Assembly (NCBI RefSeq): GCF_044324785.1
Contig: NZ_CP172127.1
Origin: Escherichia coli
Lineage (GTDB): Bacteria; Pseudomonadota; Gammaproteobacteria; Enterobacterales; Enterobacteriaceae
Length of the DNA stretch: 64,000 nucleotides
Reading direction: 5' to 3' (one strand)
Shown here: positions 1 through 64,000 of the stretch, piece after piece
Layout of the letters: the number at the start of each line of letters is the position of its first letter
Numbering within the stretch: the stretch's first letter is position 1
Notes under the pieces: model-generated
Seen by the model: the letters and a program-made list of their open reading frames with translations, nothing else
Databases searched by the model: none
What the model was told of the DNA's origin: nothing
Position numbers and translations under genes: made by a program

Positions 1-689
1 TGGACGCGGGCATTATTGATGCAATGGCCGAAAATATGCGCAGTCGGATGCTTACCATGGGCGATTCGGTGGTGAAAATTTCCCTCGCCTCGCTGGTCGG
101 TTTGCTGACCATAGCCGTCTATCTGGTGCTGGTGCCATTGATGGTCTTCTTCCTGCTGAAAGACAAAGAGCAGATGCTGAACGCCGTTCGTCGGGTGCTA
201 CCGCGTAACCGCGGACTGGCAGGACAGGTGTGGAAGGAGATGAATCAACAAATCACCAACTATATCCGCGGCAAAGTGCTGGAGATGATCGTGGTGGGGA
301 TCGCCACCTGGCTGGGATTCTTACTCTTCGGGCTGAACTATTCGCTGCTGCTGGCGGTGCTGGTCGGCTTCTCGGTACTTATTCCGTACATTGGTGCATT
401 TGTGGTGACCATTCCGGTGGTTGGCGTGGCGCTATTCCAGTTTGGTGCTGGCACGGAATTCTGGAGCTGCTTCGCGGTGTATCTGATCATTCAGGCGCTG
501 GACGGCAACCTGTTAGTACCTGTGTTGTTCTCCGAAGCGGTTAACCTGCATCCGCTGGTCATTATTTTATCAGTAGTGATCTTCGGTGGTTTGTGGGGAT
601 TCTGGGGCGTATTCTTCGCCATTCCATTGGCGACGCTGATCAAAGCCGTGATTCACGCCTGGCCCGATGGGCAAATCGCGCAAGAATAA
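1..689 (+). CDS. perM: Putative permease PerM (YfgO), AI-2E transporter family; 5' end lies upstream of the window (reading frame from position 3)
   Basis: Open frame runs from window edge to TAA at 687-689; hydrophobic multi-helix protein recognised as the C-terminal ~229 aa of E. coli PerM; sits next to focB as in E. coli. Confidence 0.85.
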
Positions 690-693
690 TCTT

Positions 694-727
694 CAGCCCG
701 ACGAACTGTTTCGCCGGGCTGATTTTT
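694..727 (+). terminator. Intrinsic terminator after perM (hairpin plus T-run), lying between convergent perM and focB
   Basis: GC-rich inverted repeat cagcccgacgaa...ttcgccgggctg followed by TTTTT at 723-727. Confidence 0.6.
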
Positions 728-1574
728 AGGGTTCCTGACGTAAATAAATAGCCCGATAACAAATACTCACCAGCACTGCACCGCCGATAATATTACCCAG
801 CATCACCGGGAGCAGATTGGCAGTAATAAAATGGCTGACCGTCAGTGCCGGAAAATGGTCTGCGCTACTGTGCGCCAGTTGCCAGAAGGTGGTAGGGGCG
901 AAATGGCGAATGGCAATGGCGAACGGAATCACAAACAAATTGGCGATACAGTGCTCAAAACCACTGGCGACAAACAGGGTGATGGGCAAAATCATGGCGA
1001 CGATTTTGTCGCATAACGAACGTCCGCAATAACTCATCCACAGCGCCAGGCAAACCATCACATTGCACATAATGCCGAGGCTGACTGATTCAGTAAATGT
1101 ATGATGCATTTTGCCCTCGGCGCAGTGTAAAACCGCGACTCCCCACATCGCGTTTTCACTCATCACCAGCCCGGAAAACCAGATTAACAAACTGAAACAG
1201 GCAATACCTGCCAGATTACCGCAGGCCACCAGAAGTGCATTAATCAGCCATGTTCGCCAGCTAATAACGCCCCGACTTTTTGCCATCACCGTCATTACCG
1301 ACGAGGTGAACAGGCTGGTGCCGCAAACCGCCAGCAAAATAAAGCCGAGTGTAAAGCAAAGGCCTCCCACCAGATGGGTTAATGCCTGTGAAGACGGGGC
1401 ATCGGCGATAACGGTAAGGTAAAAAGTAAATCCGATCGCCATAAACACGCCTGCGGACACCGCCATTAAAAAGACCGACACTTTGCTGCGGGCAATTTTA
1501 TGGGCGGCAATCCGTTCAGCGATTGCCGCTTTTCTGGCGCTCAACTGCAAGTCGAAAGAGAGTTTGTTTCTCAT
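726..1574 (-). CDS. focB: Formate channel FocB (formate/nitrite transporter family)
   Basis: 282 aa ORF, same length as E. coli FocB; membrane protein; immediately downstream of hyfR on the same strand. Confidence 0.93.
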   Translation of the reverse strand: MRNKLSFDLQLSARKAAIAERIAAHKIARSKVSVFLMAVSAGVFMAIGFTFYLTVIADAPSSQALTHLVGGLCFTLGFILLAVCGTSLFTSSVMTVMAKSRGVISWRTWLINALLVACGNLAGIACFSLLIWFSGLVMSENAMWGVAVLHCAEGKMHHTFTESVSLGIMCNVMVCLALWMSYCGRSLCDKIVAMILPITLFVASGFEHCIANLFVIPFAIAIRHFAPTTFWQLAHSSADHFPALTVSHFITANLLPVMLGNIIGGAVLVSICYRAIYLRQEP

Positions 1575-1595
1575 GCATACTCCTGCAAAAGCAGA

Positions 1596-3608
1596 TTACA
1601 ACACCTCGCGAACCGAGATCCCCAGACGCTGCATTCGTGACAGCAGCGTGGTGCGCTTCATCCCTAATCGTGTCGCCGCGCCACGGGGCCCGGCAACAAT
1701 GCCATTGGTTTCTCGCAATACCTGAACAATGCGCTGACGTTCTTCTTCGTCATTCTCTGGCGTCGTCGGGTGCAGCAACTGCGCCATTGAACTGCGAAGC
1801 GCTGAATCTTCATTTAGCGTCGGCAGTAAACGGCTTTGTCGGACATTAAGATGTAAATTCAGACTGTTACCGCGAGTCAGTAGTACCGCTCGCTCAATCA
1901 CGTTTTCCAGCTCGCGCACGTTGCCCGGCCAGTCCCACGACATCAACTGGCGTAGCGCCTCGGTCGGGATGGCGTCAATTGCGCGATTCATATGGCGCGC
2001 CATTTTTTGCGTGAAATGCTTTGCTAAAAGAGGGATATCTTCCGGACGGTCGCGTAGCGGGGGCAATTCCAGTGGGAAGACATTCAGGCGATAAAAGAGA
2101 TCGCTGCGAAACTGGCGATCTTCAACCATTTGCCACAAATCACGGTTGGTGGCGGCAATGACTCTGACATTCACCGGGATCGTTCTACTCCCGCCGAGAC
2201 GCTCAATCTCCCGCTCCTGCAATACGCGCAGCAGTTTAGGCTGAAGTTCTAACGGCAGATCGCCAATTTCATCGAGAAACAACGTGCCGCCATCGGCAAT
2301 TTCAAAACGACCACGATGGGTATTAATCGCACCAGTAAACGCCCCTTTGTCATGACCGAATAACTCACTTTCCAGAAGACTGGCGGGGATGGCAGCGCAG
2401 TTGATTTTGACCAGTGGCTTGTCGCGTCGTGGGCTAAGTTGATGGATCGCTCTGGCGATCACCTCTTTGCCGGTTCCGGTTTCACCACAAATCAACACCG
2501 TACTGTCGCTCTTCGCCACAATATCTACCTGCTGGAGTAGGTCTTCCATTGCCTGGCTTTGATAGATAATGTCACCGACGCCCAGATTCGAAAGGAGCTG
2601 CTCGCTAAGCTGGTGGTTTTCTTGCTGCAAACTTTCCTGCAAATCGGTCATGCTGCGCCAGGCATCGGCATTGCCAACGGCAATAGCGATGCGATCGGCA
2701 ATATGTTGTAGTAGCTGGCAGTTTTCCTCACTAAAGAGAGTGGAAGAGGTATGCGCCAGCAACAATGCACCCGGTGTATGGTTGCCAAAGGTGAGCGGTA
2801 TCAGGAGCGCAGATTCGCAGCCGTTAGATGCAAGTAAGTGTAATAACGGGTCGCGTTGCCAGAGAAACAGATCGTCTGCACGGTGCGTCAAGGTCGGTTG
2901 TCGGGTTTGTAGCGTTTGTGTCAGCAATACACTTTCGCCAGGCATACTGCGTGGCAGACATGCACAATCTGAGGCGGAAAAAACGCTGCACCACAGGCTG
3001 AACTTCTCGTTCTTTCGATGATCGCCCAGTACCATACTGACTGAAGCCAGACCGAAAAAATGATGGATCTCACGAGCGACGTCAGCGATCAGATCGTCGA
3101 GATCAAGATGTGACAATACTGCATTAGTGATATCCACCAGTACCCGATGATGATCGCGATCTTTCTCCAGCAAACGCAGCGCCACCTGCTGTTCTTCATC
3201 ATTGAGCCATGATTGCAGAACCGGGGTGATTATCCGCGCCAGCCAGTTAAACAGTGTGCAATCCTGGGGAGTAAAACGGCTGCCGTGAGTGCGAATAAAG
3301 CGTAGCTCCGCCATTCCACTACTGCCGAGAAGGACGGCGTGGCGCGAATAATCGACCATCTCGCCCTGATACTCTGTTGTTGCCGTCACATCGCTGCCAT
3401 CATCATGGTAGCGGTAATAGAAGTTGCTTTTGAGAACATGCAGTTCAATAAGTTGTACCGGGCTGAACGGCGGCGGCAGCGGGATGAAGGCGCGTAATAA
3501 AGACGCCTTGCCGTGTTTCTGCGCTAACCGCTCCGCGAGCATTCCGTTTACCGCTTCAATTGTTATTCCTTGCGGCGGGGCAAACATCGCCTCGTCTGAC
3601 ATAGCCAT
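1596..3608 (-). CDS. hyfR: Sigma-54-dependent transcriptional activator HyfR (FhlA-like)
   Basis: ORF contains Walker A GETGTGKE and the sigma-54 interaction motif GAFTGA plus a C-terminal HTH; 670 aa from the ATG at 3608 (the ORF track begins one codon earlier at TTG). Confidence 0.93.
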
Positions 3609-3637
3609 CAACAGTCCTTATTAATGAGAAATCCTTC

Positions 3638-4051
3638 TCACGCAATTTTTCTGGCCATCAGATAGATGGCCGGTTCCTGCACAATTTCATCCAACAGATG
3701 AATGAATTGAATGCTACGCGCCTGCCACACAGACGTCGCGTCATCTGCCAGTGGCGCGAATGCCCGGGTCAACAGGGCGGTGTGGCTGGCGTCAATAACA
3801 ATCTCACCAAAGGTCATCACCCCCAGCATCTTACGTCGGGCTTGCTCCTCTTCGACCTGTGCAAGCCAATCATCGTATTCCGTCTGTGGGCAGCGGAAGG
3901 CGACATTCAAACAATCAATCACGCCAACGTGATGACCGATAGCCAACGAGTAATACATTACCTGGGAGCTGTGTTCCGGCATCTCGTCGCTACTGGCGAC
4001 AAACTTTTTTCGCAGCGTCCAGAAAACAATTTCCCCGCACGCCTCAGCCAT
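3638..4051 (-). CDS. hyfJ: Hydrogenase-4 component HyfJ (HycH-like maturation/assembly protein)
   Basis: 137 aa ORF matching E. coli HyfJ; overlaps the hyfI stop by 8 nt. Confidence 0.9.
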
Positions 4052-4802
4052 GTAACCCCCGGAGAACGCGAAAGAGTTGCTGAACGATACTATTGAGACG
4101 TGGATCGTCGGCTTCGCGCAACCAGGTGTTAACCCGATTTCCTGTAGGATCGTCGCTTAAATGGCGCAGGAGCCGATCGCAAATTTCTCGCCCCTGACGA
4201 TAGCCCGCCAGCCGCCTCGCTTCTCGCTCAATGGCGATACGCTGTGATGGCGGGATCTGCGGCCATAGCGGTTGCATGGTCACCCCGGTGGGATCGCGAT
4301 AATCCACAGCGTGAATCTTCTGTTGCAGCAAACCGAGCGCCACGGCGAAACCGTGAATGGTGGCGGCCGGTGTTGGCGGGCAGCCGGGGATCCAAACATC
4401 AATGGGGACAATGGTGTCGCTGCCGCCCCAGACGCTGTAAAGATCGTGGAAAATACCGCCGCCGACACCGCACGCGCCGTAGGAAATACAGATTTTATGA
4501 TCGGGGGCAGACTCATATGCCCGAAGTGCAGGCATACGCATCGCCCGGGTGACTGCGCCAGTAAATAACAAAATATCGGCGTGACGCGGTGATGAAACAA
4601 CCTTAATGCCAAAACGTTCTGCGTCGAATACGGGTGTGATGGCGGCAAAAATTTCGATTTCGCAGGCGTTGCAGCCGCCGCAATCGACGCGATAAACGTA
4701 GGCCGAGCGACGGATATCCTGTAACAAATGCTGCTTCATCTTTTGCGTTTGCTCGTCCAGCGTGATGGGCTGGCTGACATATTGCGTAAGCACTGGACTC
4801 AT
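4044..4802 (-). CDS. hyfI: Hydrogenase-4 small subunit HyfI (NuoB/HycG-like)
   Basis: 252 aa; Cys-rich N-terminal cluster-binding region ([10 protein letters not shown]...GACGVGGG...GCPP) typical of NuoB-type subunits. Confidence 0.93.
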
Positions 4803-5344
4803 AGCTGCTCCTTAGCCACCAGCGGTACATCTGTATCGTCGTTGATCAGCGTCGCGCGTTGTTTGCACTCCGGGCAGACGCTCGCTTGCGCCCATAACAT
4901 TTCGCGGTTTTGTGGCGCATTTTGTTGCTGTGCCAACAATTCAGCAGCCAGTGCGACGGTTTTTTGCGGGGCAAACGGGCGTTCGCAACGGCTGCAACGT
5001 TGTAGATGAAACGTCGCGCGGGTATAGAGATCGGCTTTATTGGTGACGGTCAGTTCAAAGTTATTGGTAAGCTGAATGGCTCTGGTCGGGCACACTTCTT
5101 CACAACGTCCGCAGTAAATACAACGCCCCAGATAGAGCTGCCAGGTGCGCGTATTTTGCTGGTCGTCGGTCTGGATAGTCAGCGCGTTTGCCGGACAAGC
5201 ACAGGCGCAGGCACCGCAGGCAATACATTGGCTGGGCATCAGGTCCGGTTTCCCGCGAAAGCCTGGGCTGACCTCCAGTGGCGCGAAGGGATATTTCACC
5301 GTCGCGGTTCCGGCGCGCATAATAGTTTTCAGTAACTTCAGCAT
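4799..5344 (-). CDS. hyfH: Hydrogenase-4 ferredoxin-type subunit HyfH (2x[4Fe-4S])
   Basis: 181 aa; two CxxCxxCxxxCP motifs ([24 protein letters not shown]). Confidence 0.93.
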
Positions 5345-5353
5345 CTTCTGTCC

Positions 5354-7069
5354 TTACTTCAGCGGCGAACGGTTACGATCAATGCCGTAGCGTTCGATCT
5401 CTTTATACGGCACGGTTTTTGACTGGCGCTTGCGCACATCAACCAGCGTCACACGGTCGGTACAGGAGTAGCAGGGATCAAGGCTACCGATAATTAGCGG
5501 TGCGTCAGAAACGGTATTGCCGCGCAGCATGTAACGCAGCACTGGCCAGTTGGCGTAGGTGGCGGCACGACAGCGCCAGCGGAACAATTTTTGGTTATCA
5601 CCGAGCATGCTCCAGTGCACGTCTTCACCACGTGGCGCTTCAACAAAGCCCAGCGCGAATGCGTGAGGTTTATAGCTAAAGCCTTCGGTCAGCAGTGGGG
5701 TATCTGGCATGTTGTCGAGGGCAAATTCCAGCATTGCCAGCGAATCAAACGTCTCTTTGACACGGACCATCACGCGGGAGAAGACATCGCCGCCGGTAAA
5801 GGTAAACAGCGTTTTTGGAATATTGCCGTAGTCGGCGTAGGGGTGAGCAAAGCGCAAATCACGGGCAAAACCACTGCCGCGGATCAGCGGCCCTACGGGG
5901 CTATAATCACGGGCGATTTGTCGGTCGAGAATGCCAATGCCCTGAGTGCGTTGTTCCATATTCGGCGTGGCAAGCAGCATCTCTACCAGCTCCGACACGT
6001 CGGCGCGCATCTCGCGCACTAGTTTCAGCGTTTGCAGACGTTGCTCTTTGAGAATATCGCGGCGAACACCACCAATCAGATTCAGACCGTAGGTTTTACG
6101 CGACCCGGTCAGCAATTCCGCCATCGTCATCGACTTTTCCCGCACGCGGAAAAATTGCATAAAGCCGGTATCAAAACCAACAAAATGGCAGGAGAGGCCA
6201 AGGTTGAGCAAATGACTATGCAGCCGTTCGACTTCCAGCAGAATCGAGCGAATAGTATGCGCTCGTTGCGGCACTTCAATCCCCAGTGCATTTTCAACCG
6301 AGTTGGTATAGGCCACACTGTGGGCAAAACCGCAAATCCCACACACGCGGTCGGATAAGAAGGTCACTTCGTTGTAGCCCATCCGCGTTTCTGCCAGTTT
6401 CTCCATGCCGCGATGGACATAAAACAGGCGGTAATCAGCATCGACAATTTGCTCGCCATCCACAAACAAGCGGAAGTGACCTGGTTCATCGGAGGTGATA
6501 TGCAGCGGGCCGACAGGGATCACCCGCGCATCGCTGTTGCCCTCGTTGATAAACGGATACGTTTCGGTATCAGTCGTCGGTTCTGGGCGCAGTCGATAAT
6601 CCATCGCGTCTTTGCGCAGCGGATGCATATCTTCCGGCCAGTCATCGGGCAACACCAGCCGACGCTGATCCGGCAGGCCAACCGGAATCAGCCCGTACAT
6701 ATCGCGAATTTCTCGCTCGCCCCAGACCGCGGCAGGGACGCGCGGTGTGACTGACGGAAACTCCCGACTGTCGGCATCGACCAGTGCCTTCACCACGATC
6801 CAGCATTTTTCGGCCCCTTCCATAGAAAGGGCATAATAAACCGCGTAATGACCGTTAAGTGTCCGCTCGTCGTTGCCAAACAGGACTGGAAGCCAGCCAT
6901 CATGTTGATAATAAAGATAATGCACAACGTCAGGCAGCAGATTGATTTTCACCGTAATGGTGACCTGTTCAGGCGTTTGTCGCTCTTCATCCAGCACCGC
7001 GCCGGGGAACTGCGTTTTCAGGGCGGCGAGAATCGCTTCGCCACGATTTGACGATGAATTAACGTTCAC
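5354..7069 (-). CDS. hyfG: Hydrogenase-4 large [NiFe] subunit HyfG (HycE/NuoCD-like); start codon uncertain
   Basis: ORF track gives 586 aa from the ATG at 7114; a GTG at 7067-7069 preceded by GGAG (7 nt spacer) is the better-supported start; C-terminal ...DPCYSCTDR is a NiFe-ligand motif. Confidence 0.88.
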
Positions 7070-8639
7070 TGTGTTTCTCCGAAACAGATGCGGTGCCTGA
7101 AGGCAAAAAATCATGCCAGGTGCTACGTTGTGCAGGCAGGTCGTGCGTCCCTGAGAGGACTATAGTGGAAGCGCTTGCCAGGATCCTGATGACAGGTTGT
7201 GGAATATGCGTTCCCATCGCCAGCATCATGACCAGCAGAATCACCATTGGCGAGGTGGTCAACCAGCCAAGTTCACCCCGGTTAACGGCCTGCGGCGGTT
7301 TCGCCATTAACACCCGCGCAGCCATCCGTACCAGGCCCGCCAGCACCAGCGTTAACAGCAATAACAGCAGGACGATAAGCAGCAGATGATTACGCGCCAG
7401 TCCGGCGGTAACGGTCATAAATTCGCTAAGAAAAATGTTGAAGGGCGGCATCCCGGCCAGCGCCAGCGCACCGCCGCCAAACAACACGGCGGTAAATGGC
7501 ATGATTTTGAGCATCCCACAGACGACGTTGAGATCGCGCGTGCCGTACTTGAGCAGTACATTGCCGGAACCGCAGAACAACAGCGTTTTTGCCAGACTGT
7601 GGTTTAAGGTGTGCAGCAGCGCGGCAAAAATTCCCAGCGGCCCGCCAATGCCTAACGCCACCGCGACCAGTCCCATGTTCTCCACGCTGGAGTACGCCAG
7701 CAGACGCTTAATGTCCCGCTGTACCAGAATGAAAAATGCCGCCACGGCAACCGACAACATGCCGAAGATGAGCAACAACCGGTTGGGGAAATCGCTGCCG
7801 ATGGCCTGGCAAATAATGATGTAATAGCGAATAAGCACCAACAGCGCGCAGTTCAGCAATACGGCGGAGAGCAGGGCGCTGACCGGACTCGGCGCTTCAC
7901 TGTGAGCATCTGGCAGCCAGGCATGCATGGGGAATAGCCCGGTTTTAGTGCCAAAGCCAATTAGCACAAACACAAAGGCCAACAGCATTAATGTTGGGTC
8001 AAGCAAGGACGATTGCTTAAGAACCTCGCTCCAGAATATCGCCATTTCTGCCTGCGGCATAACGCTGGCGGCGTTGGCGTATACCAGCACGGTACCGAAC
8101 AGACCAAAAGCGACACCAACAGTACAAATAATGATGTACTTCCATGCAGCTTCCAGCGATGAACGCTGACCGTAAATGCCTACCAGAAACGCCGAGCTTA
8201 AGGTGGTGGCTTCGATTGCCGCCCACATCACAATCAGGTTATTGCTGGTAACAACCAGCAGCATGGTGAACAAAAACAGATGGAAGAAACCGTAGTAATC
8301 GCACAGCGTAACGGGTGAAAGCTCGCCGTGTGCCACTTCATGACGCATGTAGCCAATCGAGTAAACACCGGTGAGAAAGCCAATCACACCAAGAATGGCG
8401 AGGAACAAACCGCCCAGACCATCAATGTGAAGCCACAGTCCCGCAGCGAATATTTCTCCCGCATCAGCGGCAGTTTGGACCACCCACAGTGCCAGAATCA
8501 GCAGCAGTGTGATCCCTAAGCCATGTAGTACTGTCACCGTACGAGTCGCAGAGTGTCCCCGTTTCCGGCAGGCAAAACAGAGCAGCGAAAAAAGCAGCGG
8601 CGTGAGCAGGAGTAAAGCGAACATCACAAAATAACTCAT
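7059..8639 (-). CDS. hyfF: Hydrogenase-4 membrane subunit HyfF (NuoN/antiporter-like)
   Basis: 526 aa polytopic membrane ORF matching E. coli HyfF. Confidence 0.92.
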
Positions 8640-8643
8640 CTCA

Positions 8644-9294
8644 TTATCCCTTCAGCGCGGTCAAGTTGTTCACGTCCAGCGTGCCGTGGGTACGCCATAT
8701 TTTTCTTGCCAGTAACACCATCACAATGACGGCGAAGATGGCGTCGGTAGCGATACCAATTTCCACCAGTTCCGGTGCACGCCAGGCTAGAAGCGCCAGC
8801 ACCAGATGGGAGCCGTTTTCCATCAGGCAGTAACCAAAGATTTGCCGCAGGATATTGCGCTGGCTGACAATGCACAGCAGGCCAAGCAGAAAATGACCTA
8901 ACGCCACCGCCAGCGCCGGTTTCAGCCCGGTAGCCATCGGTAGCTTCACGGGCTGAACGACAAATGTGCAAAGCAGGACAATTAACGCCGCGAGCAGTGT
9001 CATCATTGCCGGACCGAATAACGCTTTTTCCGGGATGTTCTGGGGAATATTTCGTGCAGCGTAAGTCATGATTAACGGTACCAGCAGCACTTTGGTGATA
9101 AAGGCGCTGGCGGACCAGATCAGCAGTTGCTCTGCGGCGAATAGGCACGAGAGGGTGGCGAAAATAGACACCAGCACCAGTGACTGGCAGGCGTAAAATC
9201 CGCATGACAGGCGATAGCTTTTGACGCTAATCACAAACAGCGATGTCAGCATCATCAGTCCCGCCAGATTATTTACGATCGTAGAACCGGTCAT
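8644..9294 (-). CDS. hyfE: Hydrogenase-4 membrane subunit HyfE
   Basis: 216 aa hydrophobic ORF matching E. coli HyfE. Confidence 0.92.
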
Positions 9295-9305
9295 TCATCA
9301 TCTCC

Positions 9306-10745
9306 TTACTGCAACCAGGTCGCGGCGATTACGCTGGAAATCAGCGACATCACAATCAGTACAATCAACACCAGGCGCATTGATCCTGGCAGCGGTGCGG
9401 CATCGGCGACGGCCTCGCTCGGTTTGCCAGGCACGACGCGACCAAACCAGCGAATAAACCAGGCGAAACTGGCGACCGATTCAATCATCAGCAGAATCAT
9501 GGCGGGCAGCAGGATCCAGTACTCCACTGACAACGCAAAACCGGCAGCAAACAGCGGGAATTTACTGAAGAAGCCGTTGAACGGCGGCACGCCGGTAATT
9601 GCCAGCGCTGCCACGCAGAAACCCACGCCAGGCAACGGCAGGGTGTGCAATACGCCACGCAGACGCGGCAACAAGCGCGTGCCGCAGCTGTAACTCAGCG
9701 CACCTGCTACAAGGAAAAACAGGCTTTTAGCGAACGCGTGGTTGACGATGTAGGCGATGCTACCCTCCAGCGCCAGCCGCGAGCCGAAGATGGAGAGCGA
9801 CAAGCCGAAAAACATCCAGCCAAGTTGAGTGATGGTCGACCAGGCCAGCAACCGCTTCATATCCTGCTGTGGCAAATACATCAGGAAGCCATAAAGAATG
9901 GTGACCAGTGCCATAACCATGCCAACGCCGCCAATCACATGCGGGATATTGCCGCCGTCGATAATGGCACGGGCAAAAATGTAAACGCCCACTTTCACCA
10001 TCGATGCGGCGTGGAGATAGGCGCTGATCGGTGTTGGCGCTTCCATTGCATCCGGTAGCCACGCTTGCATCGGTAGCTGGGCCGATTTCCCCCACGCGGC
10101 AAACAGGATGCCACCATAAACCAGATAGCGTGCGTCGCCGTGTAACTCGCTCATCGCGCTGAGCGCAAACGTTCCGGTCTGCAAAAACAGCGTGGCGGCG
10201 GCAAGATACAACCCCAACGAACCGATATGAGTGATAAGCAACGCTTTTAGTGCTGAACGCTGCGCTTTATCGCTCTGGTAATAACTGATCAACGCCCAGG
10301 AGCAGCCGCCCGTAATTTCAAAAAACAACAACTGACCGAGCAGCGTCGAGGAGAGTACCAGTCCCGCCATCGCGCCGATAAAAACCAGCAAAAATGCGTA
10401 ATAACGATTCGTGCCGTTATGCGGGTGTTCGCGATTTTTATCCGTCAGATAACCCGTGGAGTAGATCGTGACCAGCAAACCGAGGAACACCACCACAAAC
10501 AGAATCAGCGTACTCACGCGATCAATGACCAGGCCAAACAACGCCACATCCCCCACGTTGACCAACGTCAACGTGACGGCAACTTTATCGGCCTGATAAA
10601 ACGCGGAGATCAGCGACAACATGCACAGCGTGGTCAGCGCGGCGAACAAAATCCCCCATTCGGCGGCCCGACGTTGTGGCGAAAACGAAACGACCAGTGC
10701 GCCGATAAAAGGCAGCAATAACGTCGTCAGAGCAAGATTTTCCAT
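9306..10745 (-). CDS. hyfD: Hydrogenase-4 membrane subunit HyfD (NuoM/antiporter-like)
   Basis: 479 aa polytopic ORF matching E. coli HyfD. Confidence 0.92.
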   Translation of the reverse strand: MENLALTTLLLPFIGALVVSFSPQRRAAEWGILFAALTTLCMLSLISAFYQADKVAVTLTLVNVGDVALFGLVIDRVSTLILFVVVFLGLLVTIYSTGYLTDKNREHPHNGTNRYYAFLLVFIGAMAGLVLSSTLLGQLLFFEITGGCSWALISYYQSDKAQRSALKALLITHIGSLGLYLAAATLFLQTGTFALSAMSELHGDARYLVYGGILFAAWGKSAQLPMQAWLPDAMEAPTPISAYLHAASMVKVGVYIFARAIIDGGNIPHVIGGVGMVMALVTILYGFLMYLPQQDMKRLLAWSTITQLGWMFFGLSLSIFGSRLALEGSIAYIVNHAFAKSLFFLVAGALSYSCGTRLLPRLRGVLHTLPLPGVGFCVAALAITGVPPFNGFFSKFPLFAAGFALSVEYWILLPAMILLMIESVASFAWFIRWFGRVVPGKPSEAVADAAPLPGSMRLVLIVLIVMSLISSVIAATWLQ

Positions 10746-10761
10746 ATTCCGTCAGTGCTCC

Positions 10762-11709
10762 TTACAGACCGGTTAACCAGAAGACCCAGGCAAGCGCAGC
10801 AAGGCTGAAGCCAAGCCAGGTCACATGGTGAATGAGTAAAAAACGCCCGCGTGCCAGCGTGTTTTCTGCGATTGAGGCCAGAACAAAAATCAGCAAAACC
10901 TTGAGCAGCGTAACGATAAGTGAAGTCAGCAGGCAGGTGAGAGAAAGCTCTTGCGCGCGCCCAAAGGGCAAAAACAGGGCCACAAACAGTGATGCCATCA
11001 CGACCTGTTTCAGCCCCAGCCCCAACTTCGCCAGCGCCAGCCCGGCACCGGAATATTCGGTCAGCGGGCCTTCCTGTAATTCCTGTTCTGCTTCAGCAAC
11101 ATCAAAGGGAATTTTTCCCATCTCAATGAAGCAGGCAAAACCACAGGCCAGTAACGCCAGTACGGTGGTTAGCGGCGAGTTCCAGCCCGTCGCCAGCGTC
11201 TTGCTGATCATCTCGATATGCGTGGAATCCGCTATCAGCGCCAATACCAGCAGTGAGAGAAGGAGCATTGGTTCGACCAGAATGCCGAGCGTCAACTCGC
11301 GACTGGCACCGACTCCCGCAAACGGGCTTCCGGTATCCAGCCCGGAAAGAGCAAAGAAAAAACGAAACAGGGCAAGAAGATAGATAAGGGTGATCAGATC
11401 GCCGCCGCCCGCAAAAGGGGAAACAGTAATAAATAGTGGTAGGGCCATCGCCAGCACCAGCATGCTGCTGATTAATACCCACGGCATCAGGCGGAACATC
11501 AGACCTGAAGATGTCGGCGCAACTTCCTGGCGTTTAAACAGTTTGTGGATATCGCGATAATCCTGCCAGATCCCCGGTCCGCGACGGGAGTGCATACGCG
11601 CGCGTATCTGCCGGGAAATCCCCGTAAAAAGCGGGGTTAGCACCAGCAGAATCACGGCCTGTGCTAACGCAAAAATGATCAGATATCCGTCGCAAAGAGT
11701 TTGTCTCAT
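10762..11709 (-). CDS. hyfC: Hydrogenase-4 membrane subunit HyfC (NuoH/HycD-like)
   Basis: ORF track 322 aa; the second ATG (MRQTLCDGY...) gives 315 aa as in E. coli HyfC. Confidence 0.9.
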   Translation of the reverse strand: MRQTLCDGYLIIFALAQAVILLVLTPLFTGISRQIRARMHSRRGPGIWQDYRDIHKLFKRQEVAPTSSGLMFRLMPWVLISSMLVLAMALPLFITVSPFAGGGDLITLIYLLALFRFFFALSGLDTGSPFAGVGASRELTLGILVEPMLLLSLLVLALIADSTHIEMISKTLATGWNSPLTTVLALLACGFACFIEMGKIPFDVAEAEQELQEGPLTEYSGAGLALAKLGLGLKQVVMASLFVALFLPFGRAQELSLTCLLTSLIVTLLKVLLIFVLASIAENTLARGRFLLIHHVTWLGFSLAALAWVFWLTGL

Positions 11710-11719
11710 GGTGATTTCC

Positions 11720-13738
11720 TTAGACGGCAATAGCGATTAGCAGCACAACCAGTGCGGCGATCACATACAGGCAATAGAGACGAAAGTCGCCGCTTTGCAG
11801 ATGCTGTATTTCTTTGGCCAGCCGTTGGGTGGCGCTCACGATGGGGCGGATCACCCGCTCATCCCAGAAGGGTTCTGTGCTCTGAGCCCTGGCGGTGATG
11901 TGCGCAAGACCTTTATTTAGCTTCAGCGTAGGGTCGAGCTGTTGTCGTAGACGAAATAGCGCAGAAAAGACCACACGCAGCGGCTGCATCACGCCATTGC
12001 CTGACGGGGCCATCGCATTATCCCAGCCGTAGCCGCATGCCCAGGCATCTCCTGTGCGACGAAACGCTGCGCGGCGCGAACGACGCCACAGCCAGTAAAG
12101 GCCAGGCAGCAAAGGCATCGCCAGTAGTAACAGCAACAGTAATGAGGGAGTGACCCGTGTATGAAACGTGCCGGGTACAAGTGCTATTCCGCTGGCGACA
12201 GTGACGGGAGGGGTATTGGTAAACGCATGGGCAATGTGCATTATCTTCGGTGCCAGCCAACTGGCACTAAGCGCAATGAATACGCAGAGTGCCGCGAGCA
12301 GTAGCATGGCGACGATCATCGTATTTGGCACTTCCTGTGCCTCTTCAGCGTGTGTACTGCGCGGCGCTCCACAGAAAGTAATACCGTACATTTTGGCGAA
12401 GCACATTACTGCCAGCCCACCAGTGACTGCCAGCATCACCATAGCAATAGGACCCGCAAGTTGTAGCGCTACGGCTTCCACACGACTTAGTGAGAACAGC
12501 GACTGCCAGGTGTACCATTCGCTGATAAAACCATTCAGCGGAGGAATGGCTGATATCGCGAGGCAACCAATCAGGCATGCTGCGGCTGTCCACGGCATCC
12601 GTTTTGCCAGTGCCCCCATTTTTTCCATGTCGTGGGTATGCAAACGCGAAATAATCGCACCCGCGCCGAGAAACAGCAGCCCTTTGAACAGTGCATGGTT
12701 GAGCAAATGAAACAGCGCGCCGAGCAGTCCAACCACGGTGAGCAGCGGGTCGTGCAGTGACAGACCGACCATCGCCACACCGACCGCCAGCAAAATAATG
12801 CCGACGTTTTCGACGGTACTCCAGGCCAGCAGCCGTTTGATATCCTGTTCCGCCAGCGCATACAGCACTCCCAGGAGCGCGGAGATTGCGCCGATCGCCA
12901 TCACCAGAATGCCCCACCACAGCGGCAAACCCGTTTGCGCCAGCAGGTCCATCGCTACTTTCAGGATGCCGAAAATACCGATTTTGACCATTACGCCAGA
13001 CATCAACGCCGAAGCGTGCGATGGTGCGGCAGGGTGAGCGCGTGGCAACCAGCTGTGCAACGGCATCATCCCGGCTTTCGCGCCAAAACCGAAGAAGGCC
13101 AGCAGGAACACCGCCGACGCCAGCCCCGGAGAAAGTGAAAGCGTGCGGAAACTGGCAAAATCGAGGCTGCCGCTTTCGCGCCACATCAGCAAGAAGGCGA
13201 TCATAATCAGCACCGATCCGGCGTGGGCGATAAAAAAGTAGAGCATGCCAGCGTTGATTGACGTTTTATCCTGCCTGGCAATGACCAGAAACCAGGAAGA
13301 CAGCGACATCATTTCAAACAGCACGATGAACCAAAAAGCGTTATCCATCACCAGCAGGGCAACCATCGATGCGATGAAAAGATTCATAAAGAAGCCCATT
13401 GCCGCCGCGCCTTTGCCCTCGTATTCGCGCATATAAGTCAATGAATAGAGCGAACAAACCCCCACCAGCAAGGAGATAACCAACACCATAAATGCCGAGA
13501 GGCTATCCATTCGCAGGGTTAAATCGGCAAAATCAAAAGGCGTGGCAAAACGGGCGACTAAAGTTACGCCTGCATGTAATTGCGTAATTCCGCTGATGAT
13601 GCCAATCACGCCGCCCACCAGCGATGTGATGCCGGAAAGCTTAATAGTCAGTCTGTCCAGACCGAGTAAAAACAGCGAAGCCAGACTGGCAAACAGATAG
13701 AGGATCAGCGACCAGGTTAATAATTGCAGGGCATCCAT
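11720..13738 (-). CDS. hyfB: Hydrogenase-4 membrane subunit HyfB (NuoL/HycC-like)
   Basis: 672 aa polytopic ORF matching E. coli HyfB. Confidence 0.92.
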   Translation of the reverse strand: MDALQLLTWSLILYLFASLASLFLLGLDRLTIKLSGITSLVGGVIGIISGITQLHAGVTLVARFATPFDFADLTLRMDSLSAFMVLVISLLVGVCSLYSLTYMREYEGKGAAAMGFFMNLFIASMVALLVMDNAFWFIVLFEMMSLSSWFLVIARQDKTSINAGMLYFFIAHAGSVLIMIAFLLMWRESGSLDFASFRTLSLSPGLASAVFLLAFFGFGAKAGMMPLHSWLPRAHPAAPSHASALMSGVMVKIGIFGILKVAMDLLAQTGLPLWWGILVMAIGAISALLGVLYALAEQDIKRLLAWSTVENVGIILLAVGVAMVGLSLHDPLLTVVGLLGALFHLLNHALFKGLLFLGAGAIISRLHTHDMEKMGALAKRMPWTAAACLIGCLAISAIPPLNGFISEWYTWQSLFSLSRVEAVALQLAGPIAMVMLAVTGGLAVMCFAKMYGITFCGAPRSTHAEEAQEVPNTMIVAMLLLAALCVFIALSASWLAPKIMHIAHAFTNTPPVTVASGIALVPGTFHTRVTPSLLLLLLLAMPLLPGLYWLWRRSRRAAFRRTGDAWACGYGWDNAMAPSGNGVMQPLRVVFSALFRLRQQLDPTLKLNKGLAHITARAQSTEPFWDERVIRPIVSATQRLAKEIQHLQSGDFRLYCLYVIAALVVLLIAIAV

Positions 13739-14355
13739 TAGCGTTGCTCCTGAGTGAGGGAAAGGGGATCCTCCCCGCCATTGGCAAACCAGCTTGCGGC
13801 AAGGCGCTGTTTTTCTTTCATCTGGCGTTGCAGGCTATCGTCGGTGATCAGCCGTAACGCCTTATTCGGGCAAGCGCGAACGCATGCCGGACCTTCTGGC
13901 AAGAAATCACACAGGTCGCATTTCACCGCGACGGTCTGGACACCCGGTTCCCAGCGCAGCAACGCATGTTGGGTCGACACGTTTACTTCTCCGTCTTTGA
14001 GTGAGCCCTCAGCCTGAAAAACATATTGCGCAGGGGCATTCACCGGACGGCTTCCTGAAGCGCTGATTGCGCCAAATGGGCAGACCACGGCACAAAGCTT
14101 GCAGCCAATACAGAGGCTTTCGTTGAGTTGGATCGCATCATCCCTCTGGGAGATGGCATTGACCGGGCAGACCTGCAGGCAAGGGGCTTCCTCACAGTGA
14201 TGACACACGACAGGGGCAGTGAGTGTTGACGTCTTCGCCAGGGCCAGGCGCGGGTGTTGCTGTAAACCTTGCGTTTTATGCACGTCCGAACAGGCAGCGA
14301 GACAGGTATTACATCCTGTACACCACAGTGGTTCGGCCACCACAAAGCGGTTCAT
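13738..14355 (-). CDS. hyfA: Hydrogenase-4 ferredoxin-type subunit HyfA (multiple [4Fe-4S])
   Basis: Several CxxCxxCxxxC motifs; the ATG at 14353-14355 with AGGAG 8 nt upstream gives 205 aa; the ORF-track ATG at 14392 lies upstream of the predicted transcription start. Confidence 0.9.
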   Translation of the reverse strand: MNRFVVAEPLWCTGCNTCLAACSDVHKTQGLQQHPRLALAKTSTLTAPVVCHHCEEAPCLQVCPVNAISQRDDAIQLNESLCIGCKLCAVVCPFGAISASGSRPVNAPAQYVFQAEGSLKDGEVNVSTQHALLRWEPGVQTVAVKCDLCDFLPEGPACVRACPNKALRLITDDSLQRQMKEKQRLAASWFANGGEDPLSLTQEQR

Positions 14356-14396
14356 GTCGGCTCCTTGAAAATGATATGAAACATTGCATTTCATAT

Positions 14397-14412
14397 TGCA
14401 TAAAGGATGCCA
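14397..14412 (-). promoter_or_regulatory. Sigma-54 (-24/-12) promoter of the hyf operon
   Basis: Minus-strand sequence TGGCATcctttaTGCA fits TGGCAC-N5-TTGCA with GG and GC at the correct spacing, about 40 bp upstream of the hyfA ATG; hyfR in the same operon encodes a sigma-54 activator. Confidence 0.7.
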
Positions 14413-14538
14413 GTCTGATTAATTTAATATATTCAATAAGTTATGAATTAACTGTATTCTGAACGGTACAAAAATGATGGTCATTAACGTTCAGCAAAAA
14501 ATGAATTCGACACCCGTGTCGCAGGGGAAAGCGAGAAT

Positions 14539-14552
14539 GTGATCTTGATCAC
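14539..14552. promoter_or_regulatory. Inverted repeat GTGATC-tt-GATCAC about 140 bp upstream of the hyf sigma-54 promoter; candidate enhancer or CRP-like site
   Basis: Perfect 6-bp arms; also reads TGTGA-N6-TCACg; position is typical of an enhancer-binding-protein site. Confidence 0.3.
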
Positions 14553-14607
14553 GAGAAGTGAGGTGTGCTGACCGCAAGCGCAGCCAGCACGGAATGGAGC
14601 AAAGTAA

Positions 14608-15078
14608 TCAGGCGTGTTCTTTCAGCCAGTTCAGCACAACGTCGTGGTGATTGCTGGTTTTGAAATCGTCAAAGACATGTTCGATTTTGCCATCAGCGTC
14701 AATCAGGAAGCTGATGCGATGAATACCATCGTAGGTTTTGCCCATGAAGGACTTTTCACCCCAGACGCCGAATTGTTCGCACACCTGGTGGTCCTCATCA
14801 GACAGGAGCGTAAAGTTAAGCAGCTCTTTTTCCGCAAAACGGGAGAGTTTTTCGGGTTTATCGGTGCTGATACCCAGCACATCAACGCCCGCTTTTTTCA
14901 ACTCATCCATGTTATCGCGTAAGCCGCAGGCTTGTACGGTACAGCCGGGGGTCATGGCTTTCGGGTAGAAATAAACCAGAACACGCTGTCCCTGGAAGTC
15001 GGTCAAATTAACTTGTTCTCCGTCTTGATCCGGCAAGCTAAATTTCGGTGCGATATCACCGGCTTTCAGTGGATTCAT
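14608..15078 (-). CDS. bcp: Thiol peroxidase Bcp (peroxiredoxin)
   Basis: 156 aa; peroxidatic Cys in the TPGCT context; its start overlaps the gcvR stop by 1 nt. Confidence 0.95.
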   Translation of the reverse strand: MNPLKAGDIAPKFSLPDQDGEQVNLTDFQGQRVLVYFYPKAMTPGCTVQACGLRDNMDELKKAGVDVLGISTDKPEKLSRFAEKELLNFTLLSDEDHQVCEQFGVWGEKSFMGKTYDGIHRISFLIDADGKIEHVFDDFKTSNHHDVVLNWLKEHA

Positions 15079-15650
15079 TACTTAACTCCATCCTGTTCAT
15101 CATGTTGGGAATAATTGACGACGTTAATACTGCCTTGTGCATTGAGTTCTGTACATAGGGCTTTGAACGCTTGCTCAATATTTGCTGCGTCCGCAGATGC
15201 GGGGCTGTGGGCGGTTATCTGAATATGCAACTGCGCAGCCCGTTCATTTTCAGCAGGTTGCGTGCGCGACACCAGCTCCGCAATGTTCATATGATGCGCG
15301 TCGAAAAGTGCTGTGAAGCGTTCAATTAAATGCGGGGAGTCTGCCACATCGACCTGAACCCAGACAGATGCTGGCATTGGCGGACGCGGACGCGCCGTCG
15401 TGCGCTTCATCACGATTAAAAGATCCAGCTCGGCACCTTTCAACGGTAACGTTGATTCAATCAGAGTAATGGCATTCCATGAACCGGAAAGCAGCATGAT
15501 AAACGTGAACTCTTCTCCCAGCATCGCCAGGCGACTGTCTTCAATATTACAGCCGCAACTACTGACATGACGGGTGATGGTGTTCACAATTCCAGGGCGA
15601 TCGGCACCCAACGCAGTGATCACCAGATAATGTTGCGATGACAGTGTCAA
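15078..15650 (-). CDS. gcvR: Glycine cleavage system transcriptional repressor GcvR (ACT domains)
   Basis: ORF track 212 aa from a TTG; a second in-frame TTG gives the 190 aa product (MTLSSQHYLVITALGADRPG...) known for E. coli GcvR. Confidence 0.88.
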   Translation of the reverse strand: MTLSSQHYLVITALGADRPGIVNTITRHVSSCGCNIEDSRLAMLGEEFTFIMLLSGSWNAITLIESTLPLKGAELDLLIVMKRTTARPRPPMPASVWVQVDVADSPHLIERFTALFDAHHMNIAELVSRTQPAENERAAQLHIQITAHSPASADAANIEQAFKALCTELNAQGSINVVNYSQHDEQDGVK

Positions 15651-15795
15651 ACTGGTTATTCCTTTAAGGGGTGAGTTGTTCTTAAGGAAAGCATAAAAAA
15701 AACATGCATACAACAATCAGAACGGTTCTGTCTGCTTGCTTTTAATGCCATACCAAACGTACCATTGAGACACTTGTTTGCACAGAGGATGGCCC

Positions 15796-16674
15796 ATGTT
15801 CACGGGAAGTATTGTCGCGATTGTTACTCCGATGGATGAAAAAGGTAATGTCTGTCGGGCTAGCTTGAAAAAACTGATTGATTATCATGTCGCCAGCGGT
15901 ACTTCGGCGATCGTTTCTGTTGGCACCACTGGCGAGTCCGCTACCTTAAATCATGACGAACATGCTGATGTGGTGATGATGACGCTGGAGCTGGCTGACG
16001 GGCGCATTCCGGTGATTGCCGGGACCGGCGCTAACGCTACTGCGGAAGCCATTAGCCTGACGCAGCGCTTCAATGACAGTGGTATCGTCGGCTGCCTGAC
16101 GGTAACCCCTTACTACAATCGTCCGTCGCAAGAAGGTTTGTATCAGCATTTCAAAGCCATCGCTGAGCATACTGACCTGCCGCAAATTCTGTATAATGTG
16201 CCGTCCCGTACTGGCTGCGATCTGCTCCCGGAAACGGTGGGCCGTCTGGCGAAAGTAAAAAATATTATCGGAATCAAAGAGGCAACAGGGAACTTAACGC
16301 GTGTAAACCAGATCAAAGAGCTGGTTTCAGATGATTTTGTTCTGCTGAGCGGCGATGATGCGAGCGCGCTGGACTTCATGCAATTAGGCGGTCATGGGGT
16401 TATTTCCGTTACGGCTAACGTCGCAGCGCGTGATATGGCCCAGATGTGCAAACTGGCAGCAGAAGGGCATTTTGCCGAGGCACGCGTTATTAATCAGCGT
16501 CTGATGCCATTACACAACAAACTATTTGTCGAACCCAATCCAATCCCGGTGAAATGGGCATGTAAGGAACTGGGTCTTGTGGCGACCGATACGCTGCGCC
16601 TGCCAATGACACCAATCACCGACAGTGGTCGTGAGACGGTCAGAGCGGCGCTTAAGCATGCCGGTTTGCTGTAA
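15796..16674 (+). CDS. dapA: 4-hydroxy-tetrahydrodipicolinate synthase DapA
   Basis: 292 aa from ATG 15796 ([17 protein letters not shown]...); the ORF track adds 6 upstream codons. Confidence 0.96.
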
Positions 16675-16690
16675 AGTTTAGGGAGATTTG

Positions 16691-17725
16691 ATGGCTTACT
16701 CTGTTCAAAAGTCGCGCCTGGCAAAGGTTGCGGGTGTTTCGCTTGTTTTATTACTCGCTGCCTGTAGTTCTGACTCACGCTATAAGCGTCAGGTCAGTGG
16801 TGATGAAGCCTACCTGGAAGCGGCACCGCTTGCGGAGCTTCATGCCCCGGCTGGAATGATTTTGCCGGTGACCTCCGGTGATTATGCAATCCCGGTGACC
16901 AACGGTAGTGGTGCTGTCGGTAAGGCGCTGGACATTCGTCCACCAGCCCAGCCGCTGGCACTGGTTTCTGGCGCGCGTACCCAGTTCACGGGCGATACCG
17001 CTTCATTGCTGGTGGAAAATGGTCGTGGCAATACTCTGTGGCCGCAGGTGGTTAGCGTGCTGCAGGCGAAAAACTACACCATCACCCAACGTGATGATGC
17101 TGGTCAGACACTGACCACCGATTGGGTACAATGGAACCGTCTGGACGAAGACGAGCAGTATCGTGGTCGTTATCAAATCTCTGTTAAGCCGCAGGGTTAT
17201 CAGCAGGCGGTTACGGTTAAACTGCTGAACCTGGAACAGGCGGGCAAACCGGTTGCAGACGCGGCTTCCATGCAGCGTTATAGCACGGAGATGATGAACG
17301 TTATTTCCGCCGGTCTGGATAAATCTGCCACTGACGCCGCGAACGCTGCGCAAAATCGTGCCTCCACCACTATGGACGTACAAAGTGCAGCTGATGACAC
17401 CGGTTTACCGATGCTGGTCGTACGCGGGCCGTTCAATGTGGTTTGGCAACGTCTGCCAGCGGCGCTGGAAAAAGTGGGCATGAAAGTGACCGACAGCACC
17501 CGTTCGCAGGGCAACATGGCCGTAACTTATAAGCCGCTGTCTGACAGCGACTGGCAGGAACTGGGCGCGAGCGATCCAGGCCTGGCATCCGGTGACTATA
17601 AACTGCAGGTTGGCGATTTAGATAACCGCAGCAGCCTACAGTTCATCGATCCGAAAGGTCATACTCTGACTCAGAGTCAGAACGACGCGCTGGTATCTGT
17701 CTTCCAGGCAGCGTTTAGCAAGTAA
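16691..17725 (+). CDS. bamC: Outer membrane protein assembly factor BamC (NlpB lipoprotein)
   Basis: 344 aa; lipobox LLAAC|SSD; GGGAG RBS before ATG 16691; 16 bp downstream of dapA. Confidence 0.95.
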
Positions 17726-17732
17726 AAATACA

Positions 17733-17758
17733 GGGCTGGAGTCATCCGGCCCTTTTTT
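17733..17758 (+). terminator. Intrinsic terminator of dapA-bamC
   Basis: Hairpin gggctgga-gtca-tccggccc (8 bp stem) followed by TTTTTT at 17753-17758. Confidence 0.75.
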
Positions 17759-17768
17759 CTGATATGAT

Positions 17769-17784
17769 ACGCAAACGTGTGCGT
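17769..17784. promoter_or_regulatory. PurR operator (pur box) in the purC leader
   Basis: ACGCAAACGTGTGCGT matches the 16-bp pur-box palindrome ACGCAAACGTTTGCGT at 15/16; a TATGAT -10-like hexamer sits just upstream at 17763-17768. Confidence 0.65.
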
Positions 17785-17830
17785 CGGCAGAAAAATGCGA
17801 TTTTAGCGGTAATTCGCACGAAATTTGTTT

Positions 17831-17872
17831 GTCGGACGTAGGTCGGATAAGGCGTTCTTGCCGCATCCGACA
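17831..17872. repeat. REP-like palindromic element in the purC 5' region
   Basis: ggtcggataaggcgttcttgccgcatccgac has the REP signature (GGATAAGGCG...GCCGCATCC) with gtcggat/atccgac arms. Confidence 0.65.
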
Positions 17873-17936
17873 AAACATCCGGCACACCAGACAGCAAAGA
17901 TTTTAAAACGTTAATTCACACCCAGGAGTGATAAAG

Positions 17937-18650
17937 ATGCAAAAGCAAGCTGAGTTGTATCGTGGTAAAGCGAAAACCGTATACAGCACGGAAAACCCGG
18001 ACCTGTTGGTGCTCGAATTCCGCAATGATACGTCAGCAGGGGATGGCGCGCGCATTGAGCAGTTTGATCGCAAAGGTATGGTGAACAACAAGTTCAACTA
18101 CTTCATTATGAGCAAACTGGCTGAAGCGGGTATCCCGACTCAAATGGAGCGTCTGCTCTCCGATACCGAATGTCTGGTGAAAAAGCTGGATATGGTGCCG
18201 GTTGAGTGTGTCGTGCGTAACCGTGCTGCTGGCTCTCTGGTGAAACGTCTTGGAATCGAAGAAGGTATTGAGCTGAACCCGCCGCTGTTCGATCTGTTCC
18301 TGAAAAACGACGCCATGCACGATCCGATGGTCAACGAATCTTACTGCGAAACCTTTGGCTGGGTGAGCAAAGAGAACCTGGCGCGTATGAAAGAGCTGAC
18401 CTACAAAGCGAACGACGTGCTGAAAAAACTGTTCGATGATGCTGGTCTGATTCTGGTCGACTTCAAGCTGGAATTTGGTCTGTACAAAGGCGAAGTGGTA
18501 CTGGGTGATGAGTTCTCCCCGGACGGTAGCCGCCTGTGGGACAAAGAAACGCTGGAGAAAATGGACAAAGACCGTTTCCGCCAGAGCCTCGGTGGCCTGA
18601 TCGAAGCCTATGAAGCCGTCGCCCGCCGCCTGGGTGTACAGCTGGACTGA
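17937..18650 (+). CDS. purC: Phosphoribosylaminoimidazole-succinocarboxamide synthase PurC
   Basis: 237 aa from ATG 17937 ([18 protein letters not shown]...) with AGGAG RBS. Confidence 0.96.
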
Positions 18651-18666
18651 TTTTTCTGTTCATCAT

Positions 18667-18691
18667 CTTGCCGTGCAGCTGGCACGGCAAG
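18667..18691 (+). other. Perfect 10-bp-stem hairpin 3' of purC (cttgccgtgc-agctg-gcacggcaag) with no U-tract
   Basis: Perfect inverted repeat 16 bp after the purC stop; no T-run follows on either strand, so it is not a canonical intrinsic terminator. Confidence 0.4.
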
Positions 18692-18817
18692 ACAACCGCT
18701 CTCGGAAGATGTGCATTGAACGCTCATTCCTCCGCCATTTCATCCCGCTTTCCTGTGGTAATCTTCCTCTGAACCACCTACGATCATTTCTATAATGAAT
18801 ATATTGTTGAGGTATCT

Positions 18818-19681
18818 ATGCGTTGGCAAGGGCGACGTGAAAGTGACAATGTTGAAGACAGGCGCAACAGCTCTGGTGGTCCGTCAATGGGCGGTCCAGG
18901 TTTTCGCCTGCCAAGCGGTAAAGGCGGGCTGATTTTACTGATAGTCGTGCTGGTTGCAGGCTATTATGGCGTTGATTTAACCGGGTTGATGACCGGACAG
19001 CCGGTTTCCCAACAGCAATCAACGCGGTCAATTAGCCCAAATGAAGACGAAGCCGCAAAATTCACTTCGGTGATTCTGGCAACCACGGAAGACACCTGGG
19101 GACAGCAATTCGAGAAGATGGGTAAAACCTATCAGCAACCGAAGCTGGTCATGTACCGTGGAATGACGCGCACCGGATGCGGGGCGGGCCAGTCCATAAT
19201 GGGGCCGTTCTATTGCCCGGCGGATGGCACGGTTTATATCGATCTCTCCTTCTATGATGACATGAAAGACAAACTTGGCGCGGATGGCGATTTTGCCCAG
19301 GGGTACGTTATCGCCCATGAAGTCGGTCATCATGTGCAGAAACTGTTAGGCATCGAGCCGAAAGTTCGTCAACTGCAACAAAACGCGACGCAGGCGGAAG
19401 TGAACCGCTTATCTGTGCGTATGGAACTCCAGGCCGACTGTTTTGCTGGTGTCTGGGGGCATAGTATGCAGCAGCAAGGCGTTCTGGAAACCGGCGATCT
19501 GGAAGAGGCGCTGAACGCGGCGCAGGCCATCGGCGATGATCGTTTACAACAGCAAAGTCAGGGGCGAGTAGTACCAGACAGTTTCACTCATGGCACTTCT
19601 CAGCAACGCTACAGCTGGTTTAAACGTGGTTTCGACAGCGGCGATCCGGCACAATGCAATACTTTTGGTAAAAGCATTTAA
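18818..19681 (+). CDS. ypfJ: Uncharacterised putative zinc metallopeptidase YpfJ
   Basis: 287 aa; N-terminal TM segment ([15 protein letters not shown]); HExxH-type motif AHEVGHHVQ; TATAAT hexamer at 18791-18796 upstream. Confidence 0.9.
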
Positions 19682-19695
19682 CTTCCGGGGCAGGG

Positions 19696-21699
19696 ATGGC
19701 TGAACTAACTGCGCTTCACACATTAACAGCGCAAATGAAACGTGAAGGGATCCGCCGCTTGCTGGTGTTGAGCGGGGAAGAGGGTTGGTGTTTTGATCAT
19801 GCGCTTAAGTTGCGTGATGCCTTACCTGGCGACTGGCTGTGGATTTCGCCGCAGCCAGTCGCTGAAAACCACTGTTTTCCCTCGGCGCTACAAACTTTAC
19901 TTGGGCGCGAATTCCGGCATGCGGTATTCGACGCCCGCCACGGCTTTGATGCCGCTGCCTTTGCAGCACTTAGCGGAACGTTGAAAGCGGGAAGCTGGCT
20001 GGTTTTGTTACTCCCTGTATGGGAAGAGTGGGAAAACCAACCTGATGCCGACTCGCTGCGCTGGAGTGATTGCCCTGACCCTATTGCGACGCCGCATTTT
20101 GTCCAGCATCTCAAACGTGTACTTACGGCGAATAACGACGCCATCCTCTGGCGGCAAAACCAGCCGTTCACGTTGGTGCATTTTGCTCCCCGTACTGACT
20201 GGCACCCCGCGACCGGCGCACCACAACCAGAACAACAGCAACTCTTACAGCAGCTACTGACCATGCCATTGGGCGTGGCGGTGGTAACGGCTGCGCGTGG
20301 GCGCGGTAAATCGGCGCTGGCAGGGCAACTCATTTCTCGTATTGCGGGTAGTGCGATTGTCACCGCGCCCGCAAAAGCGGCAACGGATGTACTGGCACAA
20401 TTTGCGGGCGAGAAGTTTCGCTTTATTGCGCCGGATGCCTTGTTAGCCAGCGATGAGCAAGCCGACTGGCTGGTGGTCGATGAAGCCGCAGCCATACCTG
20501 CGCCGTTGTTGCATCAACTGGTATCGCGTTTTCCTCGAACGTTGTTAACCACTACGGTGCAGGGCTACGAAGGTACCGGACGTGGTTTTTTGCTGAAATT
20601 TTGCGCTCGCTTTCCGCATTTACACCGTTTTGAATTGCAACAGCCGATCCGCTGGGCGCAGGGATGCCCGCTGGAAAAAATGGTCAGCGAGGCACTGGTT
20701 TTTGACGATGAAAACTTCACCCATACACCACAAGGCAATATCGTCATTGCCGCATTTGAACAGACGTTATGGCGAAGCGAGCCAGAAACGCCGTTAAAGG
20801 TTTATCAGCTATTGTCTGGTGCGCACTACCGGACCTCGCCGCTGGATTTACGCCGGATGATGGATGCACCAGGGCAACATTTTTTACAGGCGGCTGGCGA
20901 AAATGCCATTGCCGGGGCGCTGTGGCTGGTGGATGAGGGCGGATTATCTCAAGAACTCAGTCAGGCGGTATGGGCAGGTTTTCGTCGCCCGCGGGGTAAT
21001 CTGGTGGCCCAGTCGCTGGCGGCGCACGGCAGCAATCCACTGGCGGCGACATTGCGCGGAAGGCGGGTCAGCCGAATAGCAGTTCATCCGGCTCGTCAGC
21101 GGGAAGGCACAGGTCAGCAACTGATTGCTGGTGCTTTGCAATATACGCAAGGCCTCGACTATCTTTCGGTGAGTTTTGGTTACACCGAGGAGTTATGGCG
21201 TTTCTGGCAACGCTGCGGTTTTGTGCTGGTGCGAATGGGTAATCATCGTGAAGCCAGCAGCGGTTGCTATACGGCGATGGCGCTGTTACCGATGAGTGAT
21301 GCGGGTAAACAGCTGGCTGAACGTGAGCATTACCGTTTACGTCGCGATGCGCAGGCTCTCGCGCAGTGGAATGGCGAAATGCTTCCTGTTGATCCACTAA
21401 ACGATGCCGTCCTTTCTGACGACGACTGGCTTGAACTGGCCGGTTTTGCTTTCGCTCATCGTCCGCTATTAACGTCGTTAGGTTGCTTAATGCGTCTGTT
21501 ACAAACCAGCGAACTGGCATTACCGGCGCTGCGTGGACGTTTACAGAAAAACGCCAGTGACGCGCAGTTATGTACCACACTTAAACTTTCAGGCCGTAAG
21601 CTGTTACTGGTCCGTCAACGCGAAGAAGCCGCGCAGGCGCTATACGCACTTGATGATGTTCGCACTGAGCGTTTGCGCGATCGCATAACGCAATGGTAA
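19696..21699 (+). CDS. tmcA: tRNA(Met) cytidine acetyltransferase TmcA (helicase-like ATPase plus GNAT domain)
   Basis: 667 aa; P-loop GRGKS; 14 bp after ypfJ. Confidence 0.92.
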   Translation: MAELTALHTLTAQMKREGIRRLLVLSGEEGWCFDHALKLRDALPGDWLWISPQPVAENHCFPSALQTLLGREFRHAVFDARHGFDAAAFAALSGTLKAGSWLVLLLPVWEEWENQPDADSLRWSDCPDPIATPHFVQHLKRVLTANNDAILWRQNQPFTLVHFAPRTDWHPATGAPQPEQQQLLQQLLTMPLGVAVVTAARGRGKSALAGQLISRIAGSAIVTAPAKAATDVLAQFAGEKFRFIAPDALLASDEQADWLVVDEAAAIPAPLLHQLVSRFPRTLLTTTVQGYEGTGRGFLLKFCARFPHLHRFELQQPIRWAQGCPLEKMVSEALVFDDENFTHTPQGNIVIAAFEQTLWRSEPETPLKVYQLLSGAHYRTSPLDLRRMMDAPGQHFLQAAGENAIAGALWLVDEGGLSQELSQAVWAGFRRPRGNLVAQSLAAHGSNPLAATLRGRRVSRIAVHPARQREGTGQQLIAGALQYTQGLDYLSVSFGYTEELWRFWQRCGFVLVRMGNHREASSGCYTAMALLPMSDAGKQLAEREHYRLRRDAQALAQWNGEMLPVDPLNDAVLSDDDWLELAGFAFAHRPLLTSLGCLMRLLQTSELALPALRGRLQKNASDAQLCTTLKLSGRKLLLVRQREEAAQALYALDDVRTERLRDRITQW

Positions 21700-21784
21700 T
21701 TTTTTCACTGACTCCTTCAATTTTCTCCCATGGTCATTGTGAGTCAGCGGCGTAAAATTAATGACATCAGTTAAGGAGTTCGCC

Positions 21785-22483
21785 ATGAAACATGACCATT
21801 TTGTTGTTCAAAGCCCGGATAAACCTGCGCAACAGTTGTTACTGCTTTTCCACGGTGTCGGGGATAACCCGGTGGCAATGGGGGAAATAGGCAGCTGGTT
21901 TGCGCCGCTATTTCCTGATGCGCTGGTGGTGAGTGTCGGTGGCGCGGAGCCGAGCGGTAATCCGGCGGGGCGTCAGTGGTTTTCGGTGCAGGGTATTACG
22001 GAAGATAATCGCCAGGAGCGTGTGGATGCCATCATGCCGACGTTTATTGAAACGGTACGCTACTGGCAGAAACAGAGCGGAGTAGGGGCTAACGCCACGG
22101 CGCTAATCGGTTTCTCACAAGGCGCGATTATGGCGCTGGAGAGCATTAAAGCCGAACCGGGCCTTGCTTCGCGCGTCATTGCCTTCAACGGACGCTACGC
22201 GAGCCTGCCGGAAACCGCGTCTACAGCCACGACAATTCACTTGATTCATGGCGGTGAAGATCCGGTTATCGATCTGGCGCATGCGGTTGCGGCGCAGGAA
22301 GCGTTAATCAGTGCCGGTGGTGACGTGACGCTGGATATCGTGGAGGATTTAGGCCATGCGATCGACAATCGCAGTATGCAATTTGCCCTGGATCACTTGC
22401 GTTATACCATTCCGAAACATTATTTCGACGAAGCGCTAAGTGGCGGTAAGCCTGGCGATGATGATGTGATTGAAATGATGTAA
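21785..22483 (+). CDS. ypfH: Esterase YpfH (alpha/beta hydrolase)
   Basis: 232 aa from ATG 21785 (AGGAG RBS); GFSQG nucleophile-elbow motif. Confidence 0.92.
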   Translation: MKHDHFVVQSPDKPAQQLLLLFHGVGDNPVAMGEIGSWFAPLFPDALVVSVGGAEPSGNPAGRQWFSVQGITEDNRQERVDAIMPTFIETVRYWQKQSGVGANATALIGFSQGAIMALESIKAEPGLASRVIAFNGRYASLPETASTATTIHLIHGGEDPVIDLAHAVAAQEALISAGGDVTLDIVEDLGHAIDNRSMQFALDHLRYTIPKHYFDEALSGGKPGDDDVIEMM

Positions 22484-22494
22484 TAATAGCCGGG

Positions 22495-22558
22495 TAGGCC
22501 TGATAAGACCGTATCAGGCATCATGGCCGGATGCGGCGTTAACGCCTTATCCGGCCAC
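22495..22558. repeat. Pair of REP elements (BIME-like) between convergent ypfH and ypfN
   Basis: gtaggcctgataagaccgtatcaggc followed by ggccggatgcggcgttaacgccttatccggcc, a canonical REP sequence. Confidence 0.8.
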
Positions 22559-22563
22559 TCAGC

Positions 22564-22764
22564 TTACTTCTTCGGTTGATCCTTTTTCGGCCAGTCGTCG
22601 TCATCGTCCCACTTATCGTTGAAATCACGATGCGGGGGAAGCTCCGGCTTGTTGGCGAGAAATTTCTTATGGTCGACGCGCTTGAGATCTTTAATCACGT
22701 TCAGCAGGACGCCTACCAAAAAGACAATCACCAGAATCCACCAATATTTAGCCAGCCAGTCCAT
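22564..22764 (-). CDS. ypfN: Small membrane protein YpfN (UPF0370)
   Basis: 66 aa from ATG 22764 ([21 protein letters not shown]...) with an acidic/lysine-rich tail. Confidence 0.85.
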
Positions 22765-22791
22765 GCTTATTTCCTCTTGCAGAACCACTCA

Positions 22792-23919
22792 TCAGGCGAC
22801 GAGCTGTTCCATGATACGTTGATACATACGGGCAAGTAGCTGCAGGTCGGCAGCGTTCACACATTCATTAATTTTATGAATAGTGGCATTGACCGGCCCG
22901 AGTTCCACCACCTGCGCCCCCATGCGGGCAATAAAGCGCCCGTCGGACGTTCCGCCTGTGGTCAGTAGCTGCGGTTTAATTTCATTATAGTGCTCAACCG
23001 CGTTAACGACCGCATCCACCAGTTTACCGCGCGCGGTCAAAAATGGCTGCCCGGAAAGCCACCAATCCACCGTATAGCGCAGTTGATGTTTTTCAAGCAG
23101 GGCAAGTACCTGCGCTTTGATCATCTCATCAGTTAGTTCGGTGCTGAAGCGGAAGTTAAACTGCACAAACAGTTCACCCGGAATAACGTTGTTACTGCCC
23201 GTTCCCGCCTGAATATTGGCAATCTGCATACTGGTCGCCGGGAAGAATTCATTGCCCTGATCCCACTCAATAGCCACTAATTCATTAAGGAAAGGTGCTG
23301 CGCGATGTACCGGATTGTCAGCCAGATGTGGGTAGGCAACATGCCCCTGCACGCCATGAATGGTAAGGTTGCATGTTAACGATCCGCGACGACCATTTTT
23401 CACCACGTCACCTACCACTTCGATACTCGACGGTTCGCCGACCAGGCAGTAATCGAGACGCTCATTACGCGCCATTAACGCTTCGACGACTTTTACCGTA
23501 CCGTTGTGGGCACTGGCTTCTTCATCAGAGGTGATCAGAAATGCCAGTCGTCCCGTATGGTTGGGATGTTGTGCGACAAAGCGTTCTGCCGCTACCACCA
23601 TCGCTGCCAGCGAGCCTTTCATATCTGCCGCACCGCGCCCGAATAACATACCGTCACGAATGGTCGGTTCAAACGGCGGATTGATCCAACGATCTGCGTC
23701 GCCAGGCGGCACCACGTCGGTATGCCCGGCAAAGGCCAACGTTTCACCCTGCCCACGCCATGCCCAAAAATTCTGCGTATCGGCAAAATCCATGCGTTCA
23801 ACGGTAAAACCGATCGCCTGCAAACGTTCAATCAACAAAGCCTGGCATCCTGCGTCATCAGGACTCAGGGAAGGGCGGCGAATAAGCTGTTGTGTCAGCT
23901 CAATAACCGGGCACGACAT
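22792..23919 (-). CDS. dapE: Succinyl-diaminopimelate desuccinylase DapE (M20 peptidase)
   Basis: 375 aa matching E. coli DapE. Confidence 0.96.
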
Positions 23920-23922
23920 AGA

Positions 23923-24297
<375 letters not shown>

Positions 24298-24605
24298 TTA
24301 TGAGAATAAATACTCATTTAAGGGTGAAAACATTTTGCCTGCAAATGATTATCAGGAAATATAACATTATCGAAGTATTCAAATTAACAACTATTAAATA
24401 ATATTAAACATTTTTAACGTAAACATTAAGAATATTCATCTTGTTATCTGTCTGTATTTTAACCAGAATTAAATCAGTATTAGATACCGTATGAATATCT
24501 CGAAATGGTGCTGTGTATCACATACAAATCATCACCGCAGGACCATAGTATTTACATAAGGTTTGTCCCCCGGAGGTAGTCATCGCAGCAATCGAGTAAA
24601 TTAGC

Positions 24606-24634
24606 TTCACCACGGTATATTGTTTCCGTAGAAT
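24606..24634 (+). promoter_or_regulatory. Candidate sigma-70 promoter for ypfM (-35 TTCACC, 17 bp spacer, -10 TAGAAT)
   Basis: Hexamers at 24606-24611 and 24629-24634; predicted TSS about 20 nt before the ypfM ATG. Confidence 0.45.
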
Positions 24635-24659
24635 ACCCATAATTATAAGAGAGGTTGTT

Positions 24660-24719
24660 ATGATTGAACGTGAACTGGGGAACTGGAAAGACTTTATCGA
24701 AGTTATGCTTCGTAAGTAA
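24660..24719 (+). CDS. ypfM: Small protein YpfM (19 aa, MIERELGNWKDFIEVMLRK)
   Basis: ATG preceded by AGAGAGG; 19 codons then TAA; absent from the ORF track (below its size cutoff); matches the known E. coli small protein. Confidence 0.75.
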   Translation: MIERELGNWKDFIEVMLRK

Positions 24720-24743
24720 TTCCTGAGACAAAGTACAAACAGC

Positions 24744-24766
24744 AAGAACCTGCTGAGCAGGTTCTT
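24744..24766 (+). other. 10-bp-stem hairpin downstream of ypfM (aagaacctgc-tga-gcaggttctt), no U-tract
   Basis: Perfect inverted repeat; precedes the terminator at 24784-24812. Confidence 0.4.
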
Positions 24767-24783
24767 AATCGGAAAGTTGAAAA

Positions 24784-24812
24784 GGGCGACACATTGGCAT
24801 GTCGCCTTTTTT
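24784..24812. terminator. Bidirectional intrinsic terminator between convergent ypfM and acrD
   Basis: Hairpin ggcgaca-N8-tgtcgcc flanked by AAAA on the 5' side and TTTTTT (24807-24812) on the 3' side. Confidence 0.75.
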
Positions 24813-24817
24813 ATTGC

Positions 24818-27800
24818 TTATTCCGGGCGCGGCTTCAGCGGGAAGCGGCGGCGCACCAGCACAAAGAACAGCGGCACGAAGTAAATAGCCAGAATAGTGG
24901 CCGAAATCATCCCGCCCATTACGCCAGTACCCACCGCATGCTGACCACCGGAACCGGCACCCGTGCTGGTTGCCATTGGCAATACGCCGAAGATAAATGC
25001 CAGCGAGGTCATCAGAATCGGGCGTAAACGCTGACGGCAGGCGTGGAGCGTCGCTTCAAACAGGTCGTGGCCTTTTTGGTTCATCTCGTTAGCAAACTCG
25101 ACGATCAGGATGGCGTTTTTCGCCGATAAACCAATGACCGTTAACAGGCCCACCTGGAAGTAAACGTCGTTTTCCAGCCCGCGCATCCAGGTTGCCAGCA
25201 GCGCGCCGATAACCCCCAGCGGCACGACCAGCATTACCGAGAACGGCACCGACCAGCTTTCATACAGCGCCGCCAGACACAGGAATACCACCAGCAAGGA
25301 AATGGCGTACAGCGCCGGAGCCTGCGCGCCGGAAAGCCGCTCCTGATACGACATCGCCGTCCACTCCAGACCAAAGCCGTTTGGCAGCTGCTTCACTAAC
25401 GATTCCATAATATCCATCGCCGTACCGGTACTGACCCCCGGTGCGGCTTCCCCTACAATCTCTACCGCAGAATAACCGTTATAGCGTTCCAGACGCGGCG
25501 AGCCTGTCTCCCAGCGTGAGGTCGCGAAAGCAGAGAAGGGCACCATGCCGCCATCTTTATTTCGGACATACCAGAGATTGATGTCATCTGGCAGCATGCG
25601 ATATGGCGCAGCTGCCTGCACATAGACTTTCTTCACGCGACCGCGATCCATAAAGTCATTCACATAGCTCGAACCCCAGGCGGTTTGCAGTGTGTCGTTA
25701 ATATCGTCGATAGCAACGCCCAGCGCCTGAGCTTTACGCTGGTCGATATCAATCTGCAACTGCGGACTGTCGTCGAGGCCGTTATGGCGCACACGGGTTA
25801 GCTCCGGGTTTTCCGCCGCCAGCGCCAGCAACTGGTTACGTGCTGCCATCAGCGCATCGTGACCTGCCCCGGCGTGGTCCTGCAACTCCATATCAAAACC
25901 CGCAGAACTGCCAAGACCGCTAATTGCTGGCGGGCTGCTGGCGATAACGCGAGCTTCTTTAATCTTGTTAAACGCCTTCGTTGCACGCTCGATAATGGCA
26001 AACGAGGTGCCGGTCTTACTGTCGCGTTCGCTCCAGTCTTTCAGGCGGATAAACATTCGCGCCACGTTTTGCCCGTTACCCCCAGGGCCAGAACCAACAG
26101 TGGCAAACACCGACATGATGTTGTCTTTTTCATGGGTGAAGTAGTATTTCTCGATTTGCTCAACGACTTTCAGGGTCTGTTGTTGGGTTGAACCGCTGGG
26201 CAACTGTACCGAGGTAGTAAACATGCCCCGGTCTTCCAGTGGCAAGAACGACGTCGGCAAACGCAGGAACAGGAACACCATGCCGCCAAGCAGCAGGACA
26301 TAAATCACAATCCAGCGCAGGCTACGGTGGAGAATTTTCGCCACCCCTTTTTCGTAGCGTTCGGCGTTGCGGTTAAACATCTGGTTAAACCAGGCAAAAA
26401 AGCCTTTTTGCCCGTGATGCTCACCTTTTTTCAGTGGCTTAAGTAGCGTGGCACACAGAGCCGGAGTGAGGATCATCGCTACCAGTACTGACAGCACCAT
26501 CGCCGCAACAATGGTAATAGAGAACTGGCGATAGATGGCACCGGTGGTGCCGCCGAAGAAGGCCATTGGCACAAATACCGCCGAAAGCACCATCGCAATC
26601 CCGACCAGTGCCCCCTGGATCTGCCCCATCGATTTACGTGTGGCTTCGCGAGGAGTGAGTCCTTCCTCACTCATAATACGTTCGACGTTTTCCACCACCA
26701 CGATGGCGTCATCCACCAGCAGACCGATCGCCAGCACCATCGCGAACATGGTTAAGGTGTTGACGCTGTAACCGAAGGCATAAAGTACGGAGAAGGTTCC
26801 CATCAACACCACCGGCACGGCGATAGTGGGTATCAGCGTGGCGCGGAAGTTTTGCAGGAACAGATACATAACGAGGAAAACCAGAGCGATAGCTTCCAGC
26901 AGCGTTTTCACCACGTCTTCAATGGAGGCTTTAACAAACGAGGTGGTTTCATACGCCACCTTGTATTCCAGTCCATGCGGGAAATACTGCGCCAGCTCGT
27001 CAAGACGATTGAGCACCAGCTCCGCTGTCGCCATTTCGTTCGCGCCGGAGGCCAGTTTTACCCCCAACCCGGAGGCTGGCTTACCATTGAAGCGGCTAAG
27101 ATAATCGTATTTCTCCGCCCCCATTTCGACGGTGGCGACATCGCCCAGCCTTACCTCTGAGCCGTCCTGATTCACCCGCAAGGTGATATCGCGGAACTGT
27201 TCTGGTGTTTGCAGCAGTGACTGGGCGTTAATGGTGGCGTTGAGCGCCTGCTTATCGACGGAAGGCGTACCACCAAGTTGCCCAACCGCAATCTGCGCGT
27301 TCTGTGACTCAATGGCATCAGTGACATCTTTAGCCGTCATCTGGAAACTGTTGAGTTTCGCCGGGTCCAGCCAGATACGCATGGAATATTGCGAACCATA
27401 GGCATCGATATCCCCAACGCCATTCACGCGGCTTAACGGATCCTGAATATTACTGGCAACGTAATCGGCAATATCCTGTTTATCCATCGAACCATCGGTA
27501 GAGACGAAGGCAATGGTCAGAATGTTGGTATCGCCGGTTTTACGCACCGTCACGCCCTGATTTTGCACTGCCTGCGGTAACTTTCGCATGGCAGATTGCA
27601 GCTGGTTTTGTACTTGCTGCACGGCTTCGTCCGGATCGGTGCCTGCTTTAAAACTTAAAGTGACAGATGCCTGACCGGTGCCGCTGCTCTGAGATGACAT
27701 ATACATCAGATTATCGAGACCGGTCATATTTTGCTCGATAACCTGGGTCACGGTGTTTTCCAGCGTCTGGGCCGATGCGCCGGGATAGTTAGCGGTCACT

Positions 27801-27931
27801 CGCACATTCGGTGGCGCGAGATCGGGGTATTGTTCAACGGGCAATGAGAAAATCGCCAGGGTCCCTGTCAGACACAACAGGATTGCCAGCACCCAGGCAA
27901 AAATGGGGCGATCAATAAAGAAATTCGCCAT
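24818..27931 (-). CDS. acrD: RND multidrug efflux pump AcrD (aminoglycoside efflux)
   Basis: 1037 aa, 12-TM RND transporter matching E. coli AcrD. Confidence 0.96.
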
Positions 27932-28001
27932 TAAAAGAGGACCTCGTGTTTCTGCGTATCGTTGTAGGCTTGACTTGCTTCACTGTAGCGGCAAGGTACG
28001 A

Positions 28002-28019
28002 GCCAATCGTGGAGAAAAA
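28002..28019 (-). promoter_or_regulatory. BaeR binding box upstream of acrD
   Basis: Minus strand reads TTTTTCTCCACGATTGGC, one mismatch from the BaeR consensus TTTTTCTCCATDATTGGC; 71-88 bp upstream of the acrD ATG. Confidence 0.6.
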
Positions 28020-28094
28020 AAGGAGTTAATGTAAATTATCATGCCCTTTTATACTGAACTTTAAGGGCCAGTATTCTTTGGTCAGTCGGAGGCA

Positions 28095-29795
28095 TTACAT
28101 CAGCTGGCTTTCCTCACCCTCCGCGGAGCGAAAGCTAATACTCACTAACGTGCCGCCGCCGGAAGGTTGTGAAAAAGTCAGCGTCCCACCCAGCCGTTCC
28201 GCGCGCTCGCGCATGATATTCAGACCATAATGACCTTCGGGTTCTTTCGGTTCACCGATGCCAATCCCGTTGTCTCGAATATAGACTGTGTGATTGCCGT
28301 CCGGCGCGGTGACGCAACTGACGGCGATTTCGCTGGCGTTGGCGTGCTTCATCGCATTCAGCACCGCTTCGCGAATAATTTGCAACAAATGCACCTGCAT
28401 TTGCGCATCCAGCGCCAGGGTTGGCAGGCGGCAGTCGAGGGTCAGTTTAGCGCTGGTTTGATTTTGTAACGTATCCAGCATTTCCCTCAACGCGGAGGGG
28501 AGATCTGCCTGCTGCAGCGTCAGGCGGAAAGTAGTCAACAGCTCGCGTAACTGCCGATAAGCATCATTCAACGCCTGGGAAAAATCGGCCATGATACTTT
28601 GTGCGGTGGTGTTATCTTCCGGTATCGAACGCTTAAGTAACGTCAACTGGATACGTAAGTAAGAAAGTACCTGAGCCAGCGAGTCGTGCAATTCGCGGGC
28701 GATGGTCGCACGTTCTTCCATCAACAGTAACTGCTGAAAATGCTTCTGCGCCTGATTAAAGTACAAACCGCGTCCCAGCATCGACGAAACGCTGTTAAGC
28801 AGCGGTTCTGATGATGAAACGTGACTATTTTGCCAGTGCAGTTCGCCGTAAACCGTCTCTTGCATTGTCACTGGTAAAATCTGCATCGGCAATTCCGGGT
28901 TTGGTTGCCCTTCGCTAATCCGCCAGTTTTCACCGACATTTAACTCCAGATATTCAGCCGCTTCATTGTCGCGCACAATCTGCAAAATATGGCGGAAACA
29001 ATGCACATCAATCTGGCTGGTGTTCAGCGCCTGCGAACACTGATACAACACCTCCAGGCGACGCTTGGCCTCGTGGAGGTCGCGGGTCTTTTCTTCTACT
29101 GACGCTTCCAGCGAACGGTACAATTTATGCAGCTCGCTCGACATCTGGTTAAAGGTTTTGGCAAGCAGGCCAAGCTCATTCGGCAGGCTGGTATCCAGCG
29201 GCGGCGAGTCGAACTGCCCGTGTTCAATACGCTGACTGGCGGTAACCAGCTGATTCAGCGGGGCAACCACCTGATGGCGTATGCGGCGCAAAGTAAAAAA
29301 GACCAGCGTGAAAATACCGATACCGCCAGCCAGGGAAATCGCCACTACCAGCAGCATTTTGCGTTCAGCGTAGTGCTGTAAAGCCAGCACGAACAGGTCT
29401 ATCTGATTAACATAATTATTAATATTGGCCTGATACCACGGCAAATCGCCTTTGCTGAGCCGATTATTCATCTCCAGCCAGTTGGCATTCAGATGCGCAT
29501 AGCGAGTTTTTACTGCTTCTGGCACATACCAGACGTTGAGGTTGGTTAATACCGGTGAATGCAGTGCCTGATGAAATAACTGGCGATGTGCATTGAGTTG
29601 CGGACTGCCACTTTGCAAGTCGTAGCCCAGGCGGTAACTCTGCATACGCAGCGATCCGGCAATATTGATAGCCTCAGCATCGCGCAAACTGCTCGCCAGA
29701 GTTAGCAGAGCGATACCCGTGGAAAGAATCGACAGCAGCACAATGTAAAAAAAGGCCCGGGCCAGACTGGCCGAGACGGGTCGTTTAACAATCAC
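28095..29795 (-). CDS. narQ: Nitrate/nitrite sensor histidine kinase NarQ
   Basis: 566 aa from the GTG at 29793-29795 (GGAG RBS); H-box ELHDSLAQ, HAMP and ATPase domains. Confidence 0.94.
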   Translation of the reverse strand: MIVKRPVSASLARAFFYIVLLSILSTGIALLTLASSLRDAEAINIAGSLRMQSYRLGYDLQSGSPQLNAHRQLFHQALHSPVLTNLNVWYVPEAVKTRYAHLNANWLEMNNRLSKGDLPWYQANINNYVNQIDLFVLALQHYAERKMLLVVAISLAGGIGIFTLVFFTLRRIRHQVVAPLNQLVTASQRIEHGQFDSPPLDTSLPNELGLLAKTFNQMSSELHKLYRSLEASVEEKTRDLHEAKRRLEVLYQCSQALNTSQIDVHCFRHILQIVRDNEAAEYLELNVGENWRISEGQPNPELPMQILPVTMQETVYGELHWQNSHVSSSEPLLNSVSSMLGRGLYFNQAQKHFQQLLLMEERATIARELHDSLAQVLSYLRIQLTLLKRSIPEDNTTAQSIMADFSQALNDAYRQLRELLTTFRLTLQQADLPSALREMLDTLQNQTSAKLTLDCRLPTLALDAQMQVHLLQIIREAVLNAMKHANASEIAVSCVTAPDGNHTVYIRDNGIGIGEPKEPEGHYGLNIMRERAERLGGTLTFSQPSGGGTLVSISFRSAEGEESQLM

Positions 29796-30000
29796 ACGCG
29801 TCTTCTCCACAAAAAATCATTAATGTTCCAGCTCGCTGAAACGCAATTTAGTCAGTGATGGGATTATTTGATCTGCCACAGTTTATAGCGAAATAGTTAC
29901 TTATTCTGGGCACATGAACATTGCCGATTCCCCTGTAAGTCGGGTAATAACAACACTCATATAAAGAATAAGGTTTTTACAACCAAAAAAGAAGGTCGTT

Positions 30001-31980
30001 ATGAATCGTTTTATTATGGCCAACAGTCAGCAATGTCTGGGTTGTCATGCTTGTGAAATCGCCTGTGTCATGGCTCACAATGATGAGCAACATGTCCTGA
30101 GCCAACACCATTTTCATCCCCGAATTACGGTTATCAAACATCAGCAGCAACGTAGTGCAGTGACCTGTCACCATTGTGAAGATGCGCCCTGCGCCCGTAG
30201 CTGCCCTAATGGCGCAATCAGCCACGTTGATGACAGCATTCAGGTCAATCAGCAAAAGTGTATTGGCTGTAAATCCTGCGTGGTGGCCTGTCCATTTGGT
30301 ACGATGCAAATCGTCCTGACACCCGTCGCGGCGGGCAAAGTAAAAGCCACGGCGCATAAATGCGACCTTTGTGCAGGGCGCGAAAACGGTCCTGCCTGTG
30401 TCGAGAATTGCCCGGCGGACGCGCTGCAACTGGTCACTGACGCCGCACTCTCTGGCATGGCGAAATCCCGCCGCTTGCGTACCGCACGTCAGGAACATCA
30501 ACCGTGGCATGCCAGTACCGCGGCGCAAGAAATGCCGGTAATGAGTAAAGTCGAGCAAATGCAGGCAACGCCCGCGCGTGGCGAGCCGGACAAACTGGCG
30601 ATTGAAGCGCGCAAAACCGGTTTTGATGAAATTTATCTGCCATTCCGTGCCGATCAGGCACAACGGGAAGCCTCGCGCTGCCTTAAGTGCGGCGAGCACA
30701 GCGTTTGTGAATGGACCTGCCCGCTGCATAACCATATTCCACAGTGGATTGAACTGGTGAAAGCCGGAAACATCGACGCCGCCGTCGAGCTTTCTCACCA
30801 GACCAACACCCTGCCGGAAATTACCGGACGCGTTTGTCCGCAAGACCGTTTGTGTGAAGGTGCCTGTACTATTCGCGATGAGCACGGTGCGGTAACTATC
30901 GGCAACATTGAACGCTACATTTCAGATCAGGCGTTGGCGAAAGGTTGGCGTCCTGACTTAAGCCATGTCACCAAAGTGGACAAGCGGGTGGCGATTATCG
31001 GTGCGGGTCCGGCAGGGCTGGCCTGTGCGGATGTTCTGACCCGCAATGGCGTGGCGGTGACGGTGTACGATCGCCATCCAGAAATCGGTGGCTTGCTCAC
31101 TTTCGGCATTCCTTCTTTCAAACTGGATAAATCCCTGCTGGCACGCCGTCGGGAAATCTTCAGCGCGATGGGGATTCACTTCGAACTCAATTGTGAAGTG
31201 GGTAAAGATGTCTCTTTGGATTCGCTTTTGGAACAATACGACGCGGTCTTCGTTGGCGTAGGCACTTACCGTTCCATGAAAGCGGGTTTACCCAATGAAG
31301 ATGCGCCAGGCGTTTATGACGCGCTGCCGTTCCTCATCGCCAACACTAAACAGGTGATGGGACTCGAAGAGCTACCGGAAGAGCCGTTTATCAATACCGC
31401 CGGACTCAACGTCGTGGTACTGGGCGGCGGCGACACCGCGATGGACTGTGTGCGTACCGCGCTGCGCCACGGCGCGAGTAACGTCACCTGCGCTTATCGT
31501 CGTGATGAAGCTAACATGCCAGGCTCGAAGAAAGAGGTGAAGAACGCCCGCGAAGAGGGGGCCAACTTCGAATTTAACGTCCAGCCGGTGGCGCTTGAGC
31601 TGAATGAGCAAGGTCACGTTTGCGGGATTCGTTTCCTGCGTACGCGTCTTGGCGAGCCGGATGCCCAGGGGCGTCGGCGTCCAGTACCGGTGGAAGGCAG
31701 TGAATTTGTCATGCCAGCCGACGCGGTGATTATGGCGTTTGGCTTCAATCCACACGGGATGCCGTGGCTGGAGTCGCACGGTGTAACGGTAGACAAATGG
31801 GGCCGCATCATCGCGGATGTGGAAAGCCAGTACCGTTACCAGACCACGAATCCGAAAATCTTCGCCGGTGGTGACGCCGTGCGTGGTGCGGATCTGGTGG
31901 TTACCGCAATGGCAGAAGGACGTCATGCGGCACAGGGGATTATTGACTGGCTGGGGGTAAAATCAGTCAAATCTCACTGA
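30001..31980 (+). CDS. aegA: Fe-S/FAD oxidoreductase AegA (GltD-like, anaerobically expressed)
   Basis: 659 aa; N-terminal ferredoxin-like Cys clusters plus a GxGxxG dinucleotide fold (VAIIGAGPAGLACA). Confidence 0.93.
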   Translation: MNRFIMANSQQCLGCHACEIACVMAHNDEQHVLSQHHFHPRITVIKHQQQRSAVTCHHCEDAPCARSCPNGAISHVDDSIQVNQQKCIGCKSCVVACPFGTMQIVLTPVAAGKVKATAHKCDLCAGRENGPACVENCPADALQLVTDAALSGMAKSRRLRTARQEHQPWHASTAAQEMPVMSKVEQMQATPARGEPDKLAIEARKTGFDEIYLPFRADQAQREASRCLKCGEHSVCEWTCPLHNHIPQWIELVKAGNIDAAVELSHQTNTLPEITGRVCPQDRLCEGACTIRDEHGAVTIGNIERYISDQALAKGWRPDLSHVTKVDKRVAIIGAGPAGLACADVLTRNGVAVTVYDRHPEIGGLLTFGIPSFKLDKSLLARRREIFSAMGIHFELNCEVGKDVSLDSLLEQYDAVFVGVGTYRSMKAGLPNEDAPGVYDALPFLIANTKQVMGLEELPEEPFINTAGLNVVVLGGGDTAMDCVRTALRHGASNVTCAYRRDEANMPGSKKEVKNAREEGANFEFNVQPVALELNEQGHVCGIRFLRTRLGEPDAQGRRRPVPVEGSEFVMPADAVIMAFGFNPHGMPWLESHGVTVDKWGRIIADVESQYRYQTTNPKIFAGGDAVRGADLVVTAMAEGRHAAQGIIDWLGVKSVKSH

Positions 31981-32047
31981 TAGCCTGCGCAGACAAACCC
32001 GACTTCACAGCGTAAGATAATTGTTCATTTCGCGCTGTGGAGTCGGT

Positions 32048-32623
32048 ATGACGCAACAAATCACCCTCATTAAAGACAAAATTCTCTCCGATAACTATTT
32101 CACCCTGCACAACATTACTTACGATCTCACGCGCAAAGATGGCGAAGTTATCCGCCATAAACGTGAAGTTTACGATCGCGGTAATGGTGCAACGATCCTC
32201 CTGTACAACGCGAAGAAAAAGACCGTGGTTCTGATTCGTCAGTTCCGCGTCGCTACCTGGGTTAATGGCAATGAAAGCGGGCAGCTGATTGAAACCTGCG
32301 CCGGGCTGCTGGATAACGACGAACCGGAAGTGTGTATTCGTAAAGAAGCGATTGAAGAGACGGGTTATGAAGTTGGCGAAGTGCGCAAATTATTTGAACT
32401 GTATATGTCGCCAGGCGGTGTGACTGAGCTAATCCACTTCTTTATCGCCGAATACAGTGACAGCCAGCGCGCTAACGCGGGCGGTGGTGTCGAAGATGAA
32501 GATATTGAAGTGCTCGAGTTGCCGTTCAACAAGGCGCTGGAGATGATTAAAACCGGCGAGATACGTGACGGTAAGACGGTGTTATTGCTTAACTATTTGC
32601 AAATGTCACATTTAATGGACTGA
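32048..32623 (+). CDS. nudK: GDP-mannose pyrophosphatase NudK (Nudix hydrolase)
   Basis: 191 aa from ATG 32048; Nudix-box-like segment (...[14 protein letters not shown]...). Confidence 0.92.
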
Positions 32624-32748
32624 AAAATAACAATAATATTTCGTTGTTTATTATTGGCTCAATCCGATAAATCCGATTGAGCCGCGCTACCTGCGCAACG
32701 AAGATACGACTTGTGCTGTTTGTTTGAACTTCTGGGGTCGTACCGTCC

Positions 32749-33792
32749 ATGCGCTATCGCATTTTCCTTCTCTTTTTTTTCGCTTTGTTGCCGACGTCTT
32801 TGGTGTGGGCGGCACCAGCGCAACGGGCGTTTTCCGACTGGCAGGTTACCTGTAATAACCAAAATTTCTGTGTAGCGCGCAATACGGGCGATCATAATGG
32901 ACTGGTGATGACCCTGAGCCGCAGCGCCGGGGCGCATACCGATGCCGTTTTACGTATTGAGCGCGGCGGGTTGAAATCGCCGGATGCGTCTGAAGGGGAG
33001 ATAGCGCCACGGCTGCTGTTAGATGGTGAGCCGTTGGCATTAAGTGGTGACAAGTGGCGGATTTCACCATGGTTATTAGTAACCGATGATACGGCAACCA
33101 TCACCGCGTTTTTGCAGATGATTCAGGAAGGGAAGGCGATCACCTTACGCGACGGCAATCAGACCATTTCTCTGAGTGGCTTAAAAGCGGCGTTGTTGTT
33201 TATTGATGCTCAGCAAAAGCGCGTTGGCAGTGAAACCGCGTGGATCAAGAAAGGGGACGAACCGCCGCTCAGCGTACCGCCCGCGCCTGCGCTGAAAGAG
33301 GTCGCGGTGGTTAACCCAACGCCGACGCCACTCTCACTCGAAGAACGTAACGATTTGCTGGATTATGGAAACTGGCGGATGAATGGTCTGCGCTGCTCGC
33401 TTGATCCGTTACGTCGTGAGGTGAATGTCACTGCGTTGACCGATGATAAAGCACTGATGATGATTAGCTGTGAGGCAGGGGCCTATAACACCATTGATTT
33501 GGCATGGATTGTGTCGCGTAAAAAGCCGCTAGCCTCGCGCCCGGTTCGGTTGCGTTTGCCGTTCAACAACGGTCAGGAGACGAATGAACTGGAACTGATG
33601 AACGCAACATTTGATGAGAAATCGCGTGAACTGGTGACCTTAACGAAAGGGCGCGGATTAAGCGATTGTGGCATTCAGGCGCGCTGGCGCTTTGACGGTC
33701 AGCGTTTTCGCCTGGTGCGTTACGCCGCAGAACCCACCTGCGATAACTGGCATGGGCCAGACGCCTGGCCCACGTTGTGGATCACCCGTTAA
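32749..33792 (+). CDS. ypfG: Uncharacterised secreted protein YpfG (DUF1176)
   Basis: 347 aa; N-terminal signal peptide (LLFFFALLPTSLVWA|AP); several Cys. Confidence 0.9.
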   Translation: MRYRIFLLFFFALLPTSLVWAAPAQRAFSDWQVTCNNQNFCVARNTGDHNGLVMTLSRSAGAHTDAVLRIERGGLKSPDASEGEIAPRLLLDGEPLALSGDKWRISPWLLVTDDTATITAFLQMIQEGKAITLRDGNQTISLSGLKAALLFIDAQQKRVGSETAWIKKGDEPPLSVPPAPALKEVAVVNPTPTPLSLEERNDLLDYGNWRMNGLRCSLDPLRREVNVTALTDDKALMMISCEAGAYNTIDLAWIVSRKKPLASRPVRLRLPFNNGQETNELELMNATFDEKSRELVTLTKGRGLSDCGIQARWRFDGQRFRLVRYAAEPTCDNWHGPDAWPTLWITR

Positions 33793-33824
33793 ACAAAATC
33801 CCAGATGCGCCCCTAAAAAGAGCA

Positions 33825-33873
33825 CGGACCGTCCCCTCGCCCCTCTGGGGAGAGGGTTAGGGTGAGGGGAACA
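33825..33873. repeat. GC-rich ~49 bp intergenic repeat, copy 1 (between convergent ypfG and tktB)
   Basis: cggaccgtcccctcgcccctctggggagagggttagggtgaggggaaca; internally palindromic; differs at 2 positions from the copy at 47218-47266. Confidence 0.75.
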
Positions 33874-33894
33874 TACAGCATCCGGCGATCACCA

Positions 33895-35898
33895 TCAGGC
33901 ACCTTTCACTCCCAGCACCTTATGCGCTTTTGCCACAATATTCTCGGCGGTAAAGCCAAAGAACGGGAACAGCTTATCCGCCGGAGCAGATTCCCCATAA
34001 CCTGTCATCCCGACAATTGCCCCTTTCAGGCCAACATATTTGTACCAGTAATCGGCAATACCCGCTTCCACCGCCACGCGAGCCGCAACGTTAGAAGGCA
34101 ACACCGACTCGCGATATTCCTCATCCTGGGCGTCGAAAATATCGGTCGAGGGCAGGGAAACTACGCGTACATTGCGACCTTCTCCCGCTAATTTCTCTGC
34201 CGCTTGCAGGGTGATTTCCATCTCTGAACCGGTGGCAATCAAAATAATATCCGGCTTGCCGCCGCTGTCTTTCAACACATAACCACCACGAGCAATCTCT
34301 TTAACCTGATCCGGCGTACGTTCCACCTGGGCCAGATTCTGCCTGGAGAGGATCAGTGCCGTCGGTCCGTTGTGGCGCTCAACCGCCAGCTTCCAGCCCA
34401 CCGCTGCTTCCACCTGATCGCACGGTCGCCAGGTGCTGAAATTTGGCGTTAAGCGCAGACTGGCCAGTTGCTCAACAGCCTGGTGCGTAGGACCATCTTC
34501 GCCCAGACCAATTGAGTCGTGGGTATAAACCATAATCTGCCGCGCTTTCATCAGTGCCGCCATCCGCGCGGCGTTACGGGCGTATTCAACAAACATCAGG
34601 AACGTCGCGGTATACGGTACAAATCCACCGTGGTGCGCGATGCCATTGGCGATAGCGGTCATACCAAATTCACGCACCCCGTAGTGAATATAGTTGCCCG
34701 CCGGATCTTCCTTCAGCGACACAGAACCTTTCCAGATGGTGAGGTTGCTGGGAGCCAGATCCGCCGAACCGCCGAGCAGCTCCGGTAGCATCGGCCCGTA
34801 AGCGTTAAGCGTATTTTGCGAAGCCTTACGGGTAGCGATTTTCGCCGGATTTGCCTGTAACTCATTGATATATTTCTGAGTCGTTTTCTCCCAGTCCTTC
34901 GGTAAACCACCGCTCATCCGACGGGTAAACTCTTCTGCCAGTTGCGGATGGGCCTTTTTGTAGGCTGCATACTTCTCATTCCAGCTCTGCTGCGCTTTTT
35001 CGCCTTTTTCGCGGGCATCCCAGGCGTGATAAATCTCTTTAGGGATTTCAAATGGCGGATGGTGCCAGCCCAGTTTTTGCCGTGCCAGCGCCACTTCTTC
35101 TTCCCCCAGCGGTGCGCCATGCGCCTCTTCCTTACCTGCTTTATTCGGCGATCCAAAGCCAATCACTGTACGACAGATAATCAGCGACGGCTTATCTTTC
35201 ACGCTTTGCGCTTCAAGGATCGCTTCCTTCACCGCCTGCGGATCGTGACCGTCGATCTCGTGGATCACATGCCAGTGATAGGCTTCAAAACGTTTTGCTG
35301 TATCGTCGGTAAACCAGCCTTCGGTTTCACCGTCGATGGAAATACCGTTGTGATCGTAAAAACCAATCAGCTTGCCCAGTCCCAGCGTGCCCGCCAGCGA
35401 ACAGACTTCGTGGGAAATACCTTCCATCAGGCAACCGTCGCCCATAAACACATAGGTGAAGTGATCGACAATTTCATGATCCGGCTGGTTAAACTGCGCC
35501 GCCAGTGTACGCTCTGCTATCGCCAGCCCGACGGCGTTCGCCAAACCTTGTCCAAGTGGACCGGTGGTGGTTTCAACACCTGGCGTATAACCAATCTCCG
35601 GGTGACCTGGGGTTTTTGAATGCAACTGACGGAAGTTCTTCAGCTCTTCCAGCGGCAGGTCGTAACCGGTCAGATGCAGCAAACTGTAGAGCAGCATCGA
35701 CGCGTGGCCGTTGGAAAGAATAAAGCGGTCGCGATCATACCAGGTTGGGTCGGTGGGGTTATGTTTAAGAAAATCGTTCCACAGCACTTCGGCAATATCA
35801 GCCATGCCCATCGGCGCGCCGGGATGACCAGAATTGGCTTTTTGTACCGCATCCATACTGAGTGCGCGAATCGCATTGGCAAGGTCTTTTCGGGACAT
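33895..35898 (-). CDS. tktB: Transketolase 2 TktB
   Basis: 667 aa from ATG 35898 ([27 protein letters not shown]...); the ORF track adds 21 upstream codons. Confidence 0.96.
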
Positions 35899-35917
35899 AT
35901 AACACTCCGTGGCTGGT

Positions 35918-36868
35918 TTATAGTTTGGCGGCAAGAAGATCTTCCAGTTTGCGTTGATCAACGGCGAACAGACGAATGCCTTCAGACAGTTTTTCTACCG
36001 CCATCGCATCCTGATTGTGCTCCCAACGGAACTCCGCTTCGCTCATGGGAGCTGGGCGTGGGAACGTCTGAGAAGATGGGATTAATTTACGTACCACTGG
36101 CGAAACTTTTTCCTGCAGCTCCTTCAGCAAATTCGGTGCGATAGTCAGTCGATCGCAGCCGGTTAAGGCGAGGATTTGTTCGGTGCGACGGAAGCTCGCG
36201 CCCATCACAATGGTTTCATAGTGGTGTTGCTTATAGTAGTCGTAGATATTGCGTACTGATTTAACGCCTGGATCTTCTTCCACCACATACGGGTCCATCG
36301 GCTTGCGTGCCTGATACCAGTCATAAATACGCCCGACAAACGGCGAAATAAGAAATACGCCTGCTTCTGCACAGGCCCGCGCCTGTGCAAAAGAAAACAG
36401 CAGCGTCAGGTTGCAGTTAATACCTTCTTTTTCCAGCTCTTCTGCCGCGCGAATTCCTTCCCAGGTTGAAGCCAGCTTGATCAAAATGCGTGATTTCTCA
36501 ACGCCTTGTTGCTGATACAAGTCCACCAGATGGCGCGCTTTCTCAATACTCTTTTCTTTATCAAAAGAGAGGCGTGCATCAACTTCTGTTGACACGCGAC
36601 CGGGTACGATTTTGAGAATTTCAGCACCGAAATTGACCGCCAGTTTGTCACACGCTGCGACCACCTGTTGTTCCTGGGTCTTGCCATTTTTTTTACCCCA
36701 GGCGATAGCATCGTCTATTAAATGCTCATATTGTGATAATCCGGCAGCCTTGAGTAACAGCGAAGGATTGGTGGTGGCATCCTGGGGATGATAATGGCGA
36801 ATGGACTCAATATCGCCGCTGTCTGCCACGACAGTGGTGAACTGTTTGATGCCGTCTAACTCGTTCAT
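35918..36868 (-). CDS. talA: Transaldolase A TalA
   Basis: 316 aa; 19 bp upstream of tktB on the same strand. Confidence 0.96.
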
Positions 36869-37156
36869 AGGAAATACTCCTTGAAAAGTAAAGTGTTAGA
36901 TGAGTGCGTTAATTCACACTTCTGAGAAATTTCGCTAAACGCATCAAAAAAGCATAGCAGACAGGCATGGTATTGCTGGATTAAGCAGGTAACATCAGTG
37001 TTATAGGATTATTACCAAAACATTATATTAATGGTGAGAGTTTGGACTTGCTCAAAGTCTGTAGACTCCGGCAAGGTAATAATGTGCGCCACGTTGTGGG
37101 CAGGGGCTGTTGCCCACACACTTTACTTGTGAACGTTACGTGAAAGGAACAACCAA

Positions 37157-39436
37157 ATGGATGACCAGTTAAAACAAAGTGCACTTGATTTCCATGAATT
37201 TCCAGTTCCAGGGAAAATCCAGGTTTCTCCAACCAAGCCTCTGGCAACGCAGCGCGATCTGGCGCTGGCCTACTCACCAGGCGTTGCCGCACCTTGTCTT
37301 GAAATCGAAAAAGACCCGTTAAAAGCCTACAAATATACCGCGCGCGGTAACCTGGTGGCGGTGATCTCTAACGGTACGGCGGTGCTGGGGTTAGGCAACA
37401 TTGGCGCGCTGGCAGGCAAACCGGTGATGGAAGGCAAGGGCGTTCTGTTTAAGAAATTCGCCGGGATTGATGTATTTGACATTGAAGTTGATGAACTCGA
37501 CCCGGACAAATTTATTGAAGTCGTCGCCGCGCTTGAACCGACCTTCGGCGGCATCAACCTCGAAGACATTAAAGCGCCAGAATGTTTCTATATTGAACAG
37601 AAACTGCGCGAGCGAATGAATATTCCGGTATTCCACGACGATCAGCACGGCACGGCAATCATCAGCACTGCCGCCATCCTCAACGGTTTGCGCGTGGTGG
37701 AGAAAAACATCTCCGACGTGCGGATGGTGGTTTCCGGCGCGGGTGCCGCAGCAATCGCCTGTATGAACCTGCTGGTAGCGCTGGGTCTGCAAAAACATAA
37801 CATCGTGGTTTGCGATTCAAAAGGCGTTATCTATCAGGGCCGTGAGCCAAACATGGCGGAAACCAAAGCCGCATATGCGGTGGTGGATGACGGCAAACGT
37901 ACCCTCGATGATGTGATTGAAGGCGCGGATATTTTCCTCGGCTGTTCCGGCCCGAAAGTGCTGACCCAGGAAATGGTGAAGAAAATGGCTCGTGCGCCAA
38001 TGATCCTGGCGCTGGCGAATCCGGAACCGGAAATTCTGCCGCCGCTGGCGAAAGAAGTGCGTCCGGATGCCATCATCTGCACCGGTCGTTCCGACTACCC
38101 GAACCAGGTGAACAACGTTCTTTGCTTCCCGTTCATCTTCCGTGGCGCGCTGGACGTTGGCGCAACCGCCATCAACGAAGAGATGAAACTGGCGGCGGTA
38201 CGCGCGATTGCAGAACTGGCCCATGCGGAACAGAGTGAAGTGGTGGCTTCAGCTTATGGCGATCAGGATCTGAGCTTTGGTCCGGAATACATCATTCCAA
38301 AACCGTTTGATCCGCGCTTGATCGTTAAGATCGCTCCTGCGGTCGCTAAAGCAGCGATGGAGTCGGGCGTGGCGACGCGTCCGATTGCTGATTTCGACGT
38401 CTACATCGACAAGCTGACGGAGTTCGTTTACAAAACCAACCTGTTTATGAAGCCGATTTTTTCCCAGGCTCGCAAAGCGCCGAAGCGCGTCGTTCTGCCG
38501 GAAGGGGAAGAGGCGCGCGTTCTGCATGCCACTCAGGAACTGGTAACGCTGGGGCTGGCGAAACCGATCCTTATCGGTCGTCCGAACGTGATCGAAATGC
38601 GCATTCAGAAACTGGGCTTGCAGATCAAAGCGGGCGTTGATTTTGAGATCGTCAATAACGAATCCGATCCGCGCTTTAAAGAGTACTGGACCGAATACTT
38701 CCAGATCATGAAGCGTCGCGGCGTCACTCAGGAACAGGCGCAGCGGGCGCTGATCAGTGACCCGACAGTGATTGGCGCGATCATGGTTCAGCGTGGCGAA
38801 GCCGATGCAATGATCTGCGGTACGGTGGGCGATTATCATGAACATTTTAGCGTGGTGAAAAATGTCTTTGGTTATCGCGATGGCGTTCACACCGCAGGTG
38901 CCATGAACGCGCTGCTGCTGCCGAGTGGTAACACCTTTATTGCCGATACTTACGTTAATGACGAACCAGACGCAGAAGAGCTTGCGGAGATCACCTTGAT
39001 GGCGGCAGAAACTGTTCGTCGTTTCGGTATTGAACCGCGCGTGGCTCTGTTGTCGCACTCCAACTTTGGTTCTTCTGACTGCCCGTCGTCGAGCAAAATG
39101 CGTCAGGCGCTGGAACTGGTCAGGGAACGTGCACCAGAACTGATGATTGATGGTGAAATGCACGGCGATGCAGCGCTGGTGGAAGCGATTCGCAGCGACC
39201 GTATGCCGGACAGCCCTTTGAAAGGTTCCGCTAATATTCTGGTGATGCCGAACATGGAAGCTGCCCGCATTAGTTACAACTTATTGCGCGTTTCCAGCTC
39301 GGAAGGTGTGACTGTCGGTCCGGTGCTGATGGGCGTGGCGAAACCGGTTCACGTGTTAACGCCGATCGCATCGGTACGTCGTATCGTCAACATGGTGGCG
39401 CTGGCTGTGGTTGAAGCACAAACCCAACCGCTGTAA
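37157..39436 (+). CDS. maeB: NADP-dependent malic enzyme MaeB (malic enzyme fused to a PTA-like domain)
   Basis: 759 aa matching E. coli MaeB. Confidence 0.96.
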
Positions 39437-39453
39437 TTCATTCTTAACTCTCA

Positions 39454-39487
39454 CGCTTACCCTGAATATTCAGGGTAAGCGGTTTTC
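39454..39487 (+). terminator. Intrinsic terminator of maeB
   Basis: Near-perfect palindrome cgcttaccctgaata/tattcagggtaagcg followed by TTTT. Confidence 0.8.
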
Positions 39488-39728
39488 CTGAAATATATTA
39501 GCAAAGCTTATTACTGAGTTTGCGAATAATAAAAAAAGCAGTATATAAAATATCTCGATATTATTTTATTTATATTCATGCCTCGCATATGAAAGTTTAT
39601 TCATAACAGTAAATATCTCTCCATTCTTAGTGATCTACCTCACCTTTTAAACGCGCTTGCCGAATTTTGTTATTTACTCTGACGAAAAATTGTCACGATA
39701 CACGAAAGTTTTTCACAGGCGGCGACTC

Positions 39729-40064
39729 ATGGATAAAGAACGCATCATTCAGGAATTTGTGCCCGGTAAACAGGTCACACTGGCGCATCTCATCGCGCAT
39801 CCCGGCGAGGAACTGGCGAAGAAAATCGGCGTTCCGGATGCGGGCGCAATCGGCATTATGACGCTAACTCCTGGCGAAACGGCGATGATCGCCGGTGATT
39901 TAGCACTAAAAGCCGCCGATGTGCATATCGGTTTTCTCGACCGTTTTAGCGGCGCGTTGGTGATTTATGGCTCGGTGGGTGCAGTAGAAGAAGCGTTATC
40001 ACAAACCGTCAGCGGTTTAGGGCGTTTATTAAATTATACGCTTTGTGAAATGACCAAAAGTTAA
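39729..40064 (+). CDS. eutS: Ethanolamine-utilisation microcompartment shell protein EutS (BMC domain)
   Basis: 111 aa from ATG 39729 ([15 protein letters not shown]...); the ORF track adds 24 upstream codons. Confidence 0.93.
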
Positions 40065-40076
40065 TACGAGGCATTC

Positions 40077-40556
40077 ATGAAACGAATTGCGTTTGTGGGT
40101 ACCGTCGGGGCAGGAAAAACAACGTTATTTAATGCGTTGCAGGGAGATTATACCCTCGCCAGAAAAACGCAGGCCGTAGAATTTAATGATAAGGGTGATA
40201 TTGATACGCCGGGTGAATATTTTAGCCATCCCCGCTGGTATCACGCCTTAATTACCACGCTACAGGATGTGGACATGCTGATCTATGTCCACGGCGCGAA
40301 TGACCCGGAAAGTCGGTTGCCTGCCGGGTTGCTGGATATTGGCGTCAGCAAACGGCAAATCGCCGTCATCAGTAAAACGGACATGCCAGATGCTGACGTC
40401 GCCGCAACGCGAAAGTTATTGCTTGAGACGGGCTTCGAAGAGCCGATTTTCGAGCTAAACAGCCACGACCCGCAAAGCGTGCAGCAACTGGTGGATTATC
40501 TGGCATCTCTCACCGAACAGGAGGAAGCAGGTGAAAAAACTCATTACAGCGAATGA
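40077..40556 (+). CDS. eutP: Ethanolamine-utilisation protein EutP (P-loop GTPase/acetate-kinase-like)
   Basis: 159 aa; P-loop GTVGAGKT. Confidence 0.93.
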   Translation: MKRIAFVGTVGAGKTTLFNALQGDYTLARKTQAVEFNDKGDIDTPGEYFSHPRWYHALITTLQDVDMLIYVHGANDPESRLPAGLLDIGVSKRQIAVISKTDMPDADVAATRKLLLETGFEEPIFELNSHDPQSVQQLVDYLASLTEQEEAGEKTHYSE

Positions 40557-41232
40557 TATTCGTGAAGCACACGCGCGCGGCGAACAGGCAATGTCCGTGG
40601 TTCTGCGCGCCAGCATTATTACCCCGGAAGCCCGTGAAGTGGCGGATCTGTTGGGTTTTACCATCACTGAATGTGATGAATCGACTGCGGTAACGACGTC
40701 TGTTCCCGCCAGCGTGCCAGCCGATAAAACCGAAAGCCAGCGCATCCGCGAAACCATCATCGCCCAGCTGCCGGAAGGCCAGTTTACCGAAAGCCTGGTC
40801 GCGCAGCTGATGGAAAAAGTGATGAAGGAAAAACAGTCACTGGAGCAGGGTGCAATGCAGCCGAGTTTCAAATCGGTTACCGGCAAAGGCGGCATCAAAG
40901 TTATTGATGGCAGCAGCGTCAAGTTTGGTCGTTTTGACGGCGCACAGCCACACTGCGTCGGATTAACGGATCTGGTCACCGGAGACGACGGCAGCAGCAT
41001 GGCCGCTGGTTTTATGCAGTGGGAGAACGCCTTCTTCCCGTGGACCCTGAACTATGACGAAATCGACATGGTACTGGAAGGGGAACTGCACGTTCGCCAC
41101 GAAGGCGAAACCATGATCGCCAAAGCAGGCGACGTGATGTTTATCCCGAAAGGCTCCAGCATCGAATTTGGTACGACATCCAGCGTGAAATTCCTGTATG
41201 TCGCCTGGCCGGCTAACTGGCAATCCCTATGA
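40531..41232 (+). CDS. eutQ: Ethanolamine-utilisation protein EutQ (cupin domain)
   Basis: 233 aa, GTG start; overlaps eutP by 26 nt. Confidence 0.92.
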   Translation: MKKLITANDIREAHARGEQAMSVVLRASIITPEAREVADLLGFTITECDESTAVTTSVPASVPADKTESQRIRETIIAQLPEGQFTESLVAQLMEKVMKEKQSLEQGAMQPSFKSVTGKGGIKVIDGSSVKFGRFDGAQPHCVGLTDLVTGDDGSSMAAGFMQWENAFFPWTLNYDEIDMVLEGELHVRHEGETMIAKAGDVMFIPKGSSIEFGTTSSVKFLYVAWPANWQSL

Positions 41233-42032
41233 AAGATTTCATCACCGAAGCATGGCTAAGAGCGAACCATACGCTCAGCGAAGGCGCAGAGATCCATCTC
41301 CCTGCGGACAGTCGCCTGACGCCCTCTGCCCGGGAGTTGCTGGAAAGCCGCCATCTGCGCATCAAGTTTATTGACGAGCAGGGCCGCCTGTTTGTTGACG
41401 ATGAACAGCAGCAGCCGCAGCCCGTTCATGGGCTGACCAGTAGCGATGAACATCCGCAGGCGTGCTGCGAACTGTGCCGCCAGCCGGTGGCGAAAAAGCC
41501 GGATACGCTGACTCACCTGTCGGCGGAAAAAATGGTCGCCAAAAGCGATCCGCGCCTGGGTTTTCGCGCTGTTCTCGACAGCACCATTGCGCTGGCAGTG
41601 TGGCTGCAAATTGAACTGGCAGAACCGTGGCAGCCATGGCTGGCGGACATCCGCTCGCGTCTTGGCAACATTATGCGCGCCGATGCGCTGGGGGAACCGC
41701 TGGCCTGCCAGGCGATTGTCGGGCTTTCTGACGAAGATCTGCATCGGCTTTCTCACCAGCCGCTGCGCTATCTTGGTCACGATCATCTGGTGCCGGAAGC
41801 CAGCCACGGGCGCGATGCGGCGTTGCTCAATCTGCTACGCACCAAAGTGCGGGAAACCGAAACCGTGGCGGCGCAGGTCTTTATCACCCGCAGCTTTGAA
41901 GTATTACGCCCGGACATCTTGCAGGCGCTGAACCGCCTTTCCAGCACGGTCTACGTGATGATGATCCTGAGCGTAGCGAAACAACCGCTAACGGTGAAGC
42001 AGATCCAACAACGACTGGGGGAAACGCAATGA
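41229..42032 (+). CDS. eutT: Corrinoid adenosyltransferase EutT
   Basis: 267 aa; ATGA overlap with eutQ. Confidence 0.93.
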
Positions 42033-43045
42033 TTATTGAACGTTGTCGTGAACTGGCGTTGCGAGCGCCCGCCAGAGTGGTATTTCCGGATGCGTTAGAT
42101 CAACGTGTGCTGAAAGCTGCGCAATATTTACATCAACAAGGTCTGGCAACGCCCATTCTGGTCGCCAATCCGTTTGAACTTCGTCAGTTTGCGCTCAGTC
42201 ACGGCGTGGCGATGGACGGGCTACAGGTGATAGATCCGCATGGCAACCTCGCAATGCGGGAAGAATTTGCTCTCCGCTGGCTGGCCCGTGCGGGCGAAAA
42301 AACGCCGCCGGATGCGCTGGAAAAACTCACCGATCCGCTGATGTTCGCTGCCGCAATGGTCAGCGCCGGGACAGCGGATGTTTGCATTGCGGGCAATCTC
42401 TCTTCCACGGCGAATGTGCTGCGTGCCGGATTACGCATTATTGGCTTACAGCCAGGCTGTAAAACGCTCTCCTCCATTTTCCTGATGCTGCCGCAGTACA
42501 GCGGCCCGGCGTTGGGCTTTGCCGATTGCAGCGTGGTGCCACAGCCGACGGCGGCGCAGCTGGCGGATATCGCGCTTGCCAGCGCCGAAACCTGGCGCGC
42601 CATCACCGGAGAAGAGCCGCGCGTGGCGATGTTGTCGTTTTCCAGTAACGGCAGCGCCCGTCACCCCTGCGTTGCCAACGTCCAGCAGGCGACAGAAATC
42701 GTCCGTGAGCGCGCGCCGCAGTTGGTAGTCGATGGCGAGTTGCAGTTTGACGCCGCCTTCGTGCCGGAAGTGGCGGCGCAAAAAGCGCCTGCCAGCCCAC
42801 TACAAGGCAAAGCCAATGTGATGGTTTTTCCGTCGCTGGAAGCCGGAAATATTGGCTACAAAATCGCACAACGACTCGGCGGATATCGTGCCGTCGGGCC
42901 ATTGATACAAGGACTTGCCGCGCCGATGCACGATCTCTCTCGTGGTTGTAGCGTGCAGGAAATTATCGAGCTGGCGCTGGTGGCAGCTGTGCCGCGTCAG
43001 ACAGAAGTAAACCGTGAAAGCAGTTTACAAACACTGGTTGAATGA
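42029..43045 (+). CDS. eutD: Phosphotransacetylase EutD (EutI)
   Basis: 338 aa PTA-family ORF; ATGA overlap with eutT. Confidence 0.94.
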
Positions 43046-43083
43046 ACGGTCCCGTTCTGGACCCTGATAAAGAGGAAAGCACA

Positions 43084-43377
43084 ATGGAAGCATTAGGAAT
43101 GATCGAAACCCGGGGCCTGGTTGCACTGATTGAGGCTTCTGACGCGATGGTGAAAGCTGCGCGCGTCAAGCTGGTTGGTGTTAAGCAGATTGGCGGCGGC
43201 CTGTGTACTGCCATGGTTCGTGGTGATGTTGCAGCCTGTAAAGCCGCGACCGACGCAGGTGCTGCAGCGGCACAGCGTATCGGCGAGCTGGTATCTGTAC
43301 ACGTTATCCCGCGTCCGCACGGCGACCTGGAAGAAGTCTTCCCGATCGGCCTCAAAGGCGATAGCAGCAACCTGTAA
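43084..43377 (+). CDS. eutM: Major microcompartment shell protein EutM (BMC-H)
   Basis: 97 aa from ATG 43084 ([26 protein letters not shown]...) with GAGGAAA RBS. Confidence 0.95.
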
Positions 43378-43386
43378 TCACCCTGT

Positions 43387-43408
43387 GTGACGTCGATTCG
43401 GGCGTCAC
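43387..43408 (+). other. Hairpin (gtgacg-N10-cgtcac) followed by a T-rich tract in the eutM-eutN spacer
   Basis: 6-bp stem then ctctctcctttttcatttt; a possible weak attenuator within the operon. Confidence 0.3.
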
Positions 43409-43483
43409 GCTCTCTCCTTTTTCATTTTACCTTCCGCGGAGGGTAGGGGGAGCTTTTACCTGAAATACGCCACGGAGGCGGGT

Positions 43484-43771
43484 ATGAAACTGGCAGTCGT
43501 CACTGGACAAATTGTTTGTACCGTACGCCATCACGGACTGGCGCATGACAAATTGCTGATGGTGGAAATGATTGATCCACAAGGTAATCCTGACGGGCAA
43601 TGCGCCGTCGCCATCGACAATATTGGCGCGGGAACCGGGGAGTGGGTGTTGCTGGTGAGTGGCAGTTCCGCCCGCCAGGCGCATAAAAGCGAAACGTCAC
43701 CGGTCGATCTGTGCGTGATTGGCATCGTCGATGAGGTGGTGTCTGGCGGTCAGGTAATTTTCCACAAATAA
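43484..43771 (+). CDS. eutN: Microcompartment vertex protein EutN (BMC-P family)
   Basis: 95 aa matching E. coli EutN. Confidence 0.94.
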   Translation: MKLAVVTGQIVCTVRHHGLAHDKLLMVEMIDPQGNPDGQCAVAIDNIGAGTGEWVLLVSGSSARQAHKSETSPVDLCVIGIVDEVVSGGQVIFHK

Positions 43772-43782
43772 GGCAGAACATC

Positions 43783-45186
43783 ATGAATCAACAGGATATT
43801 GAACAGGTGGTGAAAGCGGTACTGCTGAAAATGCAAAGCAGTGACACGCCGCCCGCCGCCGTTCATGAGATGGGCGTTTTCGCGTCCCTGGATGACGCCG
43901 TTGCGGCAGCCAAAATTGCCCAGCAAGGGTTAAAAAGCGTGGCAATGCGCCAGTTAGCCATTGCTGCCATTCGTGAGGCAGGCGAAAAACACGCCAGAGA
44001 TTTAGCGGAACTTGCCGTCAGTGAAACCGGCATGGGCCGCGTCGAAGATAAATTTGCCAAAAACGTCGCTCAGGCGCGCGGCACACCAGGCGTTGAGTGC
44101 CTCTCTCCGCAAGTGCTGACAGGCGACAACGGCCTGACTTTAATTGAAAACGCGCCCTGGGGCGTGGTGGCTTCGGTGACGCCTTCCACTAACCCGGCGG
44201 CAACCGTAATTAACAACGCCATCAGCCTGATTGCCGCGGGCAACAGCGTCATTTTTGCCCCGCATCCGGCGGCGAAAAAAGTCTCCCAGCGGGCGATTAC
44301 GCTGCTCAACCAGGCGATTGTTGCCGCAGGCGGGCCGGAAAACTTACTGGTTACTGTGGCCAATCCGGATATCGAAACCGCACAACGCTTGTTCAAGTTT
44401 CCGGGTATTGGCCTTTTGGTGGTGACCGGCGGCGAAGCGGTAGTAGAAGCGGCGCGTAAACACACCAATAAACGTCTGATTGCCGCAGGTGCCGGTAACC
44501 CGCCGGTAGTGGTGGATGAAACCGCCGACCTCGCCCGTGCCGCTCAGTCCATCGTTAAAGGTGCTTCTTTCGATAACAACATCATTTGTGCCGACGAAAA
44601 GGTACTGATTGTTGTTGATAGCGTAGCCGATGAACTGATGCGTCTGATGGAAGGCCAGCACGCGGTGAAACTGACCGCAGAGCAGGCGCAGCAGCTACAA
44701 CCGGTGTTGCTGAAAAATATCGACGAGCGCGGAAAAGGCACCGTCAGCCGTGACTGGGTTGGTCGCGATGCGGCGAAAATCGCGGCGGCAATCGGCCTTA
44801 AAGTTCCGGAACAAACGCGACTGCTGTTTGTGGAAACCACTGCAGAACATCCGTTTGCCGTGACTGAACTGATGATGCCGGTGCTGCCCGTCGTGCGCGT
44901 CGCCAACGTGGCGGATGCCATTGCGCTGGCGGTGAAACTGGAAGGCGGTTGCCACCACACGGCGGCAATGCACTCGCGCAATATCGAGAACATGAACCAG
45001 ATGGCGAATGCCATTGATACCAGCATTTTCGTTAAGAACGGACCGTGCATTGCCGGGCTGGGGCTGGGCGGGGAAGGCTGGACCACCATGACCATCACCA
45101 CGCCAACCGGTGAAGGGGTAACCAGCGCGCGGACGTTTGTCCGTCTGCGTCGCTGTGTATTAGTCGATGCGTTTCGCATTGTTTAA
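43783..45186 (+). CDS. eutE: Acetaldehyde dehydrogenase (CoA-acetylating) EutE
   Basis: 467 aa aldehyde-dehydrogenase-family ORF. Confidence 0.95.
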   Translation: MNQQDIEQVVKAVLLKMQSSDTPPAAVHEMGVFASLDDAVAAAKIAQQGLKSVAMRQLAIAAIREAGEKHARDLAELAVSETGMGRVEDKFAKNVAQARGTPGVECLSPQVLTGDNGLTLIENAPWGVVASVTPSTNPAATVINNAISLIAAGNSVIFAPHPAAKKVSQRAITLLNQAIVAAGGPENLLVTVANPDIETAQRLFKFPGIGLLVVTGGEAVVEAARKHTNKRLIAAGAGNPPVVVDETADLARAAQSIVKGASFDNNIICADEKVLIVVDSVADELMRLMEGQHAVKLTAEQAQQLQPVLLKNIDERGKGTVSRDWVGRDAAKIAAAIGLKVPEQTRLLFVETTAEHPFAVTELMMPVLPVVRVANVADAIALAVKLEGGCHHTAAMHSRNIENMNQMANAIDTSIFVKNGPCIAGLGLGGEGWTTMTITTPTGEGVTSARTFVRLRRCVLVDAFRIV

Positions 45187-45196
45187 GGAGTAACCG

Positions 45197-46033
45197 ATGG
45201 CGCACGACGAACAATGGCTCACCCCTCGACTGCAAACGGCGGCAACGCTGTGTAACCAGACGCCCGCCGCGACGGAATCTCCGCTGTGGCTGGGGGTGGA
45301 TCTGGGCACCTGCGATGTGGTGTCGATGGTTGTCGACTGCGACGGTCAGCCGGTGGCGGTATGTCTCGACTGGGCCGATGTGGTCCGCGACGGCATCGTC
45401 TGGGATTTCTTCGGTGCGGTCACCATTGTTCGTCGCCATCTCGACACCCTCGAGCAGCAATTCGGTCGCCGTTTTAGCCATGCGGCGACCTCTTTTCCTC
45501 CAGGTACGGATCCGCGTATTTCCATCAACGTGCTGGAGTCTGCCGGGCTGGAAGTGAGCCATGTGCTGGATGAGCCAACCGCAGTCGCGGATCTGCTGCA
45601 ACTGGACAACGCCGGTGTAGTGGATATCGGCGGCGGCACCACCGGCATTGCCATCGTGAAAAAGGGCAAGGTGACTTACTCGGCAGATGAAGCCACCGGC
45701 GGACATCATATCTCTCTGACTCTCGCCGGAAATCGCCGTATTTCGCTGGAAGAGGCGGAGCAGTACAAGCGCGGTCACGGTGAAGAGATTTGGCCTGCGG
45801 TGAAACCGGTGTACGAAAAAATGGCGGACATTGTCGCCCGGCATATTGAAGGGCAGGGCATTACTGATTTATGGCTGGCGGGCGGCTCTTGTATGCAACC
45901 GGGCGTGGCGGAACTGTTTCGCAAACAATTCCCGGCGTTACAGGTGCATTTACCGCAGCACAGTTTGTTTATGACCCCGCTGGCGATCGCCAGTAGCGGG
46001 CGAGAGAAAGCGGAGGGGCTATATGCAAAATGA
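45197..46033 (+). CDS. eutJ: Ethanolamine-utilisation chaperone-like ATPase EutJ (actin/Hsp70 fold)
   Basis: 278 aa; DLGTCD and VDIGGGTTG sugar-kinase/Hsp70 motifs. Confidence 0.94.
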   Translation: MAHDEQWLTPRLQTAATLCNQTPAATESPLWLGVDLGTCDVVSMVVDCDGQPVAVCLDWADVVRDGIVWDFFGAVTIVRRHLDTLEQQFGRRFSHAATSFPPGTDPRISINVLESAGLEVSHVLDEPTAVADLLQLDNAGVVDIGGGTTGIAIVKKGKVTYSADEATGGHHISLTLAGNRRISLEEAEQYKRGHGEEIWPAVKPVYEKMADIVARHIEGQGITDLWLAGGSCMQPGVAELFRKQFPALQVHLPQHSLFMTPLAIASSGREKAEGLYAK

Positions 46034-47210
46034 ATTGCAGACCGCGCTCTTTCAGGCGTTCGATACCCTGAATCTGCAACGGGTAAAAACATTTAGCGTT
46101 CCACCGGTGACGCTTTGCGGTCCGGGCGCGATGAGCAGTTGCGGGCAGCAAGCGCAAACGCGTGGGCTGAAACATCTGTTCGTGATGGCAGACAGCTTTT
46201 TGCATCAGGCGGGGATGACCGCCGGGCTGACGCGTAGCCTGGCCGTTAAAGGTATCGCCATGACGCTCTGGCCATGTCCGGTGGGCGAACCGTGCATCAC
46301 CGACGTGTGTGCAGCCGTGGCGCAGTTGCGTGAATCAGGTTGTGACGGGGTGATCGCGTTTGGCGGCGGCTCGGTGCTGGATGCGGCGAAAGCCGTGGCG
46401 TTGCTGGTGACAAACCCGGATAGCACGCTGGCAGAAATGTCAGAAACCAGCGTTCTGCAACCGCGCCTGCCGTTGATTGCCATTCCAACGACCGCCGGAA
46501 CCGGCTCTGAAACCACCAACGTAACGGTGATTATCGACGCGGTGAGCGAGCGCAAGCAGGTGTTAGCCCATGCCTCGCTGATGCCGGATGTGGCGATTCT
46601 TGACGCCGCATTGACCGAAGGTGTGCCGTCGCATGTCACGGCGATGACCGGTATCGACGCGTTAACTCATGCCATTGAAGCGTACAGCGCGCTGAACGCC
46701 ACACCGTTTACCGACAGTCTGGCGATTGGCGCTATTGCGATGATTGGCAAATCGCTGCCGAAAGCGGTGGGCTACGGTCACGACCTTGCCGCGCGCGAGA
46801 GCATGTTGCTGGCTTCATGTATGGCGGGAATGGCGTTTTCCAGTGCGGGGCTTGGGTTATGCCACGCGATGGCGCATCAGCCGGGGGCGGCGCTGCATAT
46901 TCCGCACGGTCTGGCGAACGCCATGCTACTGCCAACGGTGATGGAGTTTAACCGGATGGTCTGTCGTGATCGGTTTAGTCAGATTGGTCGGGCGCTGACA
47001 AACAAGAAAACTGACGAGCGCGAGGTAATTAGCGTGATAAGCGAGCTGATTGCGGAAGTTGGGATCAACAAGCGGCTGGCTGATGTGGGCGCAACCACCG
47101 GACATTACCGCGCATGGGCGCAGGCCGCGATGGAAGATATTTGTCTGCGCAGCAACCCGCGTACCGCCAGCCTGGAGCAGATTATTGGTCTGTATGCTGC
47201 GGCGCAATAA
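46023..47210 (+). CDS. eutG: Iron-containing alcohol dehydrogenase EutG
   Basis: 395 aa Fe-ADH-family ORF; overlaps eutJ by 11 nt. Confidence 0.94.
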   Translation: MQNELQTALFQAFDTLNLQRVKTFSVPPVTLCGPGAMSSCGQQAQTRGLKHLFVMADSFLHQAGMTAGLTRSLAVKGIAMTLWPCPVGEPCITDVCAAVAQLRESGCDGVIAFGGGSVLDAAKAVALLVTNPDSTLAEMSETSVLQPRLPLIAIPTTAGTGSETTNVTVIIDAVSERKQVLAHASLMPDVAILDAALTEGVPSHVTAMTGIDALTHAIEAYSALNATPFTDSLAIGAIAMIGKSLPKAVGYGHDLAARESMLLASCMAGMAFSSAGLGLCHAMAHQPGAALHIPHGLANAMLLPTVMEFNRMVCRDRFSQIGRALTNKKTDEREVISVISELIAEVGINKRLADVGATTGHYRAWAQAAMEDICLRSNPRTASLEQIIGLYAAAQ

Positions 47211-47217
47211 AAGTGTA

Positions 47218-47335
47218 CGGACAGTCCCCTCGCCCCTTTGGGGAGAGGGTTAGGGTGAGGGGAACAGAGTCGCGCCGGTGCAAACAATTACCCTCACCCC
47301 GGCCCCTCGGCTTCCAGAGTGAGGGAAAAACCCAC
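47218..47335. repeat. GC-rich intergenic repeat, copy 2, plus downstream inverted partial copies, between eutG and eutH
   Basis: 47218-47266 cggacagtcccctcgcccctttggggagagggttagggtgaggggaaca; 47291-47300 ccctcacccc is the reverse complement of the gggtgagggg core, and gagtgaggg recurs at ~47318. Confidence 0.75.
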
Positions 47336-47379
47336 TTTCAGCATTGGCAATAAATAACAACTAACAGGGAGTAAAGGTG

Positions 47380-48606
47380 ATGGGAATTAACGAAATCATC
47401 ATGTACATCATGATGTTCTTTATGCTGATAGCTGCCGTAGACAGGATCCTGTCGCAGTTCGGTGGTTCTGCTCGTTTCCTCGGTAAGTTCGGTAAAAGTA
47501 TCGAAGGATCAGGCGGTCAGTTCGAAGAAGGCTTTATGGCAATGGGCGCACTGGGCCTGGCGATGGTTGGTATGACCGCGCTGGCACCGGTACTGGCCCA
47601 CGTACTCGGGCCGGTGATTATCCCGGTTTACGAAATGCTCGGCGCAAACCCGTCAATGTTCGCCGGAACACTGCTGGCGTGCGATATGGGCGGCTTCTTC
47701 CTCGCCAAAGAGCTGGCGGGCGGCGACGTAGCAGCGTGGCTATACTCTGGGTTAATTCTCGGGTCGATGATGGGGCCAACGATTGTGTTTTCCATTCCGG
47801 TGGCGCTCGGCATTATCGAACCTTCTGACCGTCGTTATCTGGCGCTCGGCGTGCTGGCGGGCATTGTGACCATTCCAATTGGTTGTATCGCCGGTGGCCT
47901 GGTGGCTATGTACTCCGGTGTACAGATCAACGGCCAGCCGGTGGAATTCACCTTTGCGCTTATCCTGATGAACATGATCCCGGTACTTATCGTCGCGGTA
48001 CTGGTGGCGCTGGGGCTGAAATTCATCCCGGAAAAAATGATCAACGGCTTCCAGATCTTCGCCAAATTCCTCGTTGCATTGATCACCCTCGGTCTTGCTG
48101 CCGCGGTAGTGAAATTCCTGCTTGGCTGGGAACTGATCCCCGGTCTGGATCCTATCTTTATGGCCCCTGGCGATAAACCCGGTGAAGTGATGCGCGCCAT
48201 TGAAGTTATCGGTTCTATCTCCTGCGTTCTGTTAGGGGCGTACCCGATGGTACTGCTGCTGACTCGCTGGTTTGAAAAACCGCTGATGAGCGTCGGTAAG
48301 GTGCTGAATATGAACAATATCGCGGCAGCTGGCATGGTGGCAACGCTTGCCAACAACATCCCAATGTTTGGCATGATGAAGCTGATGGATACCCGCGGCA
48401 AAGTCATCAACTGCGCCTTCGCCGTTTCCGCTGCTTTCGCCCTGGGTGACCACTTAGGCTTCGCCGCTGCCAACATGAACGCCATGATTTTCCCGATGAT
48501 TGTCGGCAAATTGATCGGCGGCGTAACGGCGATTGGCGTGGCGATGATGCTGGTGCCAAAAGAAGACGCGACCGCGGCTAAAACCGAAGCGGAGGCACAA
48601 TCGTGA
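47380..48606 (+). CDS. eutH: Ethanolamine permease/facilitator EutH
   Basis: 408 aa polytopic membrane protein from ATG 47380 (GGGAG RBS). Confidence 0.94.
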   Translation: MGINEIIMYIMMFFMLIAAVDRILSQFGGSARFLGKFGKSIEGSGGQFEEGFMAMGALGLAMVGMTALAPVLAHVLGPVIIPVYEMLGANPSMFAGTLLACDMGGFFLAKELAGGDVAAWLYSGLILGSMMGPTIVFSIPVALGIIEPSDRRYLALGVLAGIVTIPIGCIAGGLVAMYSGVQINGQPVEFTFALILMNMIPVLIVAVLVALGLKFIPEKMINGFQIFAKFLVALITLGLAAAVVKFLLGWELIPGLDPIFMAPGDKPGEVMRAIEVIGSISCVLLGAYPMVLLLTRWFEKPLMSVGKVLNMNNIAAAGMVATLANNIPMFGMMKLMDTRGKVINCAFAVSAAFALGDHLGFAAANMNAMIFPMIVGKLIGGVTAIGVAMMLVPKEDATAAKTEAEAQS

Positions 48607-50006
48607 ACACTCGCCAGCTACTGAGCGTCGGTATCGATATCGGCACCACCACCACCCAGGTGATCTTCTCCCACCTGGAACTGGTTAACCGTGCGGCGGT
48701 GTCGCAGGTGCCGCGCTACGAATTCATCAAACGCGAAATTAGCTGGCAAAGCCCGGTGTTCTTTACCCCTGTCGATAAACAGGGTGGTTTAAAAGAAGCG
48801 GAACTGAAATCGCTGATTTTAGAGCAATATCAGGCTGCGGGCATTGCGCCGGAAAGCGTTGATTCTGGTGCCATCATCATCACCGGTGAAAGCGCGAAAA
48901 CCCGCAACGCTCGCCCGGCGGTGATGACGCTCTCCCAGTCGCTGGGCGATTTTGTCGTCGCCAGCGCCGGGCCGCATCTCGAATCCGTGATCGCCGGTCA
49001 CGGTGCCGGGGCGCAAACCCTTTCTGAACAACGGCTGTGTCGGGTACTGAATATCGACATCGGCGGTGGCACCGCGAACTACGCCCTGTTCGATGCCGGA
49101 AAAATCAGCGGCACTGCCTGCCTCAACGTTGGCGGTCGCCTGCTGGAAACCGACAGCCAGGGGCGCGTGGTTTACGCTCATATACCGGGGCAGATGATTG
49201 TGGATGAGTGCTTCGGTGCAGGCACTGACGCCCGTTCGCTGACCGGCACGCAGTTGGTGCAGGTTACCCGGCGGATGGCAGAACTGATTGTCGAAGTGAT
49301 TGACGGAACGCTCTCGCCGCTCGCGCAGGCATTGATGCAAACCGGTTTGTTGCCCGCAGGTGTTACGCCCGAAATCATTACGCTTTCTGGCGGCGTGGGC
49401 GAATGTTATCGCCACCAGCCCGCCGACCCGTTCTGTTTTGCCGATATCGGCCCGCTTCTGGCAACGGCGCTGCATGACCATCAGCGCCTGCGTGAGATGA
49501 ACGTGCAGTTTCCAGCGCAAACCGTGCGCGCCACGGTGATTGGCGCGGGCGCACATACCCTTTCGCTCTCTGGCAGCACAATCTGGCTGGAGGGCGTACA
49601 ACTGCCGCTGCGCAATTTGCCGGTGGCGATCCCAATTGATGAAACGGATCTGGTGAGTGCCTGGCAACAGGCGCTGATTCAGCTGGATCTTTGCCCCAAA
49701 ACTGACGCGTACGTGCTGGCGCTTCCCGCCTCGCTGCCTGTGCGTTACGCCGCGGTACTGACGGTCATCAACGCGCTGGTCGATTTCGTCGCGCGTTTTC
49801 CGAATCCGCATCCCCTGCTGGTGGTGGCCGGGCAGGACTTTGGTAAAGCTCTGGGCATGTTGTTGCGCCCACAGCTACAACAACTCCCGTTGGCAGTCAT
49901 TGACGAAGTGATTGTCCGCGCGGGGGACTATATCGACATTGGTACGCCTCTTTTTGGCGGATCGGTTGTGCCGGTGACGGTGAAATCACTCGCATTTCCT
50001 TCCTGA
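48603..50006 (+). CDS. eutA: Ethanolamine ammonia-lyase reactivase EutA
   Basis: 467 aa, GTG start overlapping the eutH stop (GTGA). Confidence 0.94.
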   Translation: MNTRQLLSVGIDIGTTTTQVIFSHLELVNRAAVSQVPRYEFIKREISWQSPVFFTPVDKQGGLKEAELKSLILEQYQAAGIAPESVDSGAIIITGESAKTRNARPAVMTLSQSLGDFVVASAGPHLESVIAGHGAGAQTLSEQRLCRVLNIDIGGGTANYALFDAGKISGTACLNVGGRLLETDSQGRVVYAHIPGQMIVDECFGAGTDARSLTGTQLVQVTRRMAELIVEVIDGTLSPLAQALMQTGLLPAGVTPEIITLSGGVGECYRHQPADPFCFADIGPLLATALHDHQRLREMNVQFPAQTVRATVIGAGAHTLSLSGSTIWLEGVQLPLRNLPVAIPIDETDLVSAWQQALIQLDLCPKTDAYVLALPASLPVRYAAVLTVINALVDFVARFPNPHPLLVVAGQDFGKALGMLLRPQLQQLPLAVIDEVIVRAGDYIDIGTPLFGGSVVPVTVKSLAFPS

Positions 50007-50017
50007 GGGAACGACTT

Positions 50018-51379
50018 ATGAAACTAAAGACCACATTGTTCGGCAATGTATATCAGTTTAAGGATGTAAAAGAGGTGCTGGCTAAAGCCAACGAACTGCG
50101 TTCGGGGGATGTGCTGGCGGGCGTTGCAGCGGCAAGCTCACAAGAGCGCGTGGCGGCAAAGCAGGTGTTGTCGGAAATGACCGTAGCGGACATCCGCAAT
50201 AATCCGGTGATTGCCTATGAAGATGACTGCGTGACGCGGCTGATTCAGGACGACGTTAACGAAACGGCCTACAACCAGATTAAAAACTGGAGCATCAGCG
50301 AACTGCGTGAGTATGTGCTGAGCGATGAAACCAGCGTGGACGACATTGCCTTTACCCGCAAAGGGCTGACCTCGGAAGTGGTCGCGGCGGTAGCGAAGAT
50401 TTGCTCCAACGCGGACCTGATCTACGGCGCGAAGAAAATGCCGGTAATCAAAAAGGCCAATACCACCATCGGTATTCCGGGCACCTTTAGCGCCCGTTTG
50501 CAGCCAAATGACACCCGTGACGACGTGCAAAGTATCGCCGCGCAAATCTACGAAGGGCTTTCCTTCGGGGTGGGCGATGCGGTGATCGGCGTTAACCCGG
50601 TGACTGACGATGTGGAAAACTTAAGCCGCGTGTTGGACACCATTTACGGCGTGATCGACAAATTCAACATTCCGACCCAGGGCTGCGTGCTGGCGCACGT
50701 CACCACCCAGATTGAAGCGATCCGTCGTGGCGCACCAGGCGGGCTGATTTTCCAGAGTATCTGCGGCAGCGAAAAAGGGCTGAAAGAATTTGGCGTGGAG
50801 CTGGCGATGCTCGATGAAGCACGCGCAGTGGGCGCGGAGTTCAACCGTATCGCCGGGGAAAACTGCCTCTACTTCGAAACCGGACAAGGCTCTGCGCTGT
50901 CCGCTGGCGCTAACTTCGGCGCAGACCAGGTGACGATGGAAGCACGTAACTATGGGCTGGCGCGTCATTACGATCCGTTTATCGTCAACACCGTGGTCGG
51001 CTTTATTGGGCCGGAGTATCTCTACAACGACCGCCAGATTATCCGTGCGGGCTTAGAAGATCACTTTATGGGTAAGCTGAGCGGCATCTCTATGGGCTGT
51101 GACTGCTGCTACACCAACCACGCTGACGCTGACCAGAACCTCAACGAAAACCTCATGATCCTGCTCGCCACCGCAGGCTGCAACTACATCATGGGGATGC
51201 CGCTGGGTGATGACATCATGCTCAACTACCAGACCACCGCCTTCCACGATACTGCCACTGTGCGTCAGTTACTCAACCTGCGCCCGTCACCGGAGTTTGA
51301 ACGCTGGCTGGAAAGCATGGGCATTATGGCAAACGGTCGCCTGACCAAACGGGCGGGCGATCCGTCACTGTTCTTCTGA
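50018..51379 (+). CDS. eutB: Ethanolamine ammonia-lyase large subunit EutB
   Basis: 453 aa; begins 11 bp after eutA with no inserted DNA. Confidence 0.96.
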   Translation: MKLKTTLFGNVYQFKDVKEVLAKANELRSGDVLAGVAAASSQERVAAKQVLSEMTVADIRNNPVIAYEDDCVTRLIQDDVNETAYNQIKNWSISELREYVLSDETSVDDIAFTRKGLTSEVVAAVAKICSNADLIYGAKKMPVIKKANTTIGIPGTFSARLQPNDTRDDVQSIAAQIYEGLSFGVGDAVIGVNPVTDDVENLSRVLDTIYGVIDKFNIPTQGCVLAHVTTQIEAIRRGAPGGLIFQSICGSEKGLKEFGVELAMLDEARAVGAEFNRIAGENCLYFETGQGSALSAGANFGADQVTMEARNYGLARHYDPFIVNTVVGFIGPEYLYNDRQIIRAGLEDHFMGKLSGISMGCDCCYTNHADADQNLNENLMILLATAGCNYIMGMPLGDDIMLNYQTTAFHDTATVRQLLNLRPSPEFERWLESMGIMANGRLTKRAGDPSLFF

Positions 51380-51399
51380 TGACGCGGAGATAACACATC

Positions 51400-52284
51400 A
51401 TGGATCAAAAACAGATTGAAGAAATTGTACGCAGCGTGATGGCGTCAATGGGACAAGCGGCCCCCGCGCCGTCAGAAGCAAAGTGCGCCACCACCTATGC
51501 GGCACCGGTGACCTCGGAAAGCTGCGCGCTGGATTTAGGCTCTGCGGAAGCAAAAGCGTGGATTGGCGTTGAAAACCCGCATCGCGCAGACGTATTAACA
51601 GAACTGCGTCGCAGCACCGTGGCCCGCGTTTGTACCGGTCGTGCCGGTCCGCGTCCGCGTACCCAGGCGTTGCTGCGTTTCCTGGCCGATCACTCTCGTT
51701 CGAAAGATACCGTACTGAAAGAAGTGCCGGAAGAGTGGGTGAAAGCGCAGGGCTTGCTGGAAGTCCGCTCTGAAATTAGCGACAAAAATCTCTACCTGAC
51801 TCGTCCGGATATGGGCCGCCGCCTGTGTGCAGAAGCTGTTGAAGCGCTGAAAGCACAGTGTGTTGCTAATCCGGACGTGCAGGTCGTTATTTCTGATGGC
51901 CTGTCAACTGATGCGATCACCGTGAACTACGAAGAGATCCTGCCGCCGCTGATGGCGGGCCTGAAACAGGCCGGGCTGAAAGTCGGTACACCATTCTTTG
52001 TTCGTTATGGTCGCGTGAAGATTGAAGATCAGATCGGTGAGATCCTCGGCGCGAAAGTGGTGATCCTGCTGGTGGGGGAACGCCCGGGATTAGGGCAGTC
52101 AGAAAGCCTCTCCTGCTACGCCGTTTACTCGCCGCGTATGGCAACCACCGTTGAGGCCGATCGCACCTGCATCTCTAACATTCACCAGGGCGGCACGCCG
52201 CCGGTTGAAGCCGCAGCCGTCATTGTGGATTTGGCGAAACGTATGCTGGAGCAGAAAGCATCCGGCATCAACATGACCCGATAA
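51400..52284 (+). CDS. eutC: Ethanolamine ammonia-lyase small subunit EutC
   Basis: 294 aa matching E. coli EutC. Confidence 0.95.
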
Positions 52285-52293
52285 GGAGGCATC

Positions 52294-52953
52294 ATGCCAG
52301 CTTTAGATTTGATTCGACCGTCGGTAACCGCCATGCGGGTGATTGCCTCCGTTAACGCCGAATTTGCGCGTGAACTGAAATTGCCGCCGCATATTCGTAG
52401 CCTCGGGCTGATTTCTGCTGATTCCGATGACGTCACCTACATTGCGGCTGACGAAGCGACCAAGCAGGCGATGGTGGAAGTGGTGTATGGACGCTCGCTG
52501 TATGCGGGAGCCGCACACGGCCCGTCACCGACTGCCGGTGAAGTGCTGATTATGCTTGGTGGGCCAAACCCGGCGGAAGTGCGTGCTGGTCTGGATGCGA
52601 TGGTTGCGCATATTGAAAATGGCGCGGCTTTCCAGTGGGCTAATGACGCAGAAAACACAGCCTTCCTGGCACATGTAGTTTCGCGTACCGGTTCTTATCT
52701 CTCATCAACCGCCGGGATCACGCTTGGCGATCCGATGGCGTATCTGGTGGCACCGCCGCTGGAAGCGACCTATGGCATTGATGCAGCCCTGAAATCTGCC
52801 GACGTGCAACTGGTGACCTACGTACCGCCGCCGTCTGAAACCAACTACTCGGCAGCATTTTTAACCGGTAGCCAGGCCGCGTGTAAAGCAGCCTGTAACG
52901 CCTTTACCGATGCAGTGCTGGAAATCGCGCGTAATCCAATCCAGCGTGCGTAA
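52294..52953 (+). CDS. eutL: Microcompartment shell protein EutL (tandem BMC domains)
   Basis: 219 aa matching E. coli EutL. Confidence 0.95.
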
Positions 52954-52965
52954 CGGAGGTTGCCG

Positions 52966-53466
52966 ATGATCAATGCACTGGGATTGCTGGAAGTGGACGG
53001 CATGGTCGCCGCGATAGATGCTGCGGATGCCATGCTCAAAGCAGCTAACGTTCGTCTGCTCAGTCACGAAGTGCTTGACCCTGGTCGCCTAACGCTGGTG
53101 GTGGAAGGCGATCTGGCGGCGTGTCGTGCGGCGCTGGACGCAGGTTGTGCTGCCGCGATGCGTACCGGGCGTGTCATCAGCCGTAAGGAGATCGGTCGGC
53201 CAGACGATGACACCCAGTGGCTGGTTACTGGCTTTAACCGCCAGCCGAAGCAACCCGTAAAGGAACCCGACGCGCCAGTTATCGTCGCGGAATCTGCTGA
53301 CGAGTTGTTGGCGCTGTTAACATCAGTACGTCAGGGAATGACGGCAGGAGAAGTGGCTGCCCACTTTGGCTGGCCGCTGGAAAAAGCCAGAAATGCGCTC
53401 GAACAGCTCTTTTCTGCCGGGACGTTACGTAAACGCAGTAGTCGTTATCGTCTCAAGCCCCATTAA
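52966..53466 (+). CDS. eutK: Microcompartment shell protein EutK (BMC domain plus C-terminal helix-turn-helix-like tail)
   Basis: 166 aa from ATG 52966 (ACGGAGG RBS); the ORF track starts 2 codons earlier at TTG. Confidence 0.93.
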   Translation: MINALGLLEVDGMVAAIDAADAMLKAANVRLLSHEVLDPGRLTLVVEGDLAACRAALDAGCAAAMRTGRVISRKEIGRPDDDTQWLVTGFNRQPKQPVKEPDAPVIVAESADELLALLTSVRQGMTAGEVAAHFGWPLEKARNALEQLFSAGTLRKRSSRYRLKPH

Positions 53467-53478
53467 CCTGTCGGAGGT

Positions 53479-53502
53479 GCCGGGTGTCCTACAACACCCG
53501 GC
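53479..53502 (+). other. 9-bp-stem hairpin (gccgggtgt-cctaca-acacccggc) between eutK and eutR
   Basis: Perfect inverted repeat 12 bp after the eutK stop and 10 bp before the eutR ATG; no U-tract. Confidence 0.4.
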
Positions 53503-53511
53503 ATTAACATC

Positions 53512-54564
53512 ATGAAAAAGACCCGTACAGCCAATTTGCACCATCTTTATCATGAACCCTTACCCGAAAACCTGAAGCTCACGCCGAAGGTCGAAGTGGA
53601 TAATGTTCATCAACGACAGACAACGGATGTCTATGAACATGCTTTGACAATTACCGCCTGGCAGCAGATTTACGATCAGCTGCATCCGGGCAAGTTTCAT
53701 GGTGAATTTACGGAAATTCTACTCGATGATATTCAGGTTTTTCGTGAATACACCGGTCTGGCGCTGCGTCAGTCGTGCCTGGTCTGGCCGAACTCGTTCT
53801 GGTTTGGCATTCCGGCGACGCGCGGTGAGCAGGGATTTATCGGTTCGCAATGTCTGGGAAGTGCAGAAATAGCCACGCGGCCTGGCGGCACTGAGTTTGA
53901 ATTGAGTACGCCGGACGATTACACCATCCTTGGCGTGGTGCTTTCTGAAGATGTCATTACCCGGCAGGCTAACTTTTTGCATAACCCGGAGCGGGTGTTG
54001 CATATGTTGCGTCACCAGTCGGCGCTGGAAGTGAAAGAGCAGCATAAAGCCGCGCTGTGGGGCTTTGTCCAACAGGCGCTGGCGACGTTTTGCGAGAACC
54101 CGGAAAATCTCCATCAGCCTGCAGTGCGAAAAGTGTTGGGGGATAATTTGCTCATGGCGATGGGGGCGATGCTGGAAGAAGCGCAACCAATGGTGACGGC
54201 GGAAAGCATCAGTCATCAGAGTTACCGTAGATTACTTTCCCGCGCCCGTGAATATGTGCTGGAAAATATGTCTGAGCCGGTGACGGTGCTGGACTTGTGT
54301 AATCAACTGCATGTCAGTCGCCGCACGCTACAAAACGCGTTTCACGCTATTTTAGGCATTGGCCCGAACGCGTGGCTGAAACGCATTCGCCTGAACGCCG
54401 TACGCCGCGAACTGATAAGCCCGTGGTCGCAAAGCACAACGGTAAAAGACGCCGCCATGCAGTGGGGATTCTGGCATCTGGGGCAATTCGCCACGGATTA
54501 CCAGCAGCTGTTTGCCGAGAAGCCGTCACTGACGCTGCATCAGCGGATGCGGGAATGGGGGTGA
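53512..54564 (+). CDS. eutR: AraC-family transcriptional activator EutR
   Basis: 350 aa with a C-terminal AraC-type HTH; last gene of the eut cluster. Confidence 0.94.
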
Positions 54565-54569
54565 GGGAG

Positions 54570-55472
<903 letters not shown>

Positions 55473-56342
55473 TTACCGCTTTCTCGAGTGTGCTTTCTGG
55501 TTGTCAAACCAGTGAAAATAACTGATCACGCCTTCGGCAATCGCTGTGGCGATTTTCTGGCGAAATGCTGCCGTGCCTAACAGCCGCTCTTCTTCCGGGT
55601 TGGTGATAAACGAGGTTTCCACCAGCACCGAAGGAACCGACGGCGATTTCAACACCACAAACGCGGCTTGTTCGGTGTTGCGGCTGTGCAGTTTATGCAC
55701 CGGCTTAATCTTTTTCAGAATATGCGAGCCGAGCGTCAGGCTGTTTTTAATAGTATCGGTTTGCACCAGATCAAACAGCACTTGCTGCAATAGGTGATCC
55801 TTGTCAGTCGCCTTTTTACCGGCAACTTCATCGGCGCGGTTTTCGCGTTCAGACAGGTATTTCGCCATTGCGCTACTTGCCCCACGGTTAGAGAGGGCAA
55901 ATACCGAAGCACCGGCAGCTTTCGGGTTGGTAAAGCCGTCGGCATGAATTGACATAAACAGATCTGCGCCATGTTTATGGGCGATTTCAACGCGATCGTA
56001 AAGTGGGATAAACGTATCGCCAGAACGCGTTAAACGCGCATCAATCCCATGATTACGCAAAATGGAACGGACGTTTTTAGCAATCGCCAGCACCACATGT
56101 TTTTCTTTCGAACCGTTGCGCCCGATCGCTCCGGTATCAATCCCGCCGTGGCCTGGATCGAGAACAACGACACGTTTGCCGCCAGATTTTTTGGCTTTCG
56201 GCTTGCTGTGTCCGTTGCTGGTTTTTAAAGGTTCGTCTTTGGCGATGGCTTGCGACATTCCTGACAACGTCAGCGCTGCAAGTCCTGCTTTCAGCACCTG
56301 GCGGCGCGAAGTGAGTGTTTTTAGTGGTTTAAAAGTGCTCAT
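55473..56342 (-). CDS. amiA: N-acetylmuramoyl-L-alanine amidase AmiA
   Basis: 289 aa; twin-arginine signal (TSRRQVLKAGLAAL); amidase_3 domain; 3 bp upstream of hemF. Confidence 0.95.
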   Translation of the reverse strand: MSTFKPLKTLTSRRQVLKAGLAALTLSGMSQAIAKDEPLKTSNGHSKPKAKKSGGKRVVVLDPGHGGIDTGAIGRNGSKEKHVVLAIAKNVRSILRNHGIDARLTRSGDTFIPLYDRVEIAHKHGADLFMSIHADGFTNPKAAGASVFALSNRGASSAMAKYLSERENRADEVAGKKATDKDHLLQQVLFDLVQTDTIKNSLTLGSHILKKIKPVHKLHSRNTEQAAFVVLKSPSVPSVLVETSFITNPEEERLLGTAAFRQKIATAIAEGVISYFHWFDNQKAHSRKR

Positions 56343-56555
56343 ACGGCCTGAGTTGTAATAATAAAGTTCCAGATGTTATATCGTATCGCGTAATCCGTTA
56401 CGACCGTTTGCTGTTGAGAATTGTTTTACTTTTCATTTCAATAGTTGACAACTCCCCATTATGCCACTTTTTCAACCGATTTTCGTCAGATATTGGCTAA
56501 TTCGACCGTTCACGCCATAATCAGCCTTTTAACCCGCAAAAAGGTAACGAATACC

Positions 56556-56981
56556 ATGGAGATACGCGTATTTCGCCAGGAAGATTTCGAAGAGGTCATC
56601 ACCCTTTGGGAGCGTTGCGACTTGCTGCGTCCGTGGAACGATCCGGAAATGGACATCGAGCGTAAGATGAACCATGACGTCAGTTTGTTTCTGGTCGCTG
56701 AGGTGAACGGTGAAGTGGTCGGAACGGTGATGGGCGGTTATGACGGGCATCGCGGGTCTGCTTATTATCTTGGCGTGCATCCAGAGTTTCGTGGGCGTGG
56801 GATTGCTAATGCGTTGCTTAATCGGCTGGAGAAAAAGCTGATTGCTCGCGGCTGCCCGAAAATTCAGATCAACGTGCCGGAAGATAACGACATGGTGCTC
56901 GGAATGTATGAACGCCTGGGATATGAACACGCCGACGTGCTGAGTCTGGGTAAGCGTTTGATTGAAGATGAAGAGTACTGA
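56556..56981 (+). CDS. ypeA: GNAT-family acetyltransferase YpeA
   Basis: 141 aa from ATG 56556; the ORF-track start at 56445 is a TTG extension. Confidence 0.9.
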
Positions 56982-57417
56982 GTTTCATCCTGTCCATTAT
57001 GATGCGCACGGTCGCCTGCGTTTACCCTTGCTCTTCTGGCTTGTGCTATTGCTTCAGGCGCGAACCTGGGTGCTGTTTGTCATTGCCGGTGCGTCGCGCG
57101 AGCAGGGTACTGCGCTGCTAAATCTGTTTTATCCCGATCACGATAACTTCTGGCTGGGGTTGATTCCCGGCATTCCGGCGGTGCTGGCGTTTTTGCTGAG
57201 TGGTCGGCGGGCTTCATTTCCCCGTATCTGGCATGTGCTCTATTTTCTGTTGCTGTTGGCGCAAGTGGTTTTACTTTGCTGGCAACCGTGGCTGTGGCTG
57301 AACGGTGAATCCGTTAGCGGTATCGGTCTGGCGCTGGTAGTGGCGGATATTGTGGCGTTAATCTGGCTGCTGACCAATCGACGTTTACGCGCTTGTTTTA
57401 ATGAAGAAAAAGAATAA
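56968..57417 (+). CDS. yfeZ: Inner membrane protein YfeZ
   Basis: 149 aa hydrophobic ORF from ATG 56968; overlaps the ypeA end by 14 nt. Confidence 0.88.
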
Positions 57418-57477
57418 CGGCACTTTTTGGTGAATTTGCACTCCAAGCAACGTTATTGAATAACCAAAGGAAGTGAC

Positions 57478-58053
57478 ATGAAATCGCTGCGTTTAATGTT
57501 ATGCGCTATGCCGTTGATGCTGACCGGCTGTTCCACGATGTCGTCAGTTAACTGGTCTGCCGCTAACCCGTGGAACTGGTTTGGGTCGTCCACCAAAGTG
57601 AGCGAGCAGGGCGTTGGTGAATTAACGGCGTCCACACCACTGCAAGAACAAGCCATTGCTGATGCGCTTGATGGCGATTATCGCCTGCGCAGCGGAATGA
57701 AAACCGCGAACGGCAACGTGGTGCGCTTTTTTGAAGTGATGAAAGGCGACAACGTGGCGATGGTGATTAACGGTGATCAAGGCACGATCAGCCGCATTGA
57801 TGTGCTGGATAGCGATATTCCTGCTGACACCGGTGTTAAAATCGGTACACCGTTTAGCGACCTTTACAGCAAAGCATTTGGCAATTGCCAAAAAGCTGAT
57901 GGTGATGATAATCGTGCCGTCGAATGTAAAGCCGAAGGCAGTCAACATATTAGCTACCAGTTCAGCGGGGAATGGAGTGGTCCTGAAGGGTTAATGCCTT
58001 CGGACGATACCCTGAAAAACTGGAAAGTCAGTAAAATTATCTGGCGGCGTTAA
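57478..58053 (+). CDS. yfeY: Lipoprotein YfeY
   Basis: 191 aa; signal peptide with lipobox LTGC|ST. Confidence 0.9.
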   Translation: MKSLRLMLCAMPLMLTGCSTMSSVNWSAANPWNWFGSSTKVSEQGVGELTASTPLQEQAIADALDGDYRLRSGMKTANGNVVRFFEVMKGDNVAMVINGDQGTISRIDVLDSDIPADTGVKIGTPFSDLYSKAFGNCQKADGDDNRAVECKAEGSQHISYQFSGEWSGPEGLMPSDDTLKNWKVSKIIWRR

Positions 58054-58064
58054 TTTGCGTCTGA

Positions 58065-59048
<984 letters not shown>

Positions 59049-59068
59049 TCGTTTCTGATTCATTGATT

Positions 59069-59107
59069 AAAGGCCAGCCAGTAACACAACTGACTGGCCT
59101 TTTTATT
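59069..59107 (+). terminator. Intrinsic terminator of yfeX
   Basis: Hairpin aggccagccag-N8-ctgactggcct (one mismatch) followed by TTTTT. Confidence 0.7.
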
Positions 59108-59227
59108 ACTGCTTTAACGCCGCATACACTTGATCAACTACTTTCTGTCAGAACAGGGTATTTTGCGGCGCTGACGCTACAACTAACAGCCAGCAGAGAA
59201 AGATAGAGCATTGTCCGTTTCATATTA

Positions 59228-60652
<1,425 letters not shown>

Positions 60653-60655
60653 GGG

Positions 60656-61552
60656 TTATTCCTTGTCTAAAACCTGACGAATAAAGCCGCCGTGTTGATC
60701 AAGGCGTTTTTTAGCTTCTGCGGCATCGAGATTTTTCAGCACCATCACAATGGCCGTTTTACAGTTGCGCTCGCAGGCAACCAATGCCGCTTCCGCTTGC
60801 TCTGCGCTACATCCGGTAGCGTTTTTGACGATATTGACCTGGCGCACATGCAGTTTTTCGTTGGTGGCGACCACATCAACCATCAGGTTACCGAACACTT
60901 TGCCGGATTTAATCATCAGCCCGGTGGAGAGCATGTTGAGCACCAGTTTCTGCGCCGTACCTGCTTTCATTCGCGAAGAACCTGTGACCACTTCGGCCCC
61001 AACAACTGGCGTAATGGCAAACTCAGCGGTGGTTGAAACAGCGCTCCCGGGATTACAGGAAATTCCCACTGTGCGGCAGCCGAGCTGGCGTGCGTATTCC
61101 AGTCCGGCAATCACATACGGCGTGCGTCCGCTGGCCGCAATACCAACCACCACATCCTGCGCGGTTAAATTAAGATTTTTCAGATCGTTAACACCACCTT
61201 CCCGGCTATCTTCCGCGCCTTCCACCGCGTGCTGAATGGCATATTCGCCGCCAGCAATTAATCCAACTACCAGGCCTGGCTTCACGCCGTAGGTGGGCGG
61301 ACATTCGCTGGCATCCAGAATCCCCAGACGACCGGATGTTCCCGCACCGAGATAAATCAGACGCCCGCCGCCGCTTACCTGGGCGTGGATAACATCGATC
61401 GCCGCGGCGATATCCGGCAGTACGCGCTCAACGGCAAGCGGTACGGTTTTATCTTCATCGTTGATAATCCGGCACATTTCCAGCGTTGATACGCGGTCAA
61501 TTTCAGCCGAGGCGGCGTTCGAGCCTTCGGTAATCATCTTTTCAAGTTGCAT
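60656..61552 (-). CDS. murQ: N-acetylmuramic acid 6-phosphate etherase MurQ (SIS domain)
   Basis: 298 aa; 3 bp upstream of murP. Confidence 0.95.
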
Positions 61553-61643
61553 CGGTGGTGACCTTACTATTTACGATCAAATAATTGCAGATGTATGGAA
61601 TCATATATCCCGAATTGACAGACTTAAAGGAATCATTGAGTCT

Positions 61644-61658
61644 ACACTCGCAGAGTGT
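61644..61658. promoter_or_regulatory. Inverted repeat ACACTC-gca-GAGTGT in the murQ/murR divergent region; candidate MurR operator or CRP-like half site
   Basis: Perfect 6-bp arms with a 3-bp spacer, roughly mid-way between the divergent start codons; the adjacent TGTGA-N6-TCAta resembles a CRP site. Confidence 0.35.
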
Positions 61659-61715
61659 GAAGAGCGTCATAAGAACTTAAGCGGAATTTTTGCTGCCAGC
61701 CCAGGAGAGTGGAAG

Positions 61716-62573
61716 ATGTTGTACCTGACGAAAATACGCAATGCGGAAAGTGAATTTACCGAGAACGAGCAAAAAATTGCTGACTTTCTGCGGGCCAACG
61801 TGAGTGAGCTGAAATCCGTCTCTTCGCGCAAGATGGCGAAACAGCTCGGCATCAGCCAGTCGAGTATTGTGAAGTTTGCCCAGAAGCTCGGCGCGCAAGG
61901 ATTTACTGAATTGCGTATGGCGTTAATTGGCGAATACAGTGCCAGCCGGGAGAAAACGAATGCCACGGCGCTGCACCTGCACAGTTCGATTACCAGTGAT
62001 GATTCGCTGGAAGTGATTGCCCGCAAACTGAATCGCGAAAAAGAGCTGGCGCTGGAGCAAACCTGCGCGTTGTTTGACTACGCGCGGCTGCAAAAAATCA
62101 TTGAGGTCATCAGTAAAGCACCGTTTATCCAGATAACGGGCTTGGGTGGGTCGGCGCTGGTGGGGCGCGATCTGTCGTTCAAACTGATGAAAATTGGCTA
62201 TCGCGTGGCCTGTGAAGCCGACACGCACGTACAAGCCACCGTTTCTCAGGCGCTGAAAAAAGGCGATGTACAAATCGCTATCTCTTACAGCGGCAGTAAA
62301 AAAGAGATTGTCTTGTGCGCCGAGGCAGCGCGAAAGCAGGGGGCAACGGTGATTGCCATTACCTCGTTAACCGATTCTCCGCTGCGGCGGCTGGCGCATT
62401 TCACGCTCGATACCGTTTCCGGTGAAACCGAATGGCGTAGCTCGTCGATGTCTACCCGCACGGCGCAAAATTCTGTTACCGATTTACTGTTTGTTGGCCT
62501 TGTGCAACTCAATGATGTGGAGTCATTGAAAATGATTGAGCGCAGCAGTGAGCTAACGCAACGCCTGAAATGA
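61716..62573 (+). CDS. murR: RpiR-family transcriptional regulator MurR (HTH plus SIS domain)
   Basis: 285 aa from ATG 61716 (GGAGAGTGGAAG RBS); the ORF track extends 85 codons upstream into murQ. Confidence 0.93.
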
Positions 62574-62701
62574 TGCATAAAGCAGCGACTGAATTGAGAT
62601 TTTCCTGAATTAGTGAGCTGATCCGCAGCAATATTTTGTTTATCCTGTATTTTCAGAGGGAATGGAGTGTAACGCTCTGTATTAACAAGGAGAGCATTAA
62701 A

Positions 62702-63493
62702 ATGGGTAAACTCACGGGCAAGACAGCACTGATTACGGGCGCATTGCAAGGAATTGGCGAAGGTATTGCCAGAACTTTTGCGCGTCATGGCGCAAACCTA
62801 ATCTTGCTGGATATCTCCCCTGAGATCGAAAAGCTGGCGGACGAACTGTGTGGTCGTGGTCATCGCTGTACGGCGGTTGTCGCCGATGTGCGTGACCCGG
62901 CGTCGGTCGCCGCAGCTATCAAGCGCGCGAAGGAAAAAGAAGGGCGCATTGATATCCTGGTGAATAACGCAGGCGTTTGTCGTCTGGGCAGTTTCCTCGA
63001 TATGAGCGATGAAGATCGCGATTTCCATATTGATATCAATATTAAAGGCGTATGGAACGTCACGAAGGCGGTGTTGCCGGAGATGATTGCCCGCAAAGAT
63101 GGTCGCATTGTGATGATGTCTTCAGTCACTGGCGATATGGTGGCCGATCCGGGTGAAACGGCGTATGCCTTAACGAAAGCGGCGATTGTTGGCCTGACTA
63201 AATCGCTGGCGGTGGAGTACGCGCAGTCTGGTATTCGCGTTAACGCCATCTGCCCGGGATACGTTCGCACGCCAATGGCGGAAAGCATTGCCCGCCAGTC
63301 GAACCCGGAAGATCCAGAAGCGGTGCTGACTGAAATGGCAAAAGCAATCCCGATGCGTCGCCTCGCCGATCCGCTGGAAGTCGGTGAACTGGCGGCCTTC
63401 CTCGCATCGGATGAATCCAGCTATTTAACCGGTACACAGAATGTGATTGATGGCGGCAGCACACTGCCGGAGACGGTTAGCGTCGGCATCTGA
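62702..63493 (+). CDS. ucpA: Short-chain dehydrogenase/reductase UcpA
   Basis: 263 aa from ATG 62702 (AAGGAG RBS); TGALQGIG dinucleotide motif and an SDR catalytic YxxxK segment. Confidence 0.94.
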   Translation: MGKLTGKTALITGALQGIGEGIARTFARHGANLILLDISPEIEKLADELCGRGHRCTAVVADVRDPASVAAAIKRAKEKEGRIDILVNNAGVCRLGSFLDMSDEDRDFHIDINIKGVWNVTKAVLPEMIARKDGRIVMMSSVTGDMVADPGETAYALTKAAIVGLTKSLAVEYAQSGIRVNAICPGYVRTPMAESIARQSNPEDPEAVLTEMAKAIPMRRLADPLEVGELAAFLASDESSYLTGTQNVIDGGSTLPETVSVGI

Positions 63494-63505
63494 TTCACCT
63501 CTGTT

Positions 63506-63538
63506 TCCTCCCTGCATTTGTGGGGAGGATTTCGTCTT
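63506..63538 (+). terminator. Probable intrinsic terminator of ucpA
   Basis: Hairpin tcctccc-N10-gggagga followed by a T-rich tract (tttcgtctt). Confidence 0.5.
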
Positions 63539-63663
63539 GAACCCGGTTCTTATTCCCTTTTCAACTTCCAAATCACCAAACGGTATATAAAACCGTTACT
63601 CCTTTCACGTCCGTTATAAATATGATGGCTATTAGAAAGTCATTAAATTTATAAGGGTGCGCA

Positions 63664-64000
63664 ATGGCCGTTAACTTACTGAAAAAGAACTCACTCGCGC
63701 TGGTCGCTTCTCTGCTGCTGGCGGGCCATGTACAGGCAACGGAACTGCTGAACAGTTCTTATGACGTCTCTCGCGAGCTGTTTGCAGCCCTTAATCCGCC
63801 GTTTGAGCAACAATGGGCAAAAGATAACGGCGGCGACAAACTGACGATAAAACAATCTCATGCCGGGTCATCAAAACAGGCGCTGGCGATTTTGCAGGGC
63901 TTAAAAGCAGACGTTGTCACTTATAACCAGGTGACCGACGTACAAATCCTGCATGACAAAGGCAAGCTGATCCCGGCCGACTGGCAGTCGCGCCTGCCGA
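63664..64000 (+). CDS. cysP: Thiosulfate-binding periplasmic protein CysP; 3' end lies beyond the window
   Basis: ATG 63664; signal peptide ([13 protein letters not shown]|TE); open to the window edge. Confidence 0.92.

Follow-up and report, generated by a model that had tools for sequence, protein, structure and literature searches.

A conserved RNA structure in the eutM-eutN spacer of Escherichia coli, a candidate element for unequal expression of microcompartment shell proteins

As judged from comparison of orthologous sequences, the spacer that separates eutM from eutN in the eut operon of E. coli contains a selected RNA structure, formed on the sense strand directly after eutM. The main case against chance is this comparative evidence, and not the hairpin-plus-T pattern that first drew attention to the gap. 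Our preferred reading, to which we give tentative credence, a little short of real confidence, is that this RNA acts in cis to make expression unequal within one operon, by combining protective 3' hairpins with translational insulation of eutN. Such an element most likely lets a single operon yield about 100 times more shell-facet than vertex protein. It is an ordinary kind of control, previously unannotated, and not a classic terminator.

The eutM-eutN gap in the eut operon

The window, i.e. the whole stretch of 64,000 nt of E. coli DNA that was analysed (assembly GCF_044324785.1, contig NZ_CP172127.1), contains an eut operon in which most genes abut or overlap, as the preliminary description had noted: the gaps range from -26 to +20 nt, bar four exceptions, eutD-eutM (38 nt), eutK-eutR (45 nt), eutM-eutN (106 nt) and eutG-eutH (169 nt). 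The spacing of 106 bp that it gave for eutM-eutN agrees with the position of the eutM stop codon (43375-43377) and of the eutN ATG (43484), but owing to the size of eutG-eutH this is not the longest gap of the operon. A dispersed repeat lies inside eutG-eutH. The features discussed below are listed in Table 1.

Table 1. Position of the eutM-eutN spacer, its modules and the neighbouring features in the window
Feature	Position	Strand	Description
Hairpin-like motif GGUCC-CGUUCU-GGACC	43048..43063	+	In the 38-nt eutD-eutM spacer; consensus dG -6.7
eutM CDS	43084..43377	+	Major hexameric shell protein, 97 aa; ORF, translation, RefSeq annotation of the identical protein WP_000387713.1
eutM-eutN intercistronic spacer	43378..43483	+	Whole element, 106 nt
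SL1 stem-loop	43385..43410	+	8-bp core, 43387-43394 with 43401-43408; 10 bp in E. coli
SL2 composite stem-loop	43409..43453	+	Helices P2a and P2b, 9-11 nt 5' internal loop
Pyrimidine-rich tract ctctctcctttttcatttt	43410..43428	+	From consensus fold and pair counts
Unpaired linker UUUUACCUGAAAUA	43454..43467	+	Best-conserved module; predicted mostly unpaired
eutN translation-initiation region	43468..43486	+	Weak hairpin SL3, CGCC-ACGGA-GGCG; consensus fold
eutN CDS	43484..43771	+	Pentameric vertex protein, 95 aa

Of 5426 complete E. coli genomes, 5407 have the spacer in a single copy, even by sensitive blastn at E<=10; in one E. coli strain an IS911 is inserted in the gap. The E. coli spacer carries no annotated feature. 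None of the Rfam 15 families, the cobalamin riboswitch included, matched the segment 43000-43900 on either strand at E<=10, and the sole match of covariance model R1 in the 64-kb window was the eutM-eutN spacer itself (119.5 bits).

Fold of the spacer

Three stem-loops, SL1, SL2 and SL3, were recovered both from the single-sequence minimum free energy (MFE) structure and by RNAalifold on 17 orthologues. SL1 begins 7-9 nt downstream of the eutM stop codon. Its core arms, GUGACGUC and GGCGUCAC, enclose the loop GAUUCG, and its dG of -16.2 kcal/mol is that of a stable G/C-rich stem-loop such as intrinsic terminators have. The hairpin announced in the preliminary description is therefore present, but its stem is of 8-10 bp rather than of 6 bp. 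Seven of the eight core pairs are invariant among 21 distinct sequences, the eighth being C-G, U.G or U-A; the loop varies from 5 to about 25 nt in length among orthologues and is only 11% identical. The SL1 pattern occurs once in the window.

SL2 (dG about -16 kcal/mol, again a stable G/C-rich stem-loop) is made of two helices. In P2a, G/CUCUCUC(C) is paired with GGGGGAG(C), in either of two possible registers, and its closing pair covaries (G-C, C-G or U.G). P2b joins 43428-43434 to 43439-43445 under the tetraloop CGCG (43435-43438), which is replaced by UGCG or UUUG in other orthologues; two of its pairs show compensatory changes (A-U to G-C and C-G to U-A). In the tract ctctctcctttttcatttt, the 5' strand of P2a (CUCUCUCC) is followed by an asymmetric internal loop (UUUUUCAUU) and by the base with which P2b opens. 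What had been described as a hairpin followed by a T-rich tract is thus correct in so far as a pyrimidine-rich tract is there, but this tract is not a free U-tract, CUCUCUCC being paired with GGGGGAG 30 nt downstream. SL2 also has invariant U.G pairs, and since the U.G pairs of SL1 and P2a would become A.C mismatches on the opposite strand, the fold is a feature of the sense-strand RNA.

The linker that follows SL2 is 99% identical between Escherichia and the other genera (against 52-62% for 4-fold degenerate sites), and its core, UACCUGAA, is retained in Buttiauxella and Entomohabitans, at 7-8 nt from CGGAGG. It could serve as a short U-tail for SL2, as a ribonuclease entry site or as a factor-binding site. 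Further downstream, the weak hairpin SL3 covers the eutN Shine-Dalgarno sequence GGAGG (43474-43478), which precedes the AUG at 43484; the motif CCACGGAGGCGGGU of this region is retained in the spacers of REP type as well (see below). To open the eutN start site, 11.5-14.7 kcal/mol are predicted to be needed, which places it in every case in the top four of the 17 eut start sites, and start-site opening energy and protein abundance are anticorrelated (rho from -0.54 to -0.78, n = 12).

Two additional pairings were considered and rejected. A long-range closing helix ACCC/GGGU (43380-43383 with 43480-43483) appears in the E. coli MFE structure, and two E. coli variants with a C to U change keep it as G.U, but it is unsupported, as conservation of the 5' flank is no more than 32% and Citrobacter has another register. 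Pairing of the linker with GGGUA or with the 3' strand of P2b is not conserved in Citrobacter R56 or in K. spallanzanii. Coding explanations of the gap did not hold either. The + strand of the spacer is devoid of ATG; a GTG-initiated frame of 19 codons is broken in other species by the variable SL1 loop, as is, through variation in the length of this loop, the 22-codon frame that would be used upon read-through of the eutM stop codon. No in-frame eutN start exists upstream of 43484, and a mini-ORF seen in Citrobacter, ATG-CCA-CGG-AGG-CGG-GTA-TGA, is not conserved, its start being ACG in Escherichia.

Evidence that the fold is selected

The MFE of the whole spacer (-42.2) corresponds to a z-score of -2.7, with 1 of 200 shuffled sequences as good. 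A scan for terminator-like sites gave 9 of them in 3 kb, versus 4.1 ± 2.2 in shuffled sequences, an approximately 2-fold enrichment; the hairpin-plus-T pattern by itself is not significant. The comparison of orthologues was far more telling. In the alignment of the 17 orthologous spacers 98.8% of cells are paired, versus 50-67% when the partners are slid, and none of 500 shuffles matched the observed pairing or covariation score. Compensatory changes affect three pairs, and ten once the divergent Buttiauxella and Entomohabitans sequences are added, the alignment of the latter having been fitted to the model. Between Escherichia and the other genera the stems are 85-95% identical, when the 4-fold degenerate sites of the flanking genes are only 52-62% identical; taken together, stems, linker and translation-initiation region fall at 85-99% and the 5' flank at 32%. 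The structure, its conservation and its strand specificity are direct observations on these sequences, as is the substitution of REP palindromes for it in other genera (next section).

Distribution among genera and replacement by REP elements

The E. coli type of element is conserved in Escherichia, in several Citrobacter lineages and in K. spallanzanii, and divergent versions of it exist in Buttiauxella and Entomohabitans; the Yokenella spacer has SL1 alone, without U-tract. In Salmonella, most Klebsiella, C. koseri and C. amalonaticus the same gap is filled by REP/BIME palindromes, which in 14 loci replace SL1 and SL2 while the eutN ribosome-binding site is retained. The E. coli element is not itself a REP/BIME: it is single-copy and lacks the REP consensus …GCCGGATG…CTTATCCGGCCTAC. 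Spacers of Salmonella, Klebsiella and C. koseri do have this motif, which also occurs at 17838 and 22494 in the E. coli window. A metagenome pattern scan for divergent members gave 77 matches, of which two were in eut loci, both identical to Buttiauxella agrestis, and nothing new.

In all 42 loci the eutM-eutN spacer, 52-211 nt long, is predicted to form at least one stable stem-loop, and in most of them no more than about 10 nt separate the start of the first one from the eutM stop codon (L014, L017 and L035 are among the exceptions). In Enterobacteriaceae, eutN and eutE are 10-15 nt apart. The universal trait is the position of the hairpins and not their sequence. REP elements are the textbook case of an intercistronic 3' stabiliser (malE-malF). 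They may, however, land in any tolerated gap, so that their occurrence at the same place is no proof of equivalent function.

This turnover raises the question of a non-functional filler, i.e. a relic palindromic insertion in Escherichia and Citrobacter and REPs elsewhere, with only the last ~20 nt, the eutN ribosome-binding site, being of importance. Gap content does change between close relatives: eutN is 90-93% identical between Citrobacter R56 and C. amalonaticus, the spacers just 49-53%. Other points in its favour are the IS911 in the gap of one E. coli strain, the dispersed repeat in the other long eut gap, eutG-eutH, and the fact that without spacer positions 7-94 one is left with TAA-TCACCC-ACGGAGGCGGGT-ATG, which looks like a normal short junction and resembles the REP-type spacers at their 3' end. 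We nevertheless put little faith in the idea of a mere filler, given that stems and linker are far above synonymous-site conservation while the SL1 loop and the 5' flank drift freely, that pairing is preserved by compensatory changes, that the element is single-copy and belongs to no repeat family, and that in none of the 42 loci has the gap collapsed to a short junction.

Expression across the gap and the question of partial termination

The expression asymmetry is taken from the literature. On a scale where EutQ is 100, protein levels are 96 for EutM and 1 for EutN, 27, 37 and 39 for the downstream products EutE, EutB and EutL, and 10 and 11 for the upstream ones EutD and EutS (PMC11334477). 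In strain LF82, the RPKM values for eutD, eutM, eutN and eutE are respectively 108, 55, 5 and 14 under basal conditions and 357, 177, 62 and 149 upon induction; induced eutE, eutJ and eutG (147-168) come near eutM (PMC6379400). The decrease from eutM to eutN is therefore about 11-fold in the basal state and about 3-fold in the induced state, these mRNA values coming from one low-coverage data set.

The preliminary description had raised the possibility of unequal expression across the gap, with the shell protein above the vertex protein, and both the protein (96 versus 1) and the RPKM values (55 versus 5, 177 versus 62) bear this out. It had also suggested that the downstream enzymes could be lowered, which the data contradict, EutE, EutB and EutL being above EutD and EutS and the induced downstream mRNA being close to that of eutM. 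Given that eutD exceeds eutM and that induced eutE is back at the eutM level, a specific stabilisation of eutM is not evident at the RNA level. The Term-seq 3'-end map of Adams 2021 displays no sense-strand end in the spacer region, as the operon was off. A weak antisense 3' end is mapped inside eutM, which indicates that some antisense transcription crosses the region.

The gap had originally been proposed as a possible partial intrinsic terminator, where some polymerases would stop after the hairpin and thus make the eutS-eutM transcript more abundant than the eutN-eutR transcript. Operon-internal partial terminators are a known device (e.g. rplL-rpoB and gltI-sroC), SL1 with its tail was flagged as terminator-like by the scan and the LF82 RPKM do fall from eutM to eutN. 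That tail, UCUCUCCU, is however C-interrupted and paired in SL2, and the strength of its RNA:DNA hybrid is nothing unusual (-9.3 kcal/mol; 29% of the 8-mers in the window form hybrids that are no stronger). SL2 with the UUUUACC that follows it looks more like a terminator than SL1 with its tail: there, a G/C-rich basal helix leads at once into UUUU, invariant in the 17 core sequences, and the hybrid of the 8-nt tail UUUUACCU (-6.3 kcal/mol) is among the weakest 3.6% of the window 8-mers, but with 4 U only (both hybrid strengths are nearest-neighbour estimates). This 4-nt U-run is missing after the second hairpin in Buttiauxella and Entomohabitans, and U-tracts are absent from the Yokenella SL1 and from every REP-type spacer; in other words, the U-tract is not conserved alongside the hairpin in orthologues. 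Furthermore, downstream mRNA and proteins are not depressed, and the terminator-like pattern is just about 2-fold above shuffled sequences in the region. A strong polar terminator is excluded because EutE and EutB reach 27 and 37 in spite of an EutN at 1; there is possibly a weak partial terminator, of at most about 2-3 fold. Of the initial proposal the conserved hairpin and the unequal expression hold, while the paired and ordinary SL1 tail, the undiminished downstream genes and the lack of a conserved U-tract go against it, and we consider partial termination an unlikely account of the spacer.

The good expression of the downstream genes could also be ascribed to a DNA-level element, either an inverted repeat to which a protein binds (GTGACGTC...GRCGTCAC) or a promoter within the operon that serves eutN-eutR. 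The SL1 arms are indeed almost invariant, each with a palindrome-like GACGTC, and there is the weak antisense 3' end within eutM. But the arms are separated by anything from 5 to about 25 bp, a variation that a dimeric DNA-binding site does not allow, the U.G pairs are specific to one strand and no sigma-70-like match was detected in the spacer on either strand; we regard a DNA-level role as highly improbable. A CRP site (TGTGA...TCAC) was rejected upon reading the sequence, the N6 spacing being absent.

Proposed mechanism and its weak points

In the mechanism that we favour, that of a cis-acting RNA element, SL1 and SL2 would block 3'-to-5' exonucleases directly 3' of eutM, so that decay intermediates, and transcripts ending there, would keep eutM and the preceding genes intact. 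Protective 3' structures of this sort are common at operon-internal boundaries in E. coli (PMC5927463). SL2 and the following UUUU may in addition halt a minority of polymerases. The transcript is probably entered or cut at the A/U-rich linker, whose junction G[C/G]|UUUU fits the RNase E preference RN|WUU, unless a factor binds there. As to eutN, some 100 structured nt separate its ribosome-binding site from eutM, which is heavily translated, and the site is predicted to be itself partly base-paired; eutN translation would thereby be uncoupled from that of eutM and kept low. The net outcome would be an abundant EutM, a very scarce EutN and undiminished downstream enzymes. Exonuclease barrier, cleavage site, attenuation if any, and translational insulation are what we infer.

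A hairpin-like motif is also found on the other side of eutM, about 20 nt upstream of its AUG (GGUCC-CGUUCU-GGACC, Table 1). It is kept in all Enterobacteriaceae loci but Buttiauxella and, being nearly invariant, displays no covariation. With this motif on one side and SL1 and SL2 on the other, eutM would be bracketed by hairpins, and a shared mechanism is possible.

The proposed mechanism has several weak points. Translation alone could explain much of the 100:1 protein ratio, which leaves SL1 and SL2 without a demonstrated role. Besides, Liang et al. in 2015 are said to have found that a hairpin starting within 15 nt of the stop codon lowers, and does not raise, expression of the upstream gene. 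Lastly, a generic exonuclease barrier fails to explain why the SL1 stem (7 of 8 pairs) and the linker (99%) are conserved at the sequence level.

This last point leads to the possibility that a trans-acting factor recognises the spacer: a small RNA or an RNA-binding protein (e.g. CsrA, Hfq, ProQ or an operon-encoded protein) would bind SL1, the linker or the hairpin with GGA at the ribosome-binding site, and would thereby tune expression of eutN and of the genes downstream. Alternatively, SL1-SL2-UUUU would be released as a small stable RNA. It would account for the conservation of the sequence itself, including the fixed distance of UACCUGAA from the Shine-Dalgarno sequence. The SL3 loop offers ACGGA over the latter, an arrangement which resembles CsrA sites, and SL1-SL2-UUUU is outlined like a 3'-derived small RNA, but four U make a short tail for an Hfq-dependent small RNA. 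Since eut does not appear in the CsrA CLIP supplements examined and no Rfam family matches, and since the lineages with REP-type spacers manage without SL1, SL2 and linker, we hold a trans-factor site to be decidedly unlikely. We see as a slim prospect its more novel form, an undescribed cis-regulatory motif in which the SL1 stem and UUUUACCUGAAAUA are read by a dedicated trans factor adjusting the facet-to-vertex ratio, or in which a stable sRNA derives from the eutM 3' region. Such a dedicated factor would be a small RNA, one of the global RNA-binding proteins or a nucleic-acid-binding protein encoded by the operon, e.g. the C-terminal domain of EutK.

Significance

Microcompartment shells need thousands of hexamers versus about 60 vertex subunits, and wrong ratios result in malformed shells. 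If the cis-acting element does set the EutM to EutN ratio, it is a compact natural part with which to fix stoichiometry within an operon, and it would explain why refactored eut or shell operons deprived of their native spacers can misassemble. The presence at the same junction, in sister genera, of unrelated hairpins (unique element or REP/BIME) is a clean natural experiment that makes the much-debated function of an intra-operonic REP directly testable by swapping. The element is moreover a candidate for inclusion, as a new entry, in RNA-family databases. The type of mechanism is well known, and specialists would find the case tidy rather than surprising.

Comparison with known systems

Intrinsic terminators acting as internal attenuators, as in rplL-rpoB and gltI-sroC-gltJKL, have like the spacer G/C-rich intercistronic hairpins, and SL2 is likewise followed by UUUU. 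The spacer differs from them by its short or C-interrupted U-tracts, the one after SL1 being paired, by orthologues without U-tracts and by the abundance of its downstream products. ANTAR target sites require two hexaloops with A1 and G4, whereas the loops of the spacer are GAUUCG (5-25 nt elsewhere) and a tetraloop; an ANTAR/EutV site was rejected on this loop anatomy, and an AdoCbl riboswitch on the lack of an Rfam match. Control of eut in enterobacteria is by EutR. The likeness to the EutV/ANTAR sites and AdoCbl riboswitch of Firmicute eut (PMC5821096) is in the tandem hairpins within an eut locus and in a possible control of read-through.

The 5' stem-loop stabilisers of the papBA and ompA type (cited in PMC5927463) would have a counterpart in GGUCC-CGUUCU-GGACC, which with the 3' hairpins would bracket eutM in the same way; covariation is absent from this motif, whose role is entirely conjectural. 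The intercistronic hairpins of Rhodobacter capsulatus pufA-pufL (cited in PMC5927463) come after the genes of abundant structural subunits and set, from one transcript, a high ratio of the abundant to the rare components of a single assembly. Organism and sequence are different, the puf mechanism was demonstrated experimentally and, in eut, the downstream mRNA is not clearly depleted.

Also among the closest systems are the malE-malF REPs and the protective 3' structures of Dar & Sorek 2018 (PMC5927463). As here, a gene whose product must greatly outnumber that of the next one in the operon is directly followed by a stable stem-loop, conserved among enteric species. The correspondence with malE-malF is literal in Salmonella and Klebsiella, REP/BIME occupying the eutM-eutN gap; the E. 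coli element is by contrast unique-copy, of REP-unrelated sequence and endowed with an invariant unpaired linker. Most of the protective structures of Dar & Sorek 2018 are inside the downstream ORF and not in a spacer, and eut is not among the operons of that study (PMC5927463). The eutM-eutN spacer shares with this class a conserved stable structure at a boundary with a more abundant product upstream and a less abundant one downstream, as documented by proteomics and one RNA-seq table.

The eutM-eutN spacer and its predicted fold

The window covers the E. coli eut operon. The preliminary description had placed eutM and eutN 106 nt apart, and the position and length that it gave are exact (eutM ends at 43377, eutN starts at 43484). 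This gap is the second longest in the operon, after eutG-eutH; save for these two and the eutD-eutM and eutK-eutR gaps, the eut junctions in the window range from -26 to +20 nt. A 261-base stretch surrounding the element has a single match in each of 5407 out of 5426 complete E. coli genomes, and the spacer is single-copy even at blastn sensitivity. It carries no annotated feature in either the PGAP annotation or the curated MG1655 record, an Rfam 15 scan gave zero matches at E<=10, and the element is undescribed in the literature searched, Rfam and genome annotation.

Features of the eutM-eutN junction and of other long eut gaps (identity: Escherichia versus other genera)
Feature	Coordinates	Description	Identity
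eutD-eutM gap	43046-43083	38 nt
eutM	43084-43377
eutM-eutN spacer	43378-43483	106 nt
5' flank			32%
SL1	43385-43410	8-bp core GUGACGUC/GGCGUCAC, 10 bp possible in E. coli; loop GAUUCG; dG -16.2	stem 95%, loop 11%
SL2	43409-43453	basal helix P2a, 5'-side internal loop, upper helix P2b, tetraloop
P2a		(G)CUCUCUC(C) paired with GGGGGAG(C)	85%
SL2 internal loop		5' side, 9-11 nt, UUUUUCAUU
P2b		UACCUUC/GAGGGUA	91%
Linker	43454-43467	UUUUACCUGAAAUA, unpaired	99%
eutN initiation region	43468-43486	weak hairpin SL3 (CGCC-ACGGA-GGCG) bearing GGAGG Shine-Dalgarno sequence	91%
eutN	43484-43771
eutG-eutH gap	47211-47379	169 nt here, 216 nt in K-12; longest in operon
eutK-eutR gap		45 nt

The spacer has a minimum free energy of -42.2 kcal/mol (z = -2.7), as good a fold being found in 1 of 200 dinucleotide shuffles; the antisense strand folds more weakly (-32.8, z = -1.7). 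In P2a, the (CU)n run can pair with the G-run in either of two registers 2 nt apart (43409-43418 with 43446-43453), giving SL1 of 10 bp and P2a of 7 bp, or 8 bp for both.

A few features of the locus may be mentioned. The CPZ-55 cryptic prophage, which splits the operon in K-12 MG1655, is absent from the present strain, and eutA directly precedes eutB with an 11-nt gap (50006-50018). Translation from an in-frame ATG at 43042, which overlaps the eutD end, would yield a 111-aa EutM (43042-43083), and eutM is given as 335 bp in a study of strain LF82 (PMC6379400); the annotated start, 43084, is the conserved one, because in Citrobacter the upstream extension does not stay in frame. The eutG-eutH spacer is a G+C-rich palindromic repeat sequence (CCCCTCGCCCCTTTGGGGAGAGGGTTAGGGTGAGGG...) that is present at 16 places in the median E. 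coli genome and differs between strains; eutH mRNA ~3-fold above eutG in LF82 hints at an internal promoter or stabiliser there.

Comparative evidence for a conserved RNA element

Terminator-like hairpin-plus-T sites number 9 in 3 kb versus 4.1 ± 2.2 expected in a simple scan; taken alone, the pattern is no more than chance, and it is the comparative evidence that is decisive against chance. Scanning for EutN in one genome per species gave 48 loci, with the spacer delimited in 42. Enterobacterial eutN genes (87-100% identity) on contigs of 269-466 bp in assemblies of Gemelliphila palaticanis, a Prolixibacteraceae bacterium and Caballeronia mineralivorans (loci L018, L032 and L043) are most likely contamination.

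Seventeen spacers, from Escherichia clades, the C. freundii complex, Citrobacter sp. R56, NCU1, Awk4 and K. spallanzanii, were aligned over their full length, and RNAalifold returned SL1, SL2 and SL3. Standard pairs fill 98.8% of the pair cells, a share that falls to 50-67% if the 3' partners are shifted 1-3 columns along, and none of 500 shuffles reached the observed pairing or covariation score. Compensatory double changes occur at three pairs: P2b shows A-U to G-C and C-G to U-A, and the P2a closing pair is G-C, C-G or U.G. Across the 64-kb window, the covariance model derived from this alignment matches this site alone (119.5 bits). It also picks up the spacers of Buttiauxella and Entomohabitans as divergent members (E 1e-5 to 5e-3), but none of the REP-type ones. 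With Buttiauxella and Entomohabitans added, 10 pairs show compensatory changes, a count that leans towards the structure since the alignment is model-fitted.

The fold belongs to the sense transcript, since several of its conserved U.G pairs would turn into A.C mismatches if read from the other strand. That the spacer acts as a DNA-level site or promoter is highly improbable. The Term-seq supplement of Adams et al. (2021) has a weak antisense 3' end at MG1655 2572217 (+) (window ~43317), ~60 nt inside the eutM 3' end; some antisense transcription therefore crosses the spacer, though no promoter for it was found.

The best-conserved part of the spacer is the linker, at 99% identity between genera; in the adjoining eutN and eutE, 4-fold degenerate sites reach just 52-62%. 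The spacing from the linker core, UACCUGAA, to the Shine-Dalgarno sequence of eutN stays constant even in Buttiauxella and Entomohabitans. Judging from these identities, the element is under purifying selection, and non-functional filler or a landing pad is a very improbable reading. The linker conservation is not accounted for by any reading tested; that the spacer is a site for a trans factor, or the source of a small RNA, we consider decidedly unlikely. An ANTAR site or riboswitch was rejected.

The same junction in other genera

The spacer measures 52-211 nt in all 42 loci, the eutN-eutE gap being 10-15 nt in Enterobacteriaceae. At least one stable stem-loop is predicted in every spacer; the first starts within ~10 nt of the eutM stop codon in most loci, the first strong hairpin lying further away in a few (e.g. 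L014, L017 and L035). It is of the SL1 type in 24 loci. One or two REP/BIME palindromes (GCCGGATAAG..., CTTATCCGGCCTAC) occupy the gap in 14 (Salmonella, K. pneumoniae, the K. oxytoca group, C. koseri, C. amalonaticus, C. sedlakii, Pseudocitrobacter and Pluralibacter), and other G+C-rich palindromes in the remaining four. All that REP-type spacers keep is CCACGGAGGCGGGU, the ribosome-binding region of eutN. Between Citrobacter R56 and C. amalonaticus, eutN is 90-93% identical and the spacer just 49-53%, and K. spallanzanii has the E. coli type where its sister species have REPs. Spacer type thus changes between close relatives, making the junction a natural REP-swap experiment. There is no U-tract after the REPs or after the SL1-only spacer of Yokenella (52 nt); what all the loci share, on the predicted folds, is a stable hairpin following eutM rather than a terminator of the hairpin-plus-U kind.

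The E. coli element is not itself a REP, being single-copy and without the REP consensus. The hallmark CTTATCCGGCCTAC occurs elsewhere in the window (17838-17851, 22494-22507 (- strand)), as expected of a dispersed repeat, and marks ordinary REP elements there. In E. coli strain 90-1 (NZ_CP050047.1), IS911 lies within the spacer directly after SL2 (L053 1501-2870, window ~43456), with a 3-bp CTT target duplication, and cuts SL1 and SL2 off from the linker and eutN. A mini-ORF, ATG-CCA-CGG-AGG-CGG-GTA-TGA, lies ~20 nt before the eutN ATG in Citrobacter spacers (L006, L008, L011, L019), and its stop overlaps the eutN start codon; K. spallanzanii has it as well, but in Escherichia its ATG is ACG, so it is probably fortuitous.

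Termination and operon expression

The preliminary description saw in the hairpin and T-rich tract a possible partial terminator lowering the vertex protein, EutN, and the downstream enzymes relative to the shell protein EutM. The tract (43410-43428) is not a free tail in the predicted fold: it forms the 5' strand of P2a, the SL2 internal loop and the first base of P2b. With nearest-neighbour RNA:DNA values (Sugimoto 1995), the hybrid of the 8 nt after SL1 (UCUCUCCU) is at -9.3 kcal/mol, with 29% of window 8-mers equal or weaker, and is not weak. That of the 8 nt after SL2 (UUUUACCU), at -6.3 kcal/mol, is among the weakest 3.6% (U8, -1.4 kcal/mol). Intrinsic termination, if any, would sit at SL2-UUUU (~43453-43460) rather than at the site first proposed, and should be partial because there are just four U. 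Term-seq on cells not expressing the operon (Adams et al. 2021) shows no sense-strand 3' end at the spacer.

In E. coli K-12 grown on ethanolamine and B12, protein abundances from quantitative proteomics, relative to EutQ (set to 100), are 96 ± 14 for EutM, 1 ± 1 for EutN, 27 for EutE, 37 for EutB, 24 for EutC, 39 for EutL, 10 for EutD, 11 for EutS and 7 for EutG (PMC11334477). The LF82 RPKM values, basal and bile-induced, are 108 and 357 for eutD, 55 and 177 for eutM, 5 and 62 for eutN, 14 and 149 for eutE, 13 and 147 for eutJ, 35 and 168 for eutG, and 106 and 514 for eutH (PMC6379400). A lowering of the downstream enzymes is contradicted by the EutE, EutB and EutL levels and by induced eutE, eutJ and eutG mRNA at 147-168; since these enzymes are not depleted, a strong polar terminator is excluded. 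A step down at the spacer does stand in that eutM mRNA exceeds eutN mRNA, but it is modest and largely eutN-specific once the operon is induced. A partial intrinsic terminator is unlikely. This single RNA-seq table shows no accumulation specific to eutM.

Translation of eutN

Opening the stretch from -18 to +12 at the start of eutN is predicted to cost 11.5-14.7 kcal/mol, varying with context, a value always in the top four of the 17 eut genes (eutR is highest). Opening energy and abundance are anticorrelated for the 12 quantified proteins (Spearman -0.54 to -0.78). In REP-type spacers this Shine-Dalgarno sequence is still covered by a local hairpin, CCC-ACGGAGGC-GGG. The 100-nt structured gap would stop ribosomes terminating at eutM from re-initiating at eutN.

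A proposed composite element for unequal expression

Our preferred reading, held tentatively and at somewhat short of even chances, is that the spacer is a composite intercistronic RNA element through which expression is made unequal. SL1 and SL2 would protect the eutM-proximal message at its 3' side, SL2-UUUU may contribute weak attenuation, the invariant linker is likely a ribonuclease entry site or factor site, and the distant, partly occluded ribosome-binding site would hold EutN low. A generic barrier leaves unexplained the sequence-level conservation of the SL1 stem and unpaired linker. In the eutD-eutM gap, a near-invariant GGUCC-CGUUCU-GGACC motif (43048-43063), ~20 nt upstream of the eutM start, is kept by every Enterobacteriaceae locus but that of Buttiauxella, and varies so little that no covariation is seen. 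By analogy it could be a 5' stabiliser of eutM, which would then be bracketed between hairpins, as papA/ompA-type stable messages are. The spacer element could be useful for microcompartment engineering.

An unequal-expression element is not surprising here in principle. The spacer answers only in part to the definition of an intrinsic terminator. The malE-malF REPs have a shown role as a 3' protective structure, and many boundaries within E. coli operons carry such structures (PMC5927463). The closest functional likenesses would be the malEFG REP stabiliser, the puf intercistronic hairpins and the protective 3' structures of Dar & Sorek.

Follow-up and report, generated by a model that had tools for sequence, protein, structure and literature searches.

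The DNA analysed here, hereafter the window, is a stretch of 64,000 nucleotides from Escherichia coli that is 97.4% identical to K-12 across its first 47 kb, and it carries the eut operon on the + strand in the order eutS to eutR. The eutG gene is an open reading frame at 46023-47210 in the list of open reading frames; it encodes a full-length EutG that shares 94% identity with its K-12 counterpart. Strain N3 (NZ_CP031609), 99.5% identical to the window over 47000-47600, has its eutH ATG annotated in RefSeq at the equivalent of position 47380, so the spacer between the two genes runs from 47211 to 47379 and measures 169 bp; an earlier note on this DNA had made it 166 bp long. The operon is uninterrupted at the eutA-eutB junction, the cryptic prophage CPZ-55 (6.8 kb), which splits eutA from eutB in K-12, being absent at about 49999-50006. 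Elsewhere in the window, around 59100-59141, about 1.4 kb of K-12 sequence, mainly yfeW (PBP4B), is missing and about 40 bp stand in its place, and a K-12-only segment of about 128 bp is missing near 63537-63542 in the cysP-ucpA spacer. The hyfG gene on the - strand has an in-frame 48-bp insertion at 5861-5908, within a segment of about 500 bp (5600-6100) that is 82-85% identical to K-12, and its open reading frame spans 586 aa against an annotated K-12 coding sequence of 1,668 bp (about 555 aa). REP sequences, arranged as an inverted-repeat pair, lie at 22300-22770 and 17841-17869, with small indels relative to K-12.

Within the eutG-eutH spacer lies a repeat. The earlier note had reported a 49 bp element at 47218-47266 that recurs at 33825-33873, and the two copies indeed differ at only 2 of the 49 positions; the direct repeat is in fact longer, with 54 of 58 bases (93% identity) agreeing between 47209-47266 and 33816-33873. 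The repeat's 22-mer core, GGGAGAGGGTTAGGGTGAGGGG, is present two times in the window, where shuffled sequence gives an expectation of 0.00; the 9-mer GGGTGAGGG, counted together with its complement, is found four times where 0.37 would be expected. Three of these four occurrences fall at the eutG-eutH locus and at the second locus near 33.8 kb; the fourth, at 54559, was considered as a further member of the family described below and rejected, being a lone 9-mer at the eutR end. The reverse-complement partial copies that had also been noticed are present, ccctcacccc at 47291-47300 and gagtgaggg at 47317-47325, and the arm at 47253-47264 is 92% complementary to 47288-47299. Repeat and fold analysis together uphold the description of a composite GC-rich repeat inside the eut polycistron, whose two halves are mutually inverted.

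The family was identified by a full-text literature search with the exact core sequence, which led to two papers in Nucleic Acids Research (PMC4666352, PMC5100583). Holder et al. (2015) named the element TMECO and equated it with the palindromic repeat known in the 1990s as "BoxC" and with what Hoyne and Maher had called "PIT" elements (PMC4666352). Kaplan et al. (2016) rediscovered the same element as the G-quadruplex motifs HPG1/HPG2 (PMC5100583), and an independent survey describes BoxC as a 56-bp E. coli family with 32 copies (PMC2267715). HPGQ is a further published name of the element. The published TMECO consensus, 5'-CCCTCNCCC N3-6 GGGNGAGGG N3 GGGNGAGGG-3' (Holder 2015, PMC4666352), was run as a regular expression over the window and matched at only two places, 47227-47261 and 33834-33868, each time in + orientation. 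K-12 TMECO numbers 7, 11, and 15 (Table 1, PMC4666352) have exactly the sequence of the first match, and K-12 numbers 9, 16, 19, and 22 that of the second; those K-12 copies and both window matches are all of "type A", with one mismatched position. Inverted arrangements of two copies are reported from five K-12 loci, where they always combine a type A copy (loop TTA) with a type B copy (loop CCG) (PMC4666352). Both BoxC copies in the window are intergenic, as are the copies at five other loci.

We searched 5,426 complete E. coli genomes with a sensitive method, using 47205-47340 as the query, and found matching places in 5,425 of them, with a median of 16 per genome. The whole stretch 47217-47334 has a counterpart at cca-bacA (84% identity) and another at mrcB-hrpB (74% identity), and gcvP-ygfF holds a partial copy (query positions 5-101, 87% identity). 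The composite of about 120 bp recurs at cca-bacA, gcvP-ygfF, fepB-entC, alx-sstT, and mrcB-hrpB, and an end-to-end alignment of seven composites, drawn from six loci, has a mean column identity of 81%. Their shared layout is a left extension, a type A module, a conserved linker, a type B module in reverse complement, and finally GAAAAC. In the phage collection the composite has three hits, all partial; in the plasmid collection it has few, mostly partial as well, and those that are full length come from chromosome-sized records.

Aligned with the other composites, the eutG-eutH copy is truncated on its left side and its second hairpin is eroded (Table 1). Homology to the repeat family starts at 47209, inside the eutG stop codon, and the left extension is shorter than in the other copies, which run on leftwards as (T)CAGATGACAAAGTAC; the longer extensions are found at gcvP-ygfF, alx-sstT, and fepB-entC. 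The hairpin of the type A module has a central G.A mismatch that is conserved across the BoxC family ("type A mm"). The right module reads CCCTCACCCC GG CCCCTCGGC TTCCA GAGTGAGGG on the + strand and ...CCGAGGGG-CCG-GGGTGAGGGT on the - strand, and its arm at 47291-47299 is complementary to 47253-47261. It retains the CCG loop and the outer arm GGGTGAGGG. The hairpin arms have eroded, and a search with the TMECO consensus misses the module even with two substitutions permitted in the 21-nt G-arm portion; the module is best read, from its alignment, as a decayed type B module. The element between eutG and eutH is a BoxC family repeat of about 120 bp, best read as an inverted pair of a type A module and this decayed type B module. 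It is apparently a previously undescribed locus of a well-known family. The copy is missing from the 23 K-12 copies because K-12 has BIMEs at that locus, and the 63 loci of Holder et al. are given without gene names.

Table 1. Features of the eutG-eutH spacer, and the second BoxC copy in the window (positions count from the first letter of the window)
Feature	Positions	Strand	Basis or remark
eutG stop codon, TAA	47208-47210	+	Open reading frame and RefSeq eutG annotation in strain N3
Left extension of the BoxC unit, AAAAGTGTACGGACAGT	47209-47225	+	Aligned to the left flanks of six other composites and to the second window copy
BoxC / TMECO type A module	47226-47262	+	Published strict consensus, match 47227-47261
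C-arm of the type A module, CCCCTCGCCCC	47226-47236	+	Followed by loop TTT
G-arm 1 of the type A module, GGGGAGAGGG	47240-47249	+	Followed by loop TTA
G-arm 2 of the type A module, GGGTGAGGGG	47253-47262	+	
Central linker of the composite, AACAGAGTCGCGCCGGTGCAAACAATTA	47263-47290	+	Conserved at cca-bacA, gcvP-ygfF, fepB-entC, and alx-sstT
Probable decayed type B BoxC module, inverted	47291-47325	-	Column-wise alignment with six intact type B modules
Right end of the composite, AAAAACC (family consensus GAAAAC)	47326-47332	+	Alignment; similarity between copies stops here
CAGCATTGGCAAT, probable remnant of the REP/BIME 3' tail GCATCCGCCAAT	47339-47351	+	Sequence similarity to BIME alleles
Conserved eutH leader, CAATAAATAACAACTAACAGGGAGTAAAGG, common to all Escherichia alleles	47348-47379	+	K-12 homology resumes at 47348
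Shine-Dalgarno sequence GGGAG in the eutH leader	47367-47371	+	
Solo type A BoxC copy and its left extension, in the spacer between convergent ypfG and tktB	33800-33875	+	TMECO match 33834-33868

The same junction is held by another kind of repeat in most strains. The BoxC pair is present at eutG-eutH in 305 of the 5,426 complete E. coli genomes (about 5.6%), and about 94% of the genomes have REP/BIME arrays of one to five 100-bp units there instead; E. whittamii, Escherichia sp. E1V33, and Escherichia sp. MOD1-EC7003 also have BIMEs at this point, and with these three included the range is 1-6 units. REPs tend to accumulate just 3' of stop codons. A scan of the genome collection for EutH yielded 48 loci with a measurable eutG-eutH spacer, of which the 26 longest measure 60-578 bp. 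Among the loci whose spacer sequence was inspected, that of one Salmonella holds a single REP, which is a homologue of the first REP in E. coli, and Citrobacter and Klebsiella have REP types of their own; the point just past the eutG stop codon bears genus-specific REP types in Escherichia, Salmonella, Citrobacter, and Klebsiella. An empty spacer of 27-32 bp is found at eight Enterobacteriaceae loci (several Citrobacter, Yokenella, and a Pluralibacter MAG), and spacers of 34-48 bp occur in Hafnia, Morganella, Buttiauxella, Entomohabitans, Pluralibacter gergoviae, and one record labelled Klebsiella sp. Where there is an insert, it always lies between the eutG stop codon and the conserved eutH leader. 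One metagenome bin labelled Citrobacter sp. (DXKH01000140.1) encodes an EutH 100% identical to that of the window, and its spacer is of the E. coli type with a single BIME; this contig probably belongs to Escherichia and bears the wrong label.

The REP palindrome itself (GCCGGATGCG...CTTATCCGGCCTAC, in alternating orientation) is absent from the spacer of the window, where only the tail-like CAGCATTGGCAAT is found, and this likely remnant agrees with the REP tail at only 9-10 of 11-12 bases. Because about 94% of E. coli and the three other Escherichia have REP/BIME at this site, and because of the likely remnant, the BoxC pair appears to be derived and to have replaced a BIME. Three outgroup species and a remnant of 13 nt indicate the direction, with the BIME probably ancestral in Escherichia and the BoxC pair a later arrival. 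The eutG-eutH element is also an ordinary one, since it sits where most E. coli have REP/BIME. The 7-bp direct repeat CAATAAA (47205-47211 and 47348-47354) was considered as a target-site duplication and rejected because it flanks the BIME allele too; as evidence of transposition it is further weakened by the fact that its left copy is the constrained end of eutG.

REP and BoxC alleles also alternate at other loci. At ypfG-tktB, the locus of the solo copy in the window, K-12 and two other allele classes, and with them most E. coli, have REPs in place of BoxC, and the BoxC allele was found in 5 of the 29 rows of an evenly spaced sample. The REP alleles there carry 1-3 tandem copies of the tail CAGCATCCGGCG, and the BoxC allele keeps one clear copy of it at 33876-33887, beside the BoxC element and in the same position that CAGCATTGGCAAT has at eutG-eutH. 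A reading in which this BoxC copy is nested within a REP, with CCCAGATGCG (33800-33809) and GCATCCGGCG as the REP arms, was tried as well: its left half was rejected because CAGATG(AC) belongs to the BoxC left extension, as seen at gcvP-ygfF and alx-sstT, and the right tail stands. At cca-bacA a BoxC pair is present in 1,260 genomes, against three REPs in K-12 and a single REP in another strain. One alx-sstT allele has an internal deletion that merges the BoxC pair into a single hairpin, matching a description by Holder et al., and another has an unrelated GC-rich insert of about 400 bp instead of the pair; the alternative allele at gcvP-ygfF is without both the BoxC pair and ygfF. Non-homologous alternative alleles are present at all five of the BoxC loci examined, and REP/BoxC alternation at three of the five (eutG-eutH, ypfG-tktB, and cca-bacA). 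The REP-tail-like remnants beside BoxC are clear at ypfG-tktB and degenerate at eutG-eutH and cca-bacA. Holder et al. describe TMECO loci as hypervariable and leave replacement by REPs unmentioned (PMC4666352).

On the sense strand the eutG-eutH composite is predicted to fold into one long imperfect hairpin of -51.4 kcal/mol (z = -1.9), 26 kcal/mol weaker than the intact gcvP-ygfF copy at -77.8 kcal/mol (z = -6.1); for the BIME spacers the predicted energies are -44.4 kcal/mol at 116 nt and -93.5 kcal/mol at 216 nt. The long RNA stem that had been proposed from the sequence is therefore predicted to form, though its energy is not exceptional against dinucleotide shuffles (z = -1.6 to -1.9). 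Motif scans of 47211-47379 found neither a hairpin-plus-U-tract terminator nor a sigma-70 promoter motif; the only terminator-like candidate, a weak palindrome, falls within eutH at 47397-47415, and 3' of the stem the sense strand has A-runs without a U-tract. An Rfam scan of the whole window at gathering score returned nothing, and a permissive scan of the spacer reached at best 17-19 bits, for unrelated families with thresholds of 40-94. Among 28 base pairs compared in seven family copies, none was altered on both sides in a compensatory manner, the paired cells amount to 90% against a shuffled mean of 89.9%, and the G.A non-pair in helix 1 is conserved. Type A copies between co-directional K-12 genes show no strand preference, since 3 are sense and 6 antisense (counted from Table 1 of Kaplan et al., PMC5100583). 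As for transcription, Hoyne and Maher (2002) found PIT elements to be without promoter or terminator activity and without effect on RNA polymerase, as summarised by Holder et al. (2015; PMC4666352). BoxC copies do occur within K-12 operons, at pstA-pstB and yihS-yihR (Table 1, PMC5100583), and a terminator role for such copies has been offered as speculation (PMC5100583).

Because there is no match to a terminator, a promoter, or Rfam in these scans, no compensatory change, and no strand preference, and because the family is inactive in published work, we favour passive carriage. The BoxC pair would be a derived replacement of a BIME and a passively carried non-coding repeat, acting at most as a REP-like barrier to mRNA decay, a reading to which we give a probability of roughly 0.6. 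In this account a REP/BIME array would have stood ancestrally just 3' of the eutG stop codon, to be displaced by the BoxC pair in a minority of E. coli; a short remnant of the REP tail would have stayed behind, and the copy would since have eroded. RNA polymerase most likely reads through the pair, and the eut mRNA is predicted to fold there into the long imperfect hairpin. By analogy with REPs, which Newbury and colleagues reportedly showed in 1987 to shield upstream mRNA from 3' exonucleases, this hairpin may present a small barrier to 3'-to-5' exonucleases and so favour the upstream eutS-eutG segment, and the pair as a whole would form an untranslated gap ahead of eutH. Differential mRNA stability between the two parts of the operon, which the earlier note had also raised, is possible in the same way, by analogy with the REP/BIME arrays of other strains. 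On the best explanation, then, the BoxC pair would be neither a terminator nor a dedicated regulator.

Perhaps the main effect of the element is instead at the level of DNA, with the G-rich and C-rich arms forming, during replication or transcription, a transient triplex, G-quadruplex, or cruciform that leads to fork stalling, rearrangement, and recombination, and so to a hypervariable locus. Sequences identical to these are reported to adopt a single-strand purine-motif triplex or a G-quadruplex in vitro (PMC4666352, PMC5100583). The triplex is stable in vitro and stops polymerase in primer extension, sequence variability is elevated around TMECO loci in 56 strains (PMC4666352), and circular dichroism points to a switch between G-quadruplex and hairpin (PMC5100583); in vivo DMS footprinting, however, gave no sign of a stable triplex (PMC4666352). 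At the locus itself, the last ~290 bp of eutG (window 46926-47198) are 81-90% identical among the Escherichia alleles examined, against 91-99.5% in mid-eutG and 94-98% in eutH, and the version found in the window is common only to strain N3 among those alleles. EutG stays intact, and its substitutions cluster in residues 316-388. Between the window and strain elppa5 (NZ_CP083503) the spacer is identical at 168 of 169 positions, and the eutG 3' ends differ by 17%. This pattern and the non-homologous alternative alleles at every BoxC locus examined are in favour of an effect on DNA. The eutG 3' end is, however, equally variable among strains with the BIME allele, so BoxC need not be its cause, and a permissive site may alone explain the variability. 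We consider it unlikely that such an effect is the main one, and it is compatible with passive carriage rather than exclusive of it; the role in local instability suggested by Holder et al. fits the variable end of eutG, which falls short of demonstrating it.

A second alternative is that the hairpin works as an attenuator or processing site inside the operon, where partial termination or RNase cleavage would set the levels of eutS-eutG and eutHABCLKR apart. The long stable stem predicted in the sense RNA, the 169 nt of untranslated spacer, the structured REP/BIME at the same position in most Enterobacteriaceae examined, and the speculation on intra-operon copies (PMC5100583) give it some appeal. 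Against these stand the lack of a U-tract behind any stem, the terminator-like hits being confined to the weak palindrome inside eutH, and the inactivity of PIT/BoxC as terminator or promoter in the summary of PMC4666352; moreover the copy has eroded with no compensatory changes, and several Citrobacter, Yokenella, and the Pluralibacter MAG have only 27-32 bp here. We hold this alternative to be improbable, and the partial termination or processing suggested in the earlier note is unsupported (no U-tract, no promoter motif) and partly contradicted by the published tests of the family, as far as the Holder summary reports them.

It is also conceivable that selection calls for some strong RNA structure past the eutG stop codon, and that the BoxC pair is a convergent, functional substitute for the BIME. 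In its favour, the spacers inspected have genus-specific REP types at the same point in four genera, the longest spacers in the 48-locus set extend to several hundred bp, and the predicted BoxC fold (-51 kcal/mol) is close to that of a one-unit BIME spacer (-44 kcal/mol). Yet eight Enterobacteriaceae loci do with an empty spacer and more distant genera with 34-48 bp, the BIME copy number ranges from 1 to 6 with no apparent constraint, and the BoxC copy has been permitted to decay, all of which makes such selection very unlikely. A chance resemblance between GC-rich low-complexity sequences, with no true repeat, could draw on the modest z-scores of the fold but is already refuted by the twice-occurring 22-mer core where none was expected, the 58-nt match at 93% identity, the identity of the left module to published K-12 copies, and the full-length alignment with six other composites.

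At present the locus has little consequence for eut biology. The BoxC family has been known since the 1990s and studied three times, and its function has not been found; correct identification of the present copy guards against misreading it as a novel riboregulator or terminator. Researchers on repeats might take an interest in a junction held by different palindromic families according to lineage, and in BoxC and REP/BIME as alternating alleles at several loci. The natural allele series at eutG-eutH (empty, 1-6 BIME units, BoxC pair) is ready material on how repeats bear on operon expression. A bolder pair of linked ideas, which we rate as quite doubtful, is that BoxC spreads by invading or converting sites held by REP/BIME, and that the point after eutG is a landing pad favouring strong RNA structure. 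If true, the invasion of REP sites would give the orphan BoxC family a propagation route tied to REPs, and with the landing pad, repeats of different families could interchangeably separate the upstream and downstream halves of the eut operon in mRNA stability or translation.

Several known systems resemble the element in part. Like an intrinsic (Rho-independent) terminator, it has a GC-rich stem 3' of a stop codon; its stem differs in having no U-tract and in being followed by A-runs on the sense strand, and the family was without terminator activity in the published tests as relayed in PMC4666352. Its nearest relatives are the BoxC/PIT (Hoyne et al. 2000; Hoyne and Maher 2002)/TMECO/HPG1/HPG2 repeats, which are likewise intergenic and multi-copy: the left module is an exact fit to the consensus and has the same sequence as K-12 copies, its type A is paired with a probable type B on the opposite strand as at five K-12 loci, and eutG-eutH is hypervariable between strains, as is reported for the family. 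It departs from them in that its presumed type B half is decayed and fails the consensus, that its left extension is cut off at the eutG stop codon, and that it lies inside a long operon, a rare situation with precedents at pstA-pstB and yihS-yihR.

With MITEs such as ERIC/IRU the composite shares a length of about 120 bp, inverted ends, the absence of coding sequence, a dispersed distribution, and presence/absence polymorphism. It differs from them in that the CAATAAA repeat of 7 bp flanks the BoxC insert and the BIME allele alike, that the alternative alleles are replacements or deletions without clean empty sites, and that BoxC is nearly absent from the phage collection and has few, mostly partial, plasmid matches; to our knowledge, unlike MITEs, the composite has no cognate transposase. 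From REP/BIME (PU) repeats it differs in sequence, the two being unrelated save for the likely REP-tail remnant of 11-13 nt, and in its potential to form a triplex or G-quadruplex, which BoxC has because of its three arms. We know of no RAYT-type transposase or protein partner for BoxC, nor, unlike REP, of any mRNA-stabilising activity. In other respects the BoxC pair and the REP/BIME arrays are much alike, since both are GC-rich, palindromic, transcribed, and non-coding, have comparable predicted RNA stability, and occupy the identical position just past eutG, the arrays in about 94% of E. coli, in other Escherichia, and in Salmonella, Citrobacter, and Klebsiella.

Follow-up and report, generated by a model that had tools for sequence, protein, structure and literature searches.

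The gap between eutK and eutR at the 3' end of the Escherichia coli eut operon, 45 nt long, is filled by a hairpin (HP1) and its flanks. HP1 is not a chance palindrome but a real RNA structure under selection, and it lies within the translation initiation region of eutR. Comparison of orthologous sequences indicates that it has been retained through compensating base changes in at least eight enterobacterial genera. Our preferred explanation of the region is a split ribosome binding site together with a second hairpin that masks the AUG, and we put the probability that HP1 is the bridging hairpin of such a noncontiguous site for eutR at about 0.5.

The stretch of DNA that we examined, referred to here as the window, is 64 kb long and covers the 3' end of the eut operon. 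Genes were placed from open reading frames (ORFs) and a RefSeq record, and the features of the junction are collected in Table 1. The longest eutK ORF opens with a TTG at 52960, and the RefSeq start lies 6 nt further on. A 401-nt query around the junction found a match in 5419 of 5426 complete E. coli genomes, at 95 to 100% identity and with eutK and eutR annotated under it. The junction reads, in order, TAA cctgtc GGAGG TGCCGGGTGT cctaca ACACCCGGCA ttaacatc ATG.

Table 1. Genes and sequence features at the 3' end of the eut operon, in positions of the window.
Feature	Position	Strand	Basis or remark
eutB	50018-51379	+	ORFs and RefSeq
eutC	51400-52284	+	ORFs and RefSeq
eutL	52294-52953	+	ORFs and RefSeq
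eutK	52966-53466	+	ORFs and RefSeq
eutR	53512-54564	+	ORFs and RefSeq
hemF, amiA		-	
eutK stop codon TAA	53464..53466	+	6 nt upstream of the Shine-Dalgarno (SD) sequence in all hairpin-bearing lineages
Linker CCTGTC, eutK stop to SD	53467..53472	+	nearly invariant in the alignment
GGAGG, distal SD	53473..53477	+	CGGAGG invariant in 26/26 aligned sequences; 16S duplex of -10 to -10.8 kcal/mol
HP1 5' arm (TGCCGGGTGT)	53478..53487	+	inverted repeat and fold
HP1 loop CCTACA	53488..53493	+	sequence varies, stem kept
HP1 3' arm (ACACCCGGCA)	53494..53503	+	inverted repeat and fold; covaries with the 5' arm
A/U-rich single-stranded spacer (TTAACATC), HP1 to start codon	53504..53511	+	8-11 nt in all lineages
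eutR start codon ATG	53512..53514	+	MKK... N terminus aligns from residue 1 in orthologues; PGAP annotation
HP2 5' arm (TCATGAAAAAGA), includes the start codon	53510..53521	+	
HP2 3' arm (TCTTTATCATGA), eutR codons 11-15	53544..53555	+	
CCGA, codons 18-19	53564..53567	+	tentative predicted partner of UCGG 53471-53474 (helix P0)

HP1 is a perfect 10-bp inverted repeat (100% complementary in an inverted-repeat search) closed by a 6-nt loop. On its own it folds with -19.2 kcal/mol and holds neither an SD sequence nor the AUG, and in a 76-nt context the fold reaches -25.9 kcal/mol (z = -3.87), with none of 200 dinucleotide shuffles as stable. A preliminary description of this DNA had reported a 9-bp hairpin near the ATG, which is accurate for the G+C-rich core at 53479-53487/53494-53502, the last base of which lies at -10 from the A of the ATG. 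The window contains four distinct perfect hairpins of at least 10 bp with loops of 3 to 8 nt, against 0.45 expected from shuffles. The other three (18666-18692, 24744-24766 and 39454-39481) are intergenic, and each follows closely on the 3' end of an ORF; they probably act as terminators or stabilisers, and GTTTTCC comes directly after the last of them.

Within the species the element is fixed and single. It occurs at a median of one place per genome over 5389 E. coli genomes, and a covariance model found no second copy in the window. The 44-nt gap sequence reaches an identity of 99% or more in 5365 of the 5390 E. coli records, and a divergent lineage of the species departs from it at no more than three positions, two in the loop and one in the linker. 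Among Escherichia lineages the loop reads cctaca, catata, cgtaca or atgt while the stem is retained.

For a wider comparison, 18 EutR proteins were aligned, from which 78 loci were fetched from species-representative genomes, and 9 further loci were added by exact-protein look-up. About 31 distinct orthologous sequences carry a hairpin of 8 to 12 bp (-15 to -24 kcal/mol) at the equivalent position. The carriers are Escherichia, Citrobacter, Klebsiella, Salmonella (including S. enterica, in which eutR regulation was defined), Pseudocitrobacter, Pluralibacter sp., Phytobacter, Intestinirhabdus and one further enterobacterium. All share one layout, in which the eutK stop is followed by 6 nt, GGAGG (GGAGA once), 0 to 2 nt, the hairpin, an A-rich spacer of 8 to 11 nt and the start codon. 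The distance from stop to SD stays at 6 nt although the letters of the linker vary (cctgtc, cccgcc, tgaacc). The four letters before the start codon, CATC in E. coli, form a Dam site (GATC at -4 to -1) in most hairpin lineages outside Escherichia (loci L006-L042) and read GGTC, AATC or GATT in a few.

The stem hardly varies at its base, (G)CCGG/CCGG(C); higher up, the letters change and the pairing persists. The upper stem is TGT/ACA in E. coli, CGT/ACG in E. whittamii, GGGCTTC/GAAGCTT in the C. freundii group, GCGTCC/GGGCGT in Salmonella, AGCGT/ACGCT in K. grimontii and AAGTGC/GCGCTT in Pseudocitrobacter, while Phytobacter has GTCGG/CCGAC, a change inside the core itself. RNAalifold recovers the HP1 helix, and the stem has undergone at least six separate two-sided changes, with one position showing five pair types (U-A, C-G, G-U, A-U and G-C). 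In a covariance-model alignment 87.9% of the cells are paired, a value reached by none of 500 shuffles and to be compared with 35 to 64% when the partners are slid. Since stem lengths differ between lineages, both this alignment and one made with MAFFT misregister the top of the stem (its top three pairs in the covariance-model alignment), which inflates the number of cells counted as not paired there, and we therefore recounted the pairs anchored on the invariant CCGG core. In this count, the five variable positions above the core form standard pairs in 91.9% of cases, compared to 70.7 +/- 2.4% with shuffled partners (maximum 79.2% over 2000 shuffles); the sequences are phylogenetically related, so that all these shuffle figures overstate independence and are not probabilities.

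The structure under selection can also be assigned to a strand. G-U pairs make up 39 of 345 pairs, and the fold of the + strand is more stable than that of its complement in 21 of 30 sequences, with means of -21.2 and -17.2 kcal/mol. This asymmetry points to the RNA of the eutR sense strand as the selected structure, and a structure of the minus strand or at the DNA level was rejected on the same grounds. An extreme case is Intestinirhabdus alba (locus L029, 1408-1500), in which the stem has grown to 77 nt with 30 bp and -48 kcal/mol. GGAGG still adjoins the stem there and 9 nt still separate the stem from the ATG, with an SD-AUG distance of 86 nt in linear sequence and an effective one of 9 nt.

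The position of the SD gives HP1 its likely meaning. The 18 nt before the E. coli ATG offer the 3' end of 16S rRNA no duplex better than -1.7 kcal/mol, and the preliminary description was thus right that an SD is missing just upstream of eutR. The distal GGAGG(U) forms a duplex of -10.8 kcal/mol with the same 16S end. The same division is found across the hairpin lineages, with best anti-SD duplexes of -0.9 to -3.4 kcal/mol in the proximal 18 nt, where none has an SD, and of -6.6 to -10.8 kcal/mol at the distal site. For a split translation initiation region the linear distance from SD to start has to exceed about 15 nt, which is too long for direct use. In E. coli it is 34 nt, and falls to an effective 8 to 10 nt when HP1 is folded; in the hairpin lineages (about 30) it is 34 to 38 nt, and 8 to 11 nt (13 nt once) with the hairpin left out. 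GGAGG had also been noted in the preliminary description, as lying partly 5' of the stem. Its last G is indeed at -35, but the motif lies entirely 5' of the perfect stem, though two G-U pairs with it are possible.

Orthologues that lack the hairpin provide the complementary observation. All 21 of them, among which are Buttiauxella, Hafnia, Morganella, Brenneria, Dickeya, Pectobacterium and Lonsdalea, have a proximal SD-like sequence, with duplexes of -3.9 to -12.7 kcal/mol. Brenneria, Lonsdalea and Pectobacterium have GGAGG, 9 nt and ATG, the spacing of E. coli with the hairpin folded out. In every eutR that we examined, an SD or SD-like sequence is therefore found no more than about 11 nt (13 nt once) from the start, either contiguously or across the hairpin.

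The start codon itself lies in a second predicted hairpin, HP2, in which TCATGAAAAAGA pairs with TCTTTATCATGA at 11 of 12 positions. HP2 folds with -9.7 kcal/mol (z = -3.6), and the best fold of the 126-nt region, HP2 included, reaches -35.7 kcal/mol (z = -4.8). Thermodynamic ensembles predict the AUG to be paired with a probability of about 1.0 in 32 of 34 sequences. HP2 is predicted in nearly all hairpin-bearing lineages and is not predicted in most hairpin-less ones; a K. pneumoniae-like lineage (L081) has lost it, and in L083/strain ESL0689 it is weaker. Both of its arms are invariant, so covariation cannot be assessed, and the conservation of the 3' arm extends to synonymous sites. Codons 10 to 15 are the least synonymously variable six-codon window of eutR, with a minor-codon fraction of 0.03 against a gene mean of 0.30, and codons 10 to 21 are the least variable twelve-codon window (0.07). 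A third helix, P0, may close a three-way junction around HP1 and HP2 through 4 bp between UCGG at 53471-53474 and the CCGA of codons 18 and 19, and would cover the first two Gs of the SD. Its sequence is conserved and codons 17 to 21 are synonymously constrained, with no covariation; we regard this predicted helix as tentative. Another long-range pairing, of CUGUCGG with codons 4 to 7, was rejected, being conserved in neither Citrobacter nor Klebsiella.

From these data we infer that the distal GGAGG is the working SD of eutR, that folding of HP1 is needed for it to act and that HP2 lowers the output. The only SD for eutR would lie 34 nt upstream of the AUG, too far for direct action, and folding of HP1 would join the two ends at the base of its stem and bring the SD to an effective 8 to 10 nt from the AUG. 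The start codon would then be within reach of a 30S subunit bound at the SD, and the stem-loop would stick out from the platform side of the subunit. The AUG would be held with codons 11 to 15 in the weaker HP2 (about -10 kcal/mol), making initiation inefficient and reliant on the strong SD anchor, which would fit a regulator held at a low level. The preliminary description had proposed that structure controls eutR translation and keeps the regulator scarce. The first part is borne out in so far as HP1 is selected within the initiation region, although HP1 more likely enables the use of the distant GGAGG than blocks initiation. We favour the enabling role on sequence grounds, because HP1 contains neither the SD nor the AUG, the distances at the junction are fixed and hairpin-less orthologues have a contiguous SD. 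The second part has to be reassigned from HP1 to HP2, whose pairing with codons 11 to 15 and synonymous constraint make it plausible that it supports low EutR translation.

Several points count against a split ribosome binding site. Four more divergent lineages combine the hairpin with a proximal SD, and thermodynamic ensembles often pair the outer Gs of GGAGG, as described below for the rival explanations. The effective spacing of 8 to 11 nt, with the width of the helix added, is at the long end of the workable range, and the A-rich unstructured spacer at -8 to -1 together with the AAA and AAG of codons 2 and 3 could allow SD-independent initiation.

The closest precedents are genes of phage T4. 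A hairpin shortens the distance between SD and AUG from 22 to 5 nt in gene 38 and from 27 to 11 nt in gene 25, and mutations that destabilise it lower translation (Gold 1988; Nivinskas et al. 1999; Malys and Nivinskas 2009, as reviewed in PMC3014915 and PMC7297116). As in these genes, a stable hairpin in front of eutR lies wholly between a distant SD and the AUG, and its folding would yield a workable spacing. The location is intercistronic in both systems (26-25 in T4, eutK-eutR here), and in both the hairpin occurs in close relatives while distant ones without it have a contiguous site. Unlike the T4 genes, eutR is a chromosomal enterobacterial gene for a transcription activator, its hairpin is also present in some lineages with a proximal SD, its start codon sits in a predicted second hairpin, and the case for it comes from sequence and predicted folds. 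For the masking of the AUG, the coat gene of phage MS2 offers a parallel, in which, reportedly from the work of de Smit and van Duin, a hairpin that masks the start site is compensated by the SD. Like that gene, eutR would have its AUG in a stem of about -10 kcal/mol, with a strong SD that could hold the 30S subunit in place as long as this stem stays closed; unlike in MS2, HP2 is backed by conservation of its sequence and of synonymous sites. No description of the eutK-eutR hairpin was found in the literature that we searched.

Expression data from Salmonella bear on this region. The eut operon is transcribed from two promoters: P1, upstream of eutS, is activated by EutR, and P2, ahead of eutR, is weak and constitutive (PMC5821096). 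A Salmonella P2-eutR'-'lacZ translational fusion (-454 to +104) is expressed, and overproduction of CsrA, which recognises GGA motifs and often binds at the SD, lowers it (PMC10433801). The fused fragment spans the whole hairpin element, and its response to CsrA is consistent with a split ribosome binding site. P2 was not located in our analysis: a permissive hexamer scan of 53058-53520 gave only GTTACG-16-TATCGT (53424/53446), the -10 hexamer of which is not conserved in Citrobacter.

HP1 could instead be an intercistronic element of mRNA stability or processing, which we consider unlikely as the explanation of the region; a processing site had been the alternative offered in the preliminary description. 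It would either be a barrier that protects the eutS-eutK mRNA from 3'-5' exonucleases or mark a place in the A/U-rich spacer where RNase E cuts, with the result that the eutR segment is uncoupled and inactivated and less regulator is made relative to the structural genes. Intercistronic hairpins such as the REP elements between malE and malF are known to stabilise the upstream mRNA, and the eutK-eutR hairpin resembles these as a stable G+C-rich stem-loop between cistrons whose products are needed in greatly different amounts. It differs from them in being single-copy and at fixed distances from SD and AUG. A stable G+C-rich stem, a loop free to vary and a single-stranded A/U-rich stretch downstream suit such an element, and eutR mRNA is a substrate of RNase E in enterohaemorrhagic E. 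coli (EHEC) (PMC8565329). The hairpin is also retained where bridging is unnecessary. In four more divergent lineages (L031, L032, L085 and L086) a eutK-eutR gap of 40 to 50 nt contains a hairpin plus a proximal SD. Yokenella and the metagenomic lineage L086 have an SD on either side of the hairpin, another metagenomic lineage (L085) has the hairpin with the proximal SD only, and Entomohabitans has a proximal SD and a variant hairpin with GGAG in its loop. Retention despite a proximal SD in these four lineages implies that HP1 has some value apart from bridging. It probably has a further role, the natural candidate being to protect the upstream part of the operon mRNA or to insulate the two cistrons from each other, and a role of this kind is compatible with a split ribosome binding site. 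A decay barrier, however, needs no fixed distances, whereas the hairpin lies 0 to 2 nt from GGAGG and 8 to 11 nt from the AUG in about 31 lineages, including the one with the 77-nt stem. Nor would stability or processing explain the invariance of GGAGG and the proximal SD-like sequence in all hairpin-less orthologues.

A purely repressive fold, which we find quite improbable, would treat HP1 as a scaffold that holds EutR translation down. The 4-bp UCGG/CCGA helix, HP1 with its G-U extension and HP2 would form a closed three-helix structure that buries SD and AUG until it is opened, for example by a ribosome on eutK, by temperature or by a factor. The predicted burial of the AUG in HP2 and the placement of the most synonymously constrained windows of eutR within this fold speak for it. 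So does the predicted state of the SD in most species: the minimum-free-energy fold allows two added G-U pairs with the last two Gs of GGAGG, and thermodynamic ensembles often have the first two and the last two Gs paired, which would count against use of the motif as an SD. The pairing that would cover the SD, however, amounts to two G-U pairs plus a multiloop helix of 4 bp; it does not covary, and Phytobacter and strain ESL0689 lack it. HP1 itself contains neither SD nor AUG, a purely repressive hairpin would need no invariant SD at its 5' base, and HP2, with its invariant arms, is lost or weakened in the two lineages named above. Damping by HP2 is in any case already part of the split ribosome binding site as we describe it.

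The invariant 6 nt between the eutK stop and the SD hint at coupling of termination to reinitiation, and a speculative extension, to which we assign a low probability, is that the junction acts as a bacterial 'shunt'. A ribosome ending at the eutK stop would be captured by GGAGG and handed across the hairpin to the AUG, so that, on induced P1 transcripts, EutR synthesis would be tied to translation of the shell protein EutK, while weak P2 transcripts would be mostly in the closed P0/HP1/HP2 fold and give a trickle of EutR. Ribosome shunting in plant pararetroviruses, as in the 35S leader of CaMV, is a eukaryotic scanning mechanism and serves as an analogy only: there too an upstream ORF ends shortly ahead of a strong stem, within a few nucleotides of its base, and initiation starts again directly downstream of that stem, whereas the hand-over at eutK-eutR would rest on SD-anti-SD pairing. 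If true, the shunt would place a translational layer on top of the known positive-feedback loop of eut.

GGAGG and the hairpin could also be a protein-binding site, occupied by CsrA at the GGA or by the helix-turn-helix C-terminal domain of EutK, which is encoded directly upstream; this we judge very unlikely. The EutK C-terminal domain has been described as suggestive of nucleotide binding (PMC5821096), and an EutK_C that ends in RKRSSRYR is encoded in all hairpin-bearing lineages. Buttiauxella, however, has the same EutK C terminus and no hairpin, and the free variation of loop and upper stem argues against sequence-specific recognition of the hairpin, as the G-U asymmetry does against a palindromic DNA operator. 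A CsrA-regulated leader is recognised by demonstrated binding and by at least two GGA motifs, of which one usually lies at the SD and another in the loop of a hairpin. The intergenic region contains a single GGA motif (53473-53475, at the SD) and none in the HP1 loop. The effect of CsrA may be mere occlusion of the SD, which would favour a split ribosome binding site.

That HP1 is a transcription terminator or attenuator, a dispersed repeat (REP/BIME) or a chance palindrome is hardly credible, because this G+C-rich hairpin at a gene end has no U-tract (it is followed by AUUAACAUC on the + strand and ACCUCCGAC on the - strand, so that an intrinsic terminator was rejected), is single-copy in E. 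coli genomes, matches no Rfam family at its gathering score (best 12 to 16 bits versus 37 to 42, E-values of 3.5 to 8.7) and is conserved with covariation. A scan of 52900-53700 for terminators and promoter patterns returned 0 sites, and since only 8 nt separate HP1 from the ATG, transcripts from P2 must read through it. A mini-ORF within the hairpin, from GTG 53484 to TAA 53507 (MSYNTRH*), was rejected too. In E. coli it has seven codons and a stop (GTG TCC TAC AAC ACC CGG CAT TAA), begins 6 nt after GGAGG and ends 4 nt before the eutR ATG. It is not conserved: the Salmonella hairpin has no ATG, GTG or TTG, and that of Citrobacter only a TTG in the loop, 13 nt from the SD.

The missing proximal SD probably misleads gene callers on the start of EutR, and thousands of EutR sequences in the databases begin at a spurious codon within the hairpin. 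The TTG in the hairpin loop gives rise to a 357-aa EutR call, found in a cluster of 2937 sequences, and other starts in the hairpin yield proteins of 356 and 359 aa (cases are L081 1501, L088 1501 and protein P0001). These N-terminal extensions are probably annotation artefacts, the likely cause being that no SD precedes the true ATG.

Ethanolamine use depends on a positive-feedback switch with a threshold set by EutR, which in EHEC, Salmonella and Citrobacter controls virulence genes as well (PMC5821096, PMC8565329). The low but inducible level of EutR has so far been discussed only in terms of P1, P2, an sRNA and RNase E, and a conserved, structured initiation region adds a translational control point. 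To our knowledge, split ribosome binding sites have been documented mainly in phage T4 so far. If eutR does have one, this textbook-rare design would be brought into a core chromosomal operon of enteric bacteria.

What the first reader, a model, noticed from the sequence alone, without database searches (positions are those of the whole stretch)
61553..61715. Inverted repeat in the murQ/murR divergent control region
ACACTC-gca-GAGTGT (61644-61658) has perfect arms and lies between the divergent murQP and murR starts. MurR is known to repress from this region, and the adjacent TGTGA-N6-TCAta resembles a CRP site. I cannot recall the published operator sequence, so these are candidates only.
Basis: inference. 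Interest (0 to 1): 0.3.

Follow-up and report, generated by a model that had tools for sequence, protein, structure and literature searches.

The report
Chance palindrome beside known CRP site
The small perfect palindrome between the E. coli murQ and murR genes is real but looks incidental; the elements that evolution conserves here are the neighbouring CRP site and two GGAAT-type boxes that are the likely MurR operators, in a control region that was already characterised experimentally.

Summary
The window is E. coli. The 163-bp murQ–murR spacer (61553-61715) and the palindrome ACACTC-gca-GAGTGT (61644-61658) are exactly as described. The palindrome is not beyond chance: 28% of shuffled spacers contain an equally good one. 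It is also not conserved. Its left arm differs in a second E. coli spacer type and in Citrobacter, Salmonella, Klebsiella, Serratia and Enterobacter relatives, with no compensating changes. Its right arm persists only because TGT belongs to the CRP half-site.

Three elements are conserved in all ten genera examined:
- The CRP site TGTGA-N6-TCAtA (61656-61671). It is centred at -71.5 from a mapped murQ start (61592), which is a class I position.
- GGAATCATATATCCC (61597-61611), over the murQ -10.
- GGAATCATTGAGTCT (61629-61643), over the -10 of the mapped murR start (61650).

The two GGAAT boxes lie 32-33 bp apart. They fit the published "two adjacent inverted repeats" bound by tetrameric MurR.

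The primary footprint paper (Jaeger & Mayer 2008) could not be read, so the box assignment rests on comparative genomics. This is an already known system and of low interest.

Side observation: murR is deleted in 1048 of 5426 complete E. coli genomes.

The parts
61553..61715 (.). murQ-murR divergent intergenic control region (163 bp)
   Evidence: ORFs; RefSeq annotation under the match; equals MG1655 2545610-2545772 reverse-complemented.
61644..61658 (.). The flagged inverted repeat ACACTC-gca-GAGTGT. Judged incidental. It fills the non-conserved 12-bp linker between MurR box 2 and the CRP site, plus the TGT of the CRP half-site.
   Evidence: Present; chance-level; left arm not conserved and no covariation; spans -6 to +9 of the mapped murR TSS.
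61656..61671 (.). cAMP-CRP (CAP) site TGTGA-AGAGCG-TCATA, 9 of 10 core matches, centre 61663.5
   Evidence: Top de novo palindrome, 8 of 8 spacers. Present in all 10 genera. Centre at -71.5 from the murQ TSS 61592. murQP is listed as CRP- and MurR-regulated, citing Jaeger & Mayer.
61597..61611 (.). Candidate MurR operator box 1, GGAATCATATATCCC (1 mismatch to GGAAT-N5-ATTCC); overlaps the -10 of the murQ promoter
   Evidence: GGAATCATATAT is invariant in 8 aligned genera or haplotypes. Perfect palindrome GGAATCATATATTCC in Salmonella, Klebsiella and Serratia. Inferred from comparative genomics; the footprint was not seen.
61629..61643 (.). Candidate MurR operator box 2, GGAATCATTGAGTCT (GAATCA-T-TGAGTC, 5 of 6 arm match). 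It lies 32 bp after box 1, abuts the murQ -35 and overlaps the -10 of the mapped murR promoter.
   Evidence: Direct repeat GGAATCAT at 32-bp spacing. Box-box spacing of 32-33 bp and box 2-to-CRP spacing of 25-27 bp are conserved. Three matches with at most 2 mismatches fall in this 163-bp spacer out of 34 in 64 kb.
61683..61697 (.). Doubtful third box, GGAATTTTTGCTGCC. It more probably corresponds to the TATGCT -10-like element of other genera.
   Evidence: 2 mismatches. Alignment A4 aligns it with TGcTATGCT of other genera, while their perfect third box (GGAATnnnTGATTCC, about 38 nt before the murR ATG) falls in a gap in Escherichia. MG1655 reads TATGCT here (SNP at 61690).
61592..61628 (-). 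Proximal murQ promoter: -35 TTTAAG (61628-61623), 17-bp spacer, -10 TATGAT (61605-61600), TSS at 61592
   Evidence: TSS from Kim et al. 2012 Table S1 (NC_000913.2 position 2543755, 7 reads, 40-nt leader). The hexamers were read from the sequence, so they are inferred.
61615..61650 (+). murR promoter as mapped genome-wide: -35 TTGACA (61615-61620), 17-bp spacer, -10 GAGTCT (61638-61643), TSS G at 61650, which is the first loop base of the inverted repeat
   Evidence: TSS from Kim et al. 2012 (2543697, minus strand in K-12, 14 reads, 66-nt leader). The hexamer assignment is inferred.
61668..61668 (-). Distal murQ TSS, inside the right half of the CRP site. Its transcript would overlap the murR transcript over 61650-61668.
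   Evidence: Kim et al. 2012 (2543679, 8 reads, 116-nt leader).
60656..61552 (-). murQ (MurNAc-6-phosphate etherase)
   Evidence: 298-aa ORF; annotation.
61716..62573 (+). murR (RpiR/AlsR-family repressor, HTH_6 + SIS domains)
   Evidence: ORF; annotation; Pfam PF01418 and PF01380 on homologues.

Best explanation
The region is the already characterised MurR/cAMP-CRP control region of the E. coli murQP-murR divergon.

Its working parts are:
- A class I CRP site at 61656-61671, centred 71.5 bp upstream of the proximal murQ start (61592).
- Two GGAAT-type boxes at 61597-61611 and 61629-61643, three helical turns apart. Each is probably bound by one dimer of the MurR tetramer.

Box 1 covers the -10 of the murQ promoter. 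Box 2 abuts its -35 and covers the -10 of the mapped murR promoter. One MurR tetramer would therefore shut both promoters until MurNAc-6-phosphate releases it. CRP activates murQP and sits at +6 to +22 of the murR transcript.

The flagged palindrome is not an operator. Its left arm and loop fill the 12-bp linker between box 2 and the CRP site. That linker is conserved in length but free in sequence, and it also holds the murR transcription start. Its right arm is GAG plus the TGT of the CRP half-site. Its perfect symmetry is a coincidence confined to the K-12-type E. coli spacer.

Shown: the sequence features, their conservation or lack of it, and the mapped starts. From the literature: MurR tetramer, two repeats, MurNAc-6-P induction, CRP dependence. 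Inferred: which boxes MurR contacts, and the promoter hexamers.
For: - Chance: 28% of shuffled spacers contain an equal or better repeat, and the window holds 0.62 such repeats per 163 bp.
- Non-conservation: the left arm is ACACTT in Escherichia sp. MOD1 and TAAATC or GAAATC in a second E. coli/Escherichia spacer type that keeps an intact murR and murQ. It is CGTTGC, AATACA and others in Citrobacter, Salmonella, Klebsiella and Serratia. Paired cells are 51% against 54% in shuffles, and only 1 pair changes on both sides.
- The linker between box 2 and the CRP site keeps its length while its sequence varies; box 2 start to CRP start is 25-27 nt.
- CRP: TGTGA-N6-TCACA is the top unbiased palindrome, in 8 of 8 spacers against a null maximum of 5. 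It lies at -71.5 from the TSS at 61592.
- GGAAT boxes: GGAAT-N5-ATTCC is found in 5 of 8 spacers with at most 1 mismatch (the null reaches 5 in 1.4% of shuffles). It occurs two to three times per spacer. It is a perfect palindrome in Salmonella, Klebsiella, Serratia, Citrobacter and Hafnia. Box-box spacing is 32-33 bp and box 1-to-CRP spacing is 58-60 bp in 9 genera.
- The boxes follow murR whichever gene is divergent from it: murQ, a porin-like gene or murP.
- Literature: MurR is a tetramer that binds two neighbouring repeats in this spacer, one operator for each promoter.
Against: - The DNase I footprint of Jaeger & Mayer 2008 could not be read. Assigning MurR to the GGAAT boxes is therefore comparative inference, not a direct test.
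- A footprint over box 2 could extend a few bases into the left arm.
- The repeat is exact in 4076 of 5426 complete E. coli genomes, although that is expected from shared ancestry.
- It straddles the mapped murR start, so a lineage-specific role at that promoter is not excluded.
- The genome-wide TSS counts are low, at 7-14 reads.
- As I recall the 2008 abstract, it describes face-to-face promoters with overlapping 5' ends. That fits the mapped starts only if the distal murQ start (61668) is paired with the murR start (61650).
- The shuffle nulls ignore the relatedness of the compared spacers.
Confidence: 0.8

Rival explanations
1. One reading: ACACTC-gca-GAGTGT is the MurR operator or part of it. 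A MurR dimer binds the palindrome next to CRP and represses both promoters.
For: Perfect arms inside the spacer where MurR is known to bind. The repeat overlaps the mapped murR start and immediately follows box 2, so it may lie inside or at the edge of a MurR footprint.
Against: MurR is reported to bind two neighbouring repeats, and this is a single one. The repeat is at chance level. The left arm is replaced in E. coli and Escherichia strains that keep murR and murQ, and in every other genus, without compensating changes. It matches the 15-nt box consensus at only 6 of 15 positions. The right arm is explained by the CRP site.
Confidence: 0.05
2. The repeat acts as an RNA hairpin. It would lie near the 5' end of the distal murQ transcript (start 61668, hairpin at +11 to +25), or in a longer murR leader if murR starts further upstream. 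There it could stabilise the mRNA or modulate the sense-antisense overlap.
For: The distal murQ start at 61668 places the whole repeat in that transcript. The isolated 23-mer folds at -6.5 to -7.1 kcal/mol.
Against: In the context of the transcript the fold is no better than shuffles (z = -0.49). The murR mRNA from 61650 lacks the left arm entirely. There is no covariation, and the stem is broken in the second E. coli spacer type and in all other genera.
Confidence: 0.05
3. The left arm is constrained as part of the K-12-type murR core promoter (discriminator and start-site region, or a TACACT -10-like hexamer). The palindrome arises only because that sequence happens to mirror the CRP flank.
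For: The murR TSS maps to 61650, the first loop base. Other Escherichia spacer types carry TTAAAT or TGAAAT at the same place, and these also resemble a -10. The K-12 type differs from other genera, whose -10-like TATGCT lies downstream of the CRP site.
Against: TACACT ends only 1 nt before the mapped start, and it lies 22 bp from the TTGACA -35, so the spacing is poor. The TSS is supported by only 14 reads. This reading still makes the symmetry itself incidental, so it refines the best explanation rather than competing with it.
Confidence: 0.08
4. The repeat binds a second, unidentified regulator specific to E. coli.
For: Nothing positive. It is simply not excluded by sequence analysis.
Against: Chance-level occurrence, no conservation, and no literature hit for the sequence.
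Confidence: 0.02

Closest known systems
MurR/cAMP-CAP regulation of the E. coli murQP-murR divergon (Jaeger & Mayer 2008, J Bacteriol 190:6598; Zhang et al. 2022, NAR, PMC9177960)
   Same: Same locus: the spacer differs from K-12 at 2 of 163 positions. Tetrameric MurR binds two neighbouring repeats in this spacer, MurNAc-6-P is the inducer, and CRP is involved.
   Different: Nothing differs in the system itself. The published operator coordinates could not be read, so identifying my boxes 1 and 2 with the published repeats is an inference.
Class I CRP-dependent promoters (for example lac at -61.5 and malT at -70.5; my own knowledge)
   Same: A TGTGA-N6-TCAnA site centred at -71.5 from a mapped start. 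This is on the same helical face as classic class I positions.
   Different: The same site lies at +6 to +22 of the divergent murR transcript and over a distal murQ start. It can therefore also obstruct transcription; the roadblock idea comes from the 2008 abstract as I recall it.
Operators of other RpiR/AlsR-family regulators (for example HexR palindromes of the type TGTAAT-N-ATTACA; my own knowledge)
   Same: 15-bp palindromic sites with 5-7 nt arms, read by an HTH_6 dimer, often in pairs for a tetrameric SIS-domain regulator.
   Different: The half-site here is GGAAT(CA), with the consensus GGAATCAnTGATTCC derived. It was not compared quantitatively with other family motifs.

Membership tests
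cAMP-CRP binding site (class I activator site) | Match to the TGTGA-N6-TCACA core | tested here: met
   TGTGA-AGAGCG-TCATA, 9 of 10 core positions.
cAMP-CRP binding site (class I activator site) | Conservation of the site in orthologous control regions | tested here: met
   At most 1 mismatch in 8 of 8 representative spacers, and top of an unbiased palindrome search. Also present in Klebsiella and Serratia. TGTGA and TCA are invariant in alignment A4.
cAMP-CRP binding site (class I activator site) | Centre near -61.5, -71.5, -82.5 or -92.5 relative to the activated start | tested here: met
   Centre 61663.5 against the murQ TSS 61592 gives -71.5. Box 1 (which holds the -10) to CRP spacing is 58-60 bp in 9 genera.
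cAMP-CRP binding site (class I activator site) | cAMP-dependent CRP binding and activation shown experimentally | not testable with these tools
   Reported by Jaeger & Mayer 2008, cited as 'CRP, MurR' regulation. The paper itself is not held.
MurR operator: the flagged 6-3-6 repeat | Two neighbouring inverted repeats bound by the MurR tetramer | tested here: not met
   The flagged element is a single repeat. The literature summary gives two neighbouring repeats, one operator per promoter.
MurR operator: the flagged 6-3-6 repeat | Conserved wherever murR and its divergent target are conserved | tested here: not met
   The left arm varies within Escherichia and in all other genera. Pairing is 51% against 54% in shuffles.
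MurR operator: the flagged 6-3-6 repeat | Protected by MurR in a footprint; binding weakened by MurNAc-6-P | not testable with these tools
   Needs the 2008 footprint figure or a new EMSA.
MurR operator: GGAAT boxes 1 and 2 | Two neighbouring imperfect inverted repeats in the spacer | tested here: met
   61597-61611 and 61629-61643, 32 bp apart.
MurR operator: GGAAT boxes 1 and 2 | Conserved with murR across genera, independent of the identity of the divergent gene | tested here: met
   Present in Escherichia, Citrobacter, Salmonella, Klebsiella, Serratia, Pluralibacter, Enterobacter, Lelliottia and Hafnia, and weakly in Brenneria. The divergent gene is murQ, a porin-like gene or murP.
MurR operator: GGAAT boxes 1 and 2 | Overlap with core promoter elements, as expected of a repressor | tested here: met
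   Box 1 contains the murQ -10 (TATGAT). Box 2 contains the -10 for the murR TSS at 61650. The hexamer assignment is inferred.
MurR operator: GGAAT boxes 1 and 2 | Direct MurR binding | not testable with these tools
   The whole spacer is shifted by MurR in EMSA, but no sub-fragment data were accessible.
Structured regulatory RNA hairpin | Stability above background, and covariation | tested here: not met
   z = -0.49 in transcript context. No covariation.

The most novel reading that the evidence does not exclude
The palindrome is a recent regulatory innovation specific to the K-12-type spacer. Because it straddles the murR start and lies at +11 to +25 of the distal murQ transcript, it could form a 5' hairpin or a cruciform-prone site. 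That structure might tune the face-to-face murR/distal-murQ transcription, or recruit a second factor, in the roughly 75% of E. coli genomes that carry it exactly.
Probability: 0.05. Interest if true: 0.3.

Novelty: already known. Interest (0 to 1): 0.1.

Why it matters
It matters little for discovery, because the murQP-murR control region, its repressor, its inducer and its CRP dependence are published.

The check is useful in two ways. First, it is a caution: the most eye-catching perfect palindrome in a control region is not the operator. Second, it yields a comparative-genomic definition of the likely MurR box (GGAATCAnTGATTCC) and of a rigid layout of box, box and CRP site shared by ten enterobacterial genera. 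That definition could be used to predict MurR regulons.

The side observation that about one fifth of complete E. coli genomes, including ST131, have lost murR while keeping murQP may matter more for cell-wall recycling physiology than the flagged repeat does.

Tried and rejected
- I tried to read Jaeger & Mayer 2008 by PMC id and by PubMed id; it is not held.
- The supplementary figure S6 of the 2022 NAR paper and file S1 of the sigma-S paper are not held.
- Literal searches for the box and palindrome sequences in full texts found only unrelated primer matches.
- Searches for papers quoting the operator, a MurR motif, CRP ChIP data or the face-to-face arrangement gave nothing usable.
- A search for 'murR' with 'phylogroup B2' was swamped by 'Murray'.
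- Thomason et al. 2015 TSS data are not held.
- The RNA-hairpin idea was rejected on stability and covariation.
- A third E. coli box at 61683-61697 was first counted as a MurR site. It was then downgraded, because the alignment places it opposite the TATGCT element of other genera while their real third box is deleted in Escherichia.
- A perfect GGAATACATCATTCC at 38284-38298 lies inside a 759-aa ORF and was set aside as chance.
- The Lysobacteraceae loci L016-L022 (27-30% identity, no murQ nearby) were not used.

Full report
**Identity of the locus.** The window is E. coli chromosome. Positions 61400-61900 are 100% identical to several complete genomes and are annotated murQ / murR. murP is at 59228-60652 (minus strand), murQ at 60656-61552 (minus) and murR at 61716-62573 (plus). 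The 163-bp spacer, 61553-61715, corresponds to MG1655 2545610-2545772 in reverse orientation. It differs from K-12 at only two spacer positions, 61622 and 61690. Data from K-12 therefore transfer directly.

**Check of the observation.** ACACTC (61644-61649), gca, GAGTGT (61653-61658) is a perfect inverted repeat. TGTGA-AGAGCG-TCATA is at 61656-61671 and shares TGT with the right arm. The repeat is not statistically unusual:
- 28% of 5000 dinucleotide-preserving shuffles of the spacer contain a perfect 6-nt repeat with a 0-10 nt loop.
- The window itself holds 244 such repeats, or 0.62 per 163 bp.

**What the literature available here says.** Zhang et al. 2022 (PMC9177960) summarise Jaeger & Mayer 2008. 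MurR is an RpiR/AlsR-family tetramer. It binds two neighbouring repeats in the murR-murQ spacer, "separately to each operator", and represses both murQP and murR. MurNAc-6-P releases it. Another paper lists murP as regulated by "CRP, MurR", citing the same source. The 2008 paper and the supplementary figure showing the operators are not held. I could therefore not read the footprint coordinates. What I remember of the 2008 abstract (a class I CAP site, face-to-face promoters, CAP as a roadblock for murR) is marked as memory.

**Comparative genomics: data set.** A scan of one genome per species with MurR returned orthologues in Escherichia (97-99% identity), Citrobacter and Salmonella arizonae (79-84%), and Pluralibacter, Enterobacter, Lelliottia and Huaxiibacter (54-56%). 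A protein search followed by contig look-ups added Klebsiella aerogenes, Serratia ficaria, Hafnia and Brenneria. The gene divergent from murR varies: it is murQ, a porin-like gene followed by a DUF2057 gene and murQ, or murP. Whatever is conserved upstream of murR is therefore tied to murR and its regulon rather than to one neighbouring gene.

**Comparative genomics: the flagged palindrome is not conserved.** The left arm takes these forms:

| Source | Left arm |
|---|---|
| E. coli window | ACACTC |
| Escherichia sp. MOD1 | ACACTT |
| Second Escherichia/E. coli spacer type (intact murR and murQ; e.g. strain MDR_56, E. whittamii) | TAAATC or GAAATC |
| Citrobacter | CGTTGC or CGATGT |
| Salmonella, Klebsiella, Serratia | AATACA-like |

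Counting the six pairs on a 13-sequence alignment gives 51% paired cells against 54% in column shuffles. One pair changes on both sides, and the result is no better than when the partners are slid by a few columns. The part of the right arm that persists is TGT, which belongs to the CRP half-site. The distance from box 2 to the CRP site is conserved (box 2 start to CRP start 25-27 nt) while its sequence is free.

**Comparative genomics: what is conserved.** I enumerated all palindromic patterns of the form 5 nt, N0-10, 5 nt over 8 representative spacers, without prior assumptions.
- TGTGA-N6-TCACA ranks first, in 8 of 8 spacers with at most 1 mismatch.
- GGAAT-N5-ATTCC and its register variants follow, in 5 of 8.
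- In 1000 shuffled sets the best pattern reached 5 only 1.4% of the time and never reached 6. These nulls ignore the relatedness of the sequences.

The GGAAT boxes occur two or three times per spacer. They are perfect palindromes in several genera: GGAATCATATATTCC in Salmonella, Klebsiella and Serratia; GGAATTAATGATTCC and GGAATTTTTGATTCC in Salmonella and Citrobacter; GGAATCAATGATTCC in Serratia; GGAATAAATTATTCC in Hafnia. Pooled, they give GGAATcATtgATTCc. That consensus is partly shaped by how I selected the boxes.

The geometry is rigid. Box 1 to box 2 is 32-33 bp, and box 1 to the CRP site is 58-60 bp, in nine genera. In the window, three matches with at most 2 mismatches fall within the 163-bp spacer, out of 34 in 64 kb.

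**Promoters.** Genome-wide 5'-end mapping in K-12 (Kim et al. 2012, Table S1) gives three starts:

| Start | Window position | Strand | Reads | Leader |
|---|---|---|---|---|
| murQ, proximal | 61592 | minus | 7 | 40 nt |
| murQ, distal | 61668 | minus | 8 | 116 nt |
| murR | 61650 | plus | 14 | 66 nt |

- For the proximal murQ start, the sequence offers -10 TATGAT (61605-61600) and -35 TTTAAG (61628-61623) with a 17-bp spacer. The CRP centre (61663.5) is then at -71.5, a class I position. Box 1 covers the -10 and box 2 abuts the -35.
- For the murR start, there is a perfect -35 TTGACA (61615-61620) and, 17 bp later, GAGTCT (61638-61643) inside box 2. The CRP site lies at +6 to +22.

Each box thus sits on the -10 of one promoter, which matches "each operator" in the 2022 summary.

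The murR start is the first loop base of the flagged palindrome. The palindrome therefore spans -6 to +9 of that promoter, and the murR mRNA does not contain its left arm.

The distal murQ start and the murR start face each other, and their transcripts would overlap over 61650-61668. This could be the face-to-face pair of the 2008 abstract, but I could not verify that. The read counts are low and the hexamer assignments are my inference.

**RNA reading.** The isolated hairpin folds at about -7 kcal/mol. In the distal murQ leader the fold is no better than shuffles (z = -0.49). With no covariation either, an RNA role is unlikely.

**Population view.** A 56-nt segment covering box 2, the palindrome and the CRP site is distributed as follows among 5426 complete E. 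coli genomes:
- Exact in 4076.
- 90-95% identical in 255. The one examined, MDR_56, has the left arm GAAATC with murR and murQ intact.
- Absent from 1048.

In the genomes that lack it (for example ST131), homology ends at about 61642, just after box 2, and resumes in the last ~30 nt of murR. murR is therefore cleanly deleted and murQ is followed by ucpA.

**Verdict.** The sequence observation is correct but the palindrome is at chance level and evolutionarily unconstrained. The CRP call is right and corresponds to the known CAP site. The MurR operators are most probably the two GGAAT boxes to the left of the palindrome. The system is already known. The only residual uncertainty is that the published footprint could not be consulted. 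Interest is low.

Noticed in passing
window 61643-62545; locus L023 4154-4432 (ST131 NZ_CP051609.1): murR is cleanly deleted in 1048 of 5426 complete E. coli genomes, including O25b:H4-ST131. murP-murQ is kept and is followed after 279 bp by ucpA. The deletion starts just after MurR box 2 and removes the palindrome and the canonical CRP site, leaving TGTGA-TGTCAC-TGAAA. Both boxes carry point changes (GGGATCATATATCCC and GGAATCATTAAGTCC). Such strains presumably express murQP without MurR control. I found no paper describing this.
   Followed up: partly
window 61672-61715; L004-L006, L024, L007-L010, L025, L026 upstream of murR: There are two spacer types in Escherichia. The minority type (L004-L006, MDR_56) shares a TGcTATGCT extended -10-like element downstream of the CRP site with Citrobacter, Salmonella, Klebsiella and Serratia. 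Those other genera also have a perfect third box (GGAATnnnTGATTCC) about 38 nt before the murR ATG, and that box is deleted in Escherichia. The K-12 type instead shows a murR start upstream of the CRP site. MG1655 still reads TATGCT at 61689-61694, while the window strain reads TTTGCT (SNP at 61690).
   Followed up: partly
L009 597-2298; L025 568-2297; L026 597-2297; also L010 and L012: In Salmonella arizonae, Klebsiella aerogenes, Serratia ficaria, and some Citrobacter and Enterobacter, the operon divergent from murR begins with a 361-aa porin-like protein with a signal peptide and no Pfam match. A DUF2057 protein follows, and then murQ. E. coli lacks both extra genes. This may be a MurNAc or muropeptide outer-membrane uptake module under MurR/CRP control.
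   Followed up: partly
window 59049-59227: The window strain has no yfeW (PBP4B) gene after murP. Only 179 bp separate murP from yfeX, whereas K-12 carries yfeW there, and the murQ operon is described as murQ-murP-yfeW. ST131 has an annotated gene fragment at this place.
   Followed up: no
window 61760-62500: The murR coding sequence is unusually diverse for an E. coli chromosomal gene. No complete genome is more than 98.8% identical to the window over this stretch, and 1120 genomes are only 90-95% identical. The adjacent 61400-61900 segment, in contrast, has 100% matches. This suggests recombination or several old haplotypes at this locus.
   Followed up: no
window 38284-38298: A perfect GGAATACATCATTCC, matching the inferred MurR box, lies inside a 759-aa ORF (37157-39436). 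It is most likely a chance match.
   Followed up: partly
L028 1768-2500 (Brenneria goodwinii): The murQ-murR spacer is 733 bp and is filled with repeated G+C-rich palindromic units (…GGGGAGGGAGAAAGCC…TTTTTAATGCG…CCCCTGACAAGGGG…), which are REP-like insertions. The GGAAT box pair stays next to murQ.
   Followed up: no
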